The notes beneath the pieces were generated by a model. It was given only the letters and a program-made list of their open reading frames with translations, was not told where the DNA came from and made no database searches. Below are positions 1-64,000 of a stretch of DNA of 64,000 bases, piece by piece. This DNA is from Eledone cirrhosa. Taxonomy: Eukaryota. The translations under genes were made by a program, and so were the position numbers. Position 1 is the first letter of the stretch; the number at the start of each line of letters is the position of its first letter. The DNA is taken from contig OZ024746.1 in assembly GCA_964016885.1 (NCBI GenBank), positions 6,944,001-7,008,000 on the forward strand. Reading direction: 5' to 3'.

Positions 1-129
1 ACCTATGACTTACAGAAAAAAAAAATTATATCATACTGCTCATTACTCCTTTTCTAAAATTGAGAGCCTACATTTCAGGATTAAAGTCTACATTGAATAT
101 AGCTAATTTTATTTCATATATCCAAGTCT

Positions 130-395
130 CCTTGGCCAAAAACTTCTGTACTCCGCGGCTTGCAAGGCAGGACAGGAAGGCAAGAAAATACTGGAGCTTG
201 TACGGTCACTTCCTCATTGCACCGATAAACGCCGAGACCTCAGGCATCCTCGGACCCTGGATAGCTGACCTCCTCCTCCGTAAAATTGGAACGTCAGCAT
301 CTCGTTTGAAGAAGGCACCCTACGAGGTGTGGTGGCTGTTGCAGTGAGTGCCGGTGACCATTAACTGCGGAAATGCTTTTGCAATTATATTTGGG
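130..395 (+). mobile_element. Relic C-terminal restriction-like endonuclease of a CRE-type non-LTR retrotransposon
   Basis: Frame reads RKARKYWSL..APINAETSGILGP..LLRKIG..WLLQ*VPVTINCGNAFAI, matching the K-x-x-KY / P-x-x-x-ET-x-G-x-LG / GNA pattern of CRE RLE domains; in-frame TGA at 345-347. Confidence 0.7.
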
Positions 396-1076
396 GAGAA
401 AAATATAATATTGGGGGTATTCCCCCAGTTCCACCGCCTCTGCATAATATGTTTATGTATAACAGATAACAAAATATTTCCATCATTGTATAACTTCTGT
501 AAAACATAGTTGACATAATAAAACCATAGCTAAATAAAAAAAAAGTTAAAATACTGAAATGTCTTTTGGTGGAGGAATAAATTTAGAAATATGCCAACAT
601 TTCCCACTGGAGGATATTTGATGACATACATTATATTTATTTTTAAACCACAACATCCACAAACTTGAAACTGTATGTAATAATATATATTACGTATCGG
701 AAAGGTGAAAAGAAGATAAAACATTAAGTCTAAGGATGTAAATGATATGACTTCAAACAAAATAGTAATAGGTTGTTTGAAACTTAGTATGAGAATAGTT
801 ATGATAAAATACTTGAATGGCTTTAAAATCTTGGGAGGCTCTTTCGTTAAAATAGGATAGTCAATTTATTGTGATACCATAGAAATAAAGTCTTCTCCAG
901 AGATGTTGGCCTTTGGACTGTTGGTTCCCTTTATAGATTCTTGGCCTCTTTCTGTCCGTCTGTCTGTCACCTGACTAGCTGATTATTTGTCTGTGTGTCT
1001 GTCTATCTCGAATATACAACTGATAAACTGACCAGGTAGCATCAGCAGTATGGGGAAGTACACTCTTATATTTAAT

Positions 1077-1292
1077 CAAAATAGTTTCTGATTTATGTAC
1101 AAGGACAACAATTTCTTTTTTGGGGGGAGGGGGGGGGGGGGGGGGGGGGTAAAGATAAAGTCGATTAAATCGACCCCAGTGCATTACTGGTACATTTTTA
1201 TCGACCCTGTAAGGATGACAGGCAAAGCTAACCTCGGCGGAATTTAAACTCAGAACACAAAGGACATGCCACGCAGCATGTCCGACACTCTA
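1077..1292 (-). mobile_element. tRNA-derived SINE family A
   Basis: B-box-like GAGTTYAAATYC followed by the family core GCCTTTCATCCTTACGGGGTCGATAAAATAAAGTACCAG (diverged here); more than 12 copies in the window. Confidence 0.8.
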
Positions 1293-1540
1293 ATAGTTAA
1301 TGTTCTAAAATATGTGAGAATAGGTTTGAGAATTAAACTGTAAATCTGTGGATGTTCGCACCATTGGCATACTATGATTATCACAGTATGGAATATTAGT
1401 TACAATAACACAAGATAAATATCTTGTTTTTTTTTATTCTAGATAACGAGGTGGAACACTTTATAAAGTATATTCAATATAGTGTAGGGTGTATTGTCTG
1501 TGAATTTAAGTATATATGAATGCCTGTAGTGTTTGTATGA

Positions 1541-1610
<70 letters not shown>

Positions 1611-1614
<4 letters not shown>

Positions 1615-2115
1615 GAAATCGAAAATGCAACTGGGGTCTTATTTTTTTTAAAATATATATATTTATTTGGTTCCTTTACCGGTTTCGCAGTTCTGCTTTT
1701 CAAAAGTAGAGTTGAGACGGAGGGTCTGTGGTTTTTCTCACATCTGGTTGGTCTTTCTCATAAAATTCTCTAAAAGGCTACAAAATAAATTCCCAAATAC
1801 GGGCGCAAAATTTAATGAACTTGTTCACGTGACAGCCATAATTTCATTTATAACCAATCAAATTACATTTTTTAAAAAAAAGCCTTCGTGAACCCCCTTT
1901 TTTTAAGTAAAAAGAAATTCAAACACTCATATATGAAAAAACAACCCATCTCAACTCTACTTTTGAAAAGTAGAAGAACTGCGAAACCGGTAAAGGAACC
2001 AAATAAATATATATATATATTTTTTTTTAAATAAGACTCCAGTTGCATTTTCGATTTTATCTTTTTTTCTTTATACGGTTATTTTTCATTTTGTAAAAAT
2101 ACCTCACTTTCTAAT
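1611..2115. mobile_element. Fold-back element with about 130-bp inverted arms, each containing a hammerhead-like motif
   Basis: 1611-1743 is the reverse complement of about 1930-2060; flanked by (TA/GA)n and (TA)n; another copy at 12021-12233. Confidence 0.8.
1960..1995 (+). ncRNA. Minimal type I hammerhead ribozyme motif, U3-A8 variant
   Basis: ctt-TTGAAAA-gtag(aagaa)ctgc-GAAAC-cg-GTA-aag; palindromic stem III ACCGGT; AATAAA at 2002-2007. Confidence 0.6.
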
Positions 2116-2904
2116 ATATATATATATATATATAGTTTTAATACAGATATGTGTGGTTCTGTGTCTCTTCTTCAATGCTTACAAAGAAAAGAAAAGAAAA
2201 ATAGAAAGAAGTGAGGGAGGAAGATAAGTTATAATAATTGGTTTGCGGCCTAGAAAGTATTTTCAATGGTTTAAACTAGATTATAGTTCTAGAAACAGCA
2301 ACTTGTCCTAAATTATAGATAACGAAAGTTCTTTTCGCAGAGTTTATCCCATTATTTCGTTATATGATGTCAGCTACATTAGAAATAAAAGATAAAAGGA
2401 TTAGCGTGACTGTGGAGATAAGAAAATAAATATTTATTGATTTTCTCCGAGTAAATCTTTCAATGATTCTCCTTAAGGGTTAGGAGATTTATTATGTTAA
2501 CAGCCTGCGGAAATATATGATATGAAACATTGCGTTGATAGTGGTAGGTCTGAAAGGTACTCTGAGAAGCTGCTAGGGGTGATAACAGGTGACAGAAGGT
2601 CATAGAAGGTGACAGAAGCTGATAGAATTAAATTTGACAGTTGTTGTAATCTTCAAAGTCAATTGGGGAAAATTAGGCAAAAGTGAAACCATTGAACATT
2701 AATTATTAGAAATATTTTCTGATCCGGTAATATATTGATACTAAACAGTTCGATATCTCTTGACCAGACATTCCAGTTATCAATGACTGACATTGTGTAC
2801 CATACAAAACTTTAAATCAAAATTATGGACAGCTCAACATTTCGATATAAGAAGCGGGAGCACTGAATAATTATCGACGGTTTTGTTTGATATGTAGTAC
2901 GTCT

Positions 2905-3125
2905 CTAGCCAGGAAGCTCGTCAGACCAGTGCTAATCCCGGTTTCGTGGCGTGAAGCGACTAAGAGTATAAGAGTCCCCCTTGTTATTACTGGTACTCAT
3001 TTTCAGCGGAGTATCCTGGAGCAACGTGAAATAAAGTGTTCTGCTCAAGAATACAACACAGAACCCAATCCAGGAATCGAACCCATGACATTATGATCCA
3101 ACACTCTTACAACTAGGCCACACAC
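2905..3125 (-). mobile_element. tRNA-derived SINE family B variant
   Basis: Minus strand has TGGCCTAGTTG A-box-like and GGTTCGATTCC B box, then TTCTTGAGCAGAACACTTTATTTCACGTTGCTCCAG; related copies at 46310-46492 and 48380-48585. Confidence 0.75.
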
Positions 3126-3439
3126 GCCCCCACAGATATGTAATGCTGAATTCAAATCCCACCGAGGATATATCTTAGAGAAGCTAAACCCCGCTGTACA
3201 GATACATTATTTTATCGACCTCGAAAAGATGAAAGGCAAAGTTGACCTCAGCACGATTAGAAACCAGAACTTAACCAAAACACCGCTAAGTCTTTCACTG
3301 AATCTATAACCACTCTGATCTAAATAGATAACACACACTGGCTGTTTGACACTCTACTGATTCTGCCAAAACCAGCTCATCAGAATCAAACAATGAATAT
3401 CTAACTTACCAAACGATCAGGTTACCATTGGTAACATCT

Positions 3440-3825
3440 TCTCTTTCTTTTTCTTTTTTTTCTTCTTTTTCTTATTTTTCTTCTTTTTCTTCTTTTTCTT
3501 CTTTTTCTTCTTTTTCTTCTTTTTCTTGTCTTCTTCTCTTCTTTTTTCTTTTTCTTCTTTTCTTTTTCTTCTTCTCCCACCTATTCCTGAGGGGGTTGTG
3601 GGGGCAGAGTCTTCAAACATTCCTTCCAGTGGGTCCTGTCGGAAGCAACCGTCTCTAACTGATCCGGCTGGAACCCCGAGTGACCAGTCAAGCTCATGGA
3701 TGTTATCCAACCATCTTGTTCGGGGTCTACCCCTGGGTCTCCTGTCAGTGGGTTTTGCTCGTAAATCTGTCCTGCGATTCCTTCGTGAGACATTCTAACC
3801 ATGTGTCCATAGTATCGGAGCTGTT
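3440..3825 (-). mobile_element. 3' end of an RTE-like LINE with (AAG/AAAAAG)n tail
   Basis: Minus frames give QLRYYGHMVRM...RRPRGRPRTRWLDNI, followed by a purine simple-repeat tail at 3440-3575. Confidence 0.7.
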
Positions 3826-4110
3826 AACATATTGAAATTGGAAAATTCAGTACATTGATGGTTGATTGATCTACCATTGAAAATAATTATTTCTGTAGAT
3901 CAAACACTGGAGTTTCCACTTTGGCACCAAGCCAATGTTTATAAGGAGGAGGGCGTGGAGTGGAGAATATATATTTACAGTAAGAGCTGGGTGTATGGTA
4001 CGAGAGACTTAAGTGCGGGTCACTAGAGACAAAACCCCGTCTATTCGTAAACCTAAAGACCTGTGCAGCTGTCCCTCTCTCTTTCTTTCTCTCCCTCTCT
4101 CATATTCTCC

Positions 4111-4153
<43 letters not shown>

Positions 4154-4298
4154 CCTATCTCTCCCTCTCTCTCCATCTCTCTCTGATACTGGACATTGTT
4201 ATCTATAATGATATCCTCCAAAGTCACTAGAAAACCCGAGTTCAGAGAGTTGAGAAAGACAAAAGAGGAAAAAGTTTATAAACTAATTATTTTCTTTC

Positions 4299-5140
4299 TT
4301 TGGGGGTGTATACATATTATTTGGGGGTGTATATATATTATTTGGGGGTGTATATATATTATTTGGGGGTGTATATATATTATTTGGAGGTGTATATATA
4401 TTATTTGGGGGTGTATATATATTATTTGAGAGTGTATATATATTATTTGGGGGTGTATATATATATTATTTGGGGGTGTATATATATTATTTGAGGGTGT
4501 ATACATATTATTTGGGGATGTATATATATTATTTGGAGGTGTATATATATTATTTGGCGGTGTATATATATTATTTGGGGGTGTATATATATTATTTGGG
4601 GATGTATATATATTATTTGGGGGTGTATATATATTATTTGGGGGTGTATACATATTATTTGAGAGTGTATATATATTATTTGGGGGTGTATATATATTAT
4701 TTGGGGGTGTATATATATTATTTGAGGGTGTATACATATTATTTGGGGATGTATATATATTATTTGGGGGTGTGTATATATTATTTGGGTGTGTATATAT
4801 ATTATTTGGGGGTGTATATATATTATTTGGGGGTGTATATATATTATTTGGGGATGTATATATATTATTTGGGGGTGTATACATATTATTTGGGGGTGTA
4901 TATATATTATTTGGGGGTGTATATATATTATTTGGGGTGTATATATATTATTTGAGGGTGTGTATATATTATTTGGGGATGTATATATATTATTTGAGGG
5001 CGTATATATATTATTTGGTGATGTATATATATTATTTGGGGGTGTATATATATTATTTGGGGGTGTATATATATTATTTGGGGGTGTATACATATTATTT
5101 GGTGATGTATATATATATTATTTGGGGGTATGTATATATT
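4299..5140. repeat. 21-bp minisatellite (TTTGGGGGTGTATATATATTA), about 40 copies
   Basis: Direct inspection. Confidence 0.95.
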
Positions 5141-5585
5141 CTTCAGAGTAATGTACATCAAGTAATTGTCAATGTTTTGTGTTAGAAGGGCCAATGTCGT
5201 TCGGTATTCAGTAACATCCTTACGTTCTGAATTCAAATCCCGCCGAGTTCAGCTTTCATCTGTCTTTGATAAGTCTCAAGTGCTGATAAATCTAAACAAA
5301 ACCTATTTTAGGGTTAATGTTTAAAATCAGTATTTTGTGTGTATTTCAAAATGTCTAAGAAATACTGGATCGCTTAAAGCTACTCGTAGGACAGATCTTA
5401 AGTGTGTTTTAAAATAACATATGTCTAAATCAAACATAAATTTAATAGAAAATTCTGCTTTAACATATAATTCGATTTTAAGAGATCTTTAATAGTATAG
5501 ATTATTTTCTATCGCTAGTAAAATATACTTTTCTAGCATTAACAGATTGCCAACACAGCAAGATATATATATATATATATATATA

Positions 5586-5618
5586 TATGCCTACATTTCT
5601 GTGTAGAGGTGTGTGCGT

Positions 5619-5651
<33 letters not shown>

Positions 5652-5744
5652 GTATATGCCTACATTTCTGTGTAGAGGTGTGTGCGTATATATATATAAT
5701 ATATATATGTATATGCCTACATTTCTGTGTAGAGGTGTGTGCGT

Positions 5745-5777
<33 letters not shown>

Positions 5778-5945
5778 GTATATGCCTACATTTCTGTGTA
5801 GAGGTGTGTGCGTACATATATATAATATATATATATATATATATGCCTACATTTCTGTGTAGAGGTGTGTGCGTACATATATATAATATATATATATATA
5901 TATGCCTACATTTCTGTGTAGAGGTGTGTGCGTACATATATATAA
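5586..5945. repeat. Tandem repeat ATGCCTACATTTCTGTGTAGAGGTGTGTGCGTA plus variable (TA)n, about 6 copies
   Basis: Direct inspection. Confidence 0.9.
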
Positions 5946-6320
5946 TATATATATATATAATATATATATATAATATATATATATATATTTTGTTAACCTG
6001 TTTAGCTTGCTCGTTTTTTCGGCTGTCTGGCTTGTCAATTCACAGTCATTTTTATAATGTGTCTGGCCCTTATAATTGTTTCTACTTTTGGCACAAGGCC
6101 AGCAATTAGCCCCTTATAATGTATGTTAATTGCTCTGGCTTCTTCCTAGTCCATTGAGCGCTTGCCGGCATATCTCGAAAATTGCGTTTCGTTTTGTTTT
6201 GGCCGCCGCCGAAATACGATCTCGCTGAAATTATATTTGTATATATATATATATATATATATATAGTATTAATATATAAGGGAACAAAGAATCAGTGTTG
6301 CATCATATACATATTTAATT

Positions 6321-6412
6321 ACATATTACATGTGTTTCACTGTCAATCAGCTCGAGGAACGATCTATTAATGATCGAACCTGACTCTGGAATCGGAAGCT
6401 CCTCAGATATGT
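6321..6412 (-). ncRNA. Type I hammerhead ribozyme motif with extended stem II
   Basis: Minus strand: acatat-CTGAGGA-gct...agt-GAAAC-acat-GTA-atatgt, with a 6-bp stem I; related sequences at 16025-16115 and 26944-27020. Confidence 0.65.
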
Positions 6413-6679
6413 GTTAACATGTAGATTCACGTCTGAGAGGACGTAATTAACTTGCACTTTAACACCTATATATATATGTGAGGGGGGGGGGGTCGACATT
6501 AGGAAAATGAATTATTCTGCTAGCACTAAGTGACTATAAAACAACTCTCTTGCTTTTGGAGAGAATATAATGAGGGTTAATTCTTGTTGAAAACTTCCAG
6601 CCTTGCTGTGTTGGACATTGGTAGGGTCACCCTAAAAAATCATATATACATACACACACATACTAACACATATATATAA

Positions 6680-6975
6680 GGTCACGTGCCTCCTGGGGAG
6701 TCGTAGAGGAGCCATATTGATATACGGTGATTATATGGCATTTTCAAACCTGACGGAGACAATCTCCTCAGGTCTGAATACAGGTGGTTTCTTCCAGAGA
6801 AGGATAGAAAATAAAAGAAAGGGATACAAAGGAAGAATCGACCCCCAATACTATACTGGTACTTTTTATCTACCTTGAATGGATGAAGGGCAAAGTTTAC
6901 TTTGGTGGGATTTGAACTCAGCGAGAAAAGAGTTGAAACCACAAAGCATTCTATCCGACATTCTAATGGCTCTAC
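6680..6975 (-). mobile_element. SINE family C (family A head with a different tail)
   Basis: Homologous to 8987-9290 (-) and 53680-53987 (+); tail-only piece at 13825-13930. Confidence 0.75.
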
Positions 6976-7534
6976 CTCCTCCTCAAACATATCACTTAAA
7001 ATACACATTTTAAAACATTATGTTGTCATAGATACAGATATTTAGACTGAATAAAAGATGTGTGTAAATATTGACATGGTGATTTGGAGAAATTTAATTG
7101 CTATTTCTAGCATGTCAAACGACCAAATAGAGAAATATATTTCTTTTGGATGAAATCATTCTTACCTTACACCAAGTGTATATATTCTTCCACTGAAATT
7201 TGTCCTGTGGCTTTCATGGTTGTCACATGTTTTCTGCAGCTGAATTATTATTTTTTATCAGACATTGTTTTATGCTTGTTTGAAATACAAACTGGCGAAA
7301 AATGATAAAAAATATTTTTGATACAATTAAATACTATTGTTAACGTCAGCTTTACTATATTGGCGGTTTAATTCCAAATAATACTTTTAATGATGTAAAA
7401 ATGATATAACTGAAAGCTAACAAATCTTTTGGATTAATCAGTGCAAACTAAGCAAATTATTTAAACATGTTTAAGAAAACTGTAAGCTACAAGCAAATTG
7501 TTTAATTACCATAAGACACCCACACAGACACACA

Positions 7535-7638
<104 letters not shown>

Positions 7639-7967
7639 GCACACATAAACGCTCACATGTGCGCACATGCATACACATGCGCCCACATGCACACACACAC
7701 ACACACAACATATCACGAATTCAATCTATTTTCATTTTTTTATCATTTTTCACGTATTTCTTTGTGTTTTTATTTTCCTTTTCTTTCTCCTTTCTCAAGA
7801 ATTTAAGACTTCTTTTAATGAAATCATTTAGAAAACTTTTATAAAATATATTTATTTTAATACGAAATTGTGTAAATATACCTGTAAAATATTGATGTAC
7901 CAGGTACATTCAAGAGGTTTTGAAAGTTTTATCAGGGAGATATTTAGCTCAGATCAACACAAAACTC

Positions 7968-8070
7968 TAGTCTCCCTTAAAGTAGGATCCTCCAACTTCA
8001 ATGATTGTAGTCACTTCTGGAAGACCCCCTTGTAGTCCTCAAAGGTGAAGGTATCCTTCATCTCCTTGTA
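7968..8070 (-). mobile_element. Mariner transposase C-terminal relic
   Basis: Minus frames read TFTFEDYKGVFQK...IEVGGSYFKGD*, a typical mariner C-terminus. Confidence 0.6.
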
Positions 8071-8123
8071 TTTAGCAAATCTGACGGAATTGATAAAATA
8101 TAGTAGCAGTTAAGTACCAGTGA

Positions 8124-8370
8124 AGGCACATGGCTTAGTGATTAAAGCATTGGGCTTGCAATCGAAAGGTTGTGAGTTTAATTCTCGGACTGGGTGATGT
8201 GTTGTTTCCTTGAGCAAGACACTTTATTTCACGTTGCTCCAGTTTACTCAGCTGTAGAAATGAGATGATAGGGACTGGGTTCCATATCATTAAATTACCC
8301 AAGACACCTCCAACGAGATATACCTTGGAGGGGGCCAGCTAAACCTGCATAGGTGTGATCTGTCACACAC
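8124..8370 (+). mobile_element. tRNA-derived SINE family B
   Basis: GGCACATGGCTTAGTG head, B-box-like segment, then TTCCTTGAGCAAGACACTTTATTTCAC core; copies at 22581-22716, 24192-24496 and 38817-39198. Confidence 0.8.
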
Positions 8371-8986
8371 ACATACAAGTACCAGGGTAGATATGATCAA
8401 CGCGTGTTTGTACAATGCCCAACCACTTACACGTTAATTTCACGAGCAGGTTATTCGGTTGATCGTATTAACTGCAACACCCATCGTCGTAACCGACGGA
8501 GTGCCTGTACTTTCTTAAAGCTACAACAGTCATTATTTCTTGTTTGGTAAATGGAAAAACATTTTGTGTCGAGTATCGATATTAGCATGTTAATGAGATT
8601 TCCTAATAAAATTAACCTTAAATTCATAACCTCTAAACACCAATCACTTATATTAATTGATAACCTCTAAACACCAATCACTTATATTAATTGATAACCT
8701 CTACAACAGCAATCATTTTTATTAATTGATCATCTAAATATCACTAACAAACAACAAGTAAGAATTCCAAGTAAATATCATATTCGTATTTTTTATTTCG
8801 TTTTCATTGATTTTGGTAAATTTGGGCATTTGACTAATAAGAATTCCAAGAATTAGTCGTCAATATTTTACAGGTAAATTTACACCATTTCTTATCAAAT
8901 ATTCCATTATACTATAAAATGTTAACATTTTATAACCCGATCTCTGTTTTGATCAACTGAAACTATAATAGCTGTATGTATGTATG

Positions 8987-9697
8987 GTCCTGTAACTCCT
9001 GGGGAGTAGTAGGGACATTATATGAACAAATGGCGTTTCTAGGGCATTTTAAAACCTGGTGGAGACCATCCCTCTCCAGGTCTCAATACAGCAGATTTCT
9101 TTCAGAGAAGGAGAGAAAGTGAGAGAGAGGAAAAATTGAACCCAGTACTATACTGGTACTTTTTTTATTGACCTCGAAAGGATAAAAGGCAAAGTTGACC
9201 TCAACAGGATTTGAACTGAGAAAGCAGAGTGCCAGAGCCAATACCACAAAGTATTCTATCTGACGTTCTAACCACTCTACCATTCTATCTGACGTTCTAA
9301 CCACTCTACCATTCTATCTGACGTTCTAACGACTCTACCATTCTATCTGACGTTCTAACCACTCTACCATTCTATCTGACGTTCTAACCACTCTGCCATT
9401 CTATCTAACGTTCTAACCACTCTACCATTCTATCTGACGTTCTAACCACTCTACCATTCTATCTGACGTTCTAACCACTCTACCATTCTATCTGACGTTC
9501 TAACCACTTTACCATTCTATCTAACGTTCTAACCACTCTACCATTCTATCTGACGTTCTAACCATTCTACCATTCTATCTGACGTTCTAACCACTCTACC
9601 ATTCTATCTGACGTTCTAACGACTGCCATTCTATCTGACGTTCTAACGACTACCATTCTATCTGACGTTCTAACCACTCTACCATGTCACCGCCTTA
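8987..9697 (-). mobile_element. SINE family C with internally amplified A-box segment (29-bp unit, about 15 copies, 9252-9684)
   Basis: Unit on the minus strand is GGTAGAGTGGTTAGAACGTCAGATAGAAT, lying between the SINE 5' end and its B box at about 9207-9218. Confidence 0.8.
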
Positions 9698-9787
9698 TTA
9701 GATTGCAGTGTTCATTGTAGGACGGAGTAAAGATGGTGGATGGTGTGTAATTAAATAGTTACAAACAATAAAAACAGTTTCTGTAGT

Positions 9788-9970
9788 CATAGAATGGACA
9801 GGGATAGGACATAGAACTTCAGTAGACTAGAGATAGCAGTGTATTGGTGATAGAATGGACAGATATAGGACATAGCACTTTAGTAGACTAGAGATAGCAG
9901 TGTATTGGTGATAGAAAGGACAGGGATAGGACATAGAACTTCAGTAGACTAGAGATAGCAGTGTATTGGT
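9788..9970. repeat. 61-bp tandem repeat, 3 copies
   Basis: Direct inspection. Confidence 0.9.
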
Positions 9971-10061
9971 AAGTGGGTCAGTGTCAATCAATGATGTTTA
10001 CAATAGCGCAATACCAAGATATTAGAACAGTGTTCCTTTGGTGGATATCACTTACACTTTA

Positions 10062-10332
10062 CAGAGTCAGCAACTAGTCAAAATTGAAGTATTCTATGTA
10101 GAAAGTCAGCAACTGGTCAAAACTGAAGTAATTTATGTAGAGAGTCAGCAACTGGTCAAAACTGAAGTATTCTATGTAGAAAGTCAGCAACTGGTCAAAA
10201 CTGAAGTAATTTATGTAGAGAGTCAGCAACTGGTCAAAACTGAAGTAATTTATGTAGAGAGTCAGCAACTGGTCAAAACTGAAGTAATTTATCTAGAGAG
10301 TCAGCAACTGGTCAAAACTGAAGTATTCTATG
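10062..10332. repeat. 42-bp tandem repeat, about 6.4 copies
   Basis: Unit AGAGTCAGCAACTGGTCAAAACTGAAGTAATTTATGTAG-like; explains ORF 10038-10352. Confidence 0.9.
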
Positions 10333-11619
10333 ACCCTGAAGAAGAAGGTTAGTCTTTTGAACGTAGTGTCTGCTGTACAATGAGATGAGATCACCAAGAG
10401 AGATCATTAAAGATTGTAAATTATATGAACATCAGATCTCTGTATATGATCTCATCTAGAATCGTTCAGTCTTCACATTTATCTAAAAAAAACTGAATTC
10501 TTGTTATTTTTGTTGTTGTTCTCATTTGAGTTGCAAATGCAAAAAAATGTTCTTTCTGAATCCGAAAAAATAAAAAGATATGAATAAATAAATCCCAAAA
10601 TAAAATAAGTAAATTTGAAATATAGTTGAGAAACCTGATCAAAAATGTGAGGAGAGGGAGGAAACTGGGAGGAATCGTCACTTGACATCATTAAAAAATG
10701 TTAATAATATTCCTACACGTATTCCTCATATGTCGCAACATTCGCTAACCACAATTCTTTTTATGATCTTATCAATACATCTTACACGTGTGTCTATATG
10801 TATTCCTATAGTCTTTACACTTGTGTCTCTGTGTGTTCATGTGTGTGTGTCAATCTATATATGTGTGTGTATGTGTGTGTGTATCTATGTGTATGTATGT
10901 GTGTGTATTTGTGTATATGTGTGTGTGTACATGTGTGTATGTATGTGTGTGGAAGGTGTTCTTGAGTTGTCAGTTCTCTACATAGGACAGTTTATGTACT
11001 TTTCTAAAATGATTTATGCAAAAAACTGGCGACTTATTTTATTAACAAACATACGAAAATATGTGTGTAAATATGTGTGTGTATGTATATATGTGTAAAT
11101 ATGCGTGTGTGTGTGTTTAAATGGTCTAGTTTGACATGATAGGACGATGAAAGTACTCAATAATGTAAACATGATTTATTTATCCTGAGCTATTTTATCG
11201 CGTCTTGTGTTTCGGGCCACAGTGATCTTTTTACCAGACGATCGCTGTGTGTGTGCGTGTATGTATGTCTGTGTCTATGTGTTTGTCTCTGTGTGTGTCT
11301 GCGTCTTTGTGTGTGTGCGTGTTTGTTTCTGTGTGTGTGTGTGCGTGCAGTAGCGGACTGGCCAGGTTGCCAGGTTGCTCAATGCCAATAGTGCTCAATG
11401 CCAATAGTGCTCTACCACTACGGATATTACTTTCCAGTATTCTACCACTATATATATAGTGATAGAAATGTCTCATATAAAATAATACAACCAGCTATCC
11501 ACGAAATACTGATTAGTTAGCACCCCAAACACTAAATTGGGATAATACTTAAGTATATCCTAATGTTTGTTGAGTGAGATGGGGTTGGTCGGAGTATCGC
11601 TTAAGGCTTTCTCTGTTTA

Positions 11620-11955
11620 TACTGCCTCTCTGTTCTGTCCCTGTTCAATTTTTCATTATATATAACACACGCTCACACGGCTTCCATCCTTGGAACTTAA
11701 CTTAACAACCGGCTCAACCCCGATCTAATCCGCCGTGACCTTTCTCCGAACTTTACACACCTTCCCACACTTTGTCTTTCCTTCCACGCATTACCTCTGT
11801 TTGATTCACCTTTTGAACTCTGTTCCCACACACTTCTCACCTGAAGAAGGGTTTATGCCGGAAACGTCGTCCCCCACCTACCCCCACTCTCCTGAGCGTG
11901 AATTTAATAAACATTTATTGTACTGCCTCTCTGTTCTGTCCCTGTTCAATTTTTC

Positions 11956-11965
<10 letters not shown>
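11620..11965 (+). mobile_element. Penelope-like pLTR-type unit with a 45-bp direct terminal repeat and a degenerate minimal hammerhead at 11839-11870
   Basis: TACTGCCTCTCTGTTCTGTCCCTGTTCAATTTTTCATTATATATA at 11620 and 11921; ac-CTGAAGA-agg..ccg-GAAACGTC-gt followed by AATAAA. Confidence 0.55.
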
Positions 11966-12020
<55 letters not shown>

Positions 12021-12028
<8 letters not shown>

Positions 12029-12228
12029 GTGAGGTTTTTTTTACAAAATGAAAAATAACCGAGGTGTCCTACACGAGTGGAAGTATAAAGAAAAAGAGAT
12101 GAAATCGAAAATGCAACTGAAGTCTTATTTTTTTTTTAAATATATATATTTATTTGGTTCCTTTACCGGTTTCGCAGTTCTTCTGCTTTTCAAAAGGTGA
12201 GTTGAGATGGAGGGTCTGTGGTTTTTCT

Positions 12229-12233
<5 letters not shown>
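12021..12233 (-). mobile_element. Solo copy of the 1611-2115 element between (TA)n tracts, with hammerhead motif at 12160-12197
   Basis: cctt-TTGAAAA-gcag(aagaa)ctgc-GAAACCGGTA-aagg on the minus strand. Confidence 0.75.
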
Positions 12234-12304
<71 letters not shown>

Positions 12305-12323
12305 CATACATATATATGTACAT

Positions 12324-12404
<81 letters not shown>

Positions 12405-12409
12405 TATAT

Positions 12410-12653
12410 ATATCGTCTTCCTGTCTTCCTCCGGTTTTCCTCCGGTTGCAACGTTTTTTGAAATATCCAGTTCTGCGTTTACAGATTGACTTTGTTAGTT
12501 TCAGAAGATCCCGCTAAGGGTGAAAGCAGCGATTCTTTGCTTAAACTTTAATCTGTTATTTTAATAAATATTTGCTCTACGGTTCTTATATATTTGATAT
12601 ATATTTTCCTTATCGAGCCCTCTTTGGATTTTAGTCTTCAATTTTATTATTAT

Positions 12654-12660
<7 letters not shown>
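12410..12660 (+). repeat. Unclassified interspersed repeat flanked by (TA)n
   Basis: Inverted homolog at 22945-23185. Confidence 0.75.
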
Positions 12661-12690
<30 letters not shown>

Positions 12691-13088
12691 TACATATATA
12701 TGTACATACATATATATATATATATGTACATACATACATACATACATACATACGTACATGGTGGCTGCCAACTCGTTTTCGAGTACGGCCACTACTTTAC
12801 ATCCATGTAGGAGAACTCCTACCGATGCGCTGAACAAGTGTGACTTTTTAGTCCAGCCAGCGACTTGAAAACTCTGGTACAAACACTACACTTGTGACAG
12901 TTATTGACACATAGTGCTGGGCCCATGGTACCATGTGACGACAAGTGCAGAGAGATCTCCAGATATAAAGCAATGCCTGTGCCATGAAGCTTTTATAGTG
13001 AGCAAAGGCACTGCACAAAGCCAGTCCCACTCTCTTAACCAAGATGATATTTACCAAAAAGAAGAACAAGTCAACATCATTGGATACC

Positions 13089-13425
13089 ATCATACATACG
13101 TACATACATACATACATACATGCATACATACATATTTACGTACGTACATACATACATACGTACGTACATACATACACACATACATATATACATACATACA
13201 TACATACATATATACGTACATACATATATGCATACATATATACATACATAGATACACACGCATACACACATACATACATATATACATAGATACATTCATA
13301 CATACATACATACACATACACACATACATACATACATACATACATACATACATACATACATACATACATACATACATACATACATACATACATACATACA
13401 TACATACATACATACATACACACAT
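13089..13425. repeat. (CATA)n microsatellite
   Basis: Direct inspection. Confidence 0.95.
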
Positions 13426-14247
13426 AGCTAAACTTCGAGCCTCATTAGTAAAATTGAAAAAAAAAACGATTCTTTCCACAAAAGGTGTTGGAATAACAGA
13501 ATTAATGTCAATAGAAATAGTATTGGAAATAATGTGACAGAGACGTTTGTTGTAAGGACATTTTAGTTAATGGTGTCAATGTGGACATTGGTAAATCATT
13601 TTATCTGGGGTCTCTCATAATGATTCCACACCACTTAACAATTATTTTATCAACACTCGGGTCTCCAGTAAAGACCTCCCCTCCTTATTAAATGTTGCTA
13701 ATCTATCTCCAGAGAAATATTATTTTATGTGGTAGCATTCCTGCAACAATTGATGTTCTTTAGACATTAAAAAACGTTATACATGACAAAAGAAGTACAT
13801 TACTAGAAATCCCATATGTCTCTCTGGAAGAAATCGGATGTGTTCAGACCTGGAGAGTAATGAGCTCTGCCAGGTTTAAATGAGGAAAACGGCGCCACTA
13901 GGACTCTACGAGAAGTTAAGCGCCCATGGATGGATCATCTTCATAAGAATTAAATATTTGTTTATTTCAAGATTTGATATACATTCCTTTATCAACTTTC
14001 TATTTGTTTCTTGAAATAAAGTTTATACTTGTTAAGATCTGTTGTTAAAAGGAGACATTTTCATTTTGTGAGATTTCTCGTTTTATTGACAAAGATTTTC
14101 TTTTTTTTCTTCGTTGTTTAAATAAACATTGTTGTTACTTGATATCTCAGCGAACTAATTATATCACTAATTAATATTATGTTCTAATGACGAATACACT
14201 TTTCATCGAAAACTGTTATTGTTTTGTTGTTAAAGTTGCTTCAATTT

Positions 14248-14785
14248 TGTGTGAGAGTGCATGTGAGAGAGTGCATGTGAGAGAGTGCGTGTGTGAGAGT
14301 GCGTGTGTGAGAGTGCGTGTGTGAGAGTGCGTGTGTGAGAGTGCATGTAAGAGAGTGCGTGTGTGAGAGTGCGTGTGTGAGAGTGCGTGTTTGAGAGTGC
14401 GTGTGAGAGAGTGCGTGTGTGAGAGTGCGTGTGTGAGAGTGCGTGTGTGAGAGTGCGTGTTTGAGAGTGCGTGTGTGAGAGTGCGTGTGTGAGAGTGCGT
14501 GTGAGAGAGTGCGTGTGTGAGAGCGCGTGTGAGAGAGTGCGTGTGTGAGAGTGCGTGTGTGAGAGTGCGTGTGTGAGAGTGCATGTGAGAGTGCATGTGA
14601 GAGAGTGCGTGTGTGAGAGAGAGTGCATGTGAGAGAGTGCGTGTGTGAGAGTGCGTGTTTGAGAGTGCATGTGAGAGAGTGCATGTGAGAGAGTGCGTGT
14701 GTGAGAGTGCGTGTGTGTAGTGCGTGTTTGAGAGTGCATGTGAGAGAGTGCATGTGAGAGAGTGCGTGTGTGGGAGTGCGTGTGT
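14248..14785. repeat. About 14-bp minisatellite (GAGAGTGCGTGTGT)n
   Basis: Direct inspection. Confidence 0.95.
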
Positions 14786-15380
14786 AACCTGTTAAATATT
14801 GCAGCAAAGTCTGCTTTTGTTTTTTGTTGTTGTTGGGGTTTTATTTTTTTCGTAAATAATTGATGTTCATCACTTAGCAACAAAGTTGTGATTATATTTG
14901 TCTCTGTATGTTTCTGGTAGAATTTATGTTGATTTCATAAAAATATTCAAATATAATTTTACATTTCTTCTTCTCTTACAATATATCTTCTTCCTATTTC
15001 AAGTCATGTCCATAAAACTGTAATTTAAAAACGTTAGATTAACCCAATTAACATGTCACTTTCTTACTAATTAACATCGTGTCCTTCCAAAGAAAATATT
15101 CGAAATCAATTACTGACAACTCAGCACAATTTATATATTGAATGTGATTTACATAAAAAAGAAAAAAAAACTAAATCAATAGAAATGAGTCAGAAATATT
15201 GATGTTGAGTCAAGTAATACTGGTGTTGTAATACCAGTAATACAAGCCAGTCGATAGGTCTGAAGGTCTTAACCGTTGCCCTTGGGTTGTAAGTAGATGC
15301 TTCATATAGAACGCCGCTCTCGGTGACTCTTTTGCTCCATCATACTGTGTGTGTGATGTGTGTGTGACAGCTCACACCTA

Positions 15381-15412
<32 letters not shown>

Positions 15413-15911
15413 ACAGCTCACCCCTATGTAAGTTTAGCTGGCCTCCTCCAAGGTATATCTCGTTGGAGGTGTCTTGGGTAATTTAATGATAGGGACCCCA
15501 GTCCTATCATCTCATTTCTACAGCTCAGCTAGATACTGTGGGGGGGGGGGGGTATCTGCATCTATAACTGTATTCAGTATAACAATTACTGAAGTACCAT
15601 AATTCATCGATAAATTATATTTTTGAGTCTGTGAAATTCGAGACATTCGAGGAAGCTGTGTTGCTAATGAAGCAACGTTTTACATAGTCTTACTGAAGTA
15701 CATCAGATGATACACGTGTGAGTGTTTGGCTATTCCAACATCTCAACCTTACTATCAGCTGTGGTGGTGCCATAGTATCACTCGAGGTAATACTATGAGT
15801 GTAAAATATGTGTAAAACCAAGTACTGCACTTAAACAGACCCAACTACGCATCGAGTTGTCAAGCTGGTGAACAGCAGTATCAAATCTCTCTCTCTCTCT
15901 TTCTCTCTCTC

Positions 15912-15983
<72 letters not shown>

Positions 15984-16253
15984 TATATATATATCATAAT
16001 ATTCGTTCCGTCATTAACCTAAAAGAAGTCTGATGAGCTTTGGGTTCCAGAGTTGGGCGCGATCGATACAGATCGAACCTTAAGCTGATCAATCGCGAAA
16101 TACGCTTTACAACTTAATGAAAATTTGACACCTCGTCCATACTTATATATATATATATAAGTTATCGGTTTAGATTTACACTGTTAAATATTGCACTGTA
16201 AATATTAAGATCCAATAGATTTTTATGGATTATATATATATATATATATATAT

Positions 16254-17224
16254 ATAAATCAGGAAAGAAGGTTTACATGGTTTGCTATACAAAAAAGTTT
16301 TTAATCACATAGCTTACATTTGTTTCACTGAACTGGTATGTCTAGAGATCGCTATCCGCCTAATTTTGCGTCACTCGATCGCCAATACAGAATTATAACC
16401 AGTCAGATCTTCGGAGCATGCGAGAATGAAGAAAATACACAGGCAAGAAAATAAAAGAAAATATGGAGTAGTTATGGCATTCAATTAGAACAATAAACAA
16501 CAACAATTATTACAACAATGCTATCAATAAACTATTTAAGGAGACCCTGACATTACTTAGGTGGGGGGTATATAATGTATCTAATGTTACGGCGTGAAAA
16601 CCAGCTGTCATAAGGCAAAAAGTATCGTAGTGTGTATCAATTTTAAATTATAAAGATAAGCTAGTTTTTACAGTCTTTCTCTTCATCTTCAACCGTATAC
16701 ATGAGTGGGACCACTGTCAAAGCTCAATAGTTGTATTAACTCTACAACTATTGAGCTTTGACAGTGGTCCCACTCATGTATACGGTTGAAGATGAAGAGA
16801 AAGACTGTAAAAACTAGCTTATCTTTATAATTTAAAATTGATACACACTACGATACTTTTTGCCTTATGACAGCTGGTTTTCACGCCGTAACATTAGATA
16901 CATTATATACCCCCCACCTAAGTAATGTCAGGGTCTCCTTAAATAGTTTATTGATAGCATTGTTGTAATAATTGTTGTTGTTTATTGTTCTAATTGAATG
17001 CCATAACTACTCCATATTTTCTTTTATTTTCTTGCCTGTGTATTTTCTTCATTCTCGCATGCTCCGAAGATCTGACTGGTTATAATTCTGTATTGGCGAT
17101 CGAGTGACGCAAAATTAGGCGGATAGCGATCTCTAGACATACCAGTTCAGTGAAACAAATGTAAGCTATGTGATTAAAAACTTTTTTGTATAGCAAACCA
17201 TGTAAACCTTCTTTCCTGATTTAT
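16254..17224. repeat. 971-bp palindrome: 482-bp arms and a 7-nt loop (16736-16742)
   Basis: 16254-16735 is the reverse complement of 16743-17224; no mismatch found by eye. Confidence 0.95.
17058..17170 (+). ncRNA. Type I hammerhead ribozyme motif (U4C variant, long stem II); mirror copy at 16308-16420 on the minus strand
   Basis: catgct-CCGAAGA-tctgactggt...accagttcagt-GAAAC-aaat-GTA-agctatg; the truncated relative at 21015-21128 has GAAACAATTGTC. Confidence 0.6.
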
Positions 17225-17405
17225 TATTACTCCAAGTGTTTACAACATAGGAATTACAGCATACCCGCAGCATCACTATGAAAACGCCTTGTTGAGTCAA
17301 ACCAAGCCAAGCGTTAATATCATCCACTACCTGGAATACCATAACTGGACTTCACCTAAGTGGACTGCATTTAACTATTATTTGTTAATCCGTATATATA
17401 TATAT

Positions 17406-17480
<75 letters not shown>

Positions 17481-18816
17481 GTGAGTTTTGAAATGCGCAT
17501 AATAAAATACATGGAACTCATTTAACCATCTTTTGATCTTATATATTATATATATATATATATATATCATCCATAAAAAATCTATTGAATCTTAATATTT
17601 ACAATGCAATATTTAACAGTGTAAATCTAAACCGATAACGTTTAAGTTGGTGTCAGAATCACATATAAGAAGTGTTTCATTATTGATTATCATAACTTTA
17701 AAATGTTATGTGCCTATCATTGACTTTCCTAACATTTTTCAACTTTCACATAACTTCCATATTTAGAGAGACAAGTTGATTTTCACAATATATATTATTC
17801 AGAGTTTTAACGTTTTGCTGTTGATAAATATTGCTTCTTGCGTGTTTTTCTTTCTTGTGTTGAGGCATTCAATATTCTTCTGTCTATTTAGTTGTTCCAA
17901 GCTTCATGTCTGTTTCTATACTAAAAGTGAAATGGCAAGAATAAAAGAAAGCATGACAAGATGTCTTTCGGGTTTTAGTTTACGCTTTTCTATATTAAGA
18001 GTGGTATTATCTTAGCTTTTTATCTTCTCCGGTTGATCAAATAAGTGTCAAATGTATCCTCTGTTTTGGTCGATTCAATCGATTTTATCCCAATCTGTTA
18101 GATACGCAGTGACTAACAACAGAATGTTTTAAGTCTGCGTGTTCTGACATATATGCGTAGCTTGTGAATAAAAAAAATTCAAGGGGTTTCGCTGGCCGTG
18201 GTGATCGCTGCCAAACATCTTTTGTAATGTATCGTCTTATTGGCTAATTTCATCGTCTTATTAGCTAATCAACCAATGAGAGTAATTGTTCCTCAAAAGC
18301 ATCCGCCACTTTGTTTGCACGTTTATTTATCGTTTCGCTTTCGAATCTTCCTCCTGTACTTCGTCGTTTATCATCAAAATATTTTTCTCGTTTTGGTAAA
18401 TTATATTGTTAATTTATATATGATTTTTTTTAATTTATATTAACTATTTTTTTTTTCAGTTCGTTATAAGATGCTTATAATATTGGTTGTATCATATTTA
18501 CTTGTATATTTGTCCATGTTCGTTTTATGTTAGATTATTTTATTATTATTATGTTAGATTATTTTTTTCTTATTATGTTAGACTATTTGTATGTAATATT
18601 TAATTTTTATTAATTCAACTATAACAATTATTATGTAAAATATATTTATTTAATATTGATTGTTTTTTGTAGTTGTTTATATTAAAAGTCTGAAAATATT
18701 TGTATACATCTTACAATAATATTTATAAGATCATTTATAAAATAACAATTATATAATCTAATTACATTACAACGATAACTTACTATTAATATATATCATG
18801 TTTAACTAGTTATTAC

Positions 18817-19222
18817 AAGCTCAAAAGAGCCACAGAATGTTATAATAAACCTTCAAAAGTGTGGGACTAGAGTTGTTGCTCAAAAATATTGTAATCATTA
18901 TCTATCGTACACTCTGTGGCATCCTTTTATAAAAAAGAGATTCATAACGAACTCAAGACGACACGATAATTATTTAAGTGAATTTATAATATAGAATTCG
19001 GTTTAAGTGCATTTCGTATTAATCATTACTAAACATCTAATATGAGATATTGAACATTAGCTTAAATAATTATCGTGTCGTCTTGAGTTCGTTATGAGTC
19101 TCTTTTTTATAAAAGGATGCCACAGAGTGTACGATAGATAATGATTACAATATTTTTGAGCAACAACTCTAGTCCCACACTTTTGAAGGTTTATTATAAC
19201 ATTCTGTGGCTCTTTTGAGCTT
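18817..19222. repeat. Inverted repeat with 162-bp arms and an 82-bp spacer
   Basis: 18817-18978 versus 19061-19222, one mismatch seen. Confidence 0.9.
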
Positions 19223-19267
19223 TGCACATAGTACAATAAATGTGTCTTCGTACTAATGTACAAAAAT

Positions 19268-19460
19268 TGGCAGTCTCGTTAGAGCGTGGGACATTACGCT
19301 TGGCAGCATATAGTTCTGAGTTCAAATCCCGCCGAGATTAGCTTTGCCTTTCATCCTTAAGGGGTCGATAAAATAAAGCACCAGTAATGCACTGGGGTCG
19401 ATTTTATCGACTTTCTCTTTCCCAAAAAATTGTTGGCCTTATGACTAAACCAGAAACCAT
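19268..19460 (+). mobile_element. SINE family A
   Basis: GAGTTCAAATCCCGCCGAG B box plus family core; further copies at 24881-25088(+), 25151-25272(-), 30461-30650(+), 35279-35470(-), 37676-37892(+), 46798-46988(-), 47020-47160(-), 50362-50560(-) and 60636-60798(-). Confidence 0.85.
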
Positions 19461-19609
19461 TGTTATTATTGTTGTTGTCTCAAAGAGCAGTGGATTGTCA
19501 AAGTCGTTATAGCATCGGACTGTCTAGTTTTAATCCCCTTTAGACTTGTTATTTTATGAGACTTAACATGTCATCTGGTTTAACACTGATTATTTATCTT
19601 GTAGTAAGA

Positions 19610-20200
19610 GATTTACTCGGAATACCAGTGTAACTTTAGGTCAGTCAACAATCGATACGATATACTGTATATGATGGAACATATTGTATATAACAGAAGT
19701 CAGGAATTGTACATGGATTTGCTGAATATTTTCAAGGCATTTGATACGGCAAACCGAGGAATCTTTTTTTAAACCTTCATAGAATACCTTAATGTCCTTC
19801 CTATTTGGTGTAGATTGAATCTCAATTGCTTCTTATGCCCACCATATTTCTTTCGCATTTCTTGTAATTTTTGTACTGATTTTTTTTAGCTCACAATAAG
19901 TCTTCTTTTCCATTATATTATATCTTCTTTTATTATATTTCTCTGATATTCAATTCTTGTCTGCATTTTATCTAAGAAAGACTTGAAGGTTTTTCTCGGT
20001 GAACCGATCAATGAGGAAATCTAATTATTTCAAAAGAATGTCTTATTTCTTTGAAGAACTTCGATGATTCTTCGGCATATTCACATTTGATAAAGTTACA
20101 TCTAATTTATCTGAGAACTCATGTTTCTTTTCATCAGCCTTCAGTGACATATTTTATAAGTCAAATGTGTTTGGATAATTTGATATCATTTGTTTTCTAA
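19610..20200. mobile_element. Degraded RTE LINE pieces in opposite orientations
   Basis: Plus strand: SEYQCNFR..STIDTIY..LYMDLLNIFKAFDTANR (RT motifs); minus strand: SVQKLQEMR..EIQSTPNRKDIKVFYEGLK (linker region). Confidence 0.55.
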
Positions 20201-20390
20201 CATTCTGGAAGATACATTGCTGCAACAAAAAGTGATTTGTTAGCCGGCAAATGGCGAGAAATAAACCAGTTAAAAAAACATCTCTTTTATCCCTTTCTCT
20301 GATTAGGAAATCTTTGGCCCAGGGATGTAACCAAGTTATTTTGGCTATTGGAACAGTGCTATTGTGAAAGAAATGTCAAATTCATTACAA

Positions 20391-20584
20391 ACGAAGGGTG
20401 GGTTAAAATGTTCATAGGCTGACTATGAAAGAGTGATGCTAGAGCTGTGAAATCTTGCATGTATTTATTTCAACTCTTCTAATTAATAACTGCATTATTT
20501 CTTTCCAGGGACTAAATAAACCTCGTTTGGTCATTCCATGAGAGTATCTTGGTCAGTCTATGAACTTTTAAGCCGACCCTCGTA
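20391..20584 (+). mobile_element. Mariner-type MITE
   Basis: Terminal inverted repeats of type CGAGGGTCGGCTGAAAAGTTCATAGGCTGAC; same family as 42613-42814. Confidence 0.8.
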
Positions 20585-20639
20585 TTTACCAATTAGCGCG
20601 GACCAAATATGTGAATCAGATCCTAGCATTAAAGTCACC

Positions 20640-20810
20640 AAGCTATCCATCTCCTAGATGTGACAACTGAGACTAAAGAAGATCATGTCACCCTAACCAG
20701 AGTGTTTATGGAACTTATCTACAACATTTACAGAAGGCTCTTCCATCTGTTCTCCTCTATAAATTATTCAGTAAGACAGCGTCCTACTACAGTAAACACT
20801 TACTAGCTAT
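20640..20810 (+). mobile_element. Possible Penelope RT C-terminal relic
   Basis: IHLLDVTTETKEDHVTLTRVF...HLFSSINY..TVNT loosely resembles the PLE FLDV..T-VYRKPT..HF-SNHP region. Confidence 0.3.
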
Positions 20811-21124
20811 CACATTCAATGAGAAAATTACCTCCACATTACATTCTTGGCACCGTTCCTCGACATCTCATCAGGTATGCGAGTTTATATGCAGAGACAC
20901 CTTCAGAACTTTGAACGCTGCACTGCCTGTAACTGTAATTACACACTTAACTAATATGTGTGTGTTAGTTAAGTTTATTAACTATAGTTACATATATATA
21001 TATCACAATTTAACGCTATACAATAAGGGCTTTAATCACATTGCTGACAATTGTTTCTTCGATCTGGTAGGTCTAGAGTTCGCTACCCGTCTGATTTTGC
21101 GTCAATCGATCTCCAATACTTTGT

Positions 21125-21351
21125 TATATATTATATATATATATATATATTATTATATATATATTATTATTATTATATATATATATATTCTCTTACCACT
21201 CAGCCACGCGCCTTCACACATATATATATAATATATATATATTATATATATATATATAATATATATATAATATATATATATATATAATGTATATATATAT
21301 TATATATATATATAATATATATATATATATAAATATAATATATATATATAT

Positions 21352-21382
<31 letters not shown>

Positions 21383-21399
21383 ATGTATATATATATTAT

Positions 21400-21431
<32 letters not shown>

Positions 21432-22013
21432 AATATAATATATATATATAATATATATATATATAATATATATATTATATATATATATATACATAAATAT
21501 AATATATATAGATAATATATATATATATATATATAAATATAATATATATATATAAATATATATATACATAAATATAATATATATATATATATATAAATAT
21601 ATATATATACATAAATATAATATATATATATATATAAATATAATATATATATATAATATATATATTATATTTATATATATATATATAAATATAATATATA
21701 TATATAATATATATATTATATTTATATATATATATATAAATATAATATATATATATAATATATATATATATTATATTTATATATATATAAATATTATATA
21801 TATATATAATATATATATATATTATATTTATATATATATATTATATTTATATATATATATTATATTTATATATATATATATTATATATATATATATTATA
21901 TTTATATATTATATTTATATATATATATATATATATTATATTATATTTATATATTATATTTATATATATATATATATTATATTATATTTATATATATATA
22001 TTATATTATATTT

Positions 22014-22061
<48 letters not shown>

Positions 22062-22280
22062 TAATATATATATAATATATATAATATATATATATAATAT
22101 AATATATATAATATATATATAATATATATATATATAATATAATATATATAATATATATATAAAATATATATATATAATATATATATATATAATATATATA
22201 TAATATAATATATATAATATATATATATAATATAATATATATAATATATGTATATATATATAATATATATATATATATAT

Positions 22281-22311
<31 letters not shown>

Positions 22312-22422
22312 ATATATATATATATATATAATATATATATATAATATAATATATGTATATATATATAATATATATATATATATAATATATATATATATAT
22401 AATATATATATATATAATATAT

Positions 22423-22485
<63 letters not shown>

Positions 22486-22515
22486 ATATATATAATATAT
22501 ATATATATATAATAT

Positions 22516-22567
<52 letters not shown>

Positions 22568-22580
22568 ATATATATTATAT
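21125..22580. repeat. About 1.4-kb degenerate (TA)n tract
   Basis: Direct inspection. Confidence 0.95.
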
Positions 22581-22784
22581 GGAGGCACATGGCTTAGTGG
22601 TTAGAGCATTGTCTTGCAATCGAAAAGTTGTGAGTTCAATTCTCAGACCGGGTGATGTGTTGTTTCCTTGAGCCATACACTTTATTTCACATTGCTCCAG
22701 TTTACTCAGCTGTAGAAAAAAAATGAATACATATACATACATATATTATATATATATATATATATATACATATACATACATATA

Positions 22785-22865
<81 letters not shown>

Positions 22866-22871
22866 TATACA

Positions 22872-22905
<34 letters not shown>

Positions 22906-22906
22906 C

Positions 22907-22948
<42 letters not shown>

Positions 22949-24155
22949 ATAGTAATAATAATAAATTTGAAGACTAAAATCCGAAGAGGGCTCGATAAGG
23001 ATAAATATATATCAATTATATAAGAACCGTAGAGCAAATATTTATTAAAACAGATTAAAGTTTAAGAAAAGAATCGCTGCTTTCACCCATAACAGGATCT
23101 TCTGAAACTAAAAAAGTCAATCTGTGAACACAGAAGTAAATATTTCGAAAAACGTTACAACCGAAGGAAGACAGGAAGACGATACTTTGGTTCGTGGAAA
23201 GAACGGAAAAAAACGAATATAATACGTCATTAATAGGAGCAGTGAAAACAATTACACGCAAAGACAGAACCACGTTCATGGTATAAAAGAAGTCGTAGAC
23301 TAATATTCAATTAGGTGGTTCATAGAGACGTTCTCTGGCAATGAACGGAGAAAACGAAGATAATACGTCATATGTGGAGTGGGGAGAACAATTGCACACA
23401 AAGACAAAACCACGTAAATGGTATAACTGAAGTCGTAGACTAAAATTCTAACTAGGAAACCGAATGATTCTCGTCTACAGATTTAAGAATAAAGTAAATA
23501 AAATACAGAGGTAATAGAAATTAAATAAATACATGCACTCATCCATATACGTACATACACATGCATACGCGAAAACACTCGCCATGGGTATGCAAATACA
23601 AGCACGTACACAAAAAAACACACACACACATACAGAACCCACACAACGCCATTACCCGCACACATACGAATGTATACACCAAATACACATAAAAATATAT
23701 ATTAAAAAATATATATATATATGTGTGCGTGTGTGCGTGTATACATATAATTAAATAAACGTCTCTAAATATACACACATAAATACGTGTATAACGCGCG
23801 CACACATGTACCTTCATGTAAATACACATATGTTCTCAGACGTACGTCAACCAAAACACAAAGTACTCATATACAAACACCCTACATACGTACAAACCCG
23901 CATACTCAACAGACGCAAAACTATATATATGTGTTTGTGTCTATATTATATCTGTATTTTTTTACCGTTGGTCAGTCAATGGTAAACATCGAGGACCGAA
24001 TAAATTAACTGATATAAAAGATACAGAAGCGAAAACCAACCAAACAGTGAGTGTGTTCTGTTATTAATTCTGGCAATATTATTACACAAATATGACCCTC
24101 CCCAAGTATAACAATATTTGTTTCGACACACGATTTCATTTCAAAAACGTTGCAA

Positions 24156-24188
<33 letters not shown>

Positions 24189-25688
24189 CTTACAATCAAA
24201 AGGTTGTGAGTTCAATTCTCAGACCGGGTGATGTGTTTCCTTGAGCAAGACACTTTATTTCACATTGCTCCAGTTCACTCAGCTGTAGAAATGAGATGAT
24301 AGGACTGGGGTCCCTATCATTCCACTGCAAAGTGGTCGTGGAGGTGCCACGGAAAAAAAGCACCCAGCACTCACTGTAAATGAGGTTGGTGTTAGGAAGG
24401 GCACCCAGCTGTAGAAATCAAGCCAGAATCAGTTCCCGTCCCACCCTTGCAGGCAGGGAAAAGTGGACGTAAAATTATGATGATGATGATGATGATATCT
24501 ATATTAGCTCCCTCAATAATTGTTTGTATGAGTTGGTGAAAACATTTAAATATAATTTTACATCTCTTCTTCTCTTACATCTTACTACATTTGTTCCCCC
24601 TATTTCAATTGATGTCCATAAAACTGTAATTAAGTAATTAAGTACTTTATATTAGTCTAATTAACATGTCACTTTATTACTAATTAACATCGTGGGATTT
24701 GAAATCAATTATTGACAATCAATCAATTTTTTTCTGACAACTTCGCAGTTTTTTTTCCTGATTTTAAACTAAAAATATTATTTTATTATAATTGACATTC
24801 TGAAACACAATAAAGATTAAAATGTGTTTTTGTTTTGAGTAATTTATTTTAACGAAGCGATGTTCCGTTTTTATTGATCGCTTGGCAGTATCGGTAGAGT
24901 GTCGGACAACATGCTTTGCAGCATAGAGTTACGGCCCTTTATGATCTGAGTTCAAATCCCGCCGAGGTTAACTTTGCCTTTCATCCTTACGGAGTCGATA
25001 AAATAAAGTACCAGTCACACACTGGGGTCGATTTAATCGACTTTCCCCTCCCCCAAAACGCTGGCCTTGTGCCTATATAAGAAACCATTGATACTAACAT
25101 ACTCAATGAAGAAATAAATTATTGATTTTTGTATTCCCAGTTGTATAAAATAATTGTTTCTACTTTAGGCACAAGGCCAGCAATTACCCAGTTCATTACT
25201 GGTACTTTATTTTATCGACCCCGTAAGGATGAAAGCAAAGTCAACCTCGGCGGGATTTGAACTCAGATCGTATACTCAGTTGTATAAAATAATGTTTAAA
25301 AATATAATATCGTTGATAAACACACGCAAATTTGTGAAGCGTTCCATATTTTTTTAAAGGCCGGTGCCCCAGCATGGCTTTAGCCGGATGGCTGTATCAA
25401 GTAAAAGAGTAAAAGAGTAAATATAAACACATATAACAAATACAACCATTGCCAGGAACCTCACAAAACCAACACCAAAATATATGACCAAAGAGAAAGA
25501 AAGAAAAAAAGGGAGGGAGCAAAGACAAAAACGACCAGTTTGTAATAATTGTTTCTACTTTAGGCACAAGGTCAACAATTTGTGGGGGCAGGGAAGTCGG
25601 TTACCAGTACGTTACTGGTACTTTATTTTATCGACCCTAGAATGATGAAAAACAAAGCTTACCTCAGCGAGATTTGAAATATTATGTT

Positions 25689-25899
25689 ATTTATTTATGT
25701 TCATACACGGGCCAAAGGCGCTGCCCGGGGTTCCAAGGACAAATTTAACCATAGATCCAGAATACAAGAATCATCAAATTATAAACTCGTATAAGCGCCT
25801 GAAGAAAGGTCACTAATTTCATACCTCTTGTATTCTGGAGCTATGGTCAAATTGGGCCTTGGAACCTTGGGTAGCACTTTTGTTCCGTGTATGAACATA

Positions 25900-25906
<7 letters not shown>
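25689..25906. mobile_element. Fold-back element 1 of the cluster
   Basis: Imperfect arms of about 80 bp: ATTTATTTATGTTCATACACGG...CCGTGTATGAACATAAATAAAT. Confidence 0.8.
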
Positions 25907-25951
<45 letters not shown>

Positions 25952-25984
25952 AAGAATATTTTCGAAACAGGGAGCAAGTTTGAA

Positions 25985-26217
25985 ATTAGAAATAGAAGCT
26001 ATCGCAGTATTTTGACTAAAGAAATTATTTAGCCTGATAGTGGGGTTAAGAACCCTCGGAGAAATGGAAAAAGATGAGTATTGACGTACATGGGAGTCGA
26101 ACCCACATCTACGGTTATCCAGACCACTGTGCAACCATTACACCATGTGTTGGTGTAACCCCACTATCAGGCTAAGTAATTTCTTTAGTCAAAATACGGC
26201 GATAGCTTATATTTCTA

Positions 26218-26219
<2 letters not shown>
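25985..26219. mobile_element. Fold-back element 2, with internal tRNA-derived A and B boxes (26082-26150, minus strand)
   Basis: About 63-bp arms; minus-strand TGGTGTAATGG (A box) and GGTTCGACTCC (B box). Confidence 0.8.
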
Positions 26220-26280
<61 letters not shown>

Positions 26281-26539
26281 TGTGGAGAATAGGATTGGCT
26301 GCGTAGTTGCTAGTTAAGTTAGGCTTAAAAATGGAATGAGAATAAGAAGAAATCAAGAACGGAGATGGAGTTTTCCTCATCAGTTGTCTACTGGGGATCT
26401 CGGATTGAAATATCTGAGACCCCCAGTAGACAACTGACGAGGAACCCCCCCTTCCCCTTCCCCATTCTTGCTTCTTATTCTCATTCCATTTTTAAGCCTA
26501 ACTTAACTAGCAACTACGCAGCCAATCCTATTCTCCACA
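26281..26539. mobile_element. Fold-back element 3 between (TA)n tracts
   Basis: Outer arms of about 69 bp are near-perfect; inner arms CCTCATCAGTTGTCTACTGGGG / CCCCAGTAGACAACTGACGAGG. Confidence 0.85.
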
Positions 26540-26568
26540 TATATACATATATATATATATACATATAA

Positions 26569-26651
<83 letters not shown>

Positions 26652-26656
26652 TATAT

Positions 26657-26923
26657 AGGAATTGCTCAAGCATAGAAATACTATAAAGCTTACAAAATAG
26701 GGTGAAGACGGGAAAAGAAGTTGCCACTGGCTGCTATCAGAAATTGAACCCCCATATCTTCCAGATACTGGCTAGACACTTTGACCTTTAAGCTAAGGAG
26801 CCATGATGACAAATTCCTTGCCGGGGTTCAATTCCTCGGGGCGGCCGATGGCAATTTCTTTTAAGGGTCTTCACCCCATTTTTTAAGCAATCGTTATAAG
26901 ATTTCTGTGTTTGAGCAGTTCCT
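26657..26923. mobile_element. Fold-back element 4, with a tRNA-Thr(AGT)-like head (26728-26802, minus strand)
   Basis: GGCTCCTTAGCTTAAAGGTCAAAGTGTCTAGCCAGTATCTGGAAGATATGGGGGTTCAATTTC resembles tRNA-Thr; the right arm is an inverted B box plus tail; solo copy at about 36353-36490. Confidence 0.7.
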
Positions 26924-28060
26924 TTATACTTATATATATATATAAGCTTTTGATTCCAGAGTCGGGCCCAATCGACACAGATCGAACCTTGAGCTGATCA
27001 ATTGCGAAATACGCGTCACACCTCAATAATTGTAATATAAAATTTGACACCTCATCCATATTATATATATATATCATCCATAAAAAAATCTATTGGATCT
27101 TAATATTTACAGTGCAATATTTAACAGTGTAAATCTAAACCGATAACGTTTAAGTTGATGTCAGGATCATTATTGATTAAAAATGTTATGTGCCTATCAT
27201 TGACTTTCCTAACATTTTTCAACTTTCACATAACTTCCATATTTAGAGAGACAAATTGATTTTCACAATATATATTATTCAGAGTTTTAACGTTTTGCTG
27301 TTGATAAATATTGCTTCTTGCGTGTTTTTCTTCCTTGTGTTGAGGCATTCAATATTCTTCTGTCTATTTAGTTGTTTCAAGCTTCACAAATTCCTCTGAA
27401 AGATTGAATGCTTTTATTATTCAAGTCCAAAAAGAAGAGAGGGTTATTTTCTGGGAAAATGTGTTTCAAAAGCAGAGGATCCGCCAGCTAAAATTAATAC
27501 AAACCCAATTACCTTTAAACAGTTGGAATTTCACCATAGTGTGAAATTCTAGCTCAAAATAAACTCAAAGATTGTCGTCTAAAACCTTTACATGTTGATG
27601 ACTTGATTGTTTCGCTCAAAAGTAGATAAAATATCGTAGCATACCGTAACTACATTTTATTGCCCTGCCCACGACTTTGTTCCTTTGTAACTTTCTTAAT
27701 ATTGAATATTTTAAATAAAGTTTCACAGAGATACATTTCCCATGATCTAGATTATGTTGATAAACATTTTTAAACTTTATTTAACATTGTGAATACTTTC
27801 ATTGTTGTATAATGTTTCGTTAATACTTTAATTTTAATATAAGAGACTGTTGTAGTTTGCTTGAAACATTGTATATTGAAAGCTATTATTACCATTTTGA
27901 TAAAGGGATTTTTTCTCAAAATGTAGGTATCTATAAAGAACTATAAGGTACACTCTGACAGTATTGCTATCATTTTTAACATTTATTGTCCAATTCATTG
28001 ATAGCTTTCAAACAAAACACTATTTTCTATTTAAATGTAAACACGGAATATATTTCATTC

Positions 28061-28505
28061 CATCATCATCATCACCGTTTTACGTCCGTTCTTCCACGTT
28101 AGCATGGGTTAGACGGATTGTCCTGTTGTGGGCAGTGTCCGGTCGGCTGACCTTGTCTTGCTCATACAGGAACTGACCCTTGCTTGATTTCTACAAGTGG
28201 ATGCCCTTCCGAACACCAACCTCATTTACAGTGAGTGCTGGGTGCTTTATTGCCATGGCACCTCCAGGACCACTTTGCAGTGGGAGGGGGTGGGGGCATA
28301 TTATCTATATGCTTCAGCTTCGGCTTGTACCCGTGGGAAGCCGGGTCTTCTGTATTACTATGTAGCGCCAGAGGTCACGGTCCTGTGTCATCGCCTTTGA
28401 GAGGTGCAATTGGGTAAGGTCGGCTTTTATCACCTCATCCCAGGTCTTCTTGGGTCTCCCCACTCCGCGGCTTCCATCGACTTCTAGCGCTCTGCACCTT
28501 TTTAA
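28061..28505 (-). mobile_element. RTE LINE 3' end
   Basis: CRALEVDGSRGVGRPKKTWDEVIKADL followed by a 3' UTR ending in (GAT)n. Confidence 0.8.
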
Positions 28506-29457
28506 TAATATCTATCAGGATAATGTAAATATTATACAATAAAGCAATGTCATCTCTACAAGGATGGATTGAACAAAGAAATGTTTTAACGTTAGAGCAC
28601 TCTGTTGGAGTTGGATGGATACAAACTTTGATTTCTTGTAGCAGTTGCTGATCACTTCTGACCATAGAGCTATTGTACCATATTTTCTACATTATTATTT
28701 ATAGCAATTGACTGTTGTTACAATCTCTCCTGCGTTTGGGATACCCACATTTTCTAAAATGAATTTTATATTACTTAGCCCTTTGATAATTTATATACAG
28801 TTGATGTGTATAAATTACTAAGGTTGGAGACGAAAGGGCTGAAAGGATTGGCCTGTTGCCAGACAGGAAGTAGACTAGTGACACCTAGAGAGAGAAACAA
28901 GGATCATCATGATCATCACCATTTTACGTCCATTATATATATATATATATATATCCTTGTTTCTCTTGCCAAACAAGGGCAAGGGAGACCCTTGTGTCAA
29001 GAACATGACGACCTCCCTAATGTTGCTCTACATGAATACAACCAGTACATGCTGTAAAGTGATTGGTGACAGAAAGTTTCCAACACAAAGGGCAGGACCC
29101 TTCAGTTATGTCAAAGACAACCTCTCCTGTTCACATGGTAGAACATGAGACCGTACATAAGCTGACCCCTCCGCCTCACCAGATCAGTAGGCCTACATCA
29201 ATACTGGCTTGGTCTATGTAGACCCATCCAACCCTTGTTAGCAGGGAAAGCGGACATTAAAATGATGATGTGTGTTCTTTGTTTGAGAATGGGCCATGTC
29301 TGAAGAGTAGGGATCCTGTCAAATAATTGAAATACCTTTCTCTGCCAAGAAACTTTAAATCAGGAGCAACCAATGATCCAGAGTTTTGACATGATACAAC
29401 TGCCAATGTTCCAAGGTCCACACACTTGTGCTGAACTACAATATGATAGTACAACTG

Positions 29458-29641
29458 TAAGAGGGTCAGCTGAAAACTTCCTAGGCTGACTATGAAGGAG
29501 TGATACTAGAGCTGTGAAATCTAGCATGCATTAATTTCAGCTCTTCCTATTAGTAACTGTATTTTTCTTTCCAGGGACTATTTTGAAAAATAAACCTTAT
29601 TTGGTTATTCCGTGACAGTAACTTTTCATCCGACCCTCATA
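29458..29641 (+). mobile_element. Mariner-type MITE
   Basis: Same family as 42613-42814. Confidence 0.75.
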
Positions 29642-29679
29642 TAGCTTTTTGTCCTTCTGGTGTATATTCTTGCTGCAAA

Positions 29680-29890
29680 TTACCTCAGTAGCTGAAGTAG
29701 TCAGCATCACCTTGATTATGTTCCACACCTGATGTGCTCTGTCCTTGGCAACATCGAATGTTTCCACTGTGATCACTGAGCTTTGGGTTCCAGGCCATAC
29801 CCACATCTACACTTCTCATCTCTAGTTATCACAGTATTGCAAATACAATGAGTAGGTAGTAGAGCTCCTCACACATTGGCTGCCTGACAG
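29680..29890 (-). mobile_element. Mariner transposase relic (first catalytic Asp region)
   Basis: NTVITRDEK..GYGLEPKAQ*SQWKHS..RAHQVWNIIKVMLT, similar to ITGDETW-YGYDPETKAQSSQWKH..KVMLT. Confidence 0.7.
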
Positions 29891-30789
29891 CGACTGATGC
29901 ATCAAGAGAGCATACCAAATACCATCTACATGATGTGGCCAGCAGTGATGTGGCATGACAGCAAGTGAAGTTTGGAGCACTGTAGGGTTTCACTGTAGGG
30001 TTTCACTGTAGGGTTTCACTGTAGGAGTCACTGTGATGTTCAGCACTGTTGTGCCATCTGCCACTGCAAGAAAAGGGAGCAGCTTCTGTCTTTTTATGTT
30101 TGGAATGCACTTTGCCCTTATAATGTTGGTGTTTGGAGCATAACTTAACAAAGGTCCTTACATAAAATTATTAGAGAATGTTTTTAGATAAATATAAATC
30201 CTTTAAAACAAAGTTTTCTATTATAGAACTAGAGGCAGGTTTGGTATCAAAAGTGTTAAACTAATTTTTTTTTCATATATGTTTTAGAGACTTTATCTGC
30301 AGGAAGTTTCAAATTTCAAAGTCGGCAAAAAGTTCTCCACTCCTGCTCAATGTGATCACCCAGCCTGCTACAAATAACAGCTAAATTTCCTTCAAACCAC
30401 ATCCTGCCATTTTAAGAAATGGAGAACATATGTATTTTATCATATTATTGTAGATTATCGGTGGATTGGCAGTATCGGTAGAGGGTCGGACACCATGCTT
30501 TGACGCATAGAGTTACGGCCCTTGCCATTCTGAGTTCAAATCCCACTGAGGTTAACTTTGCCTTTCATCCTTACGGGGGTCGATAAAATAAAATACCAGT
30601 AATGCACTGGGGTAATTGCTGGCCTTGTGCCAAAAGTAGAAACAATTATCATTGTAGATCACAAGTCAACCACCTGAAATAATGGACACCTTAAACTATC
30701 CTTATCCTCTAGCTTAGCCTATCTTCTTCTTATCGAGTTGCCACACTACACCCATCCAGTATTGCAGAGCCTTGCCTGGAGTATTAAGG

Positions 30790-30960
30790 TTTCAAGCTCG
30801 TTAAGTGTTCATGAATCTTCAAAACTGGGGCAATCTAGGTGCTCCATAGTTTGTAATTGCCCACACTGGCAGTTGGAATCATCATTGGTAGCAAATTCCC
30901 GTTTCTGAGGGTTGTCCCTACAGCGACCAACAGCTGTTCAGGCAGAACCAGAAGACCATG
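30790..30960 (-). mobile_element. Ingi/Vingi-like LINE C-terminal zinc-knuckle relic
   Basis: TAVGRCRDNPQKREF..NCQCGQLQTMEHLDCP. Confidence 0.55.
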
Positions 30961-31326
30961 CTGTATTTTGTATAATATAATCCTACATACAATATGCGTG
31001 AAATTACTGACTTAAATGACTTTGATCATAAGTTTGTTCAATCAGAGCTGCCCTCAAGTGAAATACACCAATGACAGATGTTCCTATCACAATATTTTTC
31101 TCTATCTACAAAATTCGAGAAAAGGATGTTTTTGTTTTTTTCCCTTTTTTTCAAAATCAGTTGCCAAGACAAAAGAAAACAATCATATTTTTAAAAAAGA
31201 GTTTATCATGAAAATTGTATGAAAAAAATAACATCAATGGTGGATGGAAATGATTTAATGAATCAATTCATGAGTTAAACATCCAGGGTCCCTATGGAAT
31301 GTTGCTTTTTGGGGTAAATCTATATA

Positions 31327-31371
<45 letters not shown>

Positions 31372-31402
31372 ATATATATATATAAGTCTGTGTATATATA
31401 TC

Positions 31403-31442
<40 letters not shown>

Positions 31443-31567
31443 AATGGTAGCTATGGTGCTTCCATAGGCGGTATGCCAAAATTAGCACTCAATATTCATA
31501 CAGAGCAGAGTGTGAATAGTATAAAAAAACTAAAAATCAGTGATGCATCTGGACTCAGTTTATTGCG

Positions 31568-31781
31568 TGTTACAATTGTTTTGTCGGCAGGTAGCTCGAG
31601 ACATGATCGCTGTAGGGATCTGGCTGATTCTACGGCTGTAGGTTCCTTCGGACACGGGCAGTTCGTCCGGAGAAAATTTTCTCAAAACTCCCCGTGTCCG
31701 AAGGAACCTGCAGCCGTAGAATCAGCCAGATCCCTACAGTGATCATGTCTCGAGCTACCCGCCGACAAAACAATTGTAACA
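31568..31781. repeat. GC-rich hairpin with 91-bp arms, 32-nt spacer and 3 transition mismatches
   Basis: 31568-31658 versus 31691-31781. Confidence 0.9.
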
Positions 31782-32034
31782 TATGTATATATATATATAT
31801 ATATATACACATGCGTGTGTATGAGTTTGTGTGTTTGTCTGTAGGTCTGCATAGATTTATTTGATTATATGACTTTATATGATTACATGTATACGTAAAT
31901 GTGGGTGACTAGTTGTTGTAATGTATCTATATGGGTATATAACTGTATATGTGTAAGTGTGGCAGTAATATCTGTGAGAGGGAGTGTGTTTATTTGTATA
32001 TATGTGTAAGTGTGGCTGTAATATCTACGAGAGG

Positions 32035-32073
<39 letters not shown>

Positions 32074-32257
32074 GCTGTAATATCTGCAAGAGGGAGTGTG
32101 TGTGTGCGTCTGTGTATATATATATGTGTCTGTCCATACAAGCTGTCAGAGCTGCCATAGAAACCCAAACTCTAATACAGTCAGTGGAATAATGAAACAT
32201 TATTATTATAATGAATCACCATCAGATGACAAAAAGAAAAAAAAACAATAAAATGTT

Positions 32258-32305
32258 TCAGAAATGAGAACTCAAATGGTCAATTTCCATCAGATCATCA
32301 ATAAT
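32258..32305 (-). CDS. CPSF1: CPSF160 terminal coding exon
   Basis: tttcag|IIDDLMEIDHLSSHF*; compare the CPSF1 C-terminus ILDDLLETDRVTAHF. Confidence 0.9.
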   Translation of the reverse strand: MIDDLMEIDHLSSHF

Positions 32306-32869
32306 CTGAAAAATAAAGAATATGATAGATAAATAGATAGGTAGGTAGATAGATAGACAGGTAGGTAGATAGATAGATAAATCTCTTTATTAGCCACAAG
32401 GGCACAAAAGAAGGGGACAAATACAAATGGGGAGTTTACATACAGGTATATGAAAATAAAACTATTAATAAAATAACAAATAACAATTGAAATCCCCAAT
32501 AGGGGGGAGGCGTTACACAGGGGTTGTACACACCCCGAAAAAATGTACAACATTCATCTCCAGGAGCACCAAGAGTGAGTACTCCCCTCCTCTCTTTCTC
32601 TTTTTCCTCAACCTACAGGCTTATATATAGATAGATAGACAGGTAGATAGATATAGTAGATAGACAGGTAGATAGATATACAATTTCATCAATATAAATA
32701 AATAAAAAATTTAATGAATACAAAAAAAAAGAAATTCTCTCAAAAATGATAAAAATTTAAATACAATAATAATAATAACCATCACAAACTATTTTCCAAT
32801 CACCTCCCAACACACACAGATACACACACAGATAGACACACACACAGACACAGATTCACAGGAATAAGA

Positions 32870-33250
32870 ACATTGCATGTACGTGTTTGTGTATACATGT
32901 ATATGTATATATGTTTGCATACATATGTATGTGTGTATACATATACATGTGTGTATACATTTATGTGTGTATATATACTATATGCATGTGTGTAGACATA
33001 CATGTGTGTATACATGTATTTGTGTGTATACATATGTATGTGGACATACATGTGTGTATACATGTATGTGTGTGTATACATATGTATGTGGACATACATG
33101 TGTATACATGTATGTGTGTGTATATGTATGTGGACATACATGTGTGTATACATGTATGTGTGTGTATACATATGTATGTGGACATACATGTGTGTATACA
33201 TGTATGTGTGTGTATATATATATGTATGTGGACATACATGTGTGTGTGTA
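32870..33250. repeat. TG/TA-rich minisatellite in the last CPSF1 intron
   Basis: Direct inspection. Confidence 0.85.
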
Positions 33251-34267
33251 ATGAGAAGTTAATACACAGGCCTGCCAACAATAATTTGATATTGCATGAA
33301 TAGAATACACACCTGGGCTTAAAAGATTTCAGGTGTTTTAACTTGAAATCATGTTCTTAAGAGATTGTGCCATTGAACTTACTTTACAAACACAACCTTA
33401 AGAGAAAGTTGTAATCTTTTCAAATTAAACTAAACTAATTCTAAGAGGAATTTCTTAGACAACTCTTCCGCTTTGTGAATAATTTGAAAATATCTTGGGA
33501 AAATATTCCAGACATTCACGTTTGTTAAATGTGTGATTATCATGCTAAAGATCTAGTTTATGGCTTTCTTCTGATTCCATCCAGTAGTGAGAAGTAAACT
33601 GGTGCAGCTAACAGGAGATAGAATTCTTTGTTACATTTGTTCCATCGTTCTGGTGTTCTGTGTTCAAATCCTGTTGGGGTCAACTTTGTCTGATCTTTCT
33701 TTAAAGTCAATAAAGTACCGAGAGCCTAAAGATCTTATGGCTTTCTTCTGGTTTCAACCAGCGGTGAGAAGTTTCAGTTTACTATATATTCACACTATCA
33801 AAGCAACAATATGGCATCTCTGTGTATTATGAGTTCAAATCTCACCGGCGTCAATTTTACATTCTATCCTTGCAAGGTTGATAAAATAAGTACCAGTTAT
33901 GTACTGGGTCAATTATTTATTCATACTCTCTCTCAAAGAAATTAGTATTATTCAGGCCCCAAAAGAGATGGGCTCTGCCAGGTATAAATGTCCAAAACAC
34001 ACCTGACATGAGCCATGGCAGGGCCCCTACATTTCCACCAAGATTTCAGGGCCCTTGCATGGGCTCAATGGATTTACTCTGTGAAATGATTAAAGCTGAC
34101 ACACACATATAGTTTATTTATGTCTCACACACACAATACATAATTCCCTGTATTGTTCCAGTTTTATAATATATACTGCTGAAGTTTATACAAAAAGACA
34201 GGTTGGTCTGTTTGATTAGGCTTACCTGATACTAATCAACAACAACAATGAACAAAGCAAAGCTTAC

Positions 34268-34406
34268 CTGATCAACAGTGATACCGATACGACGTGCGAC
34301 TTCACTCTTCTCAATTACACTTAGATTGGTATATTTCCATAGCAGCTCACCATCAAGAATGTTCCGACTTGGGTTGAACAGTTCCGGGATAGTGGCTCTT
34401 GCAGCC
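34268..34406 (-). CDS. CPSF1: CPSF160 exon
   Basis: AARATIPELFNPSRNILDGELLWKY...RIGITVDQ; AG/GT borders, phases 2 and 0. Confidence 0.95.
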
Positions 34407-34482
34407 CTGAAAATATAAATAATCAAATAATTACAAAACAAATTAATTAAATACAAAATAAAAGGTGATATAGAAATCATAA

Positions 34483-34668
34483 TACAAGGGTTGGCTGAAA
34501 ACTTCATAGGCTGACTGAGAAGGAATAAAGCTAGGGCTGTGAAATCTTACATGCATTAATTTCAACTTTTATTGATAATTGCATTGTTTCTTTCCAAGGA
34601 TTATGTTGGAAAATAAACCTCATTTGAGTATCTTGGTCAGCCTATGAACTTTTCAGCTGACCCTTGTA
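34483..34668 (+). mobile_element. Mariner-type MITE with TA target duplication
   Basis: TA-CAAGGGTTGGCTGAAA...TTTCAGCTGACCCTTG-TA. Confidence 0.85.
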
Positions 34669-35619
34669 ATTTGATTATATATCAGTTGTGTCCCCTATAA
34701 ACTGACCAGCAGTATCATGGCTTAACAAACATCAGTAATATCATCATCATCATCATGCCATATTTAGTATGAGGTGTTAGGAAGGCCAACAGATTATAGA
34801 AAACCTACCACAAAAAATCTTCTCCAATCCATTTCTAGCATTATTAGAGCTTGACTCAGATCTGTTCAACCTTCACAATGCTAATATTTCACTACCACAC
34901 ATCATCAATCTGCCCTCCAGTTGGAGAGAGAATTCTTTTGTTGCCAGCAGAAGTGATCCTTTCCAGCCTGTTTTTACTTTGGCTAAACCAAAAGTTTCTG
35001 TAAACCGAATTACATTTACAAGGCTTTAGTAGAAGTTACTTGCCTTAAAGAGTCATGCTATGGGACTAAACTACCATCTTCGAAAAAAAAAGGGGGGGGG
35101 GGGGGTAAAGACAGTGGCTGAGGGTCAGAGACTCATGTGAAAGAAAAATATGATTATTGTGATCTAGACATATGATACTAATGGACAATGAATGCTGAGT
35201 TAAAATATCAATATGTTGTATAGCAGGCCCAACTAACAACCCCTTGCAAACATGAAATAATTGATGTTGACAATGATAATAATTGTTTTTACTTTTGGTA
35301 CAAGGCCAGCAATTATCCAGTACATTACTGGTACTTTATTTTATCGACCCCGTAAGGATGAAAGGCAAAGTTAACCTTGGCGGGATTTGAACTCAGACCA
35401 TAAAGGGCCGTAACTCTTTGCTGCAAAGCATGGTGTCCGACCCTCTACTGATACTGCCAATCCACCGCCCTAAATGTCTTAATAATGATATAATAATAAT
35501 GAAATTATTGTGTACAGTGCTCAGGTGCACTACAAAGATAAATGATGACGATGATGATAATGTGATAAATATGATATACAATCAAAGAAAAAATGTGAAA
35601 ATTTTGACTTGAAAGATAC

Positions 35620-35749
35620 CTGTATGCCTTTGGATTAAGGCCAGCTATGTGTGGAATAAGAGTTGCCATAGCATTCTGCAACATAAGTAAGCGGCGATAT
35701 ACTTTCTCAGAAATAGGCATCACAAACCCAATACTGCCATCAAGGGTTG
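35620..35749 (-). CDS. CPSF1: CPSF160 exon
   Basis: [37 protein letters not shown]. Confidence 0.95.
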
Positions 35750-36539
35750 CTGTAATAATAAGAATTAGGTTATGTCAAAAACAGTAGAAATAAAGCAAAA
35801 CAAGAAAATATTTAACAAATATGAATTTCTAATTATTGTACAGGGTAGAGGACTTTTAAGTCCAGTAAGACAATCTCTCTAGTGCTGGTGACACAAACAA
35901 TACACCCAGTCCACTCTGTAAAGAGGTTGGTGATAGGAAGGGCATCCAGCTAGTAAAACCCAGCCAAAATTCATCATCATCATCAGTCCAACCTATGCAA
36001 GCATGGAAAAGCGGACATAAAAATGATGACGATGTAGAAATGTAATTACTATTGAAATTCATTTCCATTGAAATGAGAGAGAGAAGAAGGCTGCAGTTGA
36101 CAGCATGAAGGAAGCTTTGGAGCAGGAGGGAGGAGATAATTTGGCCAACACTGCTGACCTACCAGTGAGAAGGTGTTATGGTCGAAACAGCCAATGTTGG
36201 ACACCATCTGATGACATGAAAGCCTCCTGGTGAAGGCTATGTTCAGTGAAGGTGAATAAATGTAAGGCCTCTTCTTGAAGATGTTTGGGAAGATGCAGCA
36301 CAACAATTAAATACAAACCATCAACTCCTTCAAAATCAATACAGTAAGAGTTGTCACGGTCCCTTGGTTTAATGGTTCAAAATAGCCAGTATCAGGGAGA
36401 TATAGGGTTCAATTCCTCATAGCAATGGCAACTTCTTTTTCCGTCTATAAGGGTCTTATTTTATAGCCTCCCTGTACATGAGCACACCGTTCTTTACATT
36501 GACAATTGACAATTTTTGTTTTTTAATACTGTAACTTAC

Positions 36540-36698
36540 CAAAGAAAGTTATATGTCTTTTTTCAGCAACACTAATCATTTTACGGTCTATTGACTGATC
36601 TGATAATTTACATCTGACTCGGAAAGTACTAAGAACGTGTGATCCAATGTTCATATCAGCTCTCCGTAGAAGTCTCTGCCCACCACAACTTTTCCTTG
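36540..36698 (-). CDS. CPSF1: CPSF160 exon
   Basis: ARKSCGGQRLLRRADMNIGSHV...KRHITFF. Confidence 0.95.
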
Positions 36699-36904
36699 CT
36701 AAATAATTTAAGAAAAACAATAGACAAGAAATATTTAGAAATTCTCATAAAATAGAAATTATAGTCAAAATGTAATTGAAAATATATTTTTATCTCCCAA
36801 AAATATATTTTTTAAAGTTAAACCCTGAGTCATCCCAAATTAAGCCAATCTATGAAGAAAGATTTCCCAGGTGTGACCCTCATGTCTTTAAATATATATA
36901 TGTA

Positions 36905-37315
36905 GTGAAACATGGGCTGTGACAGTAGAGGACATATGTAGACTGGAGAGAAATGAAGCAACCATGCTTTGTTGGATGTGTAATGTAAATGTAAGAGAAA
37001 GACAGAGCTTGGACGTGTTGAAGGATTTAAGAGGAATTCAAGGTGGTATGGAGGAGAGAAGACTGTACTGGTTTGGATATGTGATGTACATGGATGATGA
37101 TCAATGGGTGAAGAAGTGCCAGGAAATGCCAGTGGAAGGAAGCTGCTGTAGAGGAAGACCAAGAAAGACCTGGGCAGAGGTGGTGAGAGCTGATCTCAAA
37201 TTATTGAGATTCACTGAGGTGATGACAAAGAAGCGCGGTGAGTTGAGAGATGTCGTGTTGAGAAGAACCCATTCAACCCATGCAAGCGTGGAAAAGTAGA
37301 TGTAAAAATGATGAA
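36905..37315 (+). mobile_element. RTE LINE 3' fragment
   Basis: RLERNEATMLCWMC..RRLYWFGYVMYM..RGRPRKTWAEVV followed by the RTE tail. Confidence 0.85.
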
Positions 37316-38089
37316 GACTACATTATCCAATTAAACGATACTTTTTTTTACAAACAAAGAACAGTAAGTTGTGATTTGAATATTTGGCTGTTATTTCTAG
37401 CAGGTCAATCAACAGGTTAGAACCTCCTTGACACATGATTAGATGTTGTTTTGTTTGTCTTAATATTACGAAATATATAATACAACATTCTTTCCTAAAC
37501 ATCAATGGAGATAGCTTCTCTAGTTTCTAGTACTTTTATGGTTTCACACTTAAACACAAATAATCCCCCTCAATGTCTTTGACAAACTGATACCGACAGA
37601 AATGTCACGATTATACAACTTTAACATAACAATTCTCTCCAAAAACAAGTAGCGATATTTTACTCAGATTTATAGGGTGGTGGAGTGGTAGGATCAGTAG
37701 AGCATCAGACACCATGTTTTGTGACATAGAGTTGCAGCCCTTTACATTCTGAGTTCAAATCCCAGCAAGGTTAGCTTTGCCTTTCATCCTTACAGGGTCA
37801 ATAAAATAAAATACCAGTCACGCACTGAGGTCGATTTAATCGACTTTCTCTTCCCCAAAAATGATTGTCCTTGTGCCTAAATCAGAAACTATTTTACTTA
37901 GATACAGTAATTCCTTACATAGCACCAACACCAGAACCAGGAACAAAGATCGTCTACCCACCCCACAACGTTATAAACCAATTTTAATATTAACTGCAAA
38001 GTTTAATAATTTCTCCGAAATAGATTTTACATGTTGGCTTTAAACAAAGAAACTGTAATATATGATAAACAAAGAAACTGTAATATATG

Positions 38090-38520
38090 ATGACATGACA
38101 AAAAGCACCCAGTCCACCCTGTAAAGACATGATAAAAAACACCCAGTCCACTCTGTAAAGTGGTCATGTTGATGACATGACAAAAAGCACCCAGTCCACC
38201 CTGTGAAGAAGTCATGTTGATGACATGACAAAAAACACCCAGTTTACTCTGTAAAGTGGTCATGTTGATGACATAACAAAAAACACCCAGTCCACCCTGT
38301 GAAGAGGTCATGTTGATGACAATAAAAAGCACCCAGTCCATCCTGTAAAGTGGTCGTGCTGGTGACAATGAAAAAGTACCCAGCCCAACGTGTTAGTTGG
38401 TTGTGCTGGCGACACAACAAGCACCCAGTCCACCCTTTAAGGTGGTCGTGCTGGTAACACAATAAAAAAGTACCCAGTTCAACCTGTCAGCTGGTCGTTG
38501 TGGTACCATGATAAAAACCA
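38090..38520 (+). repeat. Diverged tandem repeat (about 57 bp) derived from the RTE/SINE 3' UTR motif AAAAGCACCCAGTCCACCCTGTAAAG
   Basis: Same motif occurs at 59385-59470 and 39017-39090. Confidence 0.7.
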
Positions 38521-38816
38521 CCCAAATAATCCCCCAAAATATATAGTGCCACATCGCCAGACTGAAGAGCAGATCGATAATGGGGTCAGGTCCATAACTT
38601 CTGTGGGGGACTCTGAGCCAATTCTCTGTGAAATGCGCATAACAGGTTGATACACAATAAAACATTAAATGCTTGTAAATGAAACTTGATCATTCTTATT
38701 AATATAGACTCTGCTTGTGCATTGATTGCTTGTTTTGGTACTGCCAACCAGTAATTCACTGAATCACACACACACACACACATATATATATATAGAGGCA
38801 CATACATATTTAGATG

Positions 38817-39198
38817 GAGGCACATAGCTTAGTGGTTAGAACATTGGCCTTGCAATCGAAAGGTTGTGAGTTCAATTCTCAGACCGGGTGATGTGTTGTT
38901 TCCTTGAGCAAGACACTTTATTTCACATTGCTCCAGTTTACTCAGCTGTAGAAATGAGATGATAGGGACTGGGGTCCCTATAATACCACTGCAAATTGGT
39001 TGTAGAGGTGCCACGGCAAAAAAGCACCCAGCCCACACTGTAAAGTGGACGTGTAGGCGCCACGGAAAAGCACCCAGCACTCACTGTAAATGAGGTTGGT
39101 GTTAGGAAGGGCATCCAGCTGTAGAAATCAAGTCAGAATCAGTTCCCGTCCCACCCTTGCAAGCTGGGAAAAGCGGACGTAAAATGATGATGATGATT
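38817..39198 (+). mobile_element. Full-length SINE family B with RTE-derived tail
   Basis: tRNA-like head, core, then GGTGTTAGGAAGGGCATCCAGC...GGACGTAAAATGATGATGAT as in the RTE 3' end. Confidence 0.85.
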
Positions 39199-39819
39199 AT
39201 ATGAAATGGTTCAGGATCCCGACGGCAGAGCTCAAGCTGTTTCAATGGCTATATCTGGACTAAATTAAATTTTTTTAACCTTTTCCTATTACCCACTCTA
39301 CTACTCAAAGTATCGAGTACTCTGGTGCATTATGGTCCACCTAGTTCCTTACCTCACTTCCTTCATTATACATATTTATATATATATAAATGTGTGTATG
39401 TGCAGGTGTGATTCAAGTGTTTTCATTAATCAAATCAATCCCAGTACTTATTTCAATCCAATGCTTATTTTATCGATCTCTATTTATCAAACTGCTAAGT
39501 ATTAGTTTTGAAAGTAACTCAACAATGGCTTATACACCAGTAAACATAATCACAGACTTAATTATATTCATTAAAATTAATTTCCAACAAAAGAAGTACG
39601 TTTGGAACACAACAAGTGAAGTTTAGAATTGAAATCGAAGCTTTCGCCACCCATCTTATTCCATTCAGTGGCTTTATACGCCTCATTATTAGACTATATT
39701 ATAGTAAAAAATATCATGGCAAAGCTACTATTTCTATTTCAATTCCAATTTCCAAGAAATTCTTTTTAAATTGTGATGAAATATGTGAAAATAATTAAAT
39801 ATATAAAATAAATAAATAC

Positions 39820-39867
39820 CTTCAGGTTGATAAAAGTAAACAAGCAAATTTTTCAACCTGTCTGTTA
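39820..39867 (-). CDS. CPSF1: CPSF160 exon
   Basis: VTDRLKNLLVYFYQPE; 48 nt, phases 1 and 1. Confidence 0.9.
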
Positions 39868-40290
39868 CTGAAAAAGAAAAACACAAAAATTTACATAAAA
39901 TGATAAAAAAGAAAATTTTCTTTCTTCAAATATATCTTGCCAAAGAAGATAGTATGATAAATCTCTTATATTTAGAATTTACTTGATAAGAAATCTCAGA
40001 TTTCTTTGTGAAATCTTTTCTCATGGTTTAATTATATTAATGTTTTGTTCATTTTCTTAATCACACTAATATTATGCTTTTTATACAAACATGAATGTTT
40101 TCTTATTGTTTGCAATATAGTCATTTTTACAACTGTGTTTCCATGCTAACATATTTAAAATCATTTTTATCAGTTTACATCTACTTTCCATATTAGCATG
40201 GGTTGACCATGTTGCCACAGTCTAAAAATAGACAGGTTGGAAAGACTTCATCTTACTCATACATTCCATATTTGGCATGGTTTCTACATC

Positions 40291-41377
40291 GTCTACCATA
40301 AAGTCTACCGTATAACCTATTACCTACCAACAAAACACAGGTCAACATTGTCTACCGTAAAGTCTACCGTATAACCTATTACCTACCAACAAAACACAGG
40401 TCAACATTGTCTACCATAAAGTCTACCGTATAACCTATTACCTACCAACAAAACACAGGTCAACATTGTCTACCATAAAGTCTACCGTATAACCTATTAC
40501 CTACCAACAAAACACAGGTCAACATTGTCTACCGTAAAGTCTACCGTATAACCTATTACCTACCAACAAAACACAGGTCAACATTGTCTACCATAAAGTC
40601 TACCGTATAACCTATTACCTACCAACAAAACACAGGTCAACATTGTCTACCGTAAAGTCTACCGTATAACCTATTACCTACCAACAAAACACAGGTCAAC
40701 ATTGTCTACCGTAAAGTCTACCGTATAACCTATTACCTACCAACAAAACACAGGTCAACATTGTCTACCGTAAAGTCTACCGTATAACCTATTACCTACC
40801 AACAAAACACAGGTCAACATTGTCTACCGTAAAGTCTACCGTATAACCTATTACCTACCAACAAAACACAGGTCAACATTGTCTACCATAAAGTCTACCG
40901 TATAACCTATTACCTACCAACAAAACACAGGTCAACATTGTCTACCATAAAGTCTACCGTATAACCTATTACCTACCAACAAAACACAGGTCAACATTGT
41001 CTACCATAAAGTCTACCGTATAACCTATTACCTACCAACAAAACACAGGTCAACATTGTCTACCGTAAAGTCTACCGTATAACCTATTACCTACCAACAA
41101 AACACAGGTCAACATTGTCTACCATAAAGTCTACCGTATAACCTATTACCTACCAACAAAACACAGGTCAACATTGTCTACCATAAAGTCTACCGTATAA
41201 CCTATTACCTACCAACAAAACACAGGTCAACATTGTCTACCATAAAGTCTACCGTATAACCTATTACCTACCAACAAAACACAGGTCAACATTGTCTACC
41301 ATAAAGTCTACCGTATAACCTATTACCTACCAACAAAACACAGGTCAACATTGTCTACCATAAAGTCTACCGTATAA
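40291..41377. repeat. 59-bp minisatellite, about 18.4 copies, built from a CPSF1 exon 3' end plus its splice donor
   Basis: Minus-strand unit TTATACGGTAGACTTTAYGGTAGACAATGTTGACCTGTGTTTTGTTG|GTAGGTAATAGG. Confidence 0.95.
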
Positions 41378-41397
41378 ACTTCCATCGGGCGAATATC
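41331..41397 (-). CDS. CPSF1: CPSF160 exon overlapping the minisatellite
   Basis: ctctcag|DIRPMEVYTVDFMVDNVDLCFV|gtaggt; compare [22 protein letters not shown]; phases 0 and 1 fit the neighbouring exons. Confidence 0.93.
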
Positions 41398-41459
41398 CTG
41401 AGAGAGAAAAAAAAAGAAAGAAAACATTAACAGAATAAATAAACAGTTCTCTTAACTGA

Positions 41460-41856
41460 ATGATGGTGATGATGGTAATGATGATGGTAATGATGGTGAT
41501 GGTGGCGGTGGTGGTGGTGATGGTGGTGATGGTGGTGATGGTGGTGATGATGGTGATGGCGGTGATGGTGATGATGGTGATGGTGGTGATGGTGGTAATG
41601 ATGGTGATGGCGGTGATGGTGATAATGGTAGTGATGGTGGTGATGGTGATGGTGGTGGTGGTGATGGTGGTGGTGATGGTGATGGCAGTGATGGTGGTAA
41701 TGATGGTGATGGCAGTGATGGTAATGGTGATGGTAGTGATGATGGTGGTGATGGTGGTGATGGTAATGATGATGGTGGTGATGATGATGGTGATGATGGT
41801 GATGGTGATGGTAATGATGGTGATGATGGTGATGGTGATTGTGATGGTAATGATGT
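41460..41856. repeat. (GAT/GGT)n trinucleotide tract
   Basis: Direct inspection. Confidence 0.95.
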
Positions 41857-41936
41857 TGACATGACATTATAATGATAGCCACATACATGTACACAACTAA
41901 TTACTACATGATAAAATGCAATCATCATCATAAAGA

Positions 41937-42180
41937 AGTGTATGGGGTAGTGTATGGGGTAGTGTACGGGGTAGTGTATGGGGTAGTGTACGGGGTAGTG
42001 TATGGAGTAGTGTATGGGGTAGTGTATGGGGTAGTGTATGGGGTAGTGTATGGGGTAGTGTACGGGGTAGTGTACGGGGTAGTGTACGGGGTAGTGTATG
42101 GGGTAGTGTATGGAGTAGTGTATGGGGTAGTGTATGGGGTAGTGTATGGGGTAGTGTATGGGGTAGTGTATGGGGTAGTG
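41937..42180. repeat. 12-bp minisatellite (AGTGTATGGGGT), about 20 copies
   Basis: Direct inspection. Confidence 0.95.
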
Positions 42181-42209
42181 TTACCTCTAACAACAACCTA
42201 TCAACTTAC

Positions 42210-42386
42210 CCTGCTCACTAATGACAATACTTTCAGCTCCTCTTGGTATCGATAGACAGAAACACTCTTTAGTAAATCTCCAGCCAAGATGATATTCTTT
42301 AATGTACTAAGGGTATGAATATAAATGTATGTATCGATGAAAGCTACACCAGACAGATCGTTGTCTTTCAATGTCCAAATATAAAG
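42210..42386 (-). CDS. CPSF1: CPSF160 exon
   Basis: LYIWTLKDNDLSGVAFIDT...YRYQEELKVLSLVSR. Confidence 0.95.
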
Positions 42387-42612
42387 CTGAAAAATAAAAC
42401 AAAAAAACAAATCATCATCATCATCGTTTAACATCTATCTTCCACGCTAGCATATCGTAGTAAAGTCTGTCCTCTCAGGTTCAACAGGCCAGTGCTTTAC
42501 CCCCCCCCCCACCCCCCGGTTTCATTTTTAATCAGTGTTAAGTAACTCACATTACTAGACTCACCCCGGGACACATCCGTTACAAGTTTAACTCCCCCAG
42601 CTTCTGCTGATA

Positions 42613-42814
42613 TACGAGGGTCAACTGAACAGTTCATAGGTTGACTATGAATGAGTGATGCTAGAGCTGTGAAATCTTGCATGTATTAATTTCAACTCTT
42701 CTTATTAATAACTGCATTGTTTCTTTCCAAGGACTATGCTTAAAAATAAACCTCATTTGGTCATTCCATGAGAGTATCTTAGTCAGTCTATGAACTTTTC
42801 AGCCAACCCTCGTA
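42613..42814 (+). mobile_element. Mariner-type MITE with TA target duplication
   Basis: TA-CGAGGGTCAACTGAACAGTTCATAGG...CTATGAACTTTTCAGCCAACCCTCG-TA; partial inverted copy at 54077-54209. Confidence 0.85.
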
Positions 42815-43014
42815 GATTATTTTCAACCAAACCTGATGATTGATTTTTCAAATATTTGTGTTCAGTAAATTTTCACTTCATTTTTTTCCTTATATTATGA
42901 TTCTGTTTGATATATGAGTTTTATACATTTTTTTGCTTTAATTCACTATTTATATTAAATTTTTCTAAAAGAAATGTCTTATATGCCTTTTACAGCTCTG
43001 AAATTACATTGTTC

Positions 43015-43223
43015 TTGAAATAGAAATAGAAGCTGCACTGTAATATTTTTTTACTATAATATAGTCTAATAATGAGGCATATAAAGCCACTGAACAGAAC
43101 AAGATGGGTGTCAGCTCACATATGAGCTGACTCCCATCTTTTTCCATTCAGTGGGTTTATATGCCCCATTATTAGACTATATTATAGTAAAAAATATTAG
43201 TGCAGCTTCTATTTCTATTTCAA
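43015..43223. mobile_element. Fold-back element with about 100-bp arms
   Basis: Arms meet at CAGCTCA-cata-TGAGCTG; a related half copy lies at 39614-39745. Confidence 0.8.
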
Positions 43224-43285
43224 TTCTAAACTTCACTCACTGTGTCCCAAATATTTATTCTGTTTATATTGATGAAAAGTTTAAC

Positions 43286-43512
43286 TTAACCCTTTAGCAT
43301 TTACATTACTCTATATTTACTATTATATTTTCACCGTAAAAGCTTTACCTTACATACTTATCTCTCATAATATCGAATCTGAGATTTTGATGTTATTTAT
43401 TTTGAGTACAATACCTTAACATCAGTATGAGCAGCCAGGTACAGCCAGTTTGAACAGAAAGAGGTGAGAGAAATCTGGCCGGATATGGCTGGTTTAAATG
43501 CTAAAGGATTAA
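43286..43512. mobile_element. piggyBac-type MITE
   Basis: TTAA-CCCTTTAGCATTTA...TAAATGCTAAAGGA-TTAA. Confidence 0.65.
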
Positions 43513-43642
43513 TAAGAAAAATTGTTTACTTACAAATAAGTTTAAAACCTGCACCAGTCACAGGGAAATGGAGAGTTTAGTCTGTTCTTAGAGATTGACA
43601 GAAGGAATATAAAAATATGACAAATAAAGAGTTAAATGTTAC

Positions 43643-43726
43643 CTTCTGACCAATTGCAGATAATAGAAAACCTTCAACTTGAGCAAGAGCTGTAACAGGT
43701 CCTTTCTGTTCTTTTTCATAAATCAC
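43643..43726 (-). CDS. CPSF1: CPSF160 exon
   Basis: [28 protein letters not shown]. Confidence 0.95.
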
Positions 43727-44061
43727 CTAACAAGAATCAATAAAAACAAAACAATCAATAAGAATCAGAGAAAGAACATTGCCTTACTAAATATCAATAA
43801 ATGCAACCTATTAACCCTTTTGTTACCATTTCATCTAACCCATGCTAGTGTAGAAAAATGGGCAGTAAATTGTGATGATGATGATGATCTCTAATGAAAG
43901 ACACTGTCTATGATTTTCAAATAATTTTTAAAATAAATCCTTCCAAATACTTGATTATTTTCAAAATTATTTGATAATCAGACAGTGTTTTTCATTAGAA
44001 ATATAATGATGGAAGGGGTAAAAGTTGAAAACAAATAATGAATCAATGTTTTGAAACTAAC

Positions 44062-44130
44062 CTTGATTTTATTTTTCGTTAAAGGCTGTCCTGGTTCAGG
44101 GACCACCTCAATAATGTCAAAAATAATTAT
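44062..44130 (-). CDS. CPSF1: CPSF160 exon
   Basis: IIIFDIIEVVPEPGQPLTKNKIK, a hallmark CPSF1 motif. Confidence 0.97.
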
Positions 44131-44244
44131 CTGAAAATTAGAAAAAAGAAAAAAAAACAATTACATTTGAGTTACATAATAATCAGGAAGCCAAAGAAAA
44201 TATATTAAATGTCATACATATGTCACATATAATGTTTTACTTAC

Positions 44245-44386
44245 CCTACCACGAGATTGTACTTCTTCTCCTAATGAAAAATTAGTTCCCATAACACAGT
44301 AACCCTTATAACCAGAAAGGGTCCCTTCTGACCTCATAGAGACATTCACAAGTGTTGTAACATGCTCCCAATCCAAAAATTCAATC
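44245..44386 (-). CDS. CPSF1: CPSF160 exon
   Basis: IEFLDWEHVTTLVNVSMRSEGTLSGYKGY...GEEVQSRGR. Confidence 0.95.
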
Positions 44387-44410
44387 CTACAACAAAAATG
44401 TTTGTGTATG

Positions 44411-44442
<32 letters not shown>

Positions 44443-45826
44443 CATGCAAAAAGTAAACAGAAATAACAAAGCAAACAACACAGTACAATGAAGGAATATA
44501 TTAGTTTAACGCTTGATATAATAGGAAAAGGGTCTTTATGTTTCAGACACTAACCATTGGAAGATAGAATGAAAAGTTAAAAGATGAAATAGAAAGATAG
44601 AAAAAGAGGAGGAAAAAAACATTTTGAGAAAAGGCATGTATGTGTTCAATCAGCCTTCTTCTTCTTCTTCATCTTTGCCCACTTATTCCTCTCCATGCCA
44701 CTGATATTATCTAAGAGAAAGGTAATGGCCAATACAGCTTGACACCAGTGACGTTGCAACACATTTCTAAAGCTGAGTGAACTGGAGCAACATGAAATAA
44801 AGTGTCTTGCTCAAGAACACAACACACTTCCTGGTCCAGGAATCAAACCCAGAACCTCCCAATTGCAAGATTTAGAAGAAAAGAAATTAACTCTTAATAC
44901 CGAAACAACCCCTTAGCTTTATGATACAAAACTGTTTATTCCAAAGTATTTATATCTATCCAAAAATCTTCCATCATAATTTTATGTGAGAATATTTATG
45001 TTCCAAACACCAGCTTGGTAATGAGAAACTTAATTATATTATAACTATCCTCATCCTTGATTATTTTCAAAACTTCTTTGAAAATCATAATGAAAGAGTT
45101 AATGATATAATTTGTACCCCAGCATGACCATAATCCAATGAGTGGCATCAGTAGAATAATACCACCACCAACAACAACAAAATATTGAAATATATGACAG
45201 TGTCTATCCAATTCATTTTAATGGTCGTTTTCTCAACAGTCTATGTAATTTTCCAATAATAACTGCTGGCCTGGCTGCCAACCTCCCTGTTATCTTTTAA
45301 TCTGTAACTGAGATCTGAGATATAAGATGTAGCTATAACAATGAGAAACATGTCCACAATATGTAGCCATAACAATGAAGTAATATTTTACTGATATTTT
45401 TATTTGTATTTTCATAAAACTAAACATATGTGAAGACTTATGACAATGTTTTAGGTTAGAAACCAGGAGTTACAGACTAAATCAGTAAAGTGATTGTGAA
45501 ATCAAAGAGTTGTTTGTTTGTTTTAAAAAAATACAGACTGAAAAAAAGTTAGTATATTTTAATATCAACGTTGAAGTGAACAGATTATGAAATATAGTTG
45601 CCATAAACCCCTTTTTTACAACACCCATGTAGGGTAGAGAAGGTTCTTTAGTTGAATCAATGACCAACAACCTCTCTGGTACAGGTGCCATGAAAAATAT
45701 ACCCAGTAGATCCTGTAAGGTGGTTGACAATAGGAAAAGCATAGCGCTGTAGAAACCATTCCAATAAGGACTTGTGTGCCAAAAGCACGACAGCCTCTTT
45801 AGTGTGGGTGATCTACACAACAAATA

Positions 45827-46175
45827 CATCTAGTAGATCCTGTATGGCTGGATGACCACCACAACCACCATCATTACCACCTAGTAGATCCTGTATGGCT
45901 GGATGACCACCACAACCACCATCATTACCATCTAGTAGATCCTGTATGGCTGGATGACCACCACAACCACCATCATTACCATCTAGTAGATCCTGTATGG
46001 CTGGATGACCACCACAACCACCATCATTACCATCTAGTAGATCCTGTATGGCTGGATGACCACCACAACCACCATCATTACCATCTAGTAGATCCTGTAT
46101 GGCTGGATGACCACCACAACCACCATCATTACCATCTAGTAGATCCTGTATGGCTGGATGACCACCACAACCACC
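45827..46175. repeat. 51-bp minisatellite, about 6.8 copies
   Basis: CATCTAGTAGATCCTGTATGGCTGGATGACCACCACAACCACCATCATTAC. Confidence 0.95.
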
Positions 46176-46636
46176 ACCACAACCATCATCACTGTTTAAC
46201 GTCCATTTTTCCACGCTAGCATGGGTTAAACGTGTTGTCCCGTTGTGAGACAAATCAGATCAGGTGACTGTGTCTTGCTGATGCAGAACTGTTTCTGGCT
46301 TGGTTTCTACGGCTGGATACCAGTCCATTGCAGGGTTAAACCCCCAGCTATTACTGGTACTCATTTTCAGCTGAGTATACTGGAGCAACGTGAAAGTGTT
46401 TTGCACAAAATCACAACACACAACACAGGAATCAAACCCACAACATTATGATTGTAAGTCCAACACCCTTACCACTAAGCCATGTGCTTCCACATCCAAC
46501 ATATAAACCAGCATTAGAAACACTGACGTAAAATGATGACGATGGCAATGATGATGATATAAACATTTATAATTATATATTTAAACCAATAAAACACTTC
46601 CAACATATTAATGTCAGTGTTGAAGAAATTACTTAC

Positions 46637-46721
46637 TTTGTATTAGGGATGACCTCCCAGCTGACAGGTGAAAAAAGCTGTACACAATACTTTTCAGTCA
46701 TTGGATAAACAAACCGGTCAT
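46637..46721 (-). CDS. CPSF1: CPSF160 exon
   Basis: DDRFVYPMTEKYCVQLFSPVSWEVIPNTK. Confidence 0.95.
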
Positions 46722-46987
46722 CTAGAGAATCAAGGTGAAAACATCATTAACTCCCAACAAAGAGATTATCACAGACAGAAAAAATAATAATAATAATAAT
46801 AATTGTTTCTACTTTAGGCACAAGGCCAGCAATTACTCAGTGCATTACTGGTACTTTATTTTATTGACCCCGTAAGGATGAAAGGCAAAGTCTACCTCGG
46901 CGGGATTTGAACTCAGACCGTAAAGAGATGTAACTATGCTGGAAAGCATGGCGTCCGACCCTCTACCGATACTGCCAATCCACCACC

Positions 46988-47019
<32 letters not shown>

Positions 47020-47274
47020 TTTCTGATTTAGACACATGGCCAACAATTTGGGGGAGGGGAAAATCAATTAAATCGACCCCAGTGTGTTACTGGTACTTTA
47101 TTTTATCAACCCCGTAAGGATGAAAGACAAAGCTAACCTCAGCCGGATTTGAACTCAGAACTGACTTTAAATAATGGTTTCTAATATAGGCATATGGCCA
47201 GAAAGTTTGGGGAGGGAGGGGAGATAGGAAACAATTTAATCAATTAAGAAACGGGGAGGTAAGAATAAACAAAC

Positions 47275-47365
47275 CTCGATCAATGATTTCAAATTCTCTT
47301 TCATCAGTGGTGGTTTTTGGCAGCTTGTTAGAAGGTTCTTGAGCACTGCTGACAACAGCATACGT
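47275..47365 (-). CDS. CPSF1: CPSF160 exon
   Basis: TYAVVSSAQEPSNKLPKTTTDEREFEIIDR. Confidence 0.9.
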
Positions 47366-47539
47366 CTATATGATAGGAAAATACAAGTAAATAGATCAAT
47401 ATTTAAAGGGAGAACCAATATATGATCAGGAGAAATAAAAATTATTGGTGCCTATTTTATCAATGGTAATGGATCACAGGATGTCACGCTTAGCTGGAAT
47501 TAAACTTTCCCTTTTAGCTATATGGAAAGAGGATGTCAC

Positions 47540-47825
47540 CATCATCATTGTTTTTATGTCCATTTTTCCACGCTAGCATGGGTTGGACAGGTCCTTCTCA
47601 GCACAGCATCTCTCTACTTGTCATATTCCTTCATCATCTATGTGGTCTCTGATTTGAGGTCAGTTCTTACCACCTCTGCCCAGTCTTTCTTGGTCATCCT
47701 CTACTGCGGCTTCCTTCCACTGAGATTTCCTGGCATTTCTTCACCCAGCAATCATTGTCCATACCAACACAGTCTCCATCTCTCCTGTACACCACCTCGG
47801 ATTCCTCTTAAACCCAGCTTCTCTC
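47540..47825 (-). mobile_element. RTE LINE 3' fragment
   Basis: REKLGLRGIRGGVQERWRLCWYG..RG*PRKTWAEVV followed by the RTE tail. Confidence 0.75.
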
Positions 47826-48866
47826 TCAGAATAATATAAATACCATACATATACGTAGGTGTACATGTGAGTGTGTATATATATAAATGCTTGTATGTAT
47901 GTATGTATATATATAAATGCTTATATGTATGTACATGTGTGTGTGTATATATAAATGTGTGTGTGTGTGTATATATAAATGTGTGCGTGTGTGTGTGTGT
48001 GTGTGTATAAATGCATGTATGTATATGTGTGTGTATATATAAGTGTATGTATGTACATGTGTGTAGTTGTTTAGTCCCAGGTCAGTTCTGATCAAGCCAA
48101 CCTCTGATCAAAGGTATTCCATTCTGAGTATTTCTAGGACTACATTCCCTTGTGTCTCCAACCTGTTTTATGACAACAAGGTGCGATTTGAGGGAGATTA
48201 GGTTGTTATTTCTACCAGAACAAGCAACCATGTAAAGGCTTCTCATGAAGGAATGGTCACATGGTTAAAGTATTATTAGACTGGGAGCTCTCTTGTTATG
48301 AGCCCAAATCTCCTATAAACCAATATTGGCTAGCTAGATAATTACTTTTACAGGCTAAGACTAAGGCTAAAGTCTGTCTCAAACGACAAGGCTCGTTAGG
48401 CCAGTGCTGATCCCAGTTTCATGGTGTGAAGTGACAGAGTACAAGACTTCCTTCTGGACGAGATGCCAGTCCATCGCAGGGTTAAAACCCCAGTTATTGC
48501 TGGTACTCATTTTCAGCTGAGTATACTGGAGCAACGTGAAATGAAGTGTTTGTTCAAGAATACAACACACAACCCAGCCAAGGAATTGAACCCACGATAT
48601 TATGATCATAAGTCCAACACCCTTACTACTAGGCCATGCACCTTCTACATTTACAGGTATTATATAATCTGTGAGGAGAAAAAGCACAAAATCTCTTAGG
48701 AAATATTGCTGGGCTTCATGAACTTGTAATATAGCAACAAGAAGCCATTTTAATGGGTGTTGAGGAACCCTGCAGTTGTTGCTACACAACTTCATGTGAG
48801 GTTATTTCATTTCAATGTGATTGTTGTTTTAAATTCAGGGCACAATTTAACATCAAATGAACTTAC

Positions 48867-48983
48867 CTTACTTTCAGGATGATAAACAACAAAATAGGGG
48901 GTAGATCTTAAAGGCACTTTTCTAACGGGCCATGGTGAATCGTAAGTAAGATGAGTTGGTAAAACACATATCCGTAGCTCACC
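48867..48983 (-). CDS. CPSF1: CPSF160 exon
   Basis: [39 protein letters not shown]. Confidence 0.97.
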
Positions 48984-49121
48984 CTAAATTAAACAGAAAA
49001 ATATAATAATTAATCACCATCATCATCACTATCATTTTTACGTCCATTTTTTTCCACGCTCGCATGAGTTGGACGAGTATCAAGATTAAAACAAAACAAT
49101 TGTTCCTGCGGAGTGGCCTGA

Positions 49122-49700
49122 CCAACTCCACCCCTGATAGTAAAGAGTAGGGAGGTGGCCCAGAGCTTGCTGCTGCAGGTTGACCAACTCCACCCCTGAT
49201 AGTAAAGAGTAGGGAGGTGGCCCAGAGCTTGCTGCTGCAGGCTGGCCAACTCCACCCCTGATAGTAAAGAGTAAGGAGGTGGCCCAGAGCTTGCTGCTGC
49301 AGGCTGGCCAACTCCACCCCTGATAGTAAAGAGTAGGGAGGTGGCCCAGAGCTTGCTGCTGCAGGCTGGCCAACTCCACCCCTGATAGTAAAGAGTAAGG
49401 AGGTGGCCCAGAGCTTGCTGCTGCAGGCTGGCCAACTCCACCCCTGATAGTAAAGAGTAGGGAGGTGGCCCAGAGCTTGCTGCTGCAGGCTGGCCAACTC
49501 CACCCCTGATAGTAAAGAGTAGGGAGGTGGCCCAGAGCTTGCTGCTGCAGGCTGGCCAACTCCACCCCTGATAGTAAAGAGTAGGGAGGTGGTCGAGGGC
49601 TTGCTCCTGCAGGCTGGCCAACTCCACCCCTGATAGTAAAGAGTAGGGAGGTGGTCGAGGGCTTGCTCCTGCAGGCTGGCCAACTCCACCCCTGATAGTA
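49122..49700. repeat. GC-rich 62-bp minisatellite, about 9.3 copies
   Basis: CCAACTCCACCCCTGATAGTAAAGAGTAGGGAGGTGGCCCAGAGCTTGCTGCTGCAGGCTGG. Confidence 0.95.
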
Positions 49701-49876
49701 GTGGTCCATACGTCCTCCCTCCTCTTACCATCAATTTTTTGTCACATATTCCTGGACTTATATTCAAATATATACAGTAAATCAAACTGAAGTCAGTGCC
49801 CCAGCATTCCTGCAGTCCAATGACTGGAAACATCAAAGAATAAAAGTTATGTAGCAAAAAACAAAAATCAACTTAC

Positions 49877-50029
49877 AGCTTTGTTGAAATATAAGAAACC
49901 TTTTGGGCAGTTGATGTTATGGAAAGGAGCAAAACATGTAATCGGTCCATCAATGTTCATAGGGTGAATTCGAAGGGAACCTCGAGCAGTCATGATAATC
50001 CAATGGGGGTATGCTCCACATATAAAAAC
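49877..50029 (-). CDS. CPSF1: CPSF160 exon
   Basis: [51 protein letters not shown]. Confidence 0.97.
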
Positions 50030-51257
50030 CTAAGAAGATAACCAATATGGTATATGATTAAAAATAATTTGTAATAACTTACTTAATTAACAAACTTATC
50101 ATTACGAGATAAAGTGTGTAGCTTGGAGATCAGAGTCACTCCAGGTAGAGACACTACTTCTCCAAATTGAGAGATCACAGCTCCGATATTACAGATATGT
50201 GGTTAGAATGTCTTAGGAAATAATTGCTGGACAGATTTCATGAGCAAAACCAACAGGCAGGAGACCCGTATGACCTGGTATTGCTCACAACAGGATAACT
50301 CATGTAACCCATGCCAGCGTGGTAAAATTGACGTTAAACGGTAATGATGATGATGATGATGAATTTAAGCACAAGTCCAGCAAATTTGGAGGAAAGGTAA
50401 AGTCGATTAAATGAACCCCAGTATCTGACTGGAACTTTATTCTAGCAATTCTTAAAGGCAAATTTGACCTCAGCAAGATCTGAATTCAAAATGTAAAGAT
50501 CAGAACAAATACTATAAAGGTATCTATTCCGGCGCTCTACCAATTCTGCTAATCCACCACACTAAACTAAGTTAATATTGACAAGCTCAATAATATTTGC
50601 AGGACATGTATTTTTATGAAGATAATTTGTAGTTTTTGTTGAGAAAAATCAAGAACAATCAAAAATGTTTTGAATAGATGAACAGATTAGTAGAAATGGG
50701 CAAAATCTTTGAAATATTTTAAAGAATCTACTTCCTTGTGGGCAAAAGAAAAGAAATAATGATTAGAAGTTTATATTTTACAATCTTCTTTTAAAATTCT
50801 TATCAGTTACGAAATAGAAATATAGACTTCTAAATATAAAAAAAAAGAGAGAGAAAAATTACGTTTTGGGGTTAAACAGAATTTTTCTAAAAATCTCTTA
50901 TTTTGCAGCATAACTGAAAATACTCCATTACATTACAAATATAAATCAGCTTTAAAAACCTTTGCTAAAATGTTTTCATAAACTCAAAACTATAATTCTT
51001 CTCATCATCATCAGCATTTAACGTCCATTTTCCCATGCTAGCATGGGTTAGATGAGTTATCCCATTGTGAGACAAGCCAGATCAAGTGACCATGTCTTGC
51101 TCATACAGAACTGATTTTGGCGTGGTTTCTATGGCTGAATGCCCACAGCAACCAAATTGACAGTGTGTACTGGGTGCTTTTTGTCGTTACATATACATGA
51201 CCACTGTACAGTGTGGAGCATTCTCTATAAATATGCCAACATGACCACTTTAAAGAG

Positions 51258-51425
51258 TGTGGTGCGGTGCAGTGTGGCGCGGTGTAGTGTGGTGTGGTGT
51301 GGTGTAGTGTGGTGTAGTGTGGTGTGGTGTAGTGTGGTGTAGTGTGGTGTGGTGTGGTGTGGTGTGGTGTAGTGTGGTGTAGTGTGGTCTGGTGTGGTGT
51401 AGTGTGATGTGGTGTAGTGTGGTGT
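51258..51425. repeat. (GTGTG/GTGTA)n pentamer repeat
   Basis: Direct inspection. Confidence 0.9.
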
Positions 51426-51670
51426 ATGTGACCTATTGTCACACTTGGTGGTAAATTGATGGTTGTTTTTGTTTATTTAACCATATATTTTAGTACATTA
51501 TATTTGTGAGGTTCCTAGCAATAATTCTATTTATTATGTTTATATTATGTTTATATTTGTTTTTATATTTTCAATCTGTAAGAACTATAAACAATATGTA
51601 ATATTATTTATAGAACTGTGGATAATACAAGCTGAACAACAACAACAGCTGTCAAAGATTACCAACCTAC

Positions 51671-51904
51671 CCCAGAATAACCAGTTATATCCTCAAAGTA
51701 GCGCATCAAACAAACATGACTTTCTTTCAGGATTCCAACATCCTCGGTGGCTTCTGTTCCTTTTTTACGTGCACGAGATGATTTCTTGTCTCGGAGAATA
51801 AGATTGTGTTGAATTTTCTTGAATCTGATTTTCAAGTGGTTATCAATTTGAGTTTGGTAAAATGGAAAAGCTTCATATAATAGCAAGTCTTCATCCACTC
51901 GAGC
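51671..51904 (-). CDS. CPSF1: CPSF160 exon
   Basis: ARVDEDLLLYEAFPF..HLKIRFKK...MRYFEDITGYSG. Confidence 0.95.
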
Positions 51905-52599
51905 CTGGAAAATAGAACAGAAAGAAATGTTATATCATCATCATCACCGTTTTACATCCGTTCTTCCATGCTAGCATGGGTTAGACGGTTTGCCCTGTTG
52001 TGGGCAGTGTCGGGTCGGCTGACCTTGTCTTGCACATACGGGAACTGATTCTGGCTTGATTTCTACAGCTGGATGCCCTTCCTAACACCAACCTCATTTA
52101 CAGTGAGTGCTGGGTGCTTTTTTTCCGTGGCACCTACACGTCCACTTTACAGTGTGGGCTGGGTGCTTTTTTGCCGTGGCACCTCCATGACCACTTTGCA
52201 GTGGGAGGGGTGGGGGCATATTCTCTATATGCTTCAGCTTCGGCTTGTACCCGTTATATATGTTTATGTATTTGTTCTGCAAGATTCTTGATGTGAAAGC
52301 ATGTGTTCAAACTGATATATTTGGGGGTGGTCACACTGTCAATACTGACAGTAGAAAGAAACACACACACCACTTTATCTTTATTGTTTGTTATTCATTT
52401 GTTTACCAAAGACAAGATGGAGTAGAAGTTTACGACCAGAAAAAAAGAGGAGGCACAAAACAGATAGTCATTGAGGAGGTCACAGAATGTGACGAAAGAA
52501 CTTTGACAAATGAATAATGAACAATAAAGGTAAAGACAAAGTGAAAGGATTTAAAGAAAAGTTGAGCTTTAATTTGTTATTTTAAAGAAGGAAACTTAC

Positions 52600-52717
52600 C
52601 AATAAATGAGGGCGTGAATTGCGACAACCAAGTCCTACCAATAATAACTCCTTAATAACTGGCATATCACCAATAACTTTTTCTTGTCGGTCACTACTGC
52701 TACTTGTATTGCTCATA
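52600..52717 (-). CDS. CPSF1: CPSF160 exon
   Basis: MSNTSSSSDRQEKVIGDMPVIKELLLVGLGCRNSRPHLL. Confidence 0.9.
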
Positions 52718-52752
52718 CTGAAAATTAAAAAAAATATTGTTCTGGTTTTGGG

Positions 52753-52783
<31 letters not shown>

Positions 52784-53493
52784 TTATCTCAAAAATACTG
52801 ATTTATGTTGGCACAAGGCCAGTAATTTTGAGAAGAGAAAGTTGACTATATCGACCCCCAGTACTTGACTGGTACTTAATTCTACATATGTACTATATAG
52901 TACATATATAATATATTTTATATATGTACTATATTTTACACCATATGTAATATATTTTACATATGTACTATATATTACATATGTAATATATTTTACACCA
53001 TATGTAATATATAGTACATATGTACTATATAATACAGAGCCCAACGTTGCCAGGCACACCTTTCACCAATGTAAATGAAGACCCCCTTTTTCCTCAACAT
53101 GGCTGTTTTTAAATAGCCCCATAACTCTGCTATATGTTGACATGCACCGGGAGCTAAATAACCTATGTATCAAATTTGAACAAAATTGGATGGAAACTAC
53201 GGAAATGCATTAATTGCTTACAGACAGACATTTTGGTTTTTATATATATATAGATATACTATCTTTCAGTACTATATTTCACATATGTGAACACCAGTGG
53301 CTTCACAAATGATCGGCTATTAATTCGACAATAAGTTGGCACAACTGCTCCAGTTAGTGAAGAAATCTATAAGTATACAGGCATAGCGAGCCACATATAC
53401 TCTAGCCATTAGAAAAAGCAAAATGGATGCTTTACCTACAATGGAGGGATGACTCAAGAAAAGATTATATTTTATGTACTATATTTTACGTAC

Positions 53494-53603
53494 CTGGGCC
53501 TTACAGATAATTCTGTCATTTGTACACTGTCCACCAAAACTTTTTGTCCCATAGGGAAATTCTTTACGTAATAAGTCATTCGGAAATCAGGTAATGTGTA
53601 AAT
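53494..53603 (-). CDS. CPSF1: CPSF160 exon
   Basis: [36 protein letters not shown]; the donor at 53493 was chosen because it keeps frame with the next exon. Confidence 0.85.
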
Positions 53604-54449
53604 CTGCAAAGAAGTTAATTAAAATAATGGTCTTTGTTATGTTTTGACATACAGGTAAAACAGGCAAGAAAGCAGCAAATTGGCAGAGTTGTTAGAATGT
53701 CAGATTGATTGATTTGTAGTATTTGTTTTGACTCAAATCCCATTGAGGTCAACTTTGTCTTTCATCCTTTCAAGGTCAATAACAAAAGTACCAGTCAAGT
53801 ACTGGGGTCGATTCTTCCTCTATATCTTTCTTGCTTCCTCTCTCTCACTCTCTCTATCCTTCTCTGGAAGAAATTTGCTGTATTTAGACCTGGAGAGGAG
53901 ATGGGCTCCGCCAGGTTTAGAAATGCCCTAGAAATGCTGTATATCAATATGGCGCCCCTGTGACTCCCTCGTGAGTTACAGGACCATGTTTGTATGTAAA
54001 ACAGGCAAAGAAATAGGGGTTTATTAAATTTTTCAAGAACAAAAGTAATAATATATAAGTGAAGTAAAATTATTCGAAGATACTCTCATGGAATGACCAA
54101 ATGAGGTTTATTTTTTAACATAGTCCCTGGTAGAAAAACAATGCAGATTTCACAACTCTAGCATCATTCCTTCATAGTCAGCCTATGAAATTTTCAGCCA
54201 ACTCTCGTAAATAGTGCCAAAACCAATGTTTAGATTCTGCAAAAGTTAGAGCACCACAACAGTGTTGATGCGATTCAGTAGAGCGCAGGGTTGTATGTCA
54301 AGCACTGGCCTACCTGGAGATCAAGCTCTGCTTGAGTACTGACCAGTCTTTGATGACATGTCCAACCCTTGCTAGCAGCAAGGACATTAAACGATGATGA
54401 AAATGATAATAGCTGACAGAATGCCATAGGTCAGGCTGTTTACACTCAC

Positions 54450-54528
54450 CTCAAGTACACCATTTTCACGACAAATTACAACCCAGTAAGAGGCTTTTAT
54501 TTCTTTCTTTTGGTAGATATCAGATGGA
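54450..54528 (-). CDS. CPSF1: CPSF160 exon
   Basis: PSDIYQKKEIKASYWVVICRENGVLE. Confidence 0.9.
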
Positions 54529-55029
54529 CTGAAGATGAAATAACAAAAAAAAACAATAAAAAATGTAAAAATGTAATATTGAAAGTAAAAATAAAATTTT
54601 AGAAGTTAATACCAACTAAAGTAACCCTTTCCTGACCATATTTCTAATGAAATACACTCTATTTTAATTTATCTATGAAGAATTTTGAGTGATTTACTAA
54701 TAATTTAAATTATTTCAATAGTAAGATAGTAACTTAATGTAAGGTTCTTATATAAAATTATGTTGGAAGATTTTAATTTAAATTGAAACCTTTCAAAATG
54801 GATGGTTTTATTTCATAGAACCAGAGCTGGTTTTGGCTGGGTTCATAACTAAAGAGTTACAGGAAGCATATCAGATTCAAACCTCTGGTAGATCATAAAC
54901 ACAAAACTGACTAGAGGTTTTTCCTATGAGTTTAAAGAATATGGCTCCTATAATAATATGTCAGTGTAATGATAACAGAACCAGAAGTGATCTTTTTGTT
55001 TGAACATATAGATTGTTAACATGATCTCT

Positions 55030-56260
55030 TGATGAATATTCATATCTTTTGATTGTGTAGATACATTTAATTTGATTGGGATTCTTGTATTTTTTTAAAT
55101 ATATAGCTTATATGGTTGACAGTTGTAATGAACCGTAAACAATTCATGCTTTTATGTATTTATGTATTTATTCTTTTGGAGTATGTTAGTTTTAAGATTC
55201 AGGATGTTTGATTTATATATTTATATTTGTTTATATATATGTATGGTATATGCGTCGCACACGATCCTAGTCGACAAACTTTTTCCACTTAACTTGATGT
55301 TAAACTTCAATTATAACTTTACTAGCAATGATTTTATTATTTATTTATTATATGTATATGGATCACTAATATCGTCTTGAGTTCCGAACAGAATACTCTG
55401 TATATATTTGGACAAATGTGAATATCTGGTTTAATAACATGCTTCTAACTACATTTATAAGTACTTTAGATACTTAAGGACATTCTAGTGTTATAATTGT
55501 TAAATATTTTCTAAATTATATAACGATTATTATTTTTTTAATTTAATTAAATTCTGGTTACCTTCGGGTCGATGAAGATCTTAAGTTTTCTCTTTCTCAT
55601 GTTTGCAGACACTTTAAATATGATACTATACTACTATATAGATCCTTTAAAATTTTCTTGTATTTTTAATTATATAGCTTAAATATTTGGCACTTATATG
55701 ATCGCAAACAATTTACTTATTTATTTTGAATCTGGTTCTTATCTTTATGATTCATGAAATTTTTATAGTATATATGTATTACATGAATCTAATATAATAA
55801 TTGATCTAACACCTTAATTTTAACAATATTAACAGTAACTTATTTATTATATTAGATTATATTATGTTATGTATAACTGACTAATATCGTCTTGAACTTT
55901 AGACAATATACTCTTTGTATATATTTAGACAAATGCATATATCTAATTTAATAATACCTTTTTTAAGTTTAATTATAAGGCCTTTAGATACTTTAGGGCA
56001 TTCTAATTGTTAATTTAAAATTTTTAAAGTTATAACTGTAATTATTTTCTAAATTATATAATGAGAATTATTTTAATATAGGAAAATAATATAAGATAAT
56101 ATAATTTAATATGGATTACCTTCGTGTGGATGAAAATACTAAGTTTCTTTCTCATGTTTGCAAATACTTAAATTATGATTTTATAAATTAAATATGTTAG
56201 TATACTTTAATATTAATATAGATATTTATAAACTTTTATAGCCTGAAATATTATACCTTT
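55030..56260. repeat. Diverged AT-rich tandem duplication, unit about 520-570 bp, about 2.2 copies
   Basis: Matching blocks at 55083/55656, 55366/55881 and 55558/56116. Confidence 0.7.
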
Positions 56261-56397
56261 AGATAATTCATTATTCTGAACTAACATAAAGAATTAGAAA
56301 TTTAACGGTCAGCCGGATACATTTGGATATATATAGTGTATATAATTAATTGTTAGTATATTTCTAATTAACTAAGGACCCGAAATTAAACCCTCAT

Positions 56398-59300
56398 ATA
56401 GGAATCATGTTAGCAGAAAAATGGGTAGATAAGATAATAGACGTAAATAGAGTGAACGACAGAATAATTAAAATAAGACTTGTCCTAAATAGAACTACTG
56501 TGACAGTAATATCTGCGTACGCACCCCAATCCGGACTGCCTGGCGTTATAAAAGGCAGATTCTATGAGACATTGATGCTCACTACCTCCCAAATAACCGA
56601 CAGTGACTACATAATTATTACTAGCGACCTAAATGGTCACATTGGACAACATTGTGATGGCTATGACGGAATCCATGGAGGCTATGGGTTTGGTACTAGA
56701 AATGAGGAAGGCTCCAGAATCCTGGAATTCTGTGACGCAAATAACCTAACTATCTGTAACACTAACTTCAAAAAACGAGACAATCACTTGATCACCTATA
56801 GATCAGGGGAACACGCCAGTCAGATAGATTATATCCTTACCAGAAGACGTGATAGAGTGTCTGTTGTAAACACTAAATCCCTCCCCCATGAAGAATGAAC
56901 CTCCCAACATAGACTCATAGTCAGCGACCTCATAGTCAGGACAAGACGTACTCGACAACAGAGGAGAACTATCCTCAGGAGAAAAATATGGAAGCTAAAG
57001 GACCCCACAGCCAGTAATAAATTTAAAAGCATATTACTTGATGCTTTCGACAGTAAGGAAAAGCAATTAGAGTCGTACAATATAGAGGAACAGTGGGAAT
57101 TCCTGAAAGCTAACCTGCTGAGGGCGGCAGATGAAGTCTGTGGCTGGAGCAGGCCTATAGGCAGGAGGAGAGTAACGTGGTGGTGGAACAGTAAGGTGGA
57201 GGAGTCAATTAAGGCCAAAAAGCAGGCTTGGAAAGTATGGCGGGATGGGGGAAGTAGAGAAGACTATCAAGTGGCCAGGAGGGAAGCTAGGAGACAAGTG
57301 TACTTCGCAAGAAGGGAAGCAGAGGAAAGAAAGTTCAAGCATGTTCTACAACGCGAGGACCAAAAACATGAGGTGTTCAGGATTGCTAGGCAATGTCAAG
57401 GAAAACCGTGATATTGTCGGGGAGAAGTGTGTCCTTAATGATGATGGTGTACTTGCCATCACTGACGCTGATAAGAAGGTAGCTTGGAAGTGTCACTACG
57501 AAAGGCTACTAAATGAGGAGAATAAATGGGAGAAAGGCAGTTCACCCCACATCGATCCAATAGAGGGACCAGCAGTGCAAGTTGAAGATAGTATAATAAG
57601 TAAGGCAATCAAAGATATGAAGATGGGCAAGGCGGCTGGGCCTTCGGAAATAGTTGCTGAAATGCTGAAAGCATCTGGAATGGTGGGACACACTATGGCC
57701 ACCCGGATAATAAACCAAGTCATATAGAATGGGGCCGTTCCGAAGGACTGGCGTAGCAGCATCATCATTAACTGCTACAAAGGTAAAGGAGATGCCCTAG
57801 ATAGGGGTAACTATAGAGGCATTAAATTAATTGACCAGGTCATGAAGGTCACAGAAAAAGTAATAGCGCAACTAATCAGAGAGCGAATTGATCTAGATGA
57901 AATGCAGTTCGGGTTTGTGTCAGGTAAAAGTACCACAGACGCTCTTTTCATTGTACGAGAACTACAGAAGTACCTAGCTAAAAGTAAACCCCTATACTTA
58001 GCTTTCGTTGAGTTGGAGAAAGCCTTTGACAGAGTCCCCCCGCTCCATTATCTGGTGGGCTCTTAGAAAACTAGGTGTTGATGAATGGCTTGTGAGAGCT
58101 ATACAAGCCATGTATAAAGAAACAGTCAGCAAGGTTAGAATTAACAACGAATATAGTGAAGAGTTTAGCGTAAAAGTTGGTGTTCATCAGGGCTCCGTCC
58201 TTAGCCTCCTCCTATTTATTATTGCCCTTCAGGCTATAACAGAGGAGTTCAAGACCCGCTGCTCATGGGTACTCCTATACGCAGATGATCTAACGCTCAT
58301 AGCTGAATCAATGGCTGAACTAGAGAAGAAATTCTAAACATGGAAGCATGGCCTAGAATCAAAAGGCCTTAAAATTAACCTGTCTAAGACTAAAGTTCTA
58401 GTTTGTAGGAAGGAAAATAGGGCACCAGTCCCATCTGGGAAATGGCCATGCTCAGTGTGTAGGAAAGGAGTAGGCAGAAACTCCATTTTATGTCCCAAAT
58501 GCAAAGTATGGATGCATAAAAGATGTAGTGGGATCACAGGTAAGCTAACTAACAATATAGATTTTATATGTGGCCGGTGCTCTGGTGCAATAAGTAGCAG
58601 CAAGTGCCCACAGAATACTAGCTCATTCCATTGCACAGATGGTTCAATAGAAATAGTGGACACCTTCCGTTACCTGGGTGACAAAATCAGCAGTGGTGGA
58701 GGGTGCTCTGAAAGTACAGTAGCTAGAGTCAGAACGGGATGGAAAAAGTTCAGAAAGCTTATACCACTATTGGCCGCTAAAGGGTTCTCTCTAAAAATGA
58801 AAGGCAGGCTGTATGATGCCTGCACACGAACAGCAATGTTACATGGCAGTGAGACCTGGGCATTGTGTGCAGAGGATATATGCAGACTGGAGAAGAACGA
58901 AGCTTGCATGCTCCGCTGGATGTGTAATAATAATATACGTCAACGGCAAAGCATAAACGAACTAAGGGAGAAATTAGGAATAAGAGGGATCAGATGTTGT
59001 TTACTCGAGAGAAGACTACGTTGGTACGGTCACGTGATGCGCATGAAAGACGACAGCTGTATAAAAAAGTGCAAGGCGATAAAAATAGACAGTAGCCATG
59101 GAGTAGGCAGACCCAGAAAAACCTGGGATGACTTGATAAATTCCTACGTCACACACTTACACCTCTCCAAGACAATGTCACTGGACCGAGATCTTTGGCG
59201 CTACACAGTAATACAGAAGACCCACCTTGCCTAAGTACAAAGCGAAACCTACAGTCAGTAGGCACCTCTAACAAAAATACACCCCCGTCCCACTACCCCC

Positions 59301-59623
59301 ACCCCATCCATACCACCCCTTTCAATGTAAAGTTATGTTGGTACCACAACATCCAGTCCGAAATAAATGAGGTTGTGTAGGTGTCACGACAAAAAATACA
59401 CACAGTCCACGCTGTAATGTGGCCGTGTAGGTAACACGGTAAAAACCTCCCAGTTCCACACTGTAAACGTGGTTGGTGTTAGGAAGGGCATCCAGCCGTA
59501 GAAAACCCGCCAGACAGTCCTATACGAGCAGGACAACCAATCTTGCCTCAAGTGGGAAAATTCCCGTCCAAACCCATGCTAGCGTGGAAGATGGACGTTA
59601 AACGATGATGATGATGATGATGA
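56398..59623 (+). mobile_element. 5'-truncated, inactivated RTE-clade LINE in a CPSF1 intron, antisense to the gene
   Basis: APE (VISAYAPQ, SDLNGHIG, SQIDYIL), RT (QFGF, KAFDRVP, GVHQGSVLS, YADDL), PHD-like Cys/His block, GRPRKTW and a (GAT)n tail; several stops and frameshifts. Confidence 0.95.
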
Positions 59624-60063
59624 ATTACACCCAGATATATTTAATATTTAGATTGATGGATACTTCTAGATAATTCAAAGATTCGAGTTTACTCTTTCAC
59701 AAAGCTATGCCCAAATGTATATTCATGTATTTATCTATGCTTTATACTATAAAAATTATTCCTCTTTGTCTCTCTATCATTGATCAATTCTCTTTTGCTT
59801 TCTATACTTCTAGTAACTATATTTTTTCCTCATCTGTTTCTCTCTGTCTTTCTTCTCTCTTCAATAATTTAAATTATTTGAATCTCTAACAGTTATGTAA
59901 ATTGCTATTATGTATTTTTAAGCTTTCTCACACGCACCCTCTGTATTATATGTAAATTTTTTCATGTCTCAATCTTAAGGTATATAAATATTGAGTCTTG
60001 TCATATCATATTCACTACCATGACTGAATCTTAACCATCTACTAAGTCAGGGTATGTCATGCA

Positions 60064-60122
60064 TTATCTGATGAGGATGTACTGTTGAAGTTAGCTCAGT
60101 ACCTCTGAAATATGTATAATAA
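60064..60122 (+). ncRNA. Type I hammerhead ribozyme motif with canonical core
   Basis: ttat-CTGATGA-ggatgtactg..cagtacctct-GAAA-ta(tg)ta-TA-ataa; overlaps AATAAA. Confidence 0.55.
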
Positions 60123-60483
60123 AATATACTTGATCACACGAATGTCTATTTTTGTTAATATTTTGAATTAATATATATATGTGTGTGTGTGTATGGCAGG
60201 TATATATTGATGGCTGATATCAGATAGTTCAATATATATATATATGTGTGTGTATATATATATATGGTAGGTGTATATTTGTAGTTTATATCAAATGGTT
60301 CAATATGTGTATATATAAATCTGGTAGGTGTAAGTCTGTAGTTTATATCAAATGGTTCAATATGTGTATATATAAATCTGGTAGGTGTAAGTCTGTAGTA
60401 ATATCAAATGGTTCAATATAACTATACTAGATCAGAACAGGGGTTTCTACACCTAAAAAAGCAGCTGACATAAAAAAACTTAC

Positions 60484-60579
60484 TTTTGTTTAGGAGCATG
60501 TTTATTGCTGTTATTTGTTGATTTATTAAATGCTGACTCAGATTCACCATACAGCAGTTCATCTTCATCATCCATGAAA
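60484..60579 (-). CDS. CPSF1: CPSF160 exon
   Basis: FMDDEDELLYGESESAF.., the conserved DDEEEMLYG-type motif. Confidence 0.9.
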
Positions 60580-60842
60580 CTGGAGTAACAAAATAAAACA
60601 AAGATATAGATAAGAAAATAATAAGGAATTAATCAATTGTTTCTACTTTTGGCACAAGGCCAGCAATTACCCAGTGCATTACTGGTACTTTATTTTATCG
60701 ACCCCGTAAGGATGAAAAGCAAAGTTAACCTCGGCGGGATTTGAACTCAGATCATAAAGGGCCGTAACTCCATGCTGCTAAGCATGGTGTCCGACCCTCC
60801 TAGGTCAGAGATTGTACTTTAAAGTGCTGAGAATATAGAATT

Positions 60843-61183
60843 AATTCATAGAAACCTGAGAAAACCCATTGCTAGAATAGCCATTAAAACAGCCAAATGC
60901 TGTCAATGGCAGCAATGGGCAAAAATGCCTGAGAGGACAGAGATCAGCGGCTAGTGGTCAACAGAGAGACAATCCATGAGGTGGGTGACAGGCTGATGAA
61001 ATAAAGAAAACATTGCAAGAGGAGGACAAGAAGTGTGTTGACACACAAAGTTGACTGGAAGAAGGAAATAAAGGTGATGTATAAGACAAGTTTACACATC
61101 TTCACCCTCATCAGCTCTCAGACCAGCATTTGGCTGTTTTAACATCTCTTCTAGCAATGAGTTTTCTCATTTTTATATGAATT
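60843..61183. mobile_element. MITE-like element with about 60-bp imperfect inverted ends
   Basis: 60843-60902 versus 61124-61183. Confidence 0.65.
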
Positions 61184-61249
61184 CTAATAGACTCTTGCTT
61201 CAATGTTTGGTTTAATCAACAATTCCAAAATAAAGAAACAAATAATTAC

Positions 61250-61404
61250 CAGCATGTGAGATTACTTGACAATTGTTCCTCTGCTATTTTCGGTACTTTG
61301 GTATATTCCGGAAGGCTGGATGAATAGGTTTCAGCTTTGATAGTCATTGTTGTAAATAATCCACTGAGATCTTTATAGGCACATAAACTGATGATTTTGT
61401 TTTT
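61250..61404 (-). CDS. CPSF1: CPSF160 exon
   Basis: KNKIISLCAYKDLSGLFTT...; the donor at 61249 keeps frame. Confidence 0.85.
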
Positions 61405-61499
61405 CTGAAATATTTTTAGTACATTGTTTAATGACTACGACAATGATAATAGAATGGTGTAGTTTGCTTGAAGTGTTGTGTGTTGTGATTGTGTCCTTT

Positions 61500-61743
61500 T
61501 ATGGTGGTGGCGGTGGTGGTGGTGGTGGTGGTGGTGTTGGTGGTGGTGATTGTAGTGATGGTGATGATGATAATATTGGTGGTGGTGGTGATGATGGTGA
61601 TGATGGTGGTTGTGGCAGTGGTGGTGATGGTGATGATAATATTGGTGGTAGTGATGGTGGTGGTGGTGGTGATGATGGTGGTGGTGGTGATGATGATGGT
61701 GGTGATGATGGTGATGTTGGTGGTGATGACAATAATGATGATG
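61500..61743. repeat. (GGT/GAT)n trinucleotide tract
   Basis: Direct inspection. Confidence 0.95.
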
Positions 61744-61764
61744 CAGAGAAAGCTGAAAGTTTAC

Positions 61765-61940
61765 CTGCTGTAACTGTGGTTTTGTGACAGCCAGTCTCAC
61801 ACCACTACCAAAGCTGTCAGCCCTTAATGACAACAACACCAACTGGCCCTCTTCACTCATTACCAACAAGAAAGGATCAGCAACAGAACAGTGAACAATT
61901 GGGGAACCCACATCAATGGGAATATGCTGTAGTTGTTTCA
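61765..61940 (-). CDS. CPSF1: CPSF160 exon (5'-most in the window)
   Basis: VKQLQHIPIDVGSPIVHCSVADPFLLVMSEEGQLVLL..TKPQLQQ. Confidence 0.95.
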
Positions 61941-62139
61941 CTGGAAAACAAAGTTTAATAATCATTAATAATAACGACAAGGTAAGATCACATTCACTTG
62001 TCTTTACTCATCCATCAGATCTAACAGTAGAAGTGTGTGTTATGTTAATAAAATTGAGTGATGTCATGATAAAATGTAATTGGTAGAGAGTGACAAGATT
62101 TTGTGAGATGTGGGCCCCCAGCCTACCTGAGTACAGAAA

Positions 62140-62305
62140 CATGAGATGTGCACAGCCCTACATGAGTACAGAAACATGAGTTAGATGTGCACAGTCCTAC
62201 CTGAGTACAGAAACAAGATGTGCACAGCCCTACATGAGTACAGAAACATGAGTTAGATGGGCACAGCCCTTCCTGAGTACGGAAACATGAGATGTGCACA
62301 GCCCT
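62140..62305. repeat. About 35-39-bp tandem repeat, 4-5 copies
   Basis: GAGTACAGAAACATGAG..ATGTGCACAGCCCTAC. Confidence 0.85.
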
Positions 62306-64000
62306 ACCCCTGCCCCATCTGCTAGTAGAGAAATGGATGTGAAATGATGATGCCACGTGAACTAAAATGAATCTCACAAGATAGCTGTTAATGTTTAGTC
62401 AGCCATGATCAAGCAGGCACTCCAGCTATGACTCTACCCACTTTGGGGGGGGGGGGGGGGGGTACAATGGCCCTTAGACAACAAGGCAGCTGTTGTTGAT
62501 GTTAAGCCCTTGGTTAGCTATGACTGTACCATCTTTCTCCCGAGGTACAATGCACCTAGGACTCCACTTTCCAACATGTCCTTCTTTTTTAATGTAATAG
62601 AAACAAAAATCGAGTTTACTTAACCCAAGACAGAAAACCAGCGAGAGTAAAAGCTGGTAGTTTCAGTTGCAAGAGTTATACGTACATGTTTTCAACTGAG
62701 TCTCACTTGTAAGGGGTAGAAATTAAATAGAATTAATAAGCAATTGAATAAACACATGTAGGACACGCTATAAAGTGGATGGTTTTAGGAAGGGCATCCA
62801 GCTAAACAAAGGACTGGGGGGATCCTTTGGTTATGTCTAGGATATGACAACCCTAGTGTTGGTGATCTACACAATAAAAGCAACCAGTACATGCTGTAAA
62901 GTGGTTGGTGTTAGGAAGGGCATCCAACCGTAGAAAGCTTGCTAAACAAGGGGTTAGCAGGACCCTTTAGTATGTATCAAAAGACACGGTAACTTCCCCT
63001 CTGCACTTGATAATGACCTTCTCGACCTGTCTGGGAGGTCAGTGGTCCTGCTTCACTACTGATTTGGTCTATGTAAACGCATGAACCCGTGCTAACAGGG
63101 AAAGCAGACGTTAAATGATGATGAAATTTAACCCATGACTAAAAGAAAAGTTACGAAGTCGCTAATATTAATAAGTACATTCTTTTTTTCAAGTTGTCCA
63201 AGGGAGAGAACTCTGAAATTTCAATTTATTGAAAATTCCATTTTATTCAGTGCACTTGACATTTTTAATGCAGAAGGCACCCATAGGAAACTTTTTTTAA
63301 TGATTATATGAATCTGATTCAATTAATTTAACTGTTAACTAATCGCATTAGTAGACATTCTTAAAAAATGACTGAATCACATTAAAAATTGAAGATTTTA
63401 CTCTAATACTGAACAATTTCAAAGAACTGTCCACTAGTAAAGACATTATAAATATTTGAATTAACAAACCCACATTTAGTTATTTTCTGCTAAATCAGCT
63501 TGATGTCCTTTCTATCACCAACCAGTTTACAGAGTGTACTGGATGTATTTATCAGGATGTTAAGAGTTAAACACTTGTTTCTGCTCAGTTGTTTTATTCT
63601 GACTATTGATATAGAAATTAGATGTAAGCTTTGCACTGTATTATTTCAATTACCATATTCTTGTGTTATACTGTGTAGTTTTTTCACTTTATTCCTTGTT
63701 TTTTTTTGTGGGGTGATGTGCGGTATACATCCATAACTAAATGCTATATCCTCTACTTAATATAATCAGCAGGTTATTGTTATTTAAAAGGATCTATCCC
63801 AAAATGACCCCAGTGACTTCCATAATATAATAAAAATAAAATCTGATATTTACTATTATAAATAAACAGAAGTGATGAGTATAGATGTTGATTGTGGAGT
63901 GAAAAGGTGCCAAGAAATCCCAGTAGGAGGGAGCTACAGTAGAGAAAAACCAAGGAAGGGCAGAGGTTGTCATAACTGAATCTCATGGTCGTGTTGATGA

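Follow-up and report, generated by a model that had tools for sequence, protein, structure and literature searches.

Four fold-back elements are stacked at positions 25689 to 26923 of the 64,000-nucleotide stretch of Eledone cirrhosa DNA analysed here (the window). A first-pass annotation had described them as fold-backs spaced mostly by (TA)n, and all four are present, at 25683-25912 (E1), 25950-26219 (E2), 26278-26542 (E3) and 26652-26930 (E4), with intervening (TA)n tracts at 25907-25943, 26218-26281 and 26539-26657. Complementarity between the two arms is about 75% in E4, 83% in E1 and 95% in E2, and is perfect over the outer 72 nt of E3.

Table 1. Features of the fold-back stack and of related copies elsewhere in the window.
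Feature	Position	Strand	Description
E1 inverted arm	25683..25781	-	5′-truncated 3′ end of Hydra-type PLE
E1 main arm	25779..25910	+	3′ end of coding Hydra-type PLE family
(TA)n/(TG)n target tract	25907..25949		sequence composition
E2 main arm	25950..26145	-	unit positions 8-203: tRNA-like head, T5, tail; long 3′ end at 25950; 96% to family unit
E2 one-sided "tail"	25950..25984	-	stretch between short end (25985) and long end
E2 T5 run, then CC	26068..26072	-	predicted leaky Pol III terminator; only run of at least four T in the unit
E2 tRNA-like head	26081..26145	-	A box 26135-26145; B box 26093-26103; Rfam tRNA 33.6 bits
E2 inverted arm	26145..26219	+	unit positions 2-15 fused to 105-168; ends at short 3′ end
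(TA)n tract	26218..26281		sequence composition
E3	26282..26538		two-armed PLE-type insertion of ~500-nt unit, no tRNA head; both arms long-ended here
(TA)n tract	26539..26657		sequence composition
E4 main arm	26652..26819	-	unit positions 310 to 170; Thr-like head 26728-26802; B box 26740-26750; T run 26713-26716
E4 inverted arm	26823..26930	+	begins at B box (unit position 55); ends at short 3′ end
Solo decayed E4 copy	36348..36490	+	sequence comparison
Second E5 two-armed copy	39594..39744		sequence comparison
E5, sister family of E2	43015..43268		two-armed copy without most of the head; other E5 copies have a tRNA-like head

Genome searches with each element identified four separate, dispersed, high-copy families rather than one element, and a single composite element is ruled out because the families are found apart from one another. 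At first look, the 3.0 Gb genome yielded at least 1382 copy candidates for E1, at least 1054 for E2, at least 1750 for E3, at least 812 for E4 and at least 820 for E5. Among 40 random 10-kb stretches, two contained E2 and none contained E1, E3, E4 or E5, which puts the E2 copy number at roughly 10^4 with a wide margin; 40 stretches are too few for an unbiased inverted fraction, and all fractions given here come from best-match sets. The window is rich in (TA)n. Since four separate high-copy families all target (TA)n, the pile-up itself is ordinary, a by-product of the common target. Each insertion would leave new (TA)n on either side, where further insertions could stack. Another hairpin family lies within 150 nt in 4 of 39 young E2 loci. 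Elsewhere in the window, 21220-22945, 40286-41377 and 49118-49700 hold a 1.7-kb (AT)n tract plus young 59- and 62-bp minisatellites. Rfam miRNA matches to E3 and to the TA tracts were dismissed as far under their gathering scores and matching hairpin shape only.

The stacked elements had been proposed as candidate Penelope-mobilised SINEs, a description that suits E2 and E4 but not E1 and E3, both of which lack a tRNA head and give zero Rfam hammerhead matches. Judged from its sequence, E1 represents the 3′ terminus of a coding Penelope-like element (PLE) of Hydra type. Upstream, its family continues as an RT-EN frame; the translation of one locus (L090) contains CxCX5C, CxxC and CxH motifs, and in 20 of 30 EN loci (one being the query's own) E1 follows the C-terminus of EN on the same strand. 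Elements of the Hydra clade carry a C-terminal EN with these three motifs and insert into (TA)n (Craig 2021, PMC8557442). A comparison of L090 with section 11 of that paper finds the CxCX5C linker, CxxC, CxH and TA insertion in the E1 family, and Pfam gave no recognition of the L090 fragments. The ~500-nt E3 unit has no evident ORF in the two long copies examined. Hammerhead-like motifs occur in reversed order in E3 and a relative (26282-26538, L080, L081 and L268:5150-5700), with GAAA preceding the CUGA core, and in many E3 copies the two arms differ within one and the same purine tract.

E2 and E4 are non-coding tandem units of 258 nt and ~318 nt, each with a tRNA-like head. The A and B boxes reported on the minus strand are accompanied by Rfam tRNA matches at 26090-26145 (33.6 bits) and 26728-26802 (27.2 bits), of which the E2 match is above and the E4 match under the gathering score of 29. 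ARAGORN called no tRNA in either element at default settings; at a lowered threshold it read the E4 family consensus as Thr(ggt) and that of E2 as Ser(gga). The suggestion that the E4 head resembles tRNA-Thr(AGT) is borne out by ~65% identity to this genome's own tRNA-Thr(AGT), the best among 23 tRNA genes in a Thr-rich sample. Two of the tRNA loci (L329, L331) belong to a tandem tRNA-Thr cluster, and ten others (L330, L332-L340) are tRNA-like genes that are scattered and nearly identical but differ in anticodon; they are probably a repeat of tRNA origin.

A script-made consensus places the E2 cloverleaf at unit positions 1-72 and a T5 run at 81-85, followed by a small hairpin, a short 3′ end at about 168, a long 3′ end at 203-207, a "leader" at 208-258 and the next cloverleaf. 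The corresponding ends of E4 lie near 173 and at 221-233. Head and tail are thus both present, as annotated, but family copies are head-to-tail tandems in which a leader of 51 nt (E2) or ~100 nt (E4) can precede the head. Partial tandems comprise up to 2.5 units, with arms of up to 503 nt in E4 and up to 659 nt in E2, a length from which it follows that units occur in tandem. Similarly, the partner arm had been described as a 5′-truncated tail copy; it is inverted and truncated, but in the window E2 copy it opens with head positions 2-15, which meet position 105 at a 3-nt overlap. At another inverted junction (L049), the E2 cloverleaf is repeated six times in tandem, 58 nt each. A young E2 subfamily is evident from 37 copies, chosen for identity, that average 0.6% off their consensus, and 40 further matches score alike.

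Neither strand of the E2, E4 or E5 consensus shows a hammerhead core motif, and Rfam gave no hammerhead match. Pairing is possible between the end of the leader and the T5 region, and equally stable pairing arose in 1, 7 and 7 of 2000 shuffles for E2, E4 and E5, respectively. Folding z-scores for the whole region are modest (-1.3 to -2.5), so that they do not establish selection on this long stem. The extra stem may have been left behind by an old inverted junction; junctions at two loci (L033, L038) recreate it.

The mode of insertion was assessed with a main set of 39 head-spanning E2 loci, unselected for upstream sequence or 3′ end, which became 38 after de-duplication. TA-like sequence is found at the end of all 38 copies. 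An inverted partner is present in 25 of 38 copies (and in 20 of 30 in a second set queried with the E2 tail), and the 5′ ends of the inverted arms fall anywhere from unit position 2 to 258; the other 13 of 38 copies are single-armed. The two arms of one copy typically stop at different 3′ ends, ~38 nt apart in E2 (35-50 nt for alternative ends generally). Sixteen of 18 clean E2 pairs are long/short and two are short/short, with seven other ends set aside (p = 7e-4). The tail-queried set gave 15 of 16 long/short and one long/long, with four set aside (p = 3e-4). The window copy agrees, its main arm being long and its inverted arm short. One long and one short end also occur together in 17 of 19 two-arm copies of E3 and in 9 of 14 pairs in the coding E1 family. 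Inverted arms are present in 17 of 29 E4 copies, comprising seven short/long, eight short/short and two other pairs, and the two E4 ends are separated by 40-50 nt. With 7 of 15 clean pairs, E4 shows the two-end signature less clearly than E2, and a TA spacer within the E4 unit may split the long ends in these counts.

PLE insertions are characterized by partial tandems, an inverted 5′-truncated copy and a one-sided tail of 30-40 nt described as unique to PLEs (Craig 2021, PMC8557442). In vitro work on Poseidon_Ac has placed this tail between two internal start sites and has shown that both strands are cut and extended by the enzyme, with a requirement for sequence 3′ of the start sites (Frangieh 2024, PMC11167929). 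E2 is therefore very probably copied in a PLE-type manner, and the same mode is quite probable for E4. Given this footprint, the two elements likely use Penelope rather than LINE enzymes, and the requirement for sequence beyond the start sites suggests that the leader is likely the 3′ part of their RNA.

The 5′ ends of the arms indicate where such an RNA might begin. Among E2 main arms, 18 of 38 start at unit positions 254-6, compared with 4.3 expected from the rate farther upstream (p = 7e-7, for a position range picked after inspection of the data). The same pile-up appears in 9 of 15 inverted arms (p = 1e-3) and in 5 of 10 tail-queried arms that reach past position 40. The commonest single 5′ end is G255, which follows a C and lies 11 nt upstream of the A box. 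Transcription by Pol III is expected to start at about such a distance from the A box, on a pyrimidine/purine step. The pile-up at the tRNA start thus points to a putative Pol III start site, and a promoter role for the tRNA-like head appears likely from these sequence features. Twenty of the 38 E2 arms extend upstream of the tRNA start into the preceding unit. For E4, 8 of 29 5′ ends are at 308-317, in a set selected up to that point. Truncations also cluster at 57-72 in E2 (the 3′ side of the T arm; L178-L207) and at 30-50 in E4 (the anticodon arm; L208-L237), as tRNA-like structure or base modifications would cause.

The E2 T5 run is retained in 55 of 59 arms and is followed by CC. Internal T runs occur in mollusc SINEs, and a following C favours read-through according to yeast work cited by Matetovici 2016 (PMC4758252). 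One arm (L345) ends within the T5 of the next unit, and arms of up to 659 nt would need repeated T5 read-through or another polymerase.

Three alternatives can be weighed against a PLE-mobilised, Pol III-transcribed element. It is very improbable, and largely refuted, that E2 and E4 are MITE-like DNA elements or SINEs of the ordinary LINE-dependent kind that carry twin-priming inversions, even though SINEs usually consist of a tRNA head and a body and a single arm is seen in 13 of 38 E2 copies. The annotation had named two observations that would speak against PLE mobilisation, a tail matching an RTE, CR1 or L2 3′ UTR and an invariant MITE-like structure, and neither was encountered. The tails are unlike the abundant SINE at 46799-46990, with which they were compared in place of a CR1/L2 reference set, and the E2 tail has no match beyond its own families in 1.47 Mb of sampled sequence. 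No poly(A), (CAT)n or short terminal repeat closes the E2 copies, no LINE-derived tail was recognised among the sequences compared, and the ends run into target (TA)n in 38 of 38 cases. MITEs are rejected because junctions and arm lengths vary in nearly every copy instead of forming fixed inverted repeats. Each arm has its own 3′ end, units are tandem and the two ends alternate.

The other two alternatives accept PLE mobilisation and differ in the source of the RNA. The cloverleaf could serve mainly as an RNase P signal that cuts multimeric transcripts to monomers in place of the retrozyme hammerhead, a role we regard as unlikely. The cloverleaf is full, with a paired acceptor stem that is extended by an 18-25 bp stem in three families, the hammerhead core is absent, and 9 of the 18 clustered main-arm ends together with 7 of 9 inverted-arm ends are at 257/258-6, which fits trimming. 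However, the other 9 of 18 clustered ends, including those of copies without a same-family partner arm, retain 3-5 bases 5′ of the acceptor stem, unlike an RNase P product; the A and B boxes are near consensus, and the extra stem may be the junction relic already mentioned. It is still less easy to favour Pol II read-through RNAs with the tRNA part as a passive captured relic and the 5′ pile-up as reverse-transcriptase stalling. By textbook rules a T5 immediately behind the head acts as a terminator, some arms span 2-2.5 units, and many 5′ ends also cluster where structure would stall copying (57-100 in E2, 30-50 in E4). Yet the 254-6 pile-up is located just beyond the cloverleaf, by which point copying has already passed through the partner strand, and it coincides with a pyrimidine/purine step whose spacing from the A box is the usual one. 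Retention of head and T run by at least four families with two different heads also argues against a passive relic.

A solo E4 copy reported at about 36353-36490 was found in decayed form at 36348-~36490, and E4 is indeed dispersed in the genome. The tail sequence said to be common to E2 and the hairpin at 43015 is real, being part of ~135 nt of homology (score 117; shuffle maximum 56) between E2 and E5. A further family, E6, is a clear relative of E2 (score 55; shuffle maximum 38). Its copy at L269:1213-1500 (G000:C3:270981712-270982000) is two-armed, with an E2-type head end, a T run and a diverged tail. Likeness between E4 and E2 is marginal (score 48; shuffle maximum 44), and E4 has the different, Thr-like head.

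Searches for a partner enzyme returned no coding element with the tail or leader of E2 or E4, and thus no 3′ end in common with a coding PLE, as a non-autonomous PLE would have, among the sampled loci and the best 40 matches per genome search. None of 243 low-stringency E2 tail matches lies outside E2, E4 and E5, all 30 + 30 leader-queried loci map to units of their own family, and none of 50 Hydra EN loci has E2 or E4 ends. One chimera hints at a partner: at L268 a long-ended E2 arm and a 5′-truncated Hydra-type ORF meet head to head without intervening TA, a junction that is unique in the genome search. The Hydra arm has no recognisable terminal hammerhead or hairpin, so a later insertion followed by deletion could also account for it. 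A similar head-to-head junction, at L304, links E2 with an arm of a hammerhead-type family. These are the two chimeras among 43 unpaired E2 arms listed, some of them duplicates; two other candidates (L035, L314) were rejected as nested insertions, and L143 is a further chimera candidate.

Hydra-type EN sequences are very abundant in this genome (37,456 candidates), and other PLE types are also present (L018, L139, L170). A hairpin motif found after the ends of E1 and other Hydra-type families is absent from E2, which argues against Hydra as the partner. A Hydra-clade element is the likeliest partner, although we would place this slightly short of an even call, as a lean rather than a result. 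A young Hydra-type family with open frames of up to 597 aa occurs at L269, and Hydra-type copies at 7.5-kb spacing at L270 (G000:C12:16508000-16527000). The sampled loci also contain a very abundant two-armed family, X (L304:1843-1903 plus ~65 arms), with a type I hammerhead-like core and two 3′ ends ~80 nt apart.

On this evidence, we consider it reasonably likely that E2 and E4 are short non-coding tandem-unit retroelements, transcribed by Pol III and copied in trans by a TA-targeting PLE enzyme. On tandem loci, Pol III would start at the G four bases ahead of the cloverleaf and would read through the first T5 part of the time. The transcript would then span both reverse-transcription start sites and the following leader, and would stop at the T5 of a later unit. 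By analogy with Poseidon_Ac and as the footprint suggests, the PLE enzyme would cut both TA strands and start internally at two sites, one per strand, after which two truncated cDNAs would be joined at their heads. A locus would need more than one unit to be able to jump again. More tentatively, and somewhat against the balance of probability, the families might form a superfamily of true SINEs (at least four families, two heads) that parasitise PLE rather than LINE enzymes. A Pol III start and a leaky T5 would here replace the hammerhead, one unit would give the promoter and the next the enzyme-binding leader and the stop, and the RNA would end in a cloverleaf on a long stem.

The annotation had been aware of no well-described tRNA SINE with PLE-like inverted geometry. 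A search of openly available literature listed no report of a PLE-mobilised tRNA SINE, but tRNA-promoter repeats with PLE-like tandem logic do have a precedent in schistosome Sm-alpha. Mollusc tRNA SINEs (Vhc, Snail and CORE, including octopus OR2) resemble E2 and E4 in having a tRNA head and internal T4-T5 runs followed by C. Their partners, where named, are CR1 or L2 LINEs, whereas E2 and E4 insert with PLE geometry (PMC4758252). E2 or E4 could still prove identical to one of the octopus SINEs OK, OR1 or OR2.

Insertions of EN+ PLEs, including those of the Hydra and Naiad clades, share with E2 and E4 the partial tandems, the inverted 5′-truncated copy, the one-sided 30-40 nt tail (clear in E2) and the TA targets (PMC8557442), and their internal start sites with required downstream sequence (PMC11167929) match the E2/E4 layout. 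Unlike EN+ PLEs, E2 and E4 encode nothing, have a tRNA-like head and have no detectable sequence in common with a coding PLE. Non-autonomous Chlamys elements generally match their partner's 3′ end, while among the loci sampled no coding PLE matched E2 or E4. MRC1 of Chlamydomonas and the animal non-LTR retrozymes are likewise short non-coding tandem units thought to use PLE enzymes, but retrozymes are defined by a type I hammerhead and E2 and E4 are without a ribozyme (bioRxiv 10.64898/2026.07.22.740005; PMC7229834). Term searches of these two texts gave no Pol III promoter; tRNA is absent from the preprint and appears in PMC7229834 in other contexts only.

E2 and E4 behave both as non-autonomous PLEs and as SINEs, and lack what defines a retrozyme, a MITE or a LINE-tailed SINE. 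Annotation pipelines would split their units or mislabel them as tRNA pseudogenes or MITEs. In the literature surveyed, the SINE partners that are named are LINEs, and a tRNA repeat copied by a telomerase-related PLE enzyme would, if true, add a class of SINE partner. E2, a recently active template of 258 nt that has no ribozyme and whose two start sites are mapped, is also a compact substrate for the study of PLE reverse transcriptase recognition in trans.

The closest known system is schistosome Sm-alpha. Like E2 and E4, the Schistosoma elements Sm-alpha and Sj-alpha are tRNA-derived, apparently Pol III-transcribed short units that need tandem copies, and the accounts in PMC6765202 and PMC2770079 name no PLE partner and no inverted or tail geometry in the text available. 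In Sm-alpha a hammerhead cuts monomers and leaves the promoter at the 3′ end, whereas a hammerhead core is absent from E2 and E4, and many of their copies begin with the tRNA head. If the reading of E2 and E4 given here is true, Sm-alpha could be re-read in the same light.

Follow-up and report, generated by a model that had tools for sequence, protein, structure and literature searches.

What becomes of a gene when the end of one of its coding exons, together with the 5′ splice site that follows it, has been multiplied many times over at the head of the next intron? The question is raised by a tandem repeat in CPSF1, an essential gene, within the window, i.e., the whole stretch of 64,000 nucleotides of Eledone cirrhosa DNA that was analysed. 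Outside mammals, the array serves as a clean natural experiment on how a donor is chosen, with 18 identical donors preceded by 47 nt of shared exonic context; since every wrong donor leads to the same stop and the context is identical, position is nearly the sole variable. If leakage to the later donors scaled with array length, repeat instability would bear on how much of a core polyadenylation factor is made. The single case in itself matters little, as the class to which it belongs is known from the literature and splicing of the gene appears normal.

The exon upstream of the array matches human CPSF1 (E 7e-17), and the gene product is identical to CPSF1 of Octopus sinensis (P0002) at 1424 of 1474 residues. 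The gene model, which was guided by the latter protein and extends past the window into the neighbouring stretches, comprises 38 exons and 37 introns over 53 kb, all of the introns GT-AG, and encodes an intact product of 1473 aa. Exon 32 matches the genome at a single place and the other two loci with the PF03178 (CPSF_A) domain are SF3B3 and DDB1, so that CPSF1 is single-copy within these searches. The exons around the array are, in window coordinates:

42210-42386, minus strand: CPSF1 exon 32 of 38, 177 nt, ending in phase 0, joined to the 67-nt exon in the contig of public run X1
41331-41397, minus strand: CPSF1 exon 33 (DIRPMEVYTVDFMVDNVDLCFV), 67 nt, phase 0 to 1
39820-39867, minus strand: CPSF1 exon 34 (VTDRLKNLLVYFYQPE), 48 nt, starting in phase 1

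The acceptor of exon 33 at 41397 scores 14.2 bits, with pyrimidines at 17/17 positions; this and all other splice-site scores come from a matrix built from CPSF1's own 37 introns alone. Because exon 34 starts in phase 1, the first GT (41330) is fixed as the in-frame donor.

Tandem Repeats Finder reported a 59-bp repeat at 40286-41377 (period 59, 18.5 copies, 99% matches, no indels). In minus-strand orientation, its unit consists of the last 47 nt of exon 33 and the first 12 nt of intron 33, just as the first-pass annotation had proposed, and the coding copy is the first unit of the array. The same annotation had described an exon end and 5′ splice site amplified into about 18 identical donors. 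The intron-start 12-mer (GTAGGTAATAGG) does occur 18 times on the minus strand, with first bases from 41330 to 40327 in steps of 59 nt; behind each copy stand the 47 nt that close exon 33, of which the final copy has just 25. The donor TTG/GTAGGT (the slash marks the junction) is present in 18 identical copies, one authentic and 17 downstream. In the interval originally assigned to the feature, 40291 to 41397, the coordinate 41397 is where the exon starts, and the repeat ends at 41377:

40291-41377, minus strand: minisatellite, 1087 nt, 18.4 units of 59 bp as assembled
41325-41333, minus strand: authentic donor TTG/GTAGGT, first intron base 41330, 6.2 bits
40322-41274, minus strand: the remaining 17 donors, identical to the authentic one, with first intron bases 41271, 41212 ... 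40327
40357-41065, minus strand: single variant site (ATG/ACG), with ACG in units 6, 10, 11, 12, 13, 15 and 18; order MMMMMTMMMTTTTMTMMTM

Over the 1087 nt, the array differs from its first unit solely at one position, where seven units carry C instead of T (ATG>ACG) and the other 12 have ATG, so the units do vary only at this site, as had been noticed at first reading. A genome search with the exon and the first intron bases, in which one candidate region was scored and very common words were skipped, returned 18 matches, all inside the CPSF1 array. The variant site falls in the exon-derived part of the unit (window 41360), and repeat turnover could bring ACG into the coding unit, changing Met to Thr; the molluscan homologues compared have either M or L at that Met position.

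The copy number might be a product of the assembly, with one or few units in the real genome, and the only contig on the exon is spliced and silent about the intron, while the run search turned up no DNA run of this species. We consider this very unlikely. The two states of the variant are interspersed (7 ACG, 12 ATG) and the 1087 nt are otherwise free of differences, which would be the variant-repeat pattern of a real minisatellite and not of random error, and which therefore argues against an artefact. The array also has a distinct truncated end, its contig (C6) is 102.6 Mb long and free of N over the surrounding 264 kb, and similar arrays are frequent in the genome.

The coding consequence of passing over the first donor is short:

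41323-41325, minus strand: stop TAA on reading past the first donor (GTT GGT AGG TAA)

When joined to the native acceptor, all of the downstream donors (17/17) read ...DLCFVGR-stop, and with that acceptor the first donor is, as had been claimed, the only one to give intact protein. The companion claim, that every downstream donor brings in a premature stop, stands for the native acceptor but fails for two in-frame routes that can be drawn on paper through weak AG sites within the units. Five introns, intron 33 included, lie 3′ of the TAA; transcripts with a stop upstream of later exon junctions are NMD targets, and with four further introns downstream the stop-containing products would be such targets. 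On paper, the alternative products have the arrangement of AS-NMD, a stop upstream of later exon junctions.

This arrangement suggests a reading in which variation in array length would adjust the dose of CPSF1 like a dial: leakage to donors 2-3 or later would lead to the stop and to NMD, and would rise with array length. The 17 downstream donors, all of which match the real one and yield a stop with introns still downstream, speak in its favour. We nevertheless hold it to be unlikely, on the transcript, comparative and frequency evidence below. A wider form, in which the array is polymorphic, leakage to NMD scales with its length and repeat turnover thereby sets the genome-wide polyadenylation capacity of an octopod, so that the many junction arrays of this genome would form a length-tunable dosage layer, is distinctly improbable.

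At 6.2 bits, the authentic donor is equalled or undercut by 9 of the 37 CPSF1 donors, at least 27 of the 37 being higher. All but two of the downstream donors (15/17) would produce an exon longer than 234 nt, the length of the longest internal exon of CPSF1. Three candidates were rejected. A donor 4 nt downstream of the authentic one (TAG/GTAATA, 5.2 bits) shifts the frame into a stop and is not the X1 junction, skipping of exon 33 gives an immediate stop, and RNA structure hiding the donors is not indicated by the fold of 271 nt (z +1.37), as 185 of 200 shuffles fold as well.

Four runs (X1, X2, X3 and X14) of the 20 listed were compared with 41300-41458; none of the 20 has half of the query words, and they were mostly drawn in by microsatellites. 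A single X1 contig of 4,325 nt (depth 22.8) covers 41331-41398 without differences and follows an unbroken path from exon 32 through a single unit to exon 34. The repeated intron piece (41300-41329) has no contig in X1, which tells weakly against the dose dial, given that contigs drop rare forms and that NMD would deplete them. On 41300-41458 the runs X2, X3 and X14 were blank, and blanks prove nothing; together with the lack of any look-alike window, and hence of a sign of conservation, they likewise weigh little against a dial. The 47 nt ahead of every donor are identical, so a junction word cannot name the donor that was used. Frequent use of later donors would, however, be expected to carry the 12-nt intron piece into the words and to break the X1 path. 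As one contig of one run, X1 is evidence of presence, and the animal from which it came may carry another array length.

A different use of the units would be as alternative in-frame mini-exons, entered through AG sites that each of them contains:

41319-41346, minus strand: two low-scoring AG sites per unit, TTGGTAG at 0.0 bits and TAATAG at -2.6 bits

Joining exon 32 to TTGGTAG (route B) gives VIGYTVDF(M/T)VDNVDLCFV instead of the native exon, and splicing from donor 1 into the TAATAG of the following unit (route C) adds a second GYTVDFMVDNVDLCFV. Both routes are open reading frames, and TTGAC, which we take to resemble a branch point, lies about 19 nt ahead of the first AG. The units lack a credible acceptor, with 0.0 and -2.6 bits against the 14.2 bits of exon 33: these scores are matched or beaten by 23% and 37%, respectively, of 2552 ordinary intronic AGs of CPSF1, while real acceptors as low amount to 1/37 and 0/37. 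The tract of each unit AG contains 6 G against at most 3 in real acceptors, route B deletes an RD-x-x-P motif present in 8/8 molluscan homologues covering that stretch, and it is the native exon that appears in the X1 contig. We regard the mini-exons as highly improbable.

Minisatellites that reiterate a splice donor have been described before. In the human F7 gene, the first unit of the 37-bp VNTR of intron 7 spans the exon-intron junction, and according to Borensztajn et al. (2006; PMC1557585) normal transcripts are spliced at none but the first of the 5-9 identical donors, whereas in minigenes the next donor takes over once the first is mutated. The same paper lists human CBS intron 13 (15-20 units, two extra donors used), intron 2 of the interferon-inducible gene 6-16 (25 pseudo-sites, of which two serve in addition to the real site), human LMNB2 (10-15 × 100 bp) and human PDGF intron 4 (16-18 × 81 bp), the authentic site alone being used in the last two. 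In amphioxus, “mirages” occur in Adh3, the globins BflGb6 and BflGb9, troponin C and PGBD5, with units of 10-160 bp that are 81-100% alike, 3-6 of them in the globins and unstable in length in Adh3; according to the reports (PMC3087553, PMC3902484), these leave splicing undisturbed.

F7 resembles the CPSF1 array in that a first unit across the exon-intron junction is followed by identical donors. The two differ in the make-up of the unit (4 nt of exon and 33 nt of intron in F7, 47 and 12 in CPSF1) and in the 5-9 copies of F7, known to be polymorphic and minigene-tested, compared with 18 donors from one assembly; unlike in F7, every later donor of CPSF1 meets the same stop with the native acceptor. 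CBS, 6-16, LMNB2 and PDGF share with CPSF1 the copy-number range and the reiteration of donors, but these are human genes, whereas the present host is a single-copy core 3′-end processing gene of an invertebrate; where CBS and 6-16 use two downstream donors, none was seen for CPSF1 in the X1 contig. The mirages come close in being tandem duplications of an invertebrate exon-intron boundary with a large exonic share and normal splicing, although their units are 81-100% alike and the 18 units of CPSF1 are identical save for one site.

On the three characters examined, the CPSF1 array belongs to this published class of exon-intron junction minisatellites: head-to-tail units within 10-160 bp (59 bp × 18.5, 99%), an end unit across a real splice junction that is backed by a homologue and the contig, and a normally spliced host mRNA that is still made, as its presence in X1 indicates. 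For the dose dial, these precedents cut both ways: CBS and 6-16 use two extra donors each, which favours it, while in F7 the choice is set by the position of the donor and not by the number of donors (PMC1557585). The literature searched, with most subscription journals outside its scope, yielded no cephalopod report of a splice-donor minisatellite, nor anything of use on CPSF1 and NMD.

The frequency of arrays in this genome was estimated from 864 kb, a non-random sample made up of 12 blocks of 50 kb picked by hand and the 264 kb that surround the locus; it contained 53 arrays (period 20-200, at least 3 copies, at least 90% matches, complex unit). When the CPSF1 exon 33 array itself is set aside, any given donor has a 0.24% chance of falling in the end unit of an array, or 0.10% for arrays of at least 10 copies and 0.03% for those of at least 15 copies at 95%. 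With an assumed number of 150,000 donors, some 360, 150 and 50 donor-spanning arrays, respectively, are expected. As a repeat, the array goes far beyond what chance would give; a repeat lying across a donor is expected in this genome, and an occurrence within chance expectation argues against a dose dial. Within CPSF1, two of seven such arrays touch a splice site against 0.61 expected (P(≥2) ~0.12), the probability that at least one of the other six would do so is 0.41, and enrichment at splice sites is not significant with n = 7 arrays.

The last partial unit is joined directly to another kind of repeat:

40160-40289, minus strand: diverged, 5′-truncated copy of the tail of an abundant dispersed repeat, matching positions 24-154 of a 157-position profile model (E 9.4e-12)

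The full repeat, which is presumably a SINE with an RTE-like tail, was seen at window 38815-39205 and in about 20 other places of the window, where it starts with a tRNA-like head, contains 48-bp repeats internally and closes with a tail that runs out in ATG repeats; its tail has 124 matches in 264 kb. The direct junction would fit an array made by insertion of the abutting element, and the one ATTAAA in intron 33, at 40032, would fit an array that binds U1 and so protects the intron from being polyadenylated too early. In 4 of 53 cases an array directly adjoins the 5′ end of the tail, compared with 1.1 in shuffles, 28 of 1000 of which reach 4. One of the four is the CPSF1 array and two look by eye like the element's own internal repeat, and with one independent case left a link between arrays and the element is not supported. 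Neither enrichment at the ends of the element nor a target duplication on its far side was found, since no copy of the 59-bp unit follows its 3′ end at the locus. The motif A[AT]TAAA occurs in 28 of the 37 CPSF1 introns (1.9 per kb), so intron 33 is not special. We give hardly any credence to either form of this explanation. What followed base 12 of intron 33 originally cannot be recovered from this genome, and a local duplication with subsequent ordinary minisatellite turnover would be the simplest account of the origin.

The reading that we consider likely is that of a locus-specific minisatellite over the CPSF1 junction, of which the first donor is used almost exclusively, so that the array would be left close to neutral. 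A local duplication of 59 nt across the junction of exon 33 and intron 33 would have started the array, and slippage or unequal exchange would have enlarged it, leaving one interspersed variant. The strong acceptor 67 nt upstream would then let exon definition or oriented scanning pick the first donor, as in human F7, while the later donors would stay idle and any leak to them would be removed by NMD. Duplication as the origin, choice of the first donor and removal of leakage by NMD each seem likely to us, and the array is likely tolerated clutter of the kind known from human and lancelet genes. Several points weigh against this reading: its transcript support is one contig of run X1, where contigs drop rare variants, NMD depletes forms with the stop and the animal may have another array length; runs X2, X3 and X14 gave nothing; extra donors are used in two of the five human examples; and the authentic donor is only middling for CPSF1. 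The first-pass annotation had also put forward that array length tunes productive splicing or NMD, or that the array binds U1. Neither idea gained support from the single-unit product of X1, from a published class in which the first donor or the first few are used, or from a chance-level occurrence; since assembled contigs do not retain rare forms, which NMD would moreover conceal, both keep the small place given to them above.

Other arrays were seen in and around the gene. One of 39 bp × 16.8 in CPSF1, just outside the window (L027:3388-4055; G000:C6:7011388-7012055), ends at a real acceptor; its unit consists of the acceptor region and a few exon-like bases, with the AG kept in 3 of the 17 units counted, the real site included. 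It is an older acceptor-side array in which most decoys have been lost. Two near-perfect intronic minisatellites of CPSF1 lie at window 49118-49700 (62 bp × 9.4, 134 nt from the nearest splice site) and 45827-46187 (51 bp × 7.1, 449 nt from the nearest splice site), the latter beginning at the 3′ tail of the dispersed repeat. One 64-bp unit is common to four separate arrays around the window (L018-L020, L030), so it is carried by a dispersed element. Elsewhere, at L082-L083 (G000:C15:5005615-5019103), there are two copies, spaced by about 10.2 kb, of both a 77-bp array and a 121-bp array, which suggests a local tandem duplication. For Octopus vulgaris, a repeat content of about 66% is given in the part of PMC13282606 consulted, which does not deal with arrays of this kind.

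As the 47 nt ahead of all donors are the same, arrays of this kind can mislead gene predictors and short-read junction counts. Three predicted CPSF1 fragments of Mytilus edulis (P0009, P0013, P0014) repeat the end of the counterpart of exon 32, and a further predicted CPSF1 fragment (P0003, an ENA record) repeats its start, in each case with intron-like residues between the copies. Judged from these protein records, the four fragments suggest that junction duplications may have been read through by gene predictors in other molluscs.
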